DNA of 32,000 nt from assembly GCA_016933055.1 (NCBI GenBank), contig JAFGBS010000009.1, forward strand, positions 510,001-542,000, given 5' to 3'. This document shows, piece by piece, positions 1 through 32,000 of the stretch. Numbering within the stretch: the first letter of the stretch is position 1; each line of letters starts with the position of its first letter. The translations under genes were made by a program, and so were the position numbers. The notes beneath the pieces were generated by a model. It saw nothing but the letters and a program-made list of their open reading frames with translations, did not search any database and was not told where the DNA came from. This stretch comes from Promethearchaeota archaeon. GTDB lineage: Archaea > Asgardarchaeota > Lokiarchaeia > Sigyniarchaeales > Promethearchaeaceae.

Positions 1-1172
1 ATAAATCCTCCCAATCTTAACAAATAAAGGAAAATACTATCGAGTGCATCTATCTTGTGAAAAGTTTCAGAGGAGGTTTCCCATAGTACTTTTTTATACT
101 CAAATGTAGATAGTGATGGATTAAAATGATTATTTACGATTTGTTCAGCATATTTCTTTCCAACAATTAGAAAATAATCTAAAATAGTGCCCATTTCCTT
201 TAATGTATTAAAAAAACGATTCATATAGCTTATATCGCGATGAGGAACAATCATTACTCCATAAAAAACTGGGCAGGATTGAGATAGATTTTCGAACAAA
301 TATAAGGAGGCACCAATTGATTGGAGTACATATTTCAGTAAATGACAATTAATTTTTGGAGGAACTTGGATGAGATAAAATACATAATTTAATCCCAGTG
401 TATCGATATGAGCTGCATAAATGAAACTCACCCCTTGATTTGCAAATTTCTTCCAAAGCTGTTTTAGATGGGTGAAATTTGTTTGCCATGGATTATTTTT
501 AAGTCCTGGAATGGATATTGATGGAATTTTTTGGAGGTATGTTTCGAATTCTTGTATGGAGTATGGAAGCTTATTTTTATCAAAAAACTGGGACATCACA
601 ATCAATAGCGATAACTCCTCGAGTGTATATTTCCAGTTATTTGTAATCCAAAAATCATCAATAAGATTGTCTAGAAATACATAATCATCATGGACAATAA
701 AATTACTCGTTTGATTTAGACGTTTTATGTAATTATTATAATAAAAGTCTACATTTTCATCGGGCAGTAATAAAGGAATAGCATTTAACATTGCATTCGC
801 TAAATCCGAATGAGCTTTGATTTTTTTTTCAATAATGGGACGAGTTAATTCAAAGTATCTGGATAATGAGGATTTAGTTCGAATTGATAATGGCGAGTTT
901 CCTTTTAAGAGTTTTTTGTAGTTATATAAGAGTATAAGACCATTATCACGCAGTGGTTTAGGAATAAAGGATAAAAGCACATGTTTTGCAATAATACCTT
1001 TTCCTATTTCATTAAATCCGTTCTCTTGAGCATATTTTAACTCGTTTAGTATATCCGAATGAGGAACTAGGGTTCTGATAGGTCGAACTATTCCCAAGTC
1101 CTCCTGGAAAAATTTTAAGTAGGTTTCATATGTTTTAACATAATAATAATCCAGTGTATCTGACGCAACCAC
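1..1172 (-). CDS. Partial (runs off left edge) large hypothetical protein, probably an Asgard-type multi-domain wHTH/Lrp-like regulator
   Basis: Manual translation gives a stop-free minus frame from 1181 to the window edge (about 390 codons). Likely GTG start at 1172 (MVASDTLDYYYVKTYETYLKFFQEDLG...). It ends at the edge in KIDALDSIFLYLLRLGGF, which resembles the first helix of an Lrp-type wHTH. Absent from the ORF track because there is no stop in the window. Confidence 0.7.
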   Translation of the reverse strand, partial: MVASDTLDYYYVKTYETYLKFFQEDLGIVRPIRTLVPHSDILNELKYAQENGFNEIGKGIIAKHVLLSFIPKPLRDNGLILLYNYKKLLKGNSPLSIRTKSSLSRYFELTRPIIEKKIKAHSDLANAMLNAIPLLLPDENVDFYYNNYIKRLNQTSNFIVHDDYVFLDNLIDDFWITNNWKYTLEELSLLIVMSQFFDKNKLPYSIQEFETYLQKIPSISIPGLKNNPWQTNFTHLKQLWKKFANQGVSFIYAAHIDTLGLNYVFYLIQVPPKINCHLLKYVLQSIGASLYLFENLSQSCPVFYGVMIVPHRDISYMNRFFNTLKEMGTILDYFLIVGKKYAEQIVNNHFNPSLSTFEYKKVLWETSSETFHKIDALDSIFLYLLRLGGF

Positions 1173-1577
1173 AATTCGAAATTAGTAATATTCCCATTTA
1201 TACATTTATTAAAATTAAATGGATGTGAATTTTAGTAATACTATTGCGGAGAATTTCAAAAATCATATCCAAGGTTTTAATCCTAATAAATATCAAAAAA
1301 ACTTAGAATTAAAGGACTTTCGTGATAGAATATAAAAATAAAGAGATTTTTTAAAATTAGATATAATAATACGCACAATAACAGATTTGTCACCAATTCG
1401 GGACTAGTTTCCCAAATTAAGCTTGTAGCAATTTATGTTAATTATCCGAAAATTTTTCAAGTTAGAAATTATCTATAACACAAATCTGATAATTATTGGA
1501 ACCCGATCAACTTAGATTCGTTTTCCGATTCTATGTCTTATGAAAATTCACATAGGGAAAATGTGAGGTGATTTCAG

Positions 1578-3329
1578 TTGAGTAAAAAAGAACACATTGC
1601 CTTTAAATGCTCCGAGTGCTCAGAATTATTTCCAAAAGAGTTAGTAGACGAGATTATGAAAGGTAAAACTGTTTTGTGCGAAAAATGTGGATTCCCTTTT
1701 AAATCTGAGTTCACTAAAAAGGATTATAAACAAATGGGTTCTCCTCCTATCCAAGCTCCAATTCTTAAACGAACTCAACAACTTGCGTATAGTGGACCAA
1801 AACAATCTCAAAATTCCAAAAAATATCGATATGAGCCTACTCTTAAGAAAAATGAGAAAAAATTTAAACATGGAGTCAAAATTCATTCTTCAGGGTTAAA
1901 GGAGAAAATTCCGGTTGAAGATCTTGAGAATCTCAAAAAATCGATTCGTATAATGAATGATATCAACGGTTCTCCATTGATTATAATCATAGGTATATTG
2001 ATTCTAGCCAGTAGTATACCCCGTGTGATTTCAACATTACAGACTGATCTGTTTCCTGGTATCATGCAAATTGTTGTAAATAGTTATAGATTCATCTTAA
2101 TTATCCTATTATGGAGTATCAATTATCGAATTGTTATTAAACCCATTAAAGAACAGTCCTACACAAATTTAGGAATAGATGCAATGCTCATCGGATTAAT
2201 TGGACTCCCATTATACGGTTTAGGCACATTTTTCCTATTTGAGGGACTCTTCATTTTATTATATGAAATCTTTCTTCGTATTAATAACTTGATCGATATG
2301 GGAAAAACGGATAAACTAAGTGAAGAAATTTTTGCAGCTAATTTCATGGAATCTACGATAAAAGTGATAAATAACTTCTTGGTAAAGGGTACAATATTTC
2401 TATTATTTTATAGTATAATTCCTGTTCTCAAAGAAGTACGCGATTACACCCTTCCTTCGGCAGAATTTATTAGTGTAATCGTGTTTTATGGAACTTTCCT
2501 AATAATAGCTATTGCATTCACATTCTATTTAGGTAATAAATTTGTGCCAAAAATAAGAAACACTGCGTATCAGAAAATTGATGAAGAAATTTTTGTTAGA
2601 TGCATAATATTTAGTGCATTTAGTTTAATATATGCGGGGGTAGGGTCATTAGGATTAGTTATTTGTATCTTACTGTTCATTTATAGGGGTCTTTACAAGG
2701 ATATTAAAAAAAAACTACCCTCGATGCATTATGAGAAACCAAAACCCCCAATTGCGGTAAAAGAGCCTTCTCGAACAGAATCGACCACAAAACCAGAATC
2801 AATTTCATTTGTTCTGGAAGCACAAAAAGATATAGTGCCTAAGGAAATTTTTCCCACTCCTCCCCCCAAAGAAGATAGAAAACCGTTACAAGAAATACCA
2901 GTTATTCATGTCGAGGATAAACATGCACGAGAACAGTTAATTTCGTCTTTAAGGAAAACTGAGAAAGAAGTAATGGAAAAACCTCCGAGCAAAACTCCTG
3001 AATTAAATCGTGGAAATATCAAAGAATACATGGGTAGAGTATTTACTGTTCTCACCGCCGATATGCGTGAACGTTTGTTGAAATTGGAAATTCCGGATGA
3101 GCAAAAATGGGATGTGGTTAGAGAATTTGCCAATCTGAAGGAACAGCAACAACAAAAATATATTGAAGAATTAGAAAATGTTAATCGAGTCTTGTCGGAA
3201 GAACTTATAAAACGAGTTCAGAAGATGAATCTCCCGATAAAAGAGACCCAATCCATTATTAGACAATTAGAGATAATGGATCCAAAAGAACAAGTCCAAT
3301 TCGTGGAGTTTTTGGAACATACTCAATGA
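1578..3329 (+). CDS. Membrane protein with N-terminal Zn-ribbon, about 8 TM segments, Pro-rich linker and two C-terminal helical repeats
   Basis: CSEC...CEKC at N-terminus; hydrophobic stretches at about aa 130-370; GAGGTGA at 1565-1571 lies 6 nt before the TTG start. Confidence 0.75.
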   Translation: MSKKEHIAFKCSECSELFPKELVDEIMKGKTVLCEKCGFPFKSEFTKKDYKQMGSPPIQAPILKRTQQLAYSGPKQSQNSKKYRYEPTLKKNEKKFKHGVKIHSSGLKEKIPVEDLENLKKSIRIMNDINGSPLIIIIGILILASSIPRVISTLQTDLFPGIMQIVVNSYRFILIILLWSINYRIVIKPIKEQSYTNLGIDAMLIGLIGLPLYGLGTFFLFEGLFILLYEIFLRINNLIDMGKTDKLSEEIFAANFMESTIKVINNFLVKGTIFLLFYSIIPVLKEVRDYTLPSAEFISVIVFYGTFLIIAIAFTFYLGNKFVPKIRNTAYQKIDEEIFVRCIIFSAFSLIYAGVGSLGLVICILLFIYRGLYKDIKKKLPSMHYEKPKPPIAVKEPSRTESTTKPESISFVLEAQKDIVPKEIFPTPPPKEDRKPLQEIPVIHVEDKHAREQLISSLRKTEKEVMEKPPSKTPELNRGNIKEYMGRVFTVLTADMRERLLKLEIPDEQKWDVVREFANLKEQQQQKYIEELENVNRVLSEELIKRVQKMNLPIKETQSIIRQLEIMDPKEQVQFVEFLEHTQ

Positions 3330-4288
3330 GGACTATAGAATTAGTCAAATGGAAAAGTGAAGTTATGGCGCAGAAAGAAATCCCAAAAGAACTAAAAGAA
3401 AAGCAAGAATCCACTTCTTCTTCTGCAACCAAGGATATGGATGAAGAAATTCCATTTGAAGAACACCAAGATACTGATTCGGAATATAAAGTTAGGATTG
3501 AACAGCTTAGAGAAGAGCTCTTATCTGAATTAACTCCTATCGAAAAAGATGTATTAAACATTGCACGACAGATTTTGAAACTTAAGAAATATCCCGCTGA
3601 GATTTCAGTCGAACGAGTAGAATTAATGAGCCCAATGGTTGACAAAATCTATGCGAAAGCAATAGCTAAATTTGAAAATCAGAAGGGTTATAAAAAAGAA
3701 TCAATTTTTTCCGCGATCCAAAGTTTAGAATCTAAAAAATGGATAATAACCGACCAGAGAACAACTAAAGCAGAAATATTGAGAAATACAATTAAAAAGG
3801 AAATTCTTGCATTTATTCAAAAATATCCGGGTATTCATGCACGAGATCCCAAAATCGAAGAGATTTTACACATCACACGTAATCCATTTATCAAACATAT
3901 GGCTGCCTTGGAAGCATTTGGGTTGATTCGTTCTTCAAAAATTGGATCTACCTTGAACTATTTCCCTGCAGATCTTCCTGATGTGTTTGACGATCTTGCA
4001 GTCTTATTCCAAAATGAGATTGTTGTTGAGATCGTTCATTCTTTTATCGATAAAGACATGACCCTTATGGAATTGGCAGCGAAAATCGGTGTTTATCATC
4101 GAGCCATTCAGTACCATATAAAAACACTGTTGGAACACAATGTGTTGCTGGAGATTGACCCTTCAGAAGTTAATCTCAGTCCTGGTGAAAAGATTGATTC
4201 GCGACGTAAATATTACAAAGTGAATTCTGGTCTTCTGGAGAGATATAACCGTCTTTTTAAAATCCCGCCATTTGTTGAATGGTTATAA
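3326..4288 (+). CDS. Winged helix-turn-helix transcriptional regulator (tandem wHTH, ArsR-like C-terminal domain)
   Basis: ILAFIQKYPGIHAR and MTLMELAAKIGVYHRAIQYHIKTLLEHNVL are HTH-like; ATGA overlap with the upstream stop; alternative ATG at 3365. Confidence 0.7.
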   Translation: MRTIELVKWKSEVMAQKEIPKELKEKQESTSSSATKDMDEEIPFEEHQDTDSEYKVRIEQLREELLSELTPIEKDVLNIARQILKLKKYPAEISVERVELMSPMVDKIYAKAIAKFENQKGYKKESIFSAIQSLESKKWIITDQRTTKAEILRNTIKKEILAFIQKYPGIHARDPKIEEILHITRNPFIKHMAALEAFGLIRSSKIGSTLNYFPADLPDVFDDLAVLFQNEIVVEIVHSFIDKDMTLMELAAKIGVYHRAIQYHIKTLLEHNVLLEIDPSEVNLSPGEKIDSRRKYYKVNSGLLERYNRLFKIPPFVEWL

Positions 4289-5264
4289 TTTCTTTAATGA
4301 CCAGATCACAAGGTTTTCTTTTTTTGGGTTATTACTAATGCTAATGTCGAAGTTTCTAAAATCACTTAAAACCATGGTAATGAATACGGGATTGAAATTG
4401 TTCACATTAGATGAAAAATTAGCCTATCTTGTATTTAAAACAAAATCTAGTAACGTAAATCAGATTGTACTACTGCCGACAGGAGATACTTGCAAAAAGA
4501 AACTTCTAAACATTATGAAAACTTCTACTAAGATTGGAAATTTACACAATGGAAAAATAAATGGTGTATCAGTCACCATATTACGTGCAGGAATTGGTTC
4601 TTCTCATGTGGCTATGGTAATGGAAGCTTTAAAGAGGAGTAATTGTAGAATTGCAATACGGATTGATTACTGTGGTGGATTGCAAACAATGGATCACACT
4701 TTAGACATAGCAGATGTGATAATACCTGAGAAAGTCTTCTTAACGGACGGTACTGCCCACAGTTATTTGCAGACGTATTCTCATATATTGGATACATTGC
4801 CAATTGAATCCAAACTGGTCAAAACAGGGGATCTCCAAAAACTAATGCTTTATCCTTCATATGAAAACGCATATTGGGCAATACAGGTTAATCAAAAATT
4901 ATATCAAGGACTGTGGGATTGCCTTCAAGGACTAAATTATGAGTTTAAGATTAAATCAGGGATACTATGGAGTGTTGATGCCTTATTTTGTGAAACGGAG
5001 TCTGCAATCAGAACGTGGCTTACATACGGAGCAAATTCTGTCGATATGGAGTCTTCTGCGGTATATTTTCTAGGACAATTATTTAATATTCCCACGATTT
5101 CCATTTTGGGGATTTCAGATCTACCAGATTCTAAACAGTGGAACTTTCAAAGAACAAATTATATTCACCCAAAATATGAATTCATTTTAGATAATGCTAT
5201 AGAAGTATTGACGCTTGCACTTCCAGAAATAAATGAAAAGGTAATTTCCCATGAAAGTTCCTAG
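4272..5264 (+). CDS. Nucleoside phosphorylase/nucleosidase-fold protein (PNP/UDP family), divergent
   Basis: Motifs AGIGSSHVAMVMEAL, IRIDYCGGL, SVDALFCET, VDMESSA, LGISD align with the DeoD/Udp motif order. The true start is probably a downstream Met (about 4338-4379). Confidence 0.75.
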   Translation: MLNGYNFFNDQITRFSFFGLLLMLMSKFLKSLKTMVMNTGLKLFTLDEKLAYLVFKTKSSNVNQIVLLPTGDTCKKKLLNIMKTSTKIGNLHNGKINGVSVTILRAGIGSSHVAMVMEALKRSNCRIAIRIDYCGGLQTMDHTLDIADVIIPEKVFLTDGTAHSYLQTYSHILDTLPIESKLVKTGDLQKLMLYPSYENAYWAIQVNQKLYQGLWDCLQGLNYEFKIKSGILWSVDALFCETESAIRTWLTYGANSVDMESSAVYFLGQLFNIPTISILGISDLPDSKQWNFQRTNYIHPKYEFILDNAIEVLTLALPEINEKVISHESS

Positions 5265-6552
5265 GCAGGTCATTGAAAATTATGTTAAAACCTCTTATCG
5301 GGTTGTTGGAAAAAATAAGCATTCCTCAATAAAACCTTGTTATTGGTTAGAGCAAAAATTACTAACAGGAAGACCCAATCGAAATTGTTATAAAGGGTAT
5401 TGGGGAATCAATAGTGAGCAGTGTATCCAGAACACTCCCTCTTTTCCTTTTTGTACTCATAATTGTGTGTTTTGTTGGCGAGATACATCTTGCTCATTGG
5501 GATCAGAATTTACAGTCCCCCCAGACGAACCCGACTATCTGATTGAAGAGTTAATTCGTCATCAAATAAATTTGATTAAACATCACTATCCTCTCAAAAA
5601 ATCATTGCAGAATTATCAGGTGTGTACGGATATTGTACGCTTTTTTATCAAAGAACTTCATTCTAATAATTTCTCCAAAAAAAGCGCGATTCCATTTTCT
5701 ACAATCTTCAAAAATGTATCTTTTGACTCTAAAAGCGTTGTAAATAAAGCAGTATTGTTATTAAAGAATTGTGATGTGCTAAAAACCGATGATTTAACTA
5801 CTTATTATTTATCTAAAAGAGCCCTTTCTCTTTTACTTGAGGAATCTGGAAATGTCTCACAGCTTATGGATGTTATGGTTTCAAACGAAGATGATATTCG
5901 GAAATCGTATAAAAATGCTCTTCATCCCAATCATGCAGCAATATCCCTTGATGGAGAGCCCACACTTTATCCATATATAGGGGAATTTGTGCATTTATTT
6001 CGGAAGAGGGGTTTCACCACCTTTATCGTGACGAATGGAACGACTCCAGAGGTAATCCAGAGGTTAGAGCAATCAAATAATCTTCCTTCTATACTCTATG
6101 TGACTCTCCCCCCCCCCAATAAAAAAGATTATTTGTATATTCATCGTCCTAAAATGCCTGGAACGTGGGAAAAAATCCAGAAGACACTTAGTATGTTAAA
6201 AGAATTACCCACAAGAACGGTCCTACGGATTACTTCGGTTTCTCATTTAAATATTCGGGATGATTTGATAGATGGTTATATTTCTTCTATCAATCAAATT
6301 CGACCTAATTTCTTAGACATAAAGGGTTTCACATTAGAGGGTGCTTCTATGAGTATTTCAGACCGTCTAAGTTCCAACAAACCAGGAAGTTACTTTTTCC
6401 CCGAATATAATGAGCTATCTGCTTTTGCACGTAATCTTGCTATTAAAAGCGGTTTTCCCATAATAGAAACTCATGAAGGATCAAGAGATATATTATTAGC
6501 GGTAAACTGGAGTTCTACATCATCACTCAAACTTCAACCAAACGAGATTTAA
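5251..6552 (+). CDS. taw1: 4-demethylwyosine synthase (radical SAM tRNA-modification enzyme Taw1/TYW1)
   Basis: CTHNCVFCWR (CxxxCxxC); N-terminal HSSIKPCYW...CYK...C auxiliary-cluster Cys and Schiff-base Lys; HAAISLDGEPTLYP; TFIVTNGT. Confidence 0.92.
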   Translation: MKVPRQVIENYVKTSYRVVGKNKHSSIKPCYWLEQKLLTGRPNRNCYKGYWGINSEQCIQNTPSFPFCTHNCVFCWRDTSCSLGSEFTVPPDEPDYLIEELIRHQINLIKHHYPLKKSLQNYQVCTDIVRFFIKELHSNNFSKKSAIPFSTIFKNVSFDSKSVVNKAVLLLKNCDVLKTDDLTTYYLSKRALSLLLEESGNVSQLMDVMVSNEDDIRKSYKNALHPNHAAISLDGEPTLYPYIGEFVHLFRKRGFTTFIVTNGTTPEVIQRLEQSNNLPSILYVTLPPPNKKDYLYIHRPKMPGTWEKIQKTLSMLKELPTRTVLRITSVSHLNIRDDLIDGYISSINQIRPNFLDIKGFTLEGASMSISDRLSSNKPGSYFFPEYNELSAFARNLAIKSGFPIIETHEGSRDILLAVNWSSTSSLKLQPNEI

Positions 6553-6553
6553 T

Positions 6554-7282
6554 TTAATCGATCTCCAATATTGAAAATAAATCTTGAATGTCATTTATTA
6601 TAAGATAGGGATTTTCTTTTTCAAGATCTTCCTTTCTTGATAATCCACTTAACACACATATTGTTCGGATTCCAGCGCGATTACCAGCAATCACATCGGT
6701 TACCATATCCCCGATAAAAATTGCTTTAGTATTTCTTATCCTCATATCTTTTAGGATTTTTAATAATCCATCTGGCTCGGGCTTTAGTTTTCCGGTCTCA
6801 TCGAATCCATACACATGTTTTTCATCAAAATATTTCTCTAAATCAAATTTTTTAAGGGTTTTTAAGGCAGAACTCTTTTTATTATTAGTTAGTATCGCCA
6901 ATTTTTTCTTTTTTGATAGAATTCTCACTAATTCTTCCACACGAGGATAAAGAATAGCACTCTCATCCTTGTATTTTTTAAATCGAGAGTAAATATAGGA
7001 GGCGATTTCAAGCTTTTTTAGCACGGTTAAGTCTTGCGAGTTAAGATATTCCACATCGAATAACTCATTTGCATTTAAAATTGTTTTTGGAATAGCAGTG
7101 GCTTGTAATTTCTCTATAAGCCCTGCAAGGTCTATCAGAATTACATCTGCATTCGCTGCTAAAGAATAATTCTTAATTCCATCTATTAAAGCTCTTTTCA
7201 AGCATTCTACCATATCGACAATAACTCCATCTAAATCAAAAATTACCAGATTAAAGCTGCGTACATTTAACTCATTTGACAT
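6554..7282 (-). CDS. HAD-family hydrolase (phosphoglycolate phosphatase-like)
   Basis: Motif I FDLDGV, motif II LTNN, motif III KPEP, motif IV GDMVTD. Confidence 0.85.
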   Translation of the reverse strand: MSNELNVRSFNLVIFDLDGVIVDMVECLKRALIDGIKNYSLAANADVILIDLAGLIEKLQATAIPKTILNANELFDVEYLNSQDLTVLKKLEIASYIYSRFKKYKDESAILYPRVEELVRILSKKKKLAILTNNKKSSALKTLKKFDLEKYFDEKHVYGFDETGKLKPEPDGLLKILKDMRIRNTKAIFIGDMVTDVIAGNRAGIRTICVLSGLSRKEDLEKENPYLIINDIQDLFSILEID

Positions 7283-7481
7283 GACCGTAAATCCCCTTTT
7301 TAGTAAGAAAATTATAGGACTGCCATTTAAAAACCTATAGAACCCAGTTTTATTTTTTTAAATTTAATCCTATTAATCAGAAAACATATTTAATATTAAA
7401 AAGAATTTTACACTTTTGGGGATGAGTTTAAAAGAATTGATTAACTAAAATAGTATATCTAAAAAATACAGAGGTTAGCTT

Positions 7482-7781
7482 ATGAGTCATTTCTTTGCTT
7501 TATACAGAAAAAAAGGCGTGCAAGAAACTTTAGACGTATTACACAGTTATAAAGGTAACGCAGTGAAACAATCTGAGTTTTTCCAGACTTTAAAAGACCG
7601 AGAATCTTATTTAAATAGCTTTTTCCGTGTTAAAGATGAATTATTGAAATACAAATTGATTGCCTATCGATTGGACGAAGATAACGAGAAAGTCATATAC
7701 ATCACTGAAAGAGGATTAAATCTCTGGAAAAAAATACAAGAGATAGAACAGATTATTACTAAAGAACTCTCCACTCCTTAA
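7482..7781 (+). CDS. Small winged-helix protein
   Basis: Helical N-half then IAYRL...VIYITERG wing; GAGGT at 7471-7475 6 nt before the ATG. Confidence 0.65.
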   Translation: MSHFFALYRKKGVQETLDVLHSYKGNAVKQSEFFQTLKDRESYLNSFFRVKDELLKYKLIAYRLDEDNEKVIYITERGLNLWKKIQEIEQIITKELSTP

Positions 7782-7992
7782 ATCCTCTTTTCTTTATAGT
7801 GGATTAACTCTATTCGCTCTATCATTTTTATTAACCATAGTGAACGATCTATTCTGTGTGTCAGTGGTTTATAATATCTTACAATAAAATCTTAGAATTT
7901 TCTACGTAAGAATAATATCTCAATATAGAAATATTTTAAATATTCATGCGGTAAGTCTAAATTACACATAATAGAAAGAAGGCAGAAAAAAC

Positions 7993-8349
7993 ATGTCAGA
8001 ACACGAAGAAAATGAAACCATGAAAAAACTGGATGAAGTTAATGACACGATGCAAACACTAGGTAAATATTTTCCAGATATTATGAAATCTTTTTTAACA
8101 TACTTTCAAGGTGTAGATAAGCCAGGAACAATCGATACAAAAACAAAAAAGCTCATATCCCTTGCAATTTCAATTAATGAAAAATGTTCTTGGTGCGTGG
8201 CATATTATGTCAATAAAGCAATCGAAGCGGGAGCCACGAAAGAAGAAATTCTGGAAACGTCCATGGTAGCGATGAAAATGGGTGGAGGTCCTTCATTGAT
8301 GCACATACGATGGGTTTTAGACGCTTTGGGGGAACTTGGCAAATTATAG
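7993..8349 (+). CDS. Carboxymuconolactone decarboxylase / AhpD-like protein
   Basis: IDTKTKKLISLAISINEKCSWCVAYY (CxxC) and AIEAGATKEEILE, then MGGGP. Confidence 0.88.
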   Translation: MSEHEENETMKKLDEVNDTMQTLGKYFPDIMKSFLTYFQGVDKPGTIDTKTKKLISLAISINEKCSWCVAYYVNKAIEAGATKEEILETSMVAMKMGGGPSLMHIRWVLDALGELGKL

Positions 8350-8796
8350 AATTTTTTGCTTAACAAAACTAAAAGAACTGCTATAAAGGAATATGGAAAA
8401 AAATACATTCAAATGCTTTTATGGCAAATATTTATTTTTTCAAGAACTAGTTTCTACCCCGTGATACTCAATAAATTTGCGATAGGTACTCTATAGTAAG
8501 AACTTCTGCTATTATAGATTAAGGACAAAGCACAAATGACGTGATCTCTGGGTATTATATTATATAATATTTATTAGATTGCTGCACTACGGGCGTTCAT
8601 TTTGTAATCTTTCTTTTGGATTTCCTCCTTGCATATCTCACTCACAACTTTTACATCTATACCATTTCTAAAATGTGTTAACGGGAATATGATAGGGATT
8701 TCATGTTTTCTTATAGTATCAGCAAAACTATGGATCTAAAGACTTATTCCAACACAGGCACTTAATAGGATAGAATATAATTAAAAAAAAGAGGAA

Positions 8797-10482
8797 TTAA
8801 TCGACTTCAGGTTGGAAATCAGATAATTCCTTGGATGCATCTAATTCTTCTTCGTACTTTCTTTTGAGCCCCCACTTTCGCCTTCTTCTATCCCGTTTAA
8901 TCATTTTTTCCTCAATCCTTGTTTGAATATGCTCATGGGGTTCTAAATCGAATCGGGTGTATCCCTCTTTACCATGAAGCTTGTCTATAGTGTGTATATA
9001 CATTAATGTGATATAGGACATATTCAAATCATTTAGAACTAATAAAGAACTCATAGAACCTACAATTCCAAATAAAATTGCACCTACGATAACCAATGGA
9101 GTTTTATTAATATCTGCAAAATACCCAATAATCCATGCAATCGTACCTCCTAATAATGCGCTCAAACCGATAGAAGCAAATTTGATAAATTTAAACAATT
9201 TGTTCACGTTGGATTGCTTAATATACAAATCGGGTATGTTTTGTATCACTGTGTGGAGTGAACGAGGTAAAGCAAGGAAGAAAGGTTTGTCCTCAATGGA
9301 GATTGCCGGAAGTGTAAAATAGTTCATCGCTAACCATATTCTTTTATAGAGTGGGACTTCCTTTCGGAATTGTTTTCTCCATCGTAACCGTGCCAGCAAA
9401 CCAAATCTAATCCCCTTAACACCTTTACGTGCTGCACGCTTAGCTTTACGTTTCTGGCGTGCGAAGGGTTCTAGTGCCATAGGGTTCTCGGGAAGTAAAT
9501 CAAATGACGTTTTTAGGGATTCGAATAAATTTTTGGGTTCAATTTCTTTCTTAAGTAATTTTCGCACAAATTTTATAGAATGGATAATTGTCGATGTGAA
9601 TGCATATGTCATCACAGCCCACCAACGTCTGCGAGCAATTCCCCATGCATGCCACCAAGATAAATTTCCGCCACGATACCAATGATGAACCATATTTATT
9701 TTCATTGTTAAGGTCACAAAGATCACAATATATACCAGAAACACGAATGCAACTGAATATCCAATATATGCCCATGTTTCCGTAATCTCGATACTTTTTC
9801 CATAAAACTCAATAGTAGTTCCGTCAAAACTGTCTAAGCCTAAGAAGGTATTGGCCGTGAACACGAAATGGAAGAATAATAAGGTAAATATCCAGAATGT
9901 TTGTACAAATTGAGGTACTAACAGTTTTCTTTCTTGCCAGACGACCAAACAACTCATTTTCGTATATTCCACAGCAAGTGCAAATTTTTTGTGCCAGATC
10001 GTCATAATAACGATTTGGAGAACTAACGGGACTAGAAATATCCACCGTAACCACCAAGGATAATCAGGAAAATTTGAGGGAGATAAATAATAAAAAATAA
10101 GCCCAAACATTATCATTTGGAGGATAGCAGTACCATACATGAACCACGCGGCCCATTTACTGAAGAATCGAACTATTAGATAATTTACTCCCAATGTGAG
10201 GATGTATACTGCAATAAACGCAACTGCAACCTGCCAGGCATTCCCTAAAACAAGATCTGCGACACCCTGGGGGATCAATCCGCTTATTGCTTCATATTGA
10301 GTCTGGATGTATTTGATAAAATCTACCAATCGTACAACTCCCCATGCATAATAACCTCCAAATACGAGGATTAGGATGATCTCCCCCAACACATCAAAAA
10401 ATCCATGCCCAGCATATCGATACGATTTCAAATCAAACGTACCATCTTCTAAATAAAATTGTTTGTAATTTGAAAAAAACAT
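8797..10482 (-). CDS. Polytopic membrane protein (about 10 TM), choline-transporter-like (SLC44/CTL/PNS1) candidate
   Basis: Hydrophobic pattern plus CTL-like segments in the expected order: FFDVLGEIILILVFGGY, KFALAVEYTKMSCLVVWQERKLLVP, HHWY after TM6, MNYFTLPAISIEDKPFFLALPRS...N, SYITLMY near the C-terminus. Recognised by eye only. Confidence 0.6.
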   Translation of the reverse strand: MFFSNYKQFYLEDGTFDLKSYRYAGHGFFDVLGEIILILVFGGYYAWGVVRLVDFIKYIQTQYEAISGLIPQGVADLVLGNAWQVAVAFIAVYILTLGVNYLIVRFFSKWAAWFMYGTAILQMIMFGLIFYYLSPSNFPDYPWWLRWIFLVPLVLQIVIMTIWHKKFALAVEYTKMSCLVVWQERKLLVPQFVQTFWIFTLLFFHFVFTANTFLGLDSFDGTTIEFYGKSIEITETWAYIGYSVAFVFLVYIVIFVTLTMKINMVHHWYRGGNLSWWHAWGIARRRWWAVMTYAFTSTIIHSIKFVRKLLKKEIEPKNLFESLKTSFDLLPENPMALEPFARQKRKAKRAARKGVKGIRFGLLARLRWRKQFRKEVPLYKRIWLAMNYFTLPAISIEDKPFFLALPRSLHTVIQNIPDLYIKQSNVNKLFKFIKFASIGLSALLGGTIAWIIGYFADINKTPLVIVGAILFGIVGSMSSLLVLNDLNMSYITLMYIHTIDKLHGKEGYTRFDLEPHEHIQTRIEEKMIKRDRRRRKWGLKRKYEEELDASKELSDFQPEVD

Positions 10483-10645
10483 AGTTTTTCAACCTTTTTT
10501 TTTTGTAAGAATAAAGCGAAAGTTAGGGGTAAAAATATATGGTTAGATTTGAAGAAAACCTATCGCAAGGGAATTTATGTAATTCATAAAATCCTCTTGT
10601 CAGATCATCTGAATAGTAAATTTATATAGAAAAAAAGATTTAAAC

Positions 10646-10900
10646 TCAGTTTCCACCTGCTTGAGTTGCCATAACGGTGATTATGTCTTTTTTTGGATGG
10701 ATACCGACTTTATTGAACTTAATATTGTCCGGGAGAACCTTTCCTTTATAGATGAACTGGATTGCTAGGATAGGATTCAATTTATATTCTTGTTGAACTG
10801 CTTTCTTAATTTCTCCAATTGGTTTCTCAGGATCGAGTTCTATCATTTTCATAGCCTGATCAGGTGGAACACCTGTAAGCCGAAATCGGAATTGTGCCAT
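10646..10900 (-). CDS. Ubiquitin-like protein (eukaryote-type beta-grasp) ending in GG-N
   Basis: IGEIKKAVQQEY, IQFIYKGKVLPD (cf. ubiquitin RLIFAGKQLED), C-terminal TQAGGN-stop. Confidence 0.85.
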   Translation of the reverse strand: MAQFRFRLTGVPPDQAMKMIELDPEKPIGEIKKAVQQEYKLNPILAIQFIYKGKVLPDNIKFNKVGIHPKKDIITVMATQAGGN

Positions 10901-10996
10901 ATTTTTTACCTTTTTTAATTTTTAACCTTATATTTCACACTTTTATTTTTTTTAAGATTGTATATAATAGTTAGTTTTATGTTCGTAATAATGTAT

Positions 10997-11269
10997 TCAT
11001 TGATTAGTCAAATATTGGGTGGTGATAAGCGTGCTGGTCTTATTTACTCCTTCGATTTTACGCATTCTCATTACTAATCTAGTTAATTCTGGGAGAGAAT
11101 TTACCTTTATCTTAACTAAAATGTCCCACTCCCCATATATCAAATAGGTTTCAAGTACTTCTCTCATTTCCTTAAGTTCCCGTATTAACTGTTCCGTTTG
11201 ATCCGAGGATGTAAGCAACAATAAAAATGCAACCACATCCTCATCATGCTTTATGTTCGGTTGTTCCAT
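10997..11269 (-). CDS. Stand-alone Lrp/AsnC ligand-binding (RAM) domain protein
   Basis: EVLETYLIYGEWDILVKIKV...LTRLV...KIEGVNKTSTLI; no N-terminal HTH. GGTGA precedes the ATG at 11269, preferred over the track start 11281. Confidence 0.85.
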   Translation of the reverse strand: MEQPNIKHDEDVVAFLLLLTSSDQTEQLIRELKEMREVLETYLIYGEWDILVKIKVNSLPELTRLVMRMRKIEGVNKTSTLITTQYLTNQ

Positions 11270-11330
11270 TTTTTCACCCAATGAGGTAAGATGATGCCTT
11301 TTGTATTTTATTTCTAACTAATTTTGCATT

Positions 11331-11822
11331 TTAATCTGACGGTATTACGATCATGAATTGGCAATGGGATGTTCTTCCTTGAAGTCTGCATTCTAATTCT
11401 TGAGCAAAACACCGTTTATTCGAAATATGTTCTACTATTCCTGCAAATACCCCAGCTTCAAAGGAACAAAATGAATTATCTGATGGAATCGAAGTAGGGA
11501 GATCTTTACAAGAATTACATTCAGCTAAATGAAACGTAATATGCCCCACATCTTTTTCATCAATTACGATTTGTCCTAAATGGTATTGTTTCGTAACTTC
11601 TATGAATTTAGCAATAATCTGATCAATATCTGTAATAGGACCGTTCCTAATTTCAATTTTTGACCCTAGTTCATGTCCTACATAATAAAATATAGCAGAT
11701 AGTTGTTCCCCCAAAGCAAATAATGCTCCTACCTTCAAATTACCAATATCTTCCCCTTGTAATAGGCGCATTTTCATTTTTCGCAACATTTCTTCCAGTA
11801 ATTTTCTGTCCATTCTATTCAC
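11331..11822 (-). CDS. V4R-domain protein
   Basis: FHLAECNSC...FCSFEAGVFAGIVE...AQELECRLQGRTSHCQF matches the V4R Cys pattern. Confidence 0.85.
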   Translation of the reverse strand: MNRMDRKLLEEMLRKMKMRLLQGEDIGNLKVGALFALGEQLSAIFYYVGHELGSKIEIRNGPITDIDQIIAKFIEVTKQYHLGQIVIDEKDVGHITFHLAECNSCKDLPTSIPSDNSFCSFEAGVFAGIVEHISNKRCFAQELECRLQGRTSHCQFMIVIPSD

Positions 11823-11825
11823 CTT

Positions 11826-12134
11826 TTAAGGTTCTTCTTCTTCTTCTAAGCTTACCGAGGAAAGGAATCCTTGAAGAATAGTATCAACAATATCTTGTTC
11901 ATCCATAATATGAGTAAGGCGTTTATTTCCTACAATGATTGAAGGAACACTAAGAATATTATTCTTCCTAGCAAGTTCCATTTCATCAGTGAGAGAAACA
12001 TCGATTTTTTGTATAAATAATTGGTTCCCAAATAGGGAAAGATTAATTCTAGCTAGCATCCTCTCCACATTTTTACATGGCGCGCAATATTTCGATGTAT
12101 AAAACTGGATCACTGGATACAATACTTCAATCAC
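11826..12134 (-). CDS. Thioredoxin-family protein
   Basis: FYTSKYCAPCK (CAPC) and ILSVPSIIV cis-Pro loop. Confidence 0.88.
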   Translation of the reverse strand: MIEVLYPVIQFYTSKYCAPCKNVERMLARINLSLFGNQLFIQKIDVSLTDEMELARKNNILSVPSIIVGNKRLTHIMDEQDIVDTILQGFLSSVSLEEEEEP

Positions 12135-12144
12135 TAATATTCTT

Positions 12145-12738
12145 CTATAATTTTTTCGTCGAGATTTTTAAGGGATTGTTATCTTGAGAACGTTCGATTT
12201 CTAGATTTACGAGATGATGAATAATAGCATCAAATGCCTCATGCACATGTTCGCCAGTTTTTGCAGAAGTTTTATAGAACTTGTAGAATTTATCGATTTC
12301 AATTTTCTCTTTAATTTTGGAATCGTCAATCCTGGTTTGATCATCAATCAAATCTTGTTTATTGCCGAATAATATGGTAGGAATCACTCCTACATGACGG
12401 CGTAATTCATTATACCACGTCATTACATTTTCAAGTGTATCATCTCGGGTCAGATCAAACACAACAATTGCTCCACGGGCGCCATGGTAGAATTTGGGAC
12501 GCATAAATTCAAAATCATCTTGACCCGCAATATCCCAAAAAAGCAAGCGGACTCGAATTTCCTCATTATCGCCTAAAATTTTCTGATATCGACTGAATTG
12601 GGCACCCACCGTTTTAATGTATTCTTGATTAAAGGAACCTGCAGTATATTTTTTGATCAGACTAGTTTTTCCTACACTTGCATCGCCTATTACCACGATT
12701 TTATGGACATAGTCCTTATCAAAACCTCTGGAACTCAT
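12145..12738 (-). CDS. Rab-like small GTPase (Ras superfamily)
   Basis: G1 GDASVGKT, G2 TVG, G3 WDIAGQ, G4 NKQD, G5 SAK; FYHGARGAIVVFDLT; no C-terminal Cys. Confidence 0.93.
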   Translation of the reverse strand: MSSRGFDKDYVHKIVVIGDASVGKTSLIKKYTAGSFNQEYIKTVGAQFSRYQKILGDNEEIRVRLLFWDIAGQDDFEFMRPKFYHGARGAIVVFDLTRDDTLENVMTWYNELRRHVGVIPTILFGNKQDLIDDQTRIDDSKIKEKIEIDKFYKFYKTSAKTGEHVHEAFDAIIHHLVNLEIERSQDNNPLKISTKKL

Positions 12739-12893
12739 TCTTACTCAACTCACCATCATGTATGAATCATGATTTATGATGTCATGGGATTTTCTTTTTC
12801 GGAGTTTTTTATCCGAAAGATTTAGCTCTATCATATGTTTTGTGAAAGTACCCAAAATATGTATTCATTTGGGTACTGATAAATTTAAAATTA

Positions 12894-13382
12894 TTAAGTT
12901 TTAAATTTCGTGAAGGATCTCCAAATCCGCCAGAATATAAAATAAACAATGAAGAATAGGATAGCAGCGACACTAGAAGTATAAATTCCAATAAATGGAT
13001 CCCAAACTATGCCTATCAACCCACCTGTTACATATCCAATTACGTATGCGTATCCCCGTGTTCGTTTCATATTTGAGAATATTATAGCAGGGATTAGAAA
13101 TAGGAATGGTACAATAAAGAAACTCCAGATTCCAATGGTTGAATCCCCTGCCTGAACGGCACTTGGGTCCCAAAAACAACTGTCACAACTCTCATAACCT
13201 GTACAGAAATACATATACCAAGAAATCCATACGTTAAATACGGAAAGTACTATCCCAATAAGTATATATCCCCACCAATCATAATGATACGTGGGTTTCA
13301 TTTTCTTGTCTTGTTCACGGGGATTAATTTCTGAATCTGAGTGGTCGGAATCATTTGGGGGGGGAAAAGGGTTTTCACTCAT
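12894..13382 (-). CDS. Small membrane protein (3-4 TM) with a Cys-containing loop
   Basis: Hydrophobic helices; loop CTGYESCDSCFWDP; acidic/Pro-rich N-terminus. Confidence 0.65.
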   Translation of the reverse strand: MSENPFPPPNDSDHSDSEINPREQDKKMKPTYHYDWWGYILIGIVLSVFNVWISWYMYFCTGYESCDSCFWDPSAVQAGDSTIGIWSFFIVPFLFLIPAIIFSNMKRTRGYAYVIGYVTGGLIGIVWDPFIGIYTSSVAAILFFIVYFIFWRIWRSFTKFKT

Positions 13383-13478
13383 CGAAGTAACCTCTAAACA
13401 GAATAATCCCGGTTACTTTTTGAACTTATCCCTTCTCTCATTAATATATTTTTTAATCTGGTTGCGTTACAAGAACTT

Positions 13479-14612
13479 ATGCCAAAAATGAAATGCTACT
13501 TAACTACTCCTGTTTTTCGGGAAATTGCAAATCACCCTAAAGTGTCTATGAAAAAAAAGGAAAGAATTTTAGAATTGTGGAATAGGTTAGAAGAAGCTAC
13601 TAATCTTAAAGTTTCGGACAAGAGATTTCCCTCCAATTGTGATATAGAAGAAACTATACGAAATTGGGGAGCGCATATAATTGGATGCCACTTAAGTCAT
13701 CCGATAAGTTCTGAAATGCTCAAAGATTCAAATGTGATCGCTGTATGCACAAGTACTGCTGGTTATAATCATATAGCACAAGAACCTGGAATTCTTATAA
13801 CTCATACGCCTGGTGTATTGCATCACACTGTCGCAGATTTTACTATTTCTGTAATTCTGGCGAACCTTCGTAACATTGTAGAATTGCATAATTATGTGTG
13901 GAATGGTGACTGGCAAGCAGGCCAAAAATGGGATTTGGATGAAAATATCAACCAAACTATTGAAAATCTTACGTTAGGGATAGTTGGGTTAGGTGAAATA
14001 GGAAAAGAACTAGTCAAACGATTGTATCCGTGGGGAATTAAAATCGTATATAATGATATACAACCACAAGAAGAAATTGAAAAAAAATATTCAAGAATTC
14101 AATTCTATGACTCGTTAGAAGCTCTTTTTGCTCAATCGGATATCGTTTCCTTACATGTTCCGTTAATGAAGTCCACATATCATCTAGTTGGAGAGGAATT
14201 GCTAAAGAAAATGAAAAAAGGTGCATTACTAGTGAATACAGCACGTGGACCAATTGTGGATTTTCAAGCCCTACTTAAGTTACTCGAAAATAAAGAAATT
14301 GAAATTAATCTATCCTTTGATGTGTATGAACAAGAACCAATTGATGACTCTACATTAGAGCGATTCAAAAACGTAGTTACGCAAAATCCTTTTCTTCGAT
14401 TTATCTTCATCCCACACAATGCATCCGCAGATTCAGAAACAAGAGCTAAAATGGCGATTATGATACTGGAAGACATGATTAGCATTGCTGAATCCAATTC
14501 TGGTGAAGATTTATCCTCAATTCGGTTAATACCTGAACAAAGAAAGCTTCGAGATGAAAAGAAATATTACAATTTCAAGATAAATAATATGTGGGGAAAT
14601 AAGAAAAATTAG
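13479..14612 (+). CDS. D-isomer-specific 2-hydroxyacid dehydrogenase (glyoxylate/hydroxypyruvate reductase-like)
   Basis: GIVGLGEIG Rossmann motif, SLHVPL, LVNTARGPIVD, DVYEQEP, catalytic His in PHNAS. Confidence 0.9.
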   Translation: MPKMKCYLTTPVFREIANHPKVSMKKKERILELWNRLEEATNLKVSDKRFPSNCDIEETIRNWGAHIIGCHLSHPISSEMLKDSNVIAVCTSTAGYNHIAQEPGILITHTPGVLHHTVADFTISVILANLRNIVELHNYVWNGDWQAGQKWDLDENINQTIENLTLGIVGLGEIGKELVKRLYPWGIKIVYNDIQPQEEIEKKYSRIQFYDSLEALFAQSDIVSLHVPLMKSTYHLVGEELLKKMKKGALLVNTARGPIVDFQALLKLLENKEIEINLSFDVYEQEPIDDSTLERFKNVVTQNPFLRFIFIPHNASADSETRAKMAIMILEDMISIAESNSGEDLSSIRLIPEQRKLRDEKKYYNFKINNMWGNKKN

Positions 14613-14784
14613 AAATTTTTCATAAACTTCATGTAATAATGAATAGTATCTTACCTAAACTTGTCATTAGAAATACTGACATAATTATTAGGAATATTCT
14701 CATAAACTAGATTTAAACCTAAAAATTTCGATAAAAGGAATTAACACATAGTATGTCAAATATAAGCACCCAGCGTGTGTAAAG

Positions 14785-15807
14785 ATGAGCATCCGATTCT
14801 ATAATCCTCCACCAGTTCTTTTAGCAAAAGGAAATAAGGAAGGTGTAGATATTGGTGGAGCATTATCTATTATTGCCATGGATAAGGTAAATCATTTACA
14901 CATTGTAGACAATATTTTCTCAGAACTTTCTTGGGGCAAATTTTGGGAAGATCCCGCACTTTCGGATCAAATTCAGGATTTTACGGTGAAACATGAAGAC
15001 AATGAGGGATTATTCGATTCACAAAAATTAATTTTTCGATTGGTGAAGGCTTTTGAGAAAATTCGATCGAATGGCTGGATCTTTTATGGAATTGGGGATT
15101 TTGAATCCAATTCGTTCATGGATGCACTATGTATGGATCTAGATTATGGATATGTTCAACAATTGATGGAAGAGCATAAACGAGTTCGGGATCAACAAAA
15201 ATTTCCAATCCTATTAGATGAAAACTTTACCGAGAAAAGTTATATCGCTACGAAATTTAACGGAAATGGGTATCAATATTTTCATTACTCAAATACTAAT
15301 CCTCTTGAGAATGATCTTTATTCTGTTATTGAACGGATGAATGCTATGACTGGTTATGTTACAGGAATTATTTGTACTGCTCAAGGAGCGGCAAATTTTT
15401 ATGTTATAAGTGAAACTATGAGATCTTTGAGACATAAAGCAGAGATACGTATGAATACCAACACCCTAGAGGAAGCCTTAGAACTTATCAGAAAAAATGT
15501 GATCTATCCTATCAGTTGGTTCCGAATAGATCTTAGTTTAAGTTCTTTGAAAACTCTTGAGCAATGGAAAGATATTAAAGACGATGAGCAGTTAAAATTT
15601 GCACTTCGAGCATATTTTGAATATGTAAAAACAGATTTGAAAGAAATTCATGATCTTAATAAACAACGAAAGCAAAATCAAGTAGAAATGGAAGAAATCA
15701 ATATTGCTGAATTATCGGAGGACCAAATTGATGATGATATCAGTAAAATTGAAGATCTTTTGAAAATGAGTGATCTAGGCTTATTTGATAAGAAACCGGA
15801 AATTTGA
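14785..15807 (+). CDS. Hypothetical soluble protein with acidic helical C-terminus
   Basis: 340-aa ORF with protein-like composition filling the gap between two recognisable genes; no family recognised. Confidence 0.7.
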   Translation: MSIRFYNPPPVLLAKGNKEGVDIGGALSIIAMDKVNHLHIVDNIFSELSWGKFWEDPALSDQIQDFTVKHEDNEGLFDSQKLIFRLVKAFEKIRSNGWIFYGIGDFESNSFMDALCMDLDYGYVQQLMEEHKRVRDQQKFPILLDENFTEKSYIATKFNGNGYQYFHYSNTNPLENDLYSVIERMNAMTGYVTGIICTAQGAANFYVISETMRSLRHKAEIRMNTNTLEEALELIRKNVIYPISWFRIDLSLSSLKTLEQWKDIKDDEQLKFALRAYFEYVKTDLKEIHDLNKQRKQNQVEMEEINIAELSEDQIDDDISKIEDLLKMSDLGLFDKKPEI

Positions 15808-15825
15808 ACATCGGTACATTAATTA

Positions 15826-17031
15826 TCAGAGAAAAATAATTGCACAAATTCCTAGTGCCCCGAATATGGCTGTAATTATTGATGCCATTATCGCATTTTT
15901 CAAAAAAACCCCCATATTAGGTTGGGATCCAAGAATTTGTTCGTAAATTTTCTTAATTTCCAAAAATCGTGTATTTGAGCTAAAATTACAAAGTAACTTT
16001 TGCATTTGATTATAATCATACTCAGGAAAACAGTTCTTAATCATCCCCCAAATCGCAACAAATTTTGCAGCCGAAACACTCGTACCAGAAAATATACGGT
16101 AATGCGATCGGGCTGAAGCTTGATTACCTAATATTCCATGGAATGAAATAGCAGAATTCATATTTTCCCCCTTAATGTAATAATCTGGTTTTTTTATGTT
16201 CCGAGAGGAGAAAAACGAGATTTTATTTGAGGGACTTAAAGATCCAATACAATAGGATTTAGGAATTTCAGCACTAAATCCCAACGTATTCTTTTCTGGT
16301 CCAAAATTCCCTGCTGGAATCACAATTGAGATTCCATTTTCCACGAATTTTCTACATGCTTGTGAGAGTACATCATCCCCATCCGAGGGAGTAGGAGAAG
16401 AACATCCAAACAATAGGATATCAAATCTCTTCCAATATATTTGTTCTAAACCAAAAAGAACATCGGATGCAAAAATTAAACCTGATTTTTTAACTATTTT
16501 TACATCAATGATTTCTGATTTGGGTAGATATTTTGCTACAATGCCTGCTATAAGAGTTCCATGACCAATAATGTCATCCCATGTTTCATTAGTAATATCA
16601 ATTTTGGATATTTTATTTCTTCGAAAGATCGGGTGATTTTGATCAATCCCCGTATCAATAAGCGCAATCTTTAGACCACTACCAAGTTTTTTTTTATTCT
16701 TGACCGTATGAATTCTAGTTGATTTTTCGAAATTTCCTTTCTCCTGTGAAACATGAGATAAGTAGCATCTATAATTAATATCAATGGTTTGAATTATATT
16801 TAGTGAAGATAAATATGTGATATCTGTTTTATCACATCTAACAAATAAAATTGGCAATATTGTAAATCGATAGAGTATTTTTATGCCATTTTTTCGAATT
16901 TTTTGTTCTAATTCAAATTTGGTTAAATTTTCAGTTAGTTCAAAAACGAGAAAAAGTTCGATTTGTTTTATATCTTCATTCTGTTCTAAATATTCGATTA
17001 AACCTGAAGTAAAGTGATTGCTATGTAACAC
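15826..17031 (-). CDS. S8 subtilisin-like serine protease with pro-domain and C-terminal TM anchor
   Basis: ALIDTGID (Asp), GHGTLIAG (His), PAGN (oxyanion Asn), SGTSVSAA (Ser); terminal hydrophobic helix. Confidence 0.85.
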   Translation of the reverse strand: MLHSNHFTSGLIEYLEQNEDIKQIELFLVFELTENLTKFELEQKIRKNGIKILYRFTILPILFVRCDKTDITYLSSLNIIQTIDINYRCYLSHVSQEKGNFEKSTRIHTVKNKKKLGSGLKIALIDTGIDQNHPIFRRNKISKIDITNETWDDIIGHGTLIAGIVAKYLPKSEIIDVKIVKKSGLIFASDVLFGLEQIYWKRFDILLFGCSSPTPSDGDDVLSQACRKFVENGISIVIPAGNFGPEKNTLGFSAEIPKSYCIGSLSPSNKISFFSSRNIKKPDYYIKGENMNSAISFHGILGNQASARSHYRIFSGTSVSAAKFVAIWGMIKNCFPEYDYNQMQKLLCNFSSNTRFLEIKKIYEQILGSQPNMGVFLKNAIMASIITAIFGALGICAIIFL

Positions 17032-17037
17032 ATCTAT

Positions 17038-17871
17038 TCACTTCATTTTGATTGCGGGAGGATGGAATTTCTTGAGAACTTCTTCTACACTTAATCCCTT
17101 ATGGACAATACTGCTAATGATTTGTGTAGAACGCTTAGGATTTGTAGATCCAAAAATATTCCGGCCCACCGCGGCTCCTCGAGCTCCTGCTGCCATAGCA
17201 TCGGAGATCATGCGGTAAAAATCTATTGAATCCTTTTGTTTGGGACCTCCCGCTACCACAATAGGAATGGGGGTAATTTCACAAATTGTTTTGAAGGAGT
17301 CAATATCTCCTGTATAGTTAGTTTTGATGATATCGGCTCCTAATTCAACACCAATTCTTACACAATGGGAGATGAGTCCTGGATCATATTCAGATTTTAC
17401 GTTAGGGCCTCGTGGATATATCATAGTTAGTAATGGAACTCCCCAGTTCATACAATCTTCACTTACTTCTCCCAATAGTTCCAACATTTCTCCATCTCCA
17501 TCATCGCCGATATTCACATGCATAGAGACTGCATCAGCACCGTATTGGAGGGCTTCTGAAACAGAACATACGGGGATTTTCAAATTTGGATTAGGGCTAA
17601 AATTGGGAGAACCATTCAAGTGTATGATAAGTCCTAATCCTTGCTGAAAGGGCTTTAGTTCATAAGTATTGGTAAATAATACATTTTTAGCGTTACCTTT
17701 ATGGAGTATAACTGCATCAGCACCACCACTCCCTACCTTAGTAATAAGATCTCCGACGTTATCAAGCCCTGGAAGAACACCGTAAGTTATTCCGTGATCT
17801 ATCGTAAAAAACAAGAAATTTTCAGATAGATTGTTACCTATCCTTTTTAACCGTAATTTTTTTCCGTACAT
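17038..17871 (-). CDS. DhnA-type class I aldolase, closest to 2-amino-3,7-dideoxy-D-threo-hept-6-ulosonate synthase (MJ0400-type)
   Basis: IDHG, DAVILHKG, GADAVSMHVNIG, WGVPLLTMIYPRG, LGADIIKTNYTGDIDSF (Schiff-base Lys), AGG, AVGRNIF. ATG at 17871 (MYGKKLRL) preferred over 17904. Confidence 0.85.
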   Translation of the reverse strand: MYGKKLRLKRIGNNLSENFLFFTIDHGITYGVLPGLDNVGDLITKVGSGGADAVILHKGNAKNVLFTNTYELKPFQQGLGLIIHLNGSPNFSPNPNLKIPVCSVSEALQYGADAVSMHVNIGDDGDGEMLELLGEVSEDCMNWGVPLLTMIYPRGPNVKSEYDPGLISHCVRIGVELGADIIKTNYTGDIDSFKTICEITPIPIVVAGGPKQKDSIDFYRMISDAMAAGARGAAVGRNIFGSTNPKRSTQIISSIVHKGLSVEEVLKKFHPPAIKMK

Positions 17872-17993
17872 GTGTAACCCTTTAGAATAGGTATGTCTCT
17901 TCAATATAAAATATTCCTTCGTTTCAAACTGAATAGTTTAAATAATTAAAAAGTTTACTCCGATTATCGTAATATATTCCTATATTCAGAATA

Positions 17994-19568
17994 TTGAGCA
18001 GAATGAACATAAAAACGGATTTTCTTATCATTGGTGCGGGTATTGCGGGATTAAAAGCAGCAACTGAATTGCAAAAATATGGAAACGTTCTGGTACTTGT
18101 AAAACAAACACTCCCCGAATGTAATACTTATTATGCTGCCGGTGGAATTTCTTGTGTTTGGAGTAATGAAGATTCCTTTGAACAACACAAAAAGGATACT
18201 ATGGTTGCTGGGGATGGTTTATGCAAAGAATCAGTGGTAGATGAGATAGTTCGTTCAGGTCCTGTGCGCGTTAAAGAATTAATTGAGTGGGGTGTTCAAT
18301 TTGATAAGAAAGAAGATGGGCATTATGATCTAACTCGCGAAGGGGGACATTCTCAAAGAAGAATTCTTCATGTTCAGGATCTTACAGGACAAGCGATTTT
18401 AACCACACTACTAAGTAAGCTAAGGACTTATTCTAATATTGAGGTACGTGAACATAATATTGCAATTAATTTATATGGCCGTGATAATATATGCAGAGGT
18501 GCCTATGTTCTAAACAAAAAATCAAATGAAATATATACGATTTCTGCTAAAGCTACTATTTTAGCAACAGGTGGGTGCGGAAAAGTATATCTTTATACCA
18601 GTAATCCGGATATAGCTTCTGGAGACGGTATTGCAATGGCTTATCGCATCGGTGCTGCAATTTCGAATATGGAATTTGTCCAATTTCATCCTACTTGCTT
18701 ATATCATCCTTATGCAAAGAATTATCTCATCTCAGAATCGTTACGAGGTGAAGGTGCGCAATTATTAGACAAATCAGGCCACAAATTCATGGAAAATTAT
18801 CATCCGCTTAAGGAACTAGCGCCTCGCGATATTGTATCTCGTGCAATTGATGATGTTTTAAAACGCACAGGTGATGACTATGTCATGTTGGATATTTCGT
18901 TCAAAGATGCGGATTATTTACGTAAAAGGTTTCCTGGCATCAATGAAAGTTGCTTAAAATATGATATAGATTTTACTAAAGAACCAATCCCTGTTGTTCC
19001 TGCAGCCCATTACATGTGTGGAGGTATTATGGCAAATACCAGGGGGGAAACCAATGTTAAACGACTGTTTGCTATTGGTGAATGCGCGTGCACAGGGTTG
19101 CACGGTGCGAATCGTCTTGCTAGTAATTCCTTACTAGAGGGATTGGTATGCGGTTATAATTGTGGAAAATATATAGGTACTCATTTAGAACAATTTGGAG
19201 AGAATTCTCTTGATTTTCCTGATTGGGAAGAAGGTCATGCTGTAGACCCCAAAGAAGCTGTAGTCATTACTCAAAATTGGGACGAGATTAGACGAGTCAT
19301 GCAAAACTATGTGGGAATCGTCAAAACTGACACATGGTTGAAAAGAGCATGGGATCGTTTGAATCTTATCCATGATGAAATAGATCAGTATTATTGGGAT
19401 TTCCGTATCACTTCTGATTTAATTGAGCTGCGAAATCTCATTACTGTTGCTAGATTGATTTTGAAATGTTCAAGAGCCCGTAAGGAAAGCCGCGGGTTAC
19501 ATTATAACCTAGATTATCCGAATAAATCGAGATTAGTTCGGGATTCTGTGGTGAAATATTATTGGTAA
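17994..19568 (+). CDS. nadB: L-aspartate oxidase
   Basis: GAGIAG, EGGHSQRRILH, MEFVQFHPT, LISESLRGEG, ELAPRDIVSRAI, PAAHYMCGG, GLHGANRLASNSLLEG, RKESRGLH; ATG at 18003 possible. Confidence 0.92.
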   Translation: MSRMNIKTDFLIIGAGIAGLKAATELQKYGNVLVLVKQTLPECNTYYAAGGISCVWSNEDSFEQHKKDTMVAGDGLCKESVVDEIVRSGPVRVKELIEWGVQFDKKEDGHYDLTREGGHSQRRILHVQDLTGQAILTTLLSKLRTYSNIEVREHNIAINLYGRDNICRGAYVLNKKSNEIYTISAKATILATGGCGKVYLYTSNPDIASGDGIAMAYRIGAAISNMEFVQFHPTCLYHPYAKNYLISESLRGEGAQLLDKSGHKFMENYHPLKELAPRDIVSRAIDDVLKRTGDDYVMLDISFKDADYLRKRFPGINESCLKYDIDFTKEPIPVVPAAHYMCGGIMANTRGETNVKRLFAIGECACTGLHGANRLASNSLLEGLVCGYNCGKYIGTHLEQFGENSLDFPDWEEGHAVDPKEAVVITQNWDEIRRVMQNYVGIVKTDTWLKRAWDRLNLIHDEIDQYYWDFRITSDLIELRNLITVARLILKCSRARKESRGLHYNLDYPNKSRLVRDSVVKYYW

Positions 19569-19592
19569 GAAAAAGAAAAATAAAAAGAAGAA

Positions 19593-20408
19593 TTACTTTC
19601 TAGCGCGTATTAGATAAGACCATTTTATTATTAGGGACAGAACTACAGCTAAAATTGCAATTCCTGTAGATATTACAATTCCAGTTTCAAGAGGTATGAC
19701 ACTTACCCGTTTTATTATAATACCCGCTAGTGCCCAGATTATCACCAAATTATATCCAATGTCTTTTCGGGTAAAAATATTTAAGATTGAAATAACTGCT
19801 GCAGCAGCAATGACTATTATTGTCCAGAAGGCTTCTGAAATACCAAATCCTGTTAGAACAGGCACCAGATTTTGAGTAACCAATACCGCAACAACATTTG
19901 CTATTGTAGCGACAGTAATCCAGCCTAAATAGAGACTAAAGGTCAGATGCACTAGAATGATCTCTTTCCATGGTACTTCACGTTTTCCAATTCCCAAGCG
20001 TAGATAGACCACAATCAAAGATGCCAGAAGGAGAAGCATCGCAAATAGCGAAATGAACACATATTGCCAGTGCCATAAGAAAATCCATACAAAGTTACCA
20101 ACTGAAGACAAAATAAACCATATTCCAACCCTATTTATTGCTTCTACATCTTCTTCCTTCTTGGTGATGAGAACATATACATTATATCCTCCAAACAGAA
20201 GAAACCATAAATAGATGATCCCCCAAATAGTGAAAGTGATCCCTGCAGGCACAAAAAGGTTTGGGATGGCGTCTGACAATGTTCCTGTATCAATTCCATT
20301 AAGAGGTAATATAGAAGCGAGGGCATTTACTGTTATCACCGCAATTATACTCACTAGATTTCCGATTACAAACCAAATTACTTTTTTGTTTTTATCCATT
20401 TTATTCAC
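19593..20408 (-). CDS. TspO/MBR-related tryptophan-rich membrane protein
   Basis: FVPAGITFTIWGIIY, NFVWIFLWHW, YLGWITVATIAN; about 8 TM. Confidence 0.75.
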   Translation of the reverse strand: MNKMDKNKKVIWFVIGNLVSIIAVITVNALASILPLNGIDTGTLSDAIPNLFVPAGITFTIWGIIYLWFLLFGGYNVYVLITKKEEDVEAINRVGIWFILSSVGNFVWIFLWHWQYVFISLFAMLLLLASLIVVYLRLGIGKREVPWKEIILVHLTFSLYLGWITVATIANVVAVLVTQNLVPVLTGFGISEAFWTIIVIAAAAVISILNIFTRKDIGYNLVIIWALAGIIIKRVSVIPLETGIVISTGIAILAVVLSLIIKWSYLIRARK

Positions 20409-20532
20409 TCTATGTTTTTGTAATAATCTTATTCAAATACTTAAAGACTTAAACATGAATAAAAATTTGAGATATATTAAGATTGGTTAGTGGTACTTCA
20501 CAAAAATCCTCATTATTTTATTTTTTAGAAGA

Positions 20533-21345
20533 TTATGCAACGAGTAAATTTCTGATAATCAGAACGAGAAAATACAACAAAATTATATTTCCAAGTATTA
20601 TTCCGACATCTTTTACTCCAGATTTCGGTCGTTCTGGTTTCCGGAATACATAGATGGAACCAATTGGGATAAGACAGAAAGGAATGAAATAGATATCATC
20701 TAAGACAATAACAGTGATTATTCCAACTCCAATCGTTATTAATGAGGATAAGATGACAATAATTTGTTGAATTTTTAATGAAAACCGTGTTATTGCGTCT
20801 CCATCAATTGCTTCATGAACTACTTGACCCGTAAATGCGAATGCAAAAAATGTTATCATTAAAAACCATTCTTGGCTACTAACAACTGGTGTCAGTCCAG
20901 AGTCGATCTTAATTATGAGATATGGTAAAAAAACATGACTTATTCCCAAAAGAATTTGATTTATTATGGGTATGTGCTTTTCCAGACAGTATACGATTAC
21001 ACATACTATTATTATGCCCAATATTATTCCATTAATCCAATTTTCGATTATTGCTCGTATGAATAGCATCGTACCAAAAATAAACGAAAGGATAGAAATA
21101 GTTAAAATTTCCCTCCATGTAAAACCGTTAATGCGTTCAATAGTGTCCGTTTCCTCGGGATTCCGTACATCTATCATGTCATTTAAAGTATTACCCGTTA
21201 TTGCATACAAGAAAAATCCCATTATTATGTCAATATATCTCCATAATACTAAATCATGTAGATATATTGCTAATAAGCATGGGATGAGTACGGAAAAAGT
21301 ATATCCTAATCGGAGTAAATCAAAGCGTCGACTCACATTAATCAA
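20533..21345 (-). CDS. UbiA-family prenyltransferase
   Basis: LNDMIDVRNPEETD first Asp-rich motif, HEAIDGD second motif, multiple TM. Confidence 0.78.
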   Translation of the reverse strand: MINVSRRFDLLRLGYTFSVLIPCLLAIYLHDLVLWRYIDIIMGFFLYAITGNTLNDMIDVRNPEETDTIERINGFTWREILTISILSFIFGTMLFIRAIIENWINGIILGIIIVCVIVYCLEKHIPIINQILLGISHVFLPYLIIKIDSGLTPVVSSQEWFLMITFFAFAFTGQVVHEAIDGDAITRFSLKIQQIIVILSSLITIGVGIITVIVLDDIYFIPFCLIPIGSIYVFRKPERPKSGVKDVGIILGNIILLYFLVLIIRNLLVA

Positions 21346-21372
21346 GAAGGATAAGAATTAGTATAATAAAAA

Positions 21373-23040
21373 TTAGTTTAATAGATCGGGACGATGTTGT
21401 AGTAAATCCGTTTTTAAGGGGGGATACAGTGAAATTGCTTTCTTAAGTCCTACTGACTCGGGTCTTGGGCTTGAATATTTTCCATCCTTAGGATACGTGC
21501 GTTTATCTGCTGATACAACGATTTTTGTGTCTTTAGTTAAGGTTTTCAACCACTTCACATACAATGGGTGATTCCATTTCCGAATTGCAAGCATTGTTTC
21601 AAAATGGTTACCAATAATCTCGATTGGGCCTTTGCCTGCCTGAATAGCATCTCTAGCTTGCACCATGGACTTAGCACCACCAAAAGTGCCCAAATCATGT
21701 GCATGAGTACCTCCGCCCGCTTGGAAAATGATATCTTGATTATAATTCTTCCCTGTTGGGTCCATTTCACGACTAACATCCCACATTACAGGGGCTTTAA
21801 GACCACCAGAACAAATTGGACGTACAGTTTTAAGGGTACCTAGCGGCCTAAATAATGGTTCTTGATTTTCTAAGGGTTCCTTCTTTCCTTTTTCCATTTT
21901 ACCTTTGGGAGCTCCAATATGAAGTTGATCAATTCCTGCCAATCGCGCAAATAATGCAATAACTCTCATTGAGGTACCATGTCGTAACTCGAGTAGTTTC
22001 CCATTTACAATGATTTCCGGATAAATAGTTCTATCACCATGTCCCGCTCGATGTCCATGCAATATCATATCTGGATATCTTTTTCGGATGGTTTGAACTG
22101 CGGTAAACCCTGCTGCGAGGACATCTATCATTAAACAATTACCTCCTAATGATTTGATTAAATCTGCCCGTTGAAACATAACATCAATTTCACCACTGGT
22201 AATATTGGGAACATAAATTAATTTTCTACTTGTTTCTTTCTCAATTTGCTTTACAATTTCTAATACTTTTCGCACACGAGATTCAAACATGCAATATTTT
22301 TGATCCGTGAGATTTTCATCATCCTTCACTACATCTAAACCTGCTAAGAAAGAACGATGTGCAGTTTTTGCCCAATCTTCAACACTCAATCCCGTTTTCG
22401 GTTTAACTATGGTACCAACCGTAATTTTGTTTCCTAATAATTGTCTGAGACCTTCGTTACCGATTTGGGGACCCAAAAAAGAATCAGCAAAATCATCAGG
22501 AAGATCTAAATCTTCAAGGCGGACACCATATGTGGCACTTGTCATCCCATTATAATTACCCTCTACAACACTAAGTAACTGTGGGAGGTTTCCATACTCA
22601 AATCCTTGCTTTGGTAGTGCAATGGCTGCCATACCGGTTTTCATATTTACTCCAACTACTTTCGCTTGAAGGATTTTCATATTTTCCTTAGAATTTTTAT
22701 CCATCTCTTCAAGAGTAATCGTTTTTAAGTCGGGATCCCATGTTCCTGTTGATTCTTCCGCTGCGATGTCTAAGCTTGACCATAAGAAGTCGTAATCTAA
22801 TTTACCAGTTTTATTACGCGGGTTGATAGATAGATACATTATAATATAATTTTGTTTAATTCGTTCATAGGAATAGTCAAAATCATTATCTGGAAAATAC
22901 GGACCAAATCGTTTTCGAGATTTTTCATCCATAATTGACATATCAGGAGGAGTTAGGTTATACGCTTTAAACAAGTTACATGATACAAATGGGATCTCTA
23001 CTGATTCTTCAAATAATACCCAATTTTGAATTTCTACCAC
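21373..23040 (-). CDS. rbcL: RuBisCO large subunit, form III-like, with terminal extensions
   Basis: AAEESTGTW, EGNYNGM, GTIVKPKTGL, GLDVVKDDENL, LHGHRAGH, QLHIG, GKME, CSGGL, QAGGGT. AGGAGG lies 7 nt before the GTG at 23040 (track start TTG 23046). Confidence 0.92.
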   Translation of the reverse strand: MVEIQNWVLFEESVEIPFVSCNLFKAYNLTPPDMSIMDEKSRKRFGPYFPDNDFDYSYERIKQNYIIMYLSINPRNKTGKLDYDFLWSSLDIAAEESTGTWDPDLKTITLEEMDKNSKENMKILQAKVVGVNMKTGMAAIALPKQGFEYGNLPQLLSVVEGNYNGMTSATYGVRLEDLDLPDDFADSFLGPQIGNEGLRQLLGNKITVGTIVKPKTGLSVEDWAKTAHRSFLAGLDVVKDDENLTDQKYCMFESRVRKVLEIVKQIEKETSRKLIYVPNITSGEIDVMFQRADLIKSLGGNCLMIDVLAAGFTAVQTIRKRYPDMILHGHRAGHGDRTIYPEIIVNGKLLELRHGTSMRVIALFARLAGIDQLHIGAPKGKMEKGKKEPLENQEPLFRPLGTLKTVRPICSGGLKAPVMWDVSREMDPTGKNYNQDIIFQAGGGTHAHDLGTFGGAKSMVQARDAIQAGKGPIEIIGNHFETMLAIRKWNHPLYVKWLKTLTKDTKIVVSADKRTYPKDGKYSSPRPESVGLKKAISLYPPLKTDLLQHRPDLLN

Positions 23041-23047
23041 GTGCAAT

Positions 23048-23053
23048 CCTCCT
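23048..23053 (-). promoter_or_regulatory. Shine-Dalgarno-like AGGAGG overlapping the isomerase stop codon, serving rbcL
   Basis: Minus strand reads TAGGAGGATTGCACGTG. Similar purine-rich motifs precede starts at 1578, 7482, 11269 and 28018. Confidence 0.65.
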
Positions 23054-23993
23054 AAAATTGTCCTACGGGTTTTAAATCGGGATACTGTTCATAAAACACA
23101 CGTGATACTAATGTTGCAGGAAAAATCCCTGCTTCGGTAATCAATGCATCTATATATCGTCTGGATACAGTTTCAAAGGCTGGATTCTTGATTTTTAGTT
23201 CTTTCGGTTTATTTTCCCAAATTTCAGTATAATCACGCATTTCTATTTTTTCTAATGTTCCAAAAACCGATTCGGGATTATATTTCAATAACGGAGTCGC
23301 CACATAATAGGGGATATGCATTTCCCGAGCTACTAGTGCGAGTAATCTTGATCCAATCTTATTAAGAACCGTTCCTTCGGATGTGATTGCATCTGCACCA
23401 ATAAGAATCATATCGATTGGGTAATTTCGAACAACCCAACGCATTGCACTATCCACTACTAAGGTAGTTTCAATATTAGCATCCAAAAGCTCTTGCGCAG
23501 TGATATACCCTTGGAAACGTGGTCGCGTTTCGGTGCAAAATACATGGAAATTTTTTTGTTGTTCTTTTGCTCGCAACAAAATTCCCGTAACAACTGAAGA
23601 ATGACAATGGGTCAATATATTGAAATATCGTTTGGTTGGAATTCGTTCAGAACCGATTTCTTTTATTCGTTCTTTTGCATTTCTCAGTGTTTCAATATAA
23701 ATTTTTGAATATTCGGTGACATAATCAGCGATATTCACACTTGGATCTTCCTTGAGATAATTTAATTTATTCAAAACAAATTGGAGTCCGTTACGCAATG
23801 CGGGTTCCGTAGCACGAGCGTTTTTGATTAACTCCTTCGCTTTTATTAAATCATTGAATAATTTTCTTGCCGGTAAATTCTGATGTCTCTGTGTAAAATC
23901 GTGCAGTAACTCCATTCCATATTTAGCAACATTTGTTGCACCCTGTACACGCAATGATTTGATTTCATCTAATTTATGTAATAATTCTTTCAT
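23052..23993 (-). CDS. Ribose-1,5-bisphosphate isomerase (eIF-2B family)
   Basis: RVQGATNVA, RATEPAL, THCHSS (catalytic Cys), ETRPRFQG, GADAIT...NKIGS, NPAFE; directly upstream of rbcL. Confidence 0.9.
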   Translation of the reverse strand: MKELLHKLDEIKSLRVQGATNVAKYGMELLHDFTQRHQNLPARKLFNDLIKAKELIKNARATEPALRNGLQFVLNKLNYLKEDPSVNIADYVTEYSKIYIETLRNAKERIKEIGSERIPTKRYFNILTHCHSSVVTGILLRAKEQQKNFHVFCTETRPRFQGYITAQELLDANIETTLVVDSAMRWVVRNYPIDMILIGADAITSEGTVLNKIGSRLLALVAREMHIPYYVATPLLKYNPESVFGTLEKIEMRDYTEIWENKPKELKIKNPAFETVSRRYIDALITEAGIFPATLVSRVFYEQYPDLKPVGQF

Positions 23994-24085
23994 TTCTTCT
24001 CTCTTCTTTTACTTTAAGTTTCAGTTCATGATTGCTATTGTGAAAAAATATTTCTTATGGCTTATTTCTCTATTTACCTCATTGA

Positions 24086-24310
24086 TTATTTTGTCCCAAT
24101 CTGTTTATTAGTGTCATCAGGACTGGTAGATTTCTTAGTTTCTAAATCTCGAGCAACATAAAATGTTCCTCTGTAGTTACATTTTGGGCAGTGATAAATT
24201 TTCGGGGTTATCCATCCTCCTACATTATCAGCTAATTCCAACTTGTGAAAGCAATTTGGACAATATGGAACTTCAATATGTTTCTTGCGTTTTAATTTCA
24301 AAGGGATCAA
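24086..24310 (-). CDS. Small Zn-ribbon protein
   Basis: YCPNCF...GGWITPKIYHCPKCNYRG. Confidence 0.75.
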   Translation of the reverse strand: MIPLKLKRKKHIEVPYCPNCFHKLELADNVGGWITPKIYHCPKCNYRGTFYVARDLETKKSTSPDDTNKQIGTK

Positions 24311-24379
24311 TACCTCTTATGTTGCTTAATTTTTAGAATTTTTCCATGATTTCTCATGTAAACGATTGAAAACATATGC

Positions 24380-25114
24380 TTAGCAGAAACATTTGGGATT
24401 TTTTGATAGTTTCACTTGAAGGAACTGCATTTGTTCTAAATCCACCATTATTAAGGTATTCAGTAATCGTCCCTCCTTCCTCAACAACCCTTTAATTACT
24501 TCAGCTGCCTGCATAGCTCCCAATGTACCCGCAGTAAAACCAAATATTCCAATAGGATCCGAATAGTTATCCAAAGCACCTTCTATGTCAGATTTACCAA
24601 AAACACATCGGTAACATGCAGTTTTATGAGGTATTACAGACATCAATTGTCCTTCGAATTCCCGAACCCCAGCAATTGTAAAGGGAATATTCATTTTGAT
24701 ACCAATGTCATTCACAAGAAATTTGGTTTGTGCACTATCACTGGCATCCACTAGATAATCTGCGTCTGAAATGTAATCCGCATAATTTTTATTTGTTAAT
24801 TTCGCATTAATGATATTTATTTTAACATCTGGATTAAGCTCGTTTAATTTAATTTTTGCTACATCAGTTTTTAATGAACCTAAATCGGGGATGGAGTACA
24901 ATATTTGTCGATTTAAATTGGATATTGAAACAGTATCATATTCAATTAATGTTAAGGTTCCAATTCCCATAGCGACGAGATAATAGGCTAATGGGGATCC
25001 CAATCCTCCAATTCCAACCTGTACGACATGTTTTGAAAGAAGTGACTCTTGTTCTCCCTCAGAAATTTTTCCAAGGTGACGAGAGTATCGCTCTTTTTGT
25101 AATGGTGTGAGCAT
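24380..25114 (-). CDS. ThiF/MoeB/UbaA-family adenylyltransferase (E1-like)
   Basis: ERYSRH, VGIGGLGS, YDTVSISNLNRQ, DASD, CYRC and terminal KCFC. Confidence 0.88.
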   Translation of the reverse strand: MLTPLQKERYSRHLGKISEGEQESLLSKHVVQVGIGGLGSPLAYYLVAMGIGTLTLIEYDTVSISNLNRQILYSIPDLGSLKTDVAKIKLNELNPDVKINIINAKLTNKNYADYISDADYLVDASDSAQTKFLVNDIGIKMNIPFTIAGVREFEGQLMSVIPHKTACYRCVFGKSDIEGALDNYSDPIGIFGFTAGTLGAMQAAEVIKGLLRKEGRLLNTLIMVDLEQMQFLQVKLSKNPKCFC

Positions 25115-25288
25115 AATAATTTCAATTGTAAAAACCTAATATGTCTAACTTTTTCGAAAAGTTTTTTTGGTAATATTAATATGAACACTTAAAGAAACCG
25201 AAATTTTAGGAACGACGACAAAACCAGCAAATCGGTGGTACCACGCGTTTTCTGAATAATTACTGGGTATATACACGTTGATATAAAA

Positions 25289-26500
25289 ATGAAATTTAAC
25301 GAATTTGGAATTAAGGACGAAATTGTCAAGGCATTAGAAGAAAAAAACATTATAGAACCTACGAAAATCCAAAAACAAGCGATTCCAATTGCTTTAGAAG
25401 GAAAAAATATTATCGCTCAAGCGAAGACTGGTTCAGGAAAAACCTACGCATTCTCAATCCCGATTATTAATCAAATCAAAGCAGGAAAAGTACCTGAATG
25501 CCTCATTCTTGTACCTACTCGAGAACTCTGTAGGCAGGTAGCGCAAGTAATGAAACATGCGTCAAAGTATTTGCGAAATGTTCGGGTACTGCAAGTATAT
25601 GGTGGCATATCGATAAATCCTCAGATCCTCACACTTCAGAAAGGAGTGAACATTGTTGTTGCAACTCCAGGTCGATTGATTGATCTCTATGAGAGAAAGG
25701 AAATTTCTTTTGATAAAATTCGATTTGTAGTTCTAGACGAAGCGGATCGTATGCTGGATATGGGATTCTTCCCGGATATCCAATATATTATGAATCAAAT
25801 TCACACGGATCCTCAATTAATGCTTTTCTCTGCAACTATCTTGGAAGAAATCAAAGTTTTAAGCCAATCCTTTACTCGTGGAAACTATACGGACATTAAT
25901 GTCTCCAAAGATAGTCTCACAGTAGAAAATACAAACCAACTTTATTATTTGGTCAAACATTTTAAAGATAAATACTACGCATTCGTGCGGGTTCTAAGAA
26001 AACTAAAACCACAAATGAAGCATGTCTTGGTATTCACTAATACAAAAAAAACAGCAATGTGGTTAAAGGGAAGATTAGAAAGAGAACGCAACCTACCTTT
26101 CAAGATTGAAATGTTATCAGGAGATTTGTCTCAAGCAAAAAGAGAAGTGGTTACAAAGAAGTTTAAAAACCATGAGATTGATTTTCTTATTGCGACTGAT
26201 GTGGCTGCTCGAGGTTTAGATATAGCAAATGTTTCTCATGTAATAAATTATGATGTCCCACAATATACAGAAATATATGTTCACCGTATTGGGAGGACCA
26301 GCCGAATGGGAAAAGAAGGTACGGCCTTAACATTTGCTTTGCAAGATGAATATCGATATATTTGCCAGATTGAAGGATTCATTGACAAAACGCTTCAAAA
26401 GGTCGAAGTACCTCCACGAGCTAATCTATCTAAGAATTCTGGGGAAGAACATAGAAAATCTGGTGGAAAATCACAAGCTCGAAAAGTATTACCTTTTTAA
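25289..26500 (+). CDS. DEAD-box RNA helicase
   Basis: Q motif PTKIQ, AKTGSGKT, PTREL, TPGR, DEAD, SAT, TDVAARGLD, HRIGRT. Confidence 0.95.
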   Translation: MKFNEFGIKDEIVKALEEKNIIEPTKIQKQAIPIALEGKNIIAQAKTGSGKTYAFSIPIINQIKAGKVPECLILVPTRELCRQVAQVMKHASKYLRNVRVLQVYGGISINPQILTLQKGVNIVVATPGRLIDLYERKEISFDKIRFVVLDEADRMLDMGFFPDIQYIMNQIHTDPQLMLFSATILEEIKVLSQSFTRGNYTDINVSKDSLTVENTNQLYYLVKHFKDKYYAFVRVLRKLKPQMKHVLVFTNTKKTAMWLKGRLERERNLPFKIEMLSGDLSQAKREVVTKKFKNHEIDFLIATDVAARGLDIANVSHVINYDVPQYTEIYVHRIGRTSRMGKEGTALTFALQDEYRYICQIEGFIDKTLQKVEVPPRANLSKNSGEEHRKSGGKSQARKVLPF

Positions 26501-26557
26501 AAGGATAATAATCCCATTTATTATTATTACTCTAAACAAGTAGCATAATCCTTTTGG

Positions 26558-28000
26558 GTGAAGTCAATGAGTAATTCCGAAAAAAACAATTCTTCCTTAT
26601 TTGATGTACTTCTTATCCGATATGGAGAAATCGCGCTAAAATCCCAACAAGTGAGAAAAAGATTATTACGGAACTTAATAAGAAATATTCGTTTTCAATG
26701 TAAGAGGGATGGAATTAAATTCACACGATTATGGAGAGATCACGGATTTATTTATCTACACCCTGAACCTGAATCAATGGATGCTGCAATTGAAACCTTG
26801 AAGAAGGTATTTGGAATTCATTCCATAAGTCCCTCAATATATGAACAAGGGGATTTTCAGGATGTTCAACGCATTGCTCTTGTATTAGCAAGGAAAATTC
26901 TATGTGAAAATTCCACCTTTGGCATACGTGCTAGAAGGACAGGAGATCATTCATTTTCCAGTGGAGATTTAGCTAATTCCATCGGGGCGCGTATTATTGA
27001 AGAATTGGGAGAAAGATTGAAGTTGAAAGTAAATCTAAGCAATCCAGACACGTGGATTCACATAAATGTGAGAGATAAAAATATTTTTGTATACACCGAA
27101 AGCATTGATACCCCATGGGAGGGAAATCCCTTAGAACCATTCGCATCGGGAGGTATATCCCTAATATCTGGTCACATTTCCGAATTTGTATCCACCATGT
27201 TGACAATGCGAAGAGGAATGCATATTTTACCCATAATATTTTCCGAGAATCCCACAAAAGACGTATCTATCCATACCATCCTACAAAAAATTAAAGAATA
27301 CTTACCTATTCGATCATTATATTACTTTAAACTTGATATGGAGTCAATACTAGCAAGATTCAAAGACCTAGCGGAACAATTTCATTATTTTCCTTTACAG
27401 TATATTTTATATCGGAGATTCCGGATTTTATTAGGGGAGTGGATGGTAAATAACTCCAAATCTCTCTTTGAGTTATTGGATGCAATGCATAGATTGGATT
27501 GGAAATCCAATATCGCCTCTTATATTAGTTCAAAACAGCAAAAAAGTCAAAATGCTGCCAAAAGACGAAAATTTATTGAATATGTGGCTATTATAGAGGG
27601 AAACTTTCCATTTTCATATTATTCTCAAAAAATTCCGTTATTTAACCGAATTGAAAGTTCTCGTATTCCTATTTTCCGAGGTGCTATAGGCCTTTCTCAA
27701 GACGAAAATTGGAATAAGTTTCAACAGATCAGTGGCGATATTGAGGACCATTCGGAAATCTTATATGATTATCCCGAGATTTCAACATCTAAAGACGGAG
27801 TAACAACTAGTACTGGTAACATTAGTCATTATCCATTTAATCCCCATGTACGAGATGATTTACCAGATGAGGTCATCCAACATTTTGAGAAGATTTGGAT
27901 TCGAATGGGAAATGAATTGAATCAGATCCTAAAGGATCTTGATTTATATGGTGAACCATCTATAGGATCTACAAAGCGTTTAAAACTCGTTCAATTGTAA
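26558..28000 (+). CDS. ThiI-like THUMP-domain protein with degenerate catalytic domain
   Basis: LLIRYGEIALKS N-terminal domain and THUMP (TFGIRARR...VNLSNPD) are intact; PP-loop reads SGHISE; no Cys after the THUMP domain; ATG at 26567 possible. Confidence 0.85.
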   Translation: MKSMSNSEKNNSSLFDVLLIRYGEIALKSQQVRKRLLRNLIRNIRFQCKRDGIKFTRLWRDHGFIYLHPEPESMDAAIETLKKVFGIHSISPSIYEQGDFQDVQRIALVLARKILCENSTFGIRARRTGDHSFSSGDLANSIGARIIEELGERLKLKVNLSNPDTWIHINVRDKNIFVYTESIDTPWEGNPLEPFASGGISLISGHISEFVSTMLTMRRGMHILPIIFSENPTKDVSIHTILQKIKEYLPIRSLYYFKLDMESILARFKDLAEQFHYFPLQYILYRRFRILLGEWMVNNSKSLFELLDAMHRLDWKSNIASYISSKQQKSQNAAKRRKFIEYVAIIEGNFPFSYYSQKIPLFNRIESSRIPIFRGAIGLSQDENWNKFQQISGDIEDHSEILYDYPEISTSKDGVTTSTGNISHYPFNPHVRDDLPDEVIQHFEKIWIRMGNELNQILKDLDLYGEPSIGSTKRLKLVQL

Positions 28001-28017
28001 TACCATGGTGATATCTA

Positions 28018-28812
28018 ATGAGGGATGAATCCAGTATCAAAGCGATTCTTATTGACATAGCTGGAACACTAGTTTATGGTGGTAAACCTATTTCTGGCTC
28101 TATTGGTGTGATTAAGCATTTACGAACTCTTGGATTAAAATTGATTTTCGCAACAAATACTGATAGTCAAACACCGACTACCATTCATAGGGAATTAGTT
28201 GATTTGGGATTCGAAATCCTTCGAGAGGAAATATTTACTCCTATTATTGCGCTAAAAGAATTTTTAGAACGTCATCGAAATAAAAAAATCTTCTTTTTGC
28301 TGTCAAAACAAACTAGAATGGAATTTGAGGATTACCTGGAACCGGTAGGGGATGAAATTCCACATTTTGTCGTCTTGGGGGACTTTCGGGATGATTGGAG
28401 ATTAGAACGATTGGACAAAGCCTTTCAGTACGTGATAAATGGTGCACAACTATTGGGTACGCAAGGAAACCGATATTTCATCGATAACAACAAGAATTTG
28501 CTACTCGATACGGGGAGTTTCGTACAAACTCTCGCTTACGCTGCAAATGTGACACCTCGTATATTTGGAAAACCAAACTTAAAATTCTTTGAAATGGCAT
28601 TAAGAAGAATCGGAACCACTTCCTCAGAAACTCTCATTATCGGAGACGATATTGAAGCAGATATTAAAGGAGGAAAAGAGGCTGGATTACATACTATTTT
28701 GGTTCGTACTGGGAAAGGAGCGAGCTATCAGTCTTCAATTGAAATGTATTCTGATACAATTCTCGACAGTATTGCTGATCTTCCTTTGGTGCTGGAGAAA
28801 TCCCGGACATAA
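28018..28812 (+). CDS. HAD class IIA hydrolase (LHPP/HDHD2/NagD-like)
   Basis: DIAGTL, ATNT, GKP, IGDDIEADIKG, LVRTGK; GGTGA 6 nt before the ATG. Confidence 0.88.
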   Translation: MRDESSIKAILIDIAGTLVYGGKPISGSIGVIKHLRTLGLKLIFATNTDSQTPTTIHRELVDLGFEILREEIFTPIIALKEFLERHRNKKIFFLLSKQTRMEFEDYLEPVGDEIPHFVVLGDFRDDWRLERLDKAFQYVINGAQLLGTQGNRYFIDNNKNLLLDTGSFVQTLAYAANVTPRIFGKPNLKFFEMALRRIGTTSSETLIIGDDIEADIKGGKEAGLHTILVRTGKGASYQSSIEMYSDTILDSIADLPLVLEKSRT

Positions 28813-28940
28813 AAATTTACACAGTTTCAAAATTGTTTCATGTAAACCAAAATCTCTTGTGTATTCCATTTAAGCCCTCGAATTGAATAAAATTTTTATT
28901 TTTAGATGTATTCGAATTATTGCACACACAATAAACACAA

Positions 28941-29073
28941 CCCTCCATAACTCAGTTCGTAGAGTGCTCGGCTGTAGTAAAAACGCGTGTATGATCATCA
29001 TCGAAATGAATATACGTCAGCTAGCATTGCAGTAACCGGGATGTCGCTGGTGCAAATCCGGCTGGAGGGACCA
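28941..29073 (+). tRNA. tRNA-Tyr(GUA) with 57-nt intron at 37/38 and genome-encoded CCA
   Basis: Acceptor CCCTCCA/TGGAGGG (C1-G72, A73, CCA at 29071-29073); D stem ACTC/GAGT; anticodon stem CTCGG/CCGGG with GTA at 28974-28976; T stem GCTGG/CCGGC. Confidence 0.95.
28978..29034 (+). other. tRNA intron with canonical bulge-helix-bulge splice motif
   Basis: Central helix CTGT (28972-28975) pairs with GCAG (29029-29032); 3-nt bulges AG^T and TA^A; internal stems CGTGTAT/ATATACG and TCAT-CGAA-ATGA. Confidence 0.9.
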
Positions 29074-29088
29074 TTTTTTTCTTTCTTT
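29074..29088 (+). terminator. Oligo-T/pyrimidine tract after the tRNA
   Basis: T7 immediately after CCA, then CTTTCTTT; archaeal intrinsic terminators are U-rich. Confidence 0.55.
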
Positions 29089-29632
29089 AAAACTTAAAAA
29101 ATCGATCCATTCCTTTTCCTTTCATTTCTTGAACTAAAAGCTGTTTTTTTCGCGGATTATTAGCCATTCCTGCAAACTTACCCAATGTTCCATTACTTTT
29201 AATGACTCTATGACATGGAATTAGGGGGCCAAATCGGTTTTTCATCATAACATTACCCACAAACTGTGCAGCACGAGGAAATCCTGATTTTTCTGCTAAA
29301 TCCCCGTAGGAAATGGTTTTTCCTGCGGGAACCTCCTTTAACAATGTTTTTAAGACCTTTATTTCCTTTTCCGTATATCCGCTAAAATCATAATCTATAT
29401 TTGGCACCTCGAAATTCGTCCCATTGGCAATTCCGTTTATCGCATCAATTATCGGATGGTTTTTTTCCTCTATCTCAATGGGTTCATTTACTATTTGCTT
29501 GAAATGGTCAATAATTTTTTCTTTAGATTCTATCCCGTAACTCGTATAATAGAGTTTTTCATCATTAAGTAGGATACCTGAATATTGAGAATTGTGTTTT
29601 GAAATAATTGCTTTCATTACACCATCACTCAA
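29087..29632 (-). CDS. ogt: Methylated-DNA--protein-cysteine methyltransferase
   Basis: VPAGKTISYGDLA, RAAQFVGNVM, active-site IPCHRV. Confidence 0.92.
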   Translation of the reverse strand: MSDGVMKAIISKHNSQYSGILLNDEKLYYTSYGIESKEKIIDHFKQIVNEPIEIEEKNHPIIDAINGIANGTNFEVPNIDYDFSGYTEKEIKVLKTLLKEVPAGKTISYGDLAEKSGFPRAAQFVGNVMMKNRFGPLIPCHRVIKSNGTLGKFAGMANNPRKKQLLVQEMKGKGMDRFFKF

Positions 29633-30019
29633 TCATAATTGAATAAAAATTCTAGGTTATGGATGTGATTTAAGGATCTTAAAGGACATCATTATCGATT
29701 CCAGAATTTGTGAATTTATCCACTTTTTCTAGTTAAAATCTATTCCGTTGAACCCAAAAATTATTTCACAGAGAACATAGTACTTAAGTACGAAGGTCCA
29801 TCAATTTTGTAATCCATCTCAGCCTTATTATGTATCACATTCGACTTTGTATCGCTACACGATTAGGATTCATGCTTAAGTGATGGCACTGTGGACTTAC
29901 CTCTTCTACATCTATACGGGTATTAAACTGCTATAAGTTCGCAAAAAGGGTCGAGTTTATACGTTTTCATGCAGTTTTACGATAGTTTTAAGTCAAACAG
30001 ATGCAATTTACAATTTATC

Positions 30020-30059
30020 GGGTAGCATAGATTTTAATTAATCAACATCTATTCTACCC
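30020..30059. repeat. Imperfect inverted repeat (hairpin)
   Basis: GGGTAG-C-ATAGAT ... ATCTAT-T-CTACCC, 12 of 13 positions paired. Confidence 0.6.
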
Positions 30060-30166
30060 TTTAAAACGAATAGGTAAACACTTTAACGTAATACTATCAT
30101 AAAACAGCGAGATACGTATAAATCAGAATCAAATTACGATCCAATATCACGATTGATAGGTTTGTC

Positions 30167-30200
30167 TATCCGAGGGTGGTCATAGACCACCCGATGGATA
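30167..30200. repeat. GC-rich hairpin with GA/GA internal loop
   Basis: TATCC-GA-GGGTGGTC-ATA-GACCACCC-GAT-GGATA. Confidence 0.7.
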
Positions 30201-30274
30201 AGCGTAACAAAACCCAACAAAAAGGTAACAACTAAACATTTTTGCTTAAATACCCGATCAACTCAAAGAACTTA

Positions 30275-30394
30275 AGTAAGAAGTGCGGGAACGTGGTCCA
30301 ATTGGAAGAACCAAAGCCGAATGCGTAGCATGAGGTACCTATCCGATAGGATAGGTCCGATAGGATAGGCACCAAATTGACCGCACTTCGTACT
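30275..30394. repeat. 120-bp element with terminal inverted repeats and internal hairpins (candidate ncRNA or MITE-like element)
   Basis: AGTAAGAAGTGCGG (30275-30288) vs CCGCACTTCGTACT (30381-30394), 13/14 complementary; internal ATGC/GCAT and CCTATCC/GGATAGG stems; 14-bp tandem duplication 30342-30369. Confidence 0.6.
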
Positions 30395-30539
30395 ATATAC
30401 CCTCTGTTCACCTATCCAATAGAATAGATGGATATCACAGCATAGAATTTAACTATGTAAAGAAAATCAAGCTTTATTAAAAGAGAAGTAGATAGGAGAT
30501 TGATTTATAATTAAATCATAAAAATTAAAGGTATATAAA

Positions 30540-31040
30540 ATGGCAAATAGCGGAAAAGTATTGGCTCTTATCGGTGGTATTTTAACTCTTTTGGGGACAT
30601 TTTTGTTCTCACTAATGGGAGATCCTGTTTCTGGGGTATATGTTTACGGATGGAGTATGCTGAACATTGATGATGTATTTATTTCGGCGGCCTCTCTTCC
30701 TTTTGCAGATGGATGGATATGGTGGGTTATTGGTATTGTTGCAATTTTCTACTTTCTTTCCGGATTCATCCAGTTATTGGGAGTGAGATCCAGAATTGCA
30801 GCATTATTAGGAGCATTAATCCCCCTAGCTGTAGCAGTATTTGTTGTTTTAGGATTTACTGGAGTATACATTGATATTGCTTTTATCATAGCAATAGTGT
30901 TTTCTCGACCAGAACTAGCTACAGGTATCTTTCCTGTGAGTTTTGAATATTCCTTTATGGATCTTGGCTTAGGAGCAATTCTTATAGCTCTAGGGAGCTT
31001 GCTTGCTTTAATTAGTGTGTTCATGTCCCGTGAGGATTAA
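30540..31040 (+). CDS. Hypothetical 4-TM membrane protein
   Basis: Four hydrophobic helices; short charged C-terminus MSRED. Confidence 0.8.
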   Translation: MANSGKVLALIGGILTLLGTFLFSLMGDPVSGVYVYGWSMLNIDDVFISAASLPFADGWIWWVIGIVAIFYFLSGFIQLLGVRSRIAALLGALIPLAVAVFVVLGFTGVYIDIAFIIAIVFSRPELATGIFPVSFEYSFMDLGLGAILIALGSLLALISVFMSRED

Positions 31041-31241
31041 ATTCTCAATCTTTTTTTTCTGTTTCTTTTTTAATATTCCTATTTTTACATCTGCGATATT
31101 CCTAGGTTTAAAATGGACTTATAGATAAAAACTGTCACTTGAGTGATTGAATTATTTTCAAAAAATCTTCCAATCGATCACATATAAGTTGGAGCGCCAT
31201 GGTTTTTATTTAAAGATTTTTCTAGAATAATAGGGGAGTTA

Positions 31242-31883
31242 TTGATAAAAATGCAGATTTTGAAAAAATTGCGTATTAAAAAGTTGCACCGTAAACATGC
31301 AACAGAATACAATGTAAAACATTTTAGTAGGTTGGTAACCCGTGCTTGGAGAGAAGATCCGCTTATCAAAGGATTTATACCGAATGCAAAGGAAAGAAGG
31401 CACTTTTTATATGCGTACAAAAAATTCTTAGTGACATTGGGATTTTTGAAAGGAGAAATATATACAACTGATGATATGAATGGGGTTGCTGTGTGGTATC
31501 CCTCCACAAATTCCGATTTTGATTTAAAGGATTTAATTAAGGCAGACATTGGAGATATGATTCGGAATACGAATCTGCTACTACTTTTAAAATTACTTAG
31601 AATGAATAAATTGACAGGTAGAATGCATAAAAAACATGCTCCCTTCCCACATTGGTATTTGAGTCAAATTGCAGTGGATCCAAATACGCAAAATTCAGGA
31701 TTGGGTAGTTTGTTACTTAAGCATAAATTTAATAATCCACAAAAATGGCCGATCTATCTAGATTGTTCAAATGAACGTGCACGGAAATTTTATGAGAAAC
31801 ACGGATTTAAAATGGTAGATAGTGCGAAATTGGATAAGAAACACATTCTATATGCAATGATTCGACATCCCGAGAATGCCTGA
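31242..31883 (+). CDS. GNAT-family N-acetyltransferase
   Basis: HWYLSQIAVDPNTQNSGLGSLLL (acetyl-CoA motif A), IYLDCSNERARKFYEKHGF; ATG at 31251 possible. Confidence 0.88.
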   Translation: MIKMQILKKLRIKKLHRKHATEYNVKHFSRLVTRAWREDPLIKGFIPNAKERRHFLYAYKKFLVTLGFLKGEIYTTDDMNGVAVWYPSTNSDFDLKDLIKADIGDMIRNTNLLLLLKLLRMNKLTGRMHKKHAPFPHWYLSQIAVDPNTQNSGLGSLLLKHKFNNPQKWPIYLDCSNERARKFYEKHGFKMVDSAKLDKKHILYAMIRHPENA

Positions 31884-31914
31884 TGTCGGATATTTCTACC
31901 TAAAAACCGAATTT

Positions 31915-32000
31915 TTATTTCATTACATTAAACAAGTGTCTTGTTCTATGTCTGTACACTTCATTAGGCTTTAATATAACCGATTCTCGAAATTTTAACA
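31915..32000 (-). CDS. C-terminal end of a gene entering from the right edge, possibly aldose 1-epimerase
   Basis: Minus frame reads LKFRESVILKPNEVYRHRTRHLFNVMK-stop, resembling the GalM terminal strand (ILxPGExYxHxTxYxF); only 27 codons visible. Confidence 0.45.
   Translation of the reverse strand, partial: LKFRESVILKPNEVYRHRTRHLFNVMK

Follow-up and report, generated by a model that had tools for sequence, protein, structure and literature searches.

The stand-alone ubiquitin gene of Lokiarchaeia, its short variable tail past the diglycine and a candidate set of partner enzymes

In yeast, Rub1 and the last unit of Ubi4 are made as precursors ending in GG-N, and the Asn is removed by cysteine DUBs before conjugation. 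Such proteases have not been found in archaea, and CsRpn11 of Caldiarchaeum subterraneum trims the ubiquitin precursor CsUb-pre after its GG (PMC6043591). Likewise, a pro-ubiquitin (pro-Ub) of Helarchaeia was conjugated in vitro by an E1, an E2 and a RING protein after removal of its tail (10.1101/2023.07.25.550441). Tails after the GG are described for the Caldiarchaeum, Odin and Hel ubiquitins (PMC6043591; PMC9192718; 10.1101/2023.07.25.550441). As for Lokiarchaeia, DSAG12_00424 of Promethearchaeum syntrophicum MK-D1 was shown as a ubiquitin-like protein (PMC7015854, Suppl. Fig. 9 and Table 3), with transcripts at RPKM 324 and those of an E2 gene at RPKM 341 (PMC7015854). The accessible part of PMC9192718 reports that Loki Ub binds the Loki UEV protein in two-hybrid assays, and it assigns no E1, E2 or protease to Lokiarch_37670. 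In the literature that we searched, no report was found of conjugation or trimming for the Lokiarch_37670/DSAG12_00424 family. The ‘MK-D1 UB’ imaged in HeLa cells (10.1101/2025.11.01.685982) is probably DSAG12_00424, because this is the sole PF00240 gene of MK-D1.

The ubiquitin (Ub) gene analysed here shares with the Caldiarchaeum Ub/E1/E2/RING/Rpn11 system (PMC5654768, PMC6043591) and with the Helarchaeia pro-Ub cascade a eukaryote-type Ub fold, a tail past the GG, which is cut by a JAMM protease in Caldiarchaeum, and, as proposed below, an E1/E2 cascade. The genes of those systems are clustered and biochemically proven, whereas the putative partners of the lokiarchaeial Ub are scattered and known here from their genes; the clustering of Ub with E1, E2, RING and Rpn11 seen in Caldiarchaeum is absent at our locus. 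Our protein and CsUb are about 20% identical. The gene lies on the minus strand at 10646..10900 of the window (the whole 32,000-nt stretch of DNA analysed) and encodes 84 aa from an ATG start, immediately 5′ of which stands AGGT. Its 3′ end reads GGT GGA AAC TGA (G-G-N-stop), giving the C-terminus TQAGG-N. By homology, and from its conservation in homologues and loci, the Gly82-Gly83 pair (codons at 10652..10657, minus strand) would be the conjugating end, capped by Asn84 (codon at 10649..10651, minus strand), a single residue that is variable or missing in orthologues. The 96-nt AT-rich spacer between the gene and the upstream AsnC-domain gene (10901..10996, minus strand) may hold its own promoter, and a run of seven T that begins 10 nt past the stop (10630..10636, minus strand) is a possible archaeal oligo-T terminator; together, both features would be consistent with a separate transcript. 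A scan for bacterial-type terminators, the archaeal oligo-T type being outside its scope, returned none at the gene, and the sigma-70 promoter scan is uninformative for archaea.

The original prediction had described an orphan eukaryote-type ubiquitin-like protein with the motif FIYKGKVLPD and a terminal AGGN-stop, and these features proved right, with FIYKGKVLPD at residues 49-58. The protein matches PF00240 above the cut-off (E 8.7e-8) and otherwise only Rad60-SLD, weakly (Pfam, E ≤ 0.1). Its AlphaFold model (pLDDT 91.6) has a beta-grasp fold whose best matches are ubiquitin, ISG15 and the Dsk2 UBL, tied at Z 11-12 with rmsd of about 2 over 73-78 aligned residues, and it also resembles Caldiarchaeum Ub in structure comparison. 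No match to SAMP, MoaD or ThiS profiles was found (Pfam E ≤ 0.1; NCBIfam). Assignment to Rub1/NEDD8 failed, since identity to NEDD8 in the structural alignment is 17%, which does not exceed that to ubiquitin. Identity with UFM1, raised by a match of the N-terminus seen by eye, was rejected: PF03671 has no match in the source genome at E ≤ 1, and the end is GG. Ufm1 does not appear among the 50 fold matches listed for the model, which by itself does not speak against a likeness in structure. UFM1 and the Asgard Ufm1 homologues have a single-Gly (Val-Gly) end (PMC12962969).

The ORF is real and not a chance one, because 166 homologues exist, the 120 listed being 67-94% identical to it. The named ones among the matches listed are all from Asgard archaea, nearly all of them Promethearchaeota/Lokiarchaeota. 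In PMC9192718 (Supplementary Data 1), Lokiarch_37670|Ub of Lokiarchaeum sp. GC14_75 is identical at 66/83 positions by hand count (about 80%), and like our protein it has a TQAGG end followed by a tail, which is ISIIH there and N here. Identity is 78% to DSAG12_00424 and 76% to the Loki-B35 orthologue. DSAG12_00424 is likewise a stand-alone gene; it ends in a free GG, for which no trimming is needed, whereas our protein is capped. Judged by sequence, the 84-aa protein is thus the already known lokiarchaeial ubiquitin, orthologous to Lokiarch_37670 and DSAG12_00424, and its novelty is not supported. The gene is a real but ordinary member of a published family, to which we add only a proposed partner set and a two-pathway reading.

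A strong profile match was found in 135/161 Lokiarchaeia genomes, mostly in single copy, and the source genome (G000, 91% complete) has one match, the sole family copy. Other Asgard classes gave weak profile matches only (E 4e-7 or worse) and no clear orthologue. Many orthologues have ATT at the expected position of the ATG start (L054, L061, L063, L064, L075, L076, L081, L195). Four orthologues contain stop-bearing inserts of 30-31 nt (L063:327-605, L064:334-612, L237:401-680, L065:279-557), three at KKDVI/T and one at HP/KKD, the removal of which restores the Ub protein and its GG. When the inserts are cut at their sole or best sites, the geometry is bulge-helix-bulge, with a central helix of 4/4 in three cases and 3/4 in one, and they are probably tRNA-type mRNA introns; in the literature searched, we found no report of such introns in Asgard protein genes. 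At least 13 more database proteins carry a 10-residue insert at the KKDVI/T site. The copy in the window has no intron. Separately, inner stops that suggest small introns were seen within the matches of E1b orthologues (described below) in G216, G225, G189, G212 and G181, and, with 30 extra bases, in E2b orthologues of G252, G180, G181 and G162.

The check on GG conservation that came with the original prediction gave a clear answer. The GG stands at the C-terminal end of the fold in 114/120 listed homologues and at 56/58 genomic loci, and one exception regains it once a 31-nt insert is removed. Among the 114 GG-bearing proteins, the tail past the GG has no residue in 28, one in 57, two in 8 and more in 21. 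Among 52 distinct loci, 14 have a free GG and 33 a one-residue tail, with 11 different residues found directly after the GG; tails of at most two residues occur in 50/52, against 17% expected by chance from the downstream DNA. This comparison indicates that the tail is constrained in length, being kept short, and that the identity of its residues is free to drift. On the Ub gene tree, free GG is scattered, with 12 changes against a shuffled mean of 12.5, a rough count on a weakly supported tree of 240 nt. One-residue tails outnumber free GG by about two to one (57:28 proteins; 33:14 loci), whereas plain drift predicts about 1:1, and the excess may reflect ancestry or a mild selective benefit of the cap. 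The proposal that GG-N is a special cap is not supported by these data, as many other residues occur in the place of N, the protein of the nearest relative (AMARA_1, 93% identical) ends in GG-C, and about a quarter of the orthologues, MK-D1 included, end in a free GG. The single Asn past the GG that our protein has in common with Rub1 and the terminal Ubi4 unit of yeast is a coincidence, because it is not conserved in the Loki orthologues.

The Ub gene is stand-alone in the window and at nearly all fetched orthologue loci; the exceptions are G143, where an E2 paralogue adjoins it, and G281, where the distance to an E1-like gene is about 3 kb. Upstream of our copy are AsnC-domain, V4R, thioredoxin-like and Rab-like genes, and downstream is a 561-aa membrane protein. 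That no E2, RING E3 or JAB gene is adjacent, as had been stated, holds for the whole window in genome-wide searches. The 561-aa protein (8797-10482) has no Pfam or NCBIfam match; in the Atlas it falls close to clusters of DUF6159 and of choline-transporter-like proteins (score 0.91; TM of 0.58 against a CTL model), which makes ‘CTL-like’ a fair lead. A ThiF/MoeB/UbaA-type gene, which the original prediction left unmentioned, lies at 24380-25114, 13.5 kb from the Ub gene, its likeness to UbaA/MoeB being below cut-offs. As an E1 for Ub it was rejected, being of the MoeB/UbaA type without the Uba3-like catalytic motif. Downstream of it, on the same strand, are eIF-2B-family, RuBisCO large-chain and UbiA-like genes.

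The E1, E2 and JAB genes that the original prediction proposed to seek elsewhere in the genome were found on contigs C16, C17, C22 and C27, all outside the window. In the source genome, catalytic motifs are intact in two Uba3-like E1s, two E2s and four Rpn11-like MPN+ proteins. One set forms an operon (G000:C16:92959-97312) that encodes a Ubl tag ending STAG-M, a 415-aa E1, a 175-aa E2 and a 266-aa JAB, and a gene for a 396-aa membrane protein follows it (L005, L001). The N-terminus of the operon tag is extended by an acidic stretch, and many relatives have several copies of the tag; in every orthologue read it ends in PASTAG plus 0-6 residues, a pattern (Ala-Gly plus 0 to 6 residues) like that of the Ub tail. 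Beside the operon, and divergent from its tag gene, G000:C16:91955-92806 encodes a coiled-coil protein in which SKTP motifs recur; the N-terminal extension of the tag likewise holds SKTP twice. Scattered over the genome are the second Uba3-like E1 (E1b, 531 aa, C27:25414-27009), the second E2 (E2b, 169 aa, C22:160041-160550), the three Rpn11-like MPN+ proteins besides the operon JAB, one of which has 319 aa (C17:428202-429161), and a UEV/Vps23-like protein (C22:187602-189458) that resembles Lokiarch_16100 by eye. The adenylation domains of the operon E1 and E1b are 42-46% identical. When the Ubl was modelled in complex with both E1a and E1b, the score was 0.25 (mark 0.32), a value that carries no weight in what follows. 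Four further small GG-ending ORFs of this genome look MoaD/ThiS-like by eye.

We then compared the presence of these genes across Lokiarchaeia, where the operon E1 and E2 are present in about three quarters of the genomes. The operon tag is correlated with the operon E1 (phi 0.84), whereas the Ub gene is not (phi 0.00), the counts coming from related genomes and not being independent. Neither the operon tag nor the operon E1 was found in 28 genomes, 23 of which, MK-D1 included, have the Ub gene. Five operon-less genomes that are 92-100% complete (G142, which is MK-D1, G134, G136, G146 and G148) were read in this respect. In all five, the Ub gene is the sole PF00240 match, E2b is the sole E2 over the cut-off, E1b alone among the ThiF-family proteins read has the Uba3-like AACT..G.PR motif (the G134 copy being taken from a separate E1b search), and an orthologue of the 319-aa MPN+ protein is present with its HSH..S..D motif intact. 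Four of them keep a tail on Ub (Y, N, I, I) and have no orthologue of the operon JAB, which was thus rejected as a required trimming enzyme. At least 26 genomes, G000 and MK-D1 not being among them, have E1b and E2b on the same contig, no more than 12 kb apart, and at L066:366-2452 (G143:C630) three genes stand in a row, namely Ub, one for a 379-aa protein that contains a related Ubl domain, and a paralogue of E2b. The presence of the Ub gene and of E2b is weakly correlated (phi 0.15), because nearly every genome has both and most absences go with gaps in the assemblies. For families f4-f7, where E1b matches mainly over its N-terminal domain, its orthology is unsure. By elimination in these few related genomes, the scattered E1b and E2b are the likely partners of the GG Ub.

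Taken together, we propose, with a probability of about 0.7 for the whole chain, that this is the housekeeping Ub of Lokiarchaeia, synthesised in this genome with a single extra residue, and that it would be trimmed and passed from E1b to E2b to lysines. The enzymatic steps are drawn from the Caldiarchaeum and Helarchaeia precedents together with the elimination above. Removal of Asn84 to expose Gly83 would be the work of a JAMM/MPN+ protease, which we consider reasonably probable, and the best candidate, a tentative choice at somewhat less than even odds, would be the 319-aa MPN+ protein and not the operon JAB. Activation of the GG end by E1b and transfer of Ub to E2b is well favoured, and the joining of Ub to lysines of its targets, with help from an E3, is highly likely. 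At least part of the Ub would be read by the UEV/Vps23-like protein. The tail would be tolerated because it is trimmed, leaving its residues to drift and its length alone to stay short. The pro-form matured in trans that had been suggested hence remains the likely reading, with E1, E2 and JAB genes elsewhere in the genome, although the Asn cap itself is not conserved. The C16 operon with its Ala-Gly tag is probably a separate accessory pathway, and we lean slightly towards two orthogonal Ubl pathways in Lokiarchaeia, namely a scattered core (GG Ub, E1b, E2b and probably the 319-aa MPN+ protein) and the Ala-Gly operon; MK-D1, which lacks the operon that G000 has, would keep the core alone.

Where the operon exists, its E1, E2 and Rpn11-like JAB could also process the GG Ub as one cross-reacting system, as the intact motifs of the operon E1 and E2, their spread over most of the class and the likeness of the two adenylation domains would allow. 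We regard this as unlikely, since the Ub gene persists without the operon and the operon E1 tracks the Ala-Gly tag and not Ub. It is less probable still that the protein, with its tail left on, serves as an adaptor that binds non-covalently through its ubiquitin fold, in the manner of a free UBL domain. The best single-domain PDB sequence matches are indeed the non-conjugated UBL domains of Get5/Mdy2 and Rad23, the C-terminal end is blocked in about three quarters of the orthologues, and related Ubl domains are fused to other proteins, as in L066 and L067. However, the fold closes with GG in nearly all cases even as the residue after it drifts, the fused copies have VAG or SAG in its place, and MK-D1 retains a single E2 and a Uba3-like E1, for which its genome offers no further ubiquitin-family gene as a substrate. 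The fusion at L067:1080-1724 (G172:C508) joins a related Ubl domain ending VAG to a Roadblock/LC7-like domain, on weak Pfam matches.

SAMPs also end in GG, and the ThiF/UbaA-type enzyme of the window might activate the protein for E2-independent tagging or sulfur transfer. Against this stand the ubiquitin-type sequence family and fold, which are not those of ThiS/MoaD, the four other small GG-ending ORFs, which look MoaD/ThiS-like by eye, the lack of a ThiF gene near Ub orthologues in the fetched loci, and the finding that the proteases for Caldiarchaeum Ub and for SAMP are mutually exclusive (PMC6043591), so that we give this use very little weight. Equally improbable is the local role put forward originally, in which the adjoining Rab, V4R or CTL-like proteins would be the targets and the Asn cap a control point. 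The genes are co-oriented in the window and in AMARA_1, but of some 50 distinct loci, AMARA_1 is the only one in which orthologues of the Rab, V4R, Trx, AsnC and CTL-like genes flank Ub. At the others, the gene most often found next to Ub is an unrelated one in divergent orientation, which encodes a conserved protein of about 440 aa whose N-terminus looks HTH-like by eye (33 loci, L036:2-1258 and 32 others; most family f3 loci plus a few others), and the cap is missing from about a quarter of the orthologues in a scattered manner. The position of the Ub gene is no evidence on its targets.

In the literature searched, we found no paper that assigns the two-pathway split or names an E1b/E2b/MPN+ partner set, and such a named candidate set for the Ub of cultured Asgard archaea is the contribution of this study. 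The variable tail cautions that GG-X is the usual end of Asgard Ubl genes and does not point to special regulation. If the two-pathway reading is true, MK-D1, a cultured Asgard archaeon, would have a minimal system with a single tag and a single E2, and if the two tags are insulated from each other, parallel ubiquitin-like pathways would exist in a prokaryotic sister group of eukaryotes.

Follow-up and report, generated by a model that had tools for sequence, protein, structure and literature searches.

A Rab-like GTPase, a thioredoxin-fold protein with a CxPC active site and a V4R protein of the MsvR type form a conserved three-gene unit in one Lokiarchaeial order. The genes are co-oriented minus-strand ORFs (Table 1) of the window, i.e. 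the whole stretch of 32,000 nucleotides that was analysed, and were read as such in the first-pass annotation of this DNA. We tentatively propose, giving this reading a little less than an even chance, that the V4R protein acts as a thiol/zinc or ligand sensor that is reset by the thioredoxin and controls a dedicated GTPase. Ras-family GTPases number in the dozens in Asgard genomes, are rarely found in operons (PMC10933270; bioRxiv 10.1101/2020.10.19.343400) and for this reason can almost never be matched to a regulator. The unit described here provides one of them with two fixed partners, which are candidate, and probably redox-sensitive, regulators. As the trio is present in both cultured Lokiarchaeia, it is directly open to binding, redox and nucleotide assays. 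Because it joins a V4R protein (a prokaryotic relative of Bet3) to a Rab-like GTPase, such assays would, whatever their outcome, inform the question of how the regulation of Rabs arose. The arrangement is not known to have been characterised, and a literature search with locus tags, accessions and the combination of V4R, GTPase and thioredoxin found no description of it.

Layout of the locus and conservation of gene order

The GTPase and thioredoxin genes are separated by 10 nt, as first reported, but the gap of 3 nt given for the thioredoxin and V4R genes applies only if translation starts at the GTG at 11822. V4R orthologues begin with MDR or MNR, and the ATG at 11813 is preceded, at a distance of 7 nt, by a Shine-Dalgarno-like GGTG, so that the V4R protein is likely 160 aa long from this ATG, leaving a gap of 12 nt. 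Downstream, 61 nt after the V4R gene, lies a stand-alone RAM gene, which probably begins at the ATG at 11269 (GGTGA stands ahead of this codon). This fourth gene is family-specific: loci of family f1 (including those of MK-D1, L. ossiferum and Harpocratesius) have it downstream of V4R in the same orientation, and its place is taken in family f3 by a second GTPase gene. Upstream of the unit, an inverted repeat lies 17 nt beyond the stop codon of a membrane-protein gene and possibly marks a transcript boundary ahead of the GTPase gene; it was not called in a terminator scan, and the promoter and terminator scan gave counts no higher than chance. The three-gene unit includes no thioredoxin reductase gene.

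Table 1. Features of the three-gene unit and of its surroundings (positions in the window)
Feature	Position	Strand	Remarks
Rab-like GTPase gene	12145..12738	-	first gene of unit; Pfam Ras E 9e-41
Thioredoxin-fold (CAPC) protein gene	11826..12134	-	Pfam Thioredoxin 26.5 bits
Stand-alone V4R protein gene	11331..11813 (ATG; alternative GTG at 11822)	-	Pfam V4R 36.9 bits
Stand-alone RAM (Lrp/AsnC ligand-binding) gene without HTH	10997..11269	-	Pfam AsnC_trans_reg E 4.6e-15
10-bp inverted repeat (AGTACCCAAA / TTTGGGTACT, 11-nt loop)	12847..12877	-	read from sequence; possible transcript boundary

The first-pass annotation had named a gene order that is not kept in relatives as a ground for refuting its reading, and this ground fails. 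Among species genomes, the co-oriented GTPase-thioredoxin-V4R order is found in 75 of 80, the others being cut by contig ends (four genomes) or carrying an inverted GTPase gene (one genome). At the level of loci, 159 of the 192 related loci have this order, three have GTPase-V4R-thioredoxin, three an inverted GTPase gene, 26 run into a contig end and one differs, with intergenic gaps within the trio mostly of 3-110 nt. The V4R orthologues occur within a single Lokiarchaeial order, to which both cultured species belong, and the trio corresponds to DSAG12_02514-02516 in MK-D1 and is also found in Lokiarchaeum ossiferum. In the four genomes of family f4 (63-88% complete), no V4R orthologue was found, nor any GTPase above 43% identity, and the only thioredoxin was a distant one (33-34% identity). 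One genome (G038) was considered as an exception to the synteny, as its GTPase gene (51% identity) has a deacetylase-like gene behind it, after which the contig ends, but the switch II of this GTPase differs and it is probably a paralogue.

All carriers belong to a single order and their loci are thus not independent samples, as would be expected if the adjacency were inherited by chance and functionally meaningless. We nevertheless consider this very improbable, since the trio persists in three families although its flanking genes differ from one to the next and protein identity between families is only 45-55%, and since the change to GTPase-V4R-thioredoxin in family f2 left all three genes adjacent and co-oriented. 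The genome contains 39 Ras-family matches, five thioredoxin matches and a single V4R, and with this content and these differing flanks the adjacency is more than chance.

The proposed thioredoxin-V4R couple

The thioredoxin-fold protein (102 aa) lies above the Pfam cut-off for the family (23.5 bits, PF00085) and, with 27.8, far under the cut-off of 96.8 of the NCBIfam thioredoxin equivalog, which makes it a divergent member of the family. It also scores lowest of the five thioredoxin matches of the genome, and is thus not the housekeeping copy. It is a dedicated thioredoxin-fold protein with a putative disulfide reductase activity. The CAPC active site noted earlier is intact (residues 17-20, encoded at 12086-12075, at the start of helix 1), as is a cis-Pro motif, SVPS, at residues 62-65; orthologues have [YFH]C[AGES]PC in place of the canonical WCGPC, together with a conserved C-terminal helix (..DxILxGFxSSV), and the CxxC and the cis-Pro are present in every thioredoxin locus that covers them. 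An AF2 model (pLDDT 80.7) has the order beta-alpha-beta-alpha-beta-beta-alpha, and its best Foldseek matches are genuine thioredoxins, with TM of 0.6-0.7 and rmsd of about 2 Å.

The V4R protein exceeds the Pfam V4R cut-off (PF02830, 31 bits), and its best NCBIfam match is MsvR (NF053755, E 8.4e-13), over the V4R part only (profile positions 120-236) and with 48.5 bits against an equivalog cut-off of 220, no HTH being present. MsvR is the best NCBIfam match of the nearest outgroups as well, and the protein is classed as a stand-alone V4R protein of the MsvR type. Its AF2 model (pLDDT 86.5) has the Bet3/H-NOX fold; a fold search that was meant to part it from TRAPPC3 gave tied Z scores. The set of V4R cysteines first listed has to be corrected: its first pair, CNSC, proves variable, with H..I at this place in 138 of the 192 loci. 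The conserved site lies in the C-terminal half and consists of C116, C135, E139, C142 and C151 (encoded at 11468-11361), which show no variation among 20 aligned orthologues and are kept in 185 of the 192 loci.

Such a site has a precedent in MsvR, the methanogen-specific V4R regulator, of Methanosarcina acetivorans (MaMsvR), in which V4R thiols sense redox, the C206A substitution abolishes redox control, and the oxidised protein is reactivated by the thioredoxin system of the same organism (PMC3729527; PMC7278568). Its cysteine spacing, C206-x18-C225-x6-C232-x7-C240, is nearly that of the protein studied here, C116-x18-C135-x6-C142-x8-C151 (PMC3729527). The redox-sensing triad C206, C232 and C240 of MaMsvR has its counterpart here in C116, C142 and C151, and C225 in C135.

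Another line of evidence comes from other Asgard lineages, in which four proteins (P0185, P0202, P0208 and P0253, 480-513 aa) consist of an N-terminal CxxC thioredoxin followed by two V4R domains; examples such as MFX0162007.1, MEA2069753.1 and MCY3411712.1 are annotated as 'V4R domain-containing protein' or hypothetical. In hhalign comparisons with P0202, the thioredoxin profile matches residues 10-96 (probability 97%, E 6e-11) and the V4R profile residues 365-495 (probability 96%), with all four cysteines and the glutamate aligned. The fusions thus share with the trio the thioredoxin subtype (with its C-terminal ..SS[VI] helix) and the four-cysteine, one-glutamate V4R, but differ from it in that a single chain carries the thioredoxin and two V4R domains and, at the only locus examined (G062), in that no GTPase gene lies within 3-4 kb of flank. 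That this type of thioredoxin is fused to V4R domains elsewhere argues for a direct thioredoxin-V4R couple. Three further candidate fused V4R forms (P0166, P0169 and P0178) were set aside because they look chimeric or like mis-called fragments, and a search for longer forms with the thioredoxin profile returned one irrelevant match of 199 aa only.

The dependence of the two proteins on each other is not strict. The V4R protein retains C116 only in two loci (L112/L121) and has serine in place of both C116 and C142 in two others (L140/L144), next to a thioredoxin with an intact CxxC, which indicates that the thioredoxin does not strictly depend on a full V4R site. A metagenome scan for kin of one cysteine-poor V4R protein (P0158) found none above 52% identity.

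CxxC motifs are able to bind metal, and the trio could be a metal-handling unit, in which the thioredoxin CxxC and the V4R cysteine site pass on Zn (or another thiophilic metal) or buffer it, while the GTPase helps in a manner driven by nucleotide. This seems hardly credible, as no transporter or metalloenzyme gene is conserved beside the trio, and as known metallochaperone GTPases are of the G3E/SIMIBI class rather than of the Ras superfamily. What speaks for metal at this place is that related V4R/TRAPPC3 proteins hold Zn through the same site, structural Zn being bound in Thor-TRAPPC3 and PoxR where the conserved V4R cysteines lie (PMC10933270). By analogy with these two proteins, the cysteines conserved here may simply hold structural Zn, a point that also speaks against our main reading of the V4R protein as a thiol sensor.

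The GTPase and its proposed tie to the couple

The GTPase is a soluble protein of 197 aa without a lipidation motif. Its diagnostic motifs are intact, as first noted, with G1 as GDASVGKT, the switch-I Thr in YIKTVGAQF, G3 as WDIAGQ (which retains the catalytic Gln of DxxGQ), G4 as NKQD and G5 as SAK, and G1-G5 are conserved across 28 orthologues. The earlier remark that it has no C-terminal Cys can be taken further: there is no Cys in the whole protein, and thus no prenylation site, and its orthologues have no conserved cysteine, none of them ending in Cys. Its closest solved relatives are Rabs, namely Rab23, Thor-Rab (7EZB), Rab8A and Rab27A (E 1e-27 to 1e-30), with Rab11 and Rab1 also in a set that spans E 1e-25 to 1e-30, and the MK-D1 orthologue (WP_147663613.1) is annotated as 'Rab family GTPase'; lacking the C-terminal Cys motif, however, the protein is Rab-like and not a true Rab. 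GTPase domains fused to the thioredoxin or to V4R were not found, including among 117 V4R representatives, and an apparent GTPase-thioredoxin fusion (L013, genome G003) proved to be two genes separated by an in-frame stop.

In the mechanism that we propose, the V4R protein would be the sensor, and probably dimeric, with a pocket in its interior and a Cys/Glu site (where solved relatives bind Zn). Its shape would shift once its thiolates are oxidised or a small hydrophobic ligand is bound, and the adjacent thioredoxin would bring it back to the reduced state. The GTPase next door, itself free of cysteines with which to sense redox, would then have its nucleotide state or its output set by the state of the V4R protein. 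The first-pass annotation had likewise suggested a redox- or ligand-gated signalling unit. Its thioredoxin-V4R half is supported by the MsvR type, the cysteine spacing and the fusions, while the gating of the GTPase by the couple is inferred from gene neighbourhood.

The couple might instead be complete in itself, as a sensor of redox or of a ligand or as an enzyme-like pair, and act on another target, the GTPase gene just sharing its promoter in this Lokiarchaeial order. The fusions that occur away from a GTPase gene (at the one locus examined), the absence of cysteine in the GTPase and the inversion of its gene in one genus (L005/L038 and L118) are all in line with this idea. We regard it as unlikely, because the GTPase gene neighbours the couple in about 165 loci whose upstream sequence suffices to judge, in three families and despite the permutation of its two neighbours, and because, as far as the queries used can tell, family f4 lacks all three genes together.

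TRAPP, MsvR and other known systems

A rival reading arises from a kinship that the first-pass annotation does not mention: V4R proteins are prokaryotic relatives of the Bet3/TRAPPC3 subunits of TRAPP, a Rab exchange factor, and in TRAPP-Ypt1 structures most of the Rab contacts are made by longin subunits. A V4R protein beside a Rab-like GTPase could thus be a scaffold, a part of an exchange factor or an effector for that GTPase, redox not being central and the thioredoxin serving as an adaptor or as a stabiliser of the Zn site. The fold agrees with this, as the V4R model matches the TRAPP core (Bet3/TRAPPC3, TRAPPC5, TRAPPC6 and Thor-TRAPPC3) over 120-130 residues, with VIA Z scores of 12.5-13.8 that are tied between TRAPPC3/C6 and PoxR/MopR/MJ1460, and with an rmsd of 2.7-3.2 Å for TRAPPC6, Bet3 and Thor-TRAPPC3 against 3.5-3.9 Å for PoxR/MopR. 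Further support comes from a second, orthologous GTPase, which families f1 and f3 have linked to the locus, from the cysteine-depleted V4R copies that still adjoin the GTPase, and from the proposal that V4R is the ancestor of Bet3 (PMC2253512).

At the level of sequence, by contrast, the V4R protein is of the V4R/MsvR type: it has no match to Pfam TRAPP_Bet3 (PF04051) at E 0.01, and its orthologue profile, searched against the PDB at E up to 10, finds MJ1460 and no TRAPP chain. The unit and its vicinity contain no longin-domain gene, and neither the strictly conserved CxxC of the thioredoxin nor the fusions apart from a GTPase neighbour would be explained, so that a role of this kind without redox also ranks among the unlikely readings. 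A bolder version is a long shot: here the V4R/Bet3-fold protein would regulate the neighbouring Rab-like GTPase, or act as its exchange factor, in a primitive way switched by thiols, and would be a prokaryotic forerunner of TRAPP control of Rabs, with the thioredoxin as redox input; if true, it would tie the origin of the regulation of trafficking GTPases to oxygen or sulfur sensing in an archaeal ancestor.

The V4R protein shares its fold with core subunits of TRAPP, which activates Rab GTPases. It also resembles Thor-TRAPPC3, whose Zn is held by four Cys in the same region (PDB 7YH3, 7YH2; Tran et al. 2024, PMC10933270). The V4R protein of MK-D1 (WP_147663616.1) is distinct from both MK-D1 proteins of that study (WP_147663132.1 and WP_147661794.1), according to which the GTPase genes of MK-D1 do not, in general, share operons with those for RB, longin or TRAPPC3 proteins (PMC10933270). 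Another parallel is provided by the Asgard operon encoding a LAMTOR1-like protein, a Rab-like GTPase and a DENN protein (bioRxiv 10.1101/2020.10.19.343400) and by bacterial MglA-MglB, in which a small Ras-superfamily GTPase is likewise encoded in a conserved operon with presumed regulators; the partners there are Roadblock and DENN proteins, whereas here they are a thioredoxin and V4R, and neither these nor TRAPP are mentioned by Liu et al. (bioRxiv 10.1101/2020.10.19.343400). In contrast to MsvR, which has an N-terminal wHTH and acts on DNA, the protein described here consists of V4R only, its thioredoxin is encoded next door, and it presumably acts on a GTPase instead of on a promoter.

Composition and surroundings of the three genes

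Genes for a Rab-like GTPase, a thioredoxin-fold protein and a stand-alone V4R protein follow one another in the same orientation on the minus strand (coordinates in the table), and the three proteins are very probably joined in function. As the first-pass annotation had read them, motifs G1-G5 of the GTPase and CAPC of the thioredoxin are intact, and the two proteins also have the catalytic Gln and a cis-Pro loop, respectively; the V4R cysteine set that it also called intact stands only in part, as its first pair (CNSC) is not conserved. The same annotation noted that the GTPase lacks a C-terminal Cys, and indeed the protein contains no cysteine at all, so that a prenyl anchor is impossible; a conserved Cys was also looked for among GTPase orthologues, and none was found. 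The GTPase-thioredoxin gap is 10 nt as claimed, but the 3 nt given for the thioredoxin-V4R gap applies only with a GTG start: because orthologues begin with MDR or MNR, and GGTG lies 7 nt upstream of an ATG at 11813, the V4R protein likely starts there, with 160 aa and a gap of 12 nt. Neither gap leaves room for a promoter.

The RAM-domain gene possibly joins the transcript as a fourth member specific to this family, and the ubiquitin-like gene keeps its place beside it within the same genus only. About 90-115 nt ahead of the GTPase start there is a TTTCGGA/TCCGAAA repeat. The host genome (3.76 Mb, 91% complete), whose family also includes Promethearchaeum syntrophicum MK-D1, Lokiarchaeum ossiferum and Harpocratesius repetitus, has 39 Ras-family matches, five thioredoxin matches (that of the trio being the weakest) and one V4R.

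Coordinates of the trio, its surroundings and related genes (L, loci; G, genomes; window positions where no locus is named)
Feature	Position	Strand	Remarks
GTPase	12738-12145	minus	197 aa; Pfam Ras E 9e-41
Thioredoxin-fold protein	12134-11826	minus	102 aa; Pfam Thioredoxin 26.5 bits (cut-off 23.5)
V4R protein	11822-11331	minus	Pfam V4R 36.9 bits (cut-off 31)
RAM (Lrp/AsnC ligand-binding) domain gene without HTH	10997-11269	minus	3' of V4R in all loci of the window's family (f1) reaching that far
Ubiquitin-like gene	10646-10900	minus	product ends GGN; Pfam ubiquitin E 8.7e-8
Perfect 10-bp inverted repeat	12847-12877		just past stop of upstream 162-aa membrane-protein gene (12894-13382)
Second Rab-like GTPase	L036:1270-1779; L043:994-1500; L045:3692-4183		and others
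Its orthologue in the window's genome	G000:C15:131340-131822 (L194:1474-2001)		other contig; 58% identity
Trx-V4R-V4R fusion gene	L198:4333-5874		G062

Conservation of the neighbourhood

With the V4R protein as anchor, an orthologue is found in 55 of 61 relatives. In a 301-genome sample of the phylum, strong V4R matches (E below 1e-30) are confined to two families of one order (f1 and f3), and matches outside that order are weak; a third family of the order, f2, was added by the relatives search at E 5e-37. The gene order seen in the window is kept in relatives, as 75 of 80 species genomes have co-oriented GTPase, thioredoxin and V4R genes; of the other five, a contig end truncates four, and in one the GTPase is inverted. 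In the full set of 192 loci, 80 of them metagenome contigs and with the two genome sets partly overlapping, this order occurs in 159, GTPase-V4R-thioredoxin in 3 and an inverted GTPase in 3, while 26 are end-cut and one, L156, is the sole exception, its V4R gene not being preceded by the other two. Phage-like genes (L156:1-2500), including a clamp-loader-like ATPase, come there within 28 nt of the V4R start; a chimeric assembly or an insertion may account for this locus.

Gaps within the trio are mostly 3-110 nt, and f2, with the order GTPase-V4R-thioredoxin, keeps adjacency and co-orientation. Flanking genes are not conserved between families: a RAM-domain gene lies 3' of V4R in f1, and the f3 trio has a divergent CinA-like gene on its upstream side, with a second GTPase and a TBP-like gene downstream. 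Since the neighbours turn over and the three genes are permuted without being dispersed, this pattern argues for selection on the neighbourhood, though kin are non-independent samples.

The second Rab-like GTPase, on either strand, adjoins the trio on the upstream side in f1 and is found downstream of it in f3; its f1 and f3 forms share 49-69% identity, against only 34-40% with the main GTPase. In four genomes of a further family, f4 (63-88% complete), neither a V4R orthologue nor a GTPase above 43% identity was found, and the thioredoxin is present only at 33-34% identity. One f4 locus (L196:7794-8926, G016; layout shared by L197) has a Cys-less 184-aa protein before a Rab-like GTPase. This protein has no Pfam match and only weak language-model leads to V4R and DUF2378 (0.89, below the trusted level); a distant relative of the trio's thioredoxin, with CAPC (L196:2912-3199), lies 4.6 kb off, and behind it come two paralogous genes, each encoding about 285 aa. 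The layout could be a diverged form of the trio.

The V4R site and its link to the thioredoxin

In the V4R protein, C116, C135, E139, C142 and C151 show no variation among 20 aligned orthologues and occur in 185 of the 192 loci. Thor-TRAPPC3 and PoxR use residues of this same region to bind Zn (PMC10933270), and the conserved set is therefore most likely a Zn-thiolate site; its role could be structural only, or that of a redox switch such as the methanogen regulator MsvR has. The best NCBIfam match is MsvR (E 8.4e-13, V4R part only and far below cut-off), and a search of 1.84 billion representatives returned a tight orthologue cluster, then a gap, then mostly MsvR-like V4R proteins. In MaMsvR, the V4R cysteines are C206, C232 and C240, with C225 as fourth (PMC3729527), in the same spacing as C116, C142, C151 and C135 here; the C206A change abolishes redox control of DNA binding (PMC3729527), and oxidised MsvR is described as reactivated by NADPH, thioredoxin reductase and M. 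acetivorans thioredoxin (PMC7278568, after Sheehan et al. 2015).

The AF2 model (pLDDT 86.5) has the V4R/Bet3 fold, with TRAPPC6, Bet3 and Thor-TRAPPC3 tied with PoxR, MopR and MJ1460 at Z 12.5-13.8. A redox-independent, TRAPP-like regulator, with which this fold is compatible, is one of the two main rival readings, though an unlikely one; the orthologue profile matches MJ1460 (E 0.007), and no TRAPP chain was found with it.

The thioredoxin keeps its CxxC ([YFH]C[AGES]PC) and cis-Pro in every locus covering them; its C-terminal helix DxILxGFxSSV is conserved as well. Both CxxC and cis-Pro persist where the V4R site is depleted, as in L112 (G007) and L121, with C116 as sole remaining site cysteine, in L140 and L144, with Ser at C116 and C142, and in the f2 copies without C135, and these variants speak against a strict dependence of the thioredoxin on the V4R cysteines.

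In five f3 genomes of two genera (L203:262-795, L204:260-790, L205, L206, L207; G050, G028, G039, G309, G312), an insert of 39 nt (30 nt in G039) with a TAA stop at its beginning interrupts the most conserved V4R helix in frame, the remainder of the gene being intact. Within the insert lies a hairpin in which two double compensatory changes distinguish the genera, and the insert's sequence is similar to that of the next segment, as if a tandem copy had decayed. It may represent an intron or a read-through site, split the gene in two, or be a lesion that is tolerated.

Among distant V4R representatives, four clusters (P0185, P0202, P0208, P0253; 480-513 aa) combine an N-terminal CxxC thioredoxin fold with two V4R domains. 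They come from Asgard MAGs with records labelled Hodarchaeota, Heimdallarchaeota, Asgard group or Lokiarchaeota, and the proteins are annotated merely as V4R-domain or hypothetical. The thioredoxin profile matches P0202 residues 10-96 (probability 97%, E 6e-11), characteristic C-terminal helix included, and the V4R profile residues 365-495 (probability 96%), the Glu and all four Cys falling at matching positions. Such fusion in other Asgard lineages argues that thioredoxin and V4R domains act on each other. The flanks of the G062 fusion (4.3 kb upstream, 2.8 kb downstream to the contig end) contain no Ras-like GTPase, which makes it look as if the GTPase was added within the Lokiarchaeial order. 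On the strand of the fusion gene, a TrmB-family regulator gene is found about 650 nt upstream. A thioredoxin-V4R pair with its true target elsewhere would suit these flanks, and is the other main rival reading, equally unlikely, with the GTPase's retention in the trio against it.

The first-pass annotation had proposed a redox- or ligand-gated GTPase unit, the thioredoxin setting the state of the V4R Cys. In the best-supported mechanism, to which we give slightly less than an even chance, the V4R protein would sense through thiol/Zn or a ligand, the adjacent thioredoxin would reset it, and its state would control the neighbouring GTPase. The thioredoxin-V4R step draws on the MsvR precedent and the fusions; control of the GTPase is inferred from the neighbourhood.

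Comparison with described Asgard systems

A description of the trio was not found in the literature by accession, locus tag or terms, a search with most subscription journals outside its coverage. Liu et al. list an ESCRT operon and a LAMTOR1-Rab-DENN operon, not the trio (bioRxiv 10.1101/2020.10.19.343400). Tran et al. (2024) determined the structures of Thor-Rab and Thor-TRAPPC3, reported that MK-D1 GTPases are generally not in operons with regulators, and modelled two MK-D1 V4R/TRAPPC3-like proteins, WP_147663132.1 and WP_147661794.1 (PMC10933270). The MK-D1 orthologue of the trio's V4R, WP_147663616.1, is a third protein beside these two, and adjoins WP_147663615.1 (thioredoxin family) and WP_147663613.1 (Rab family GTPase).
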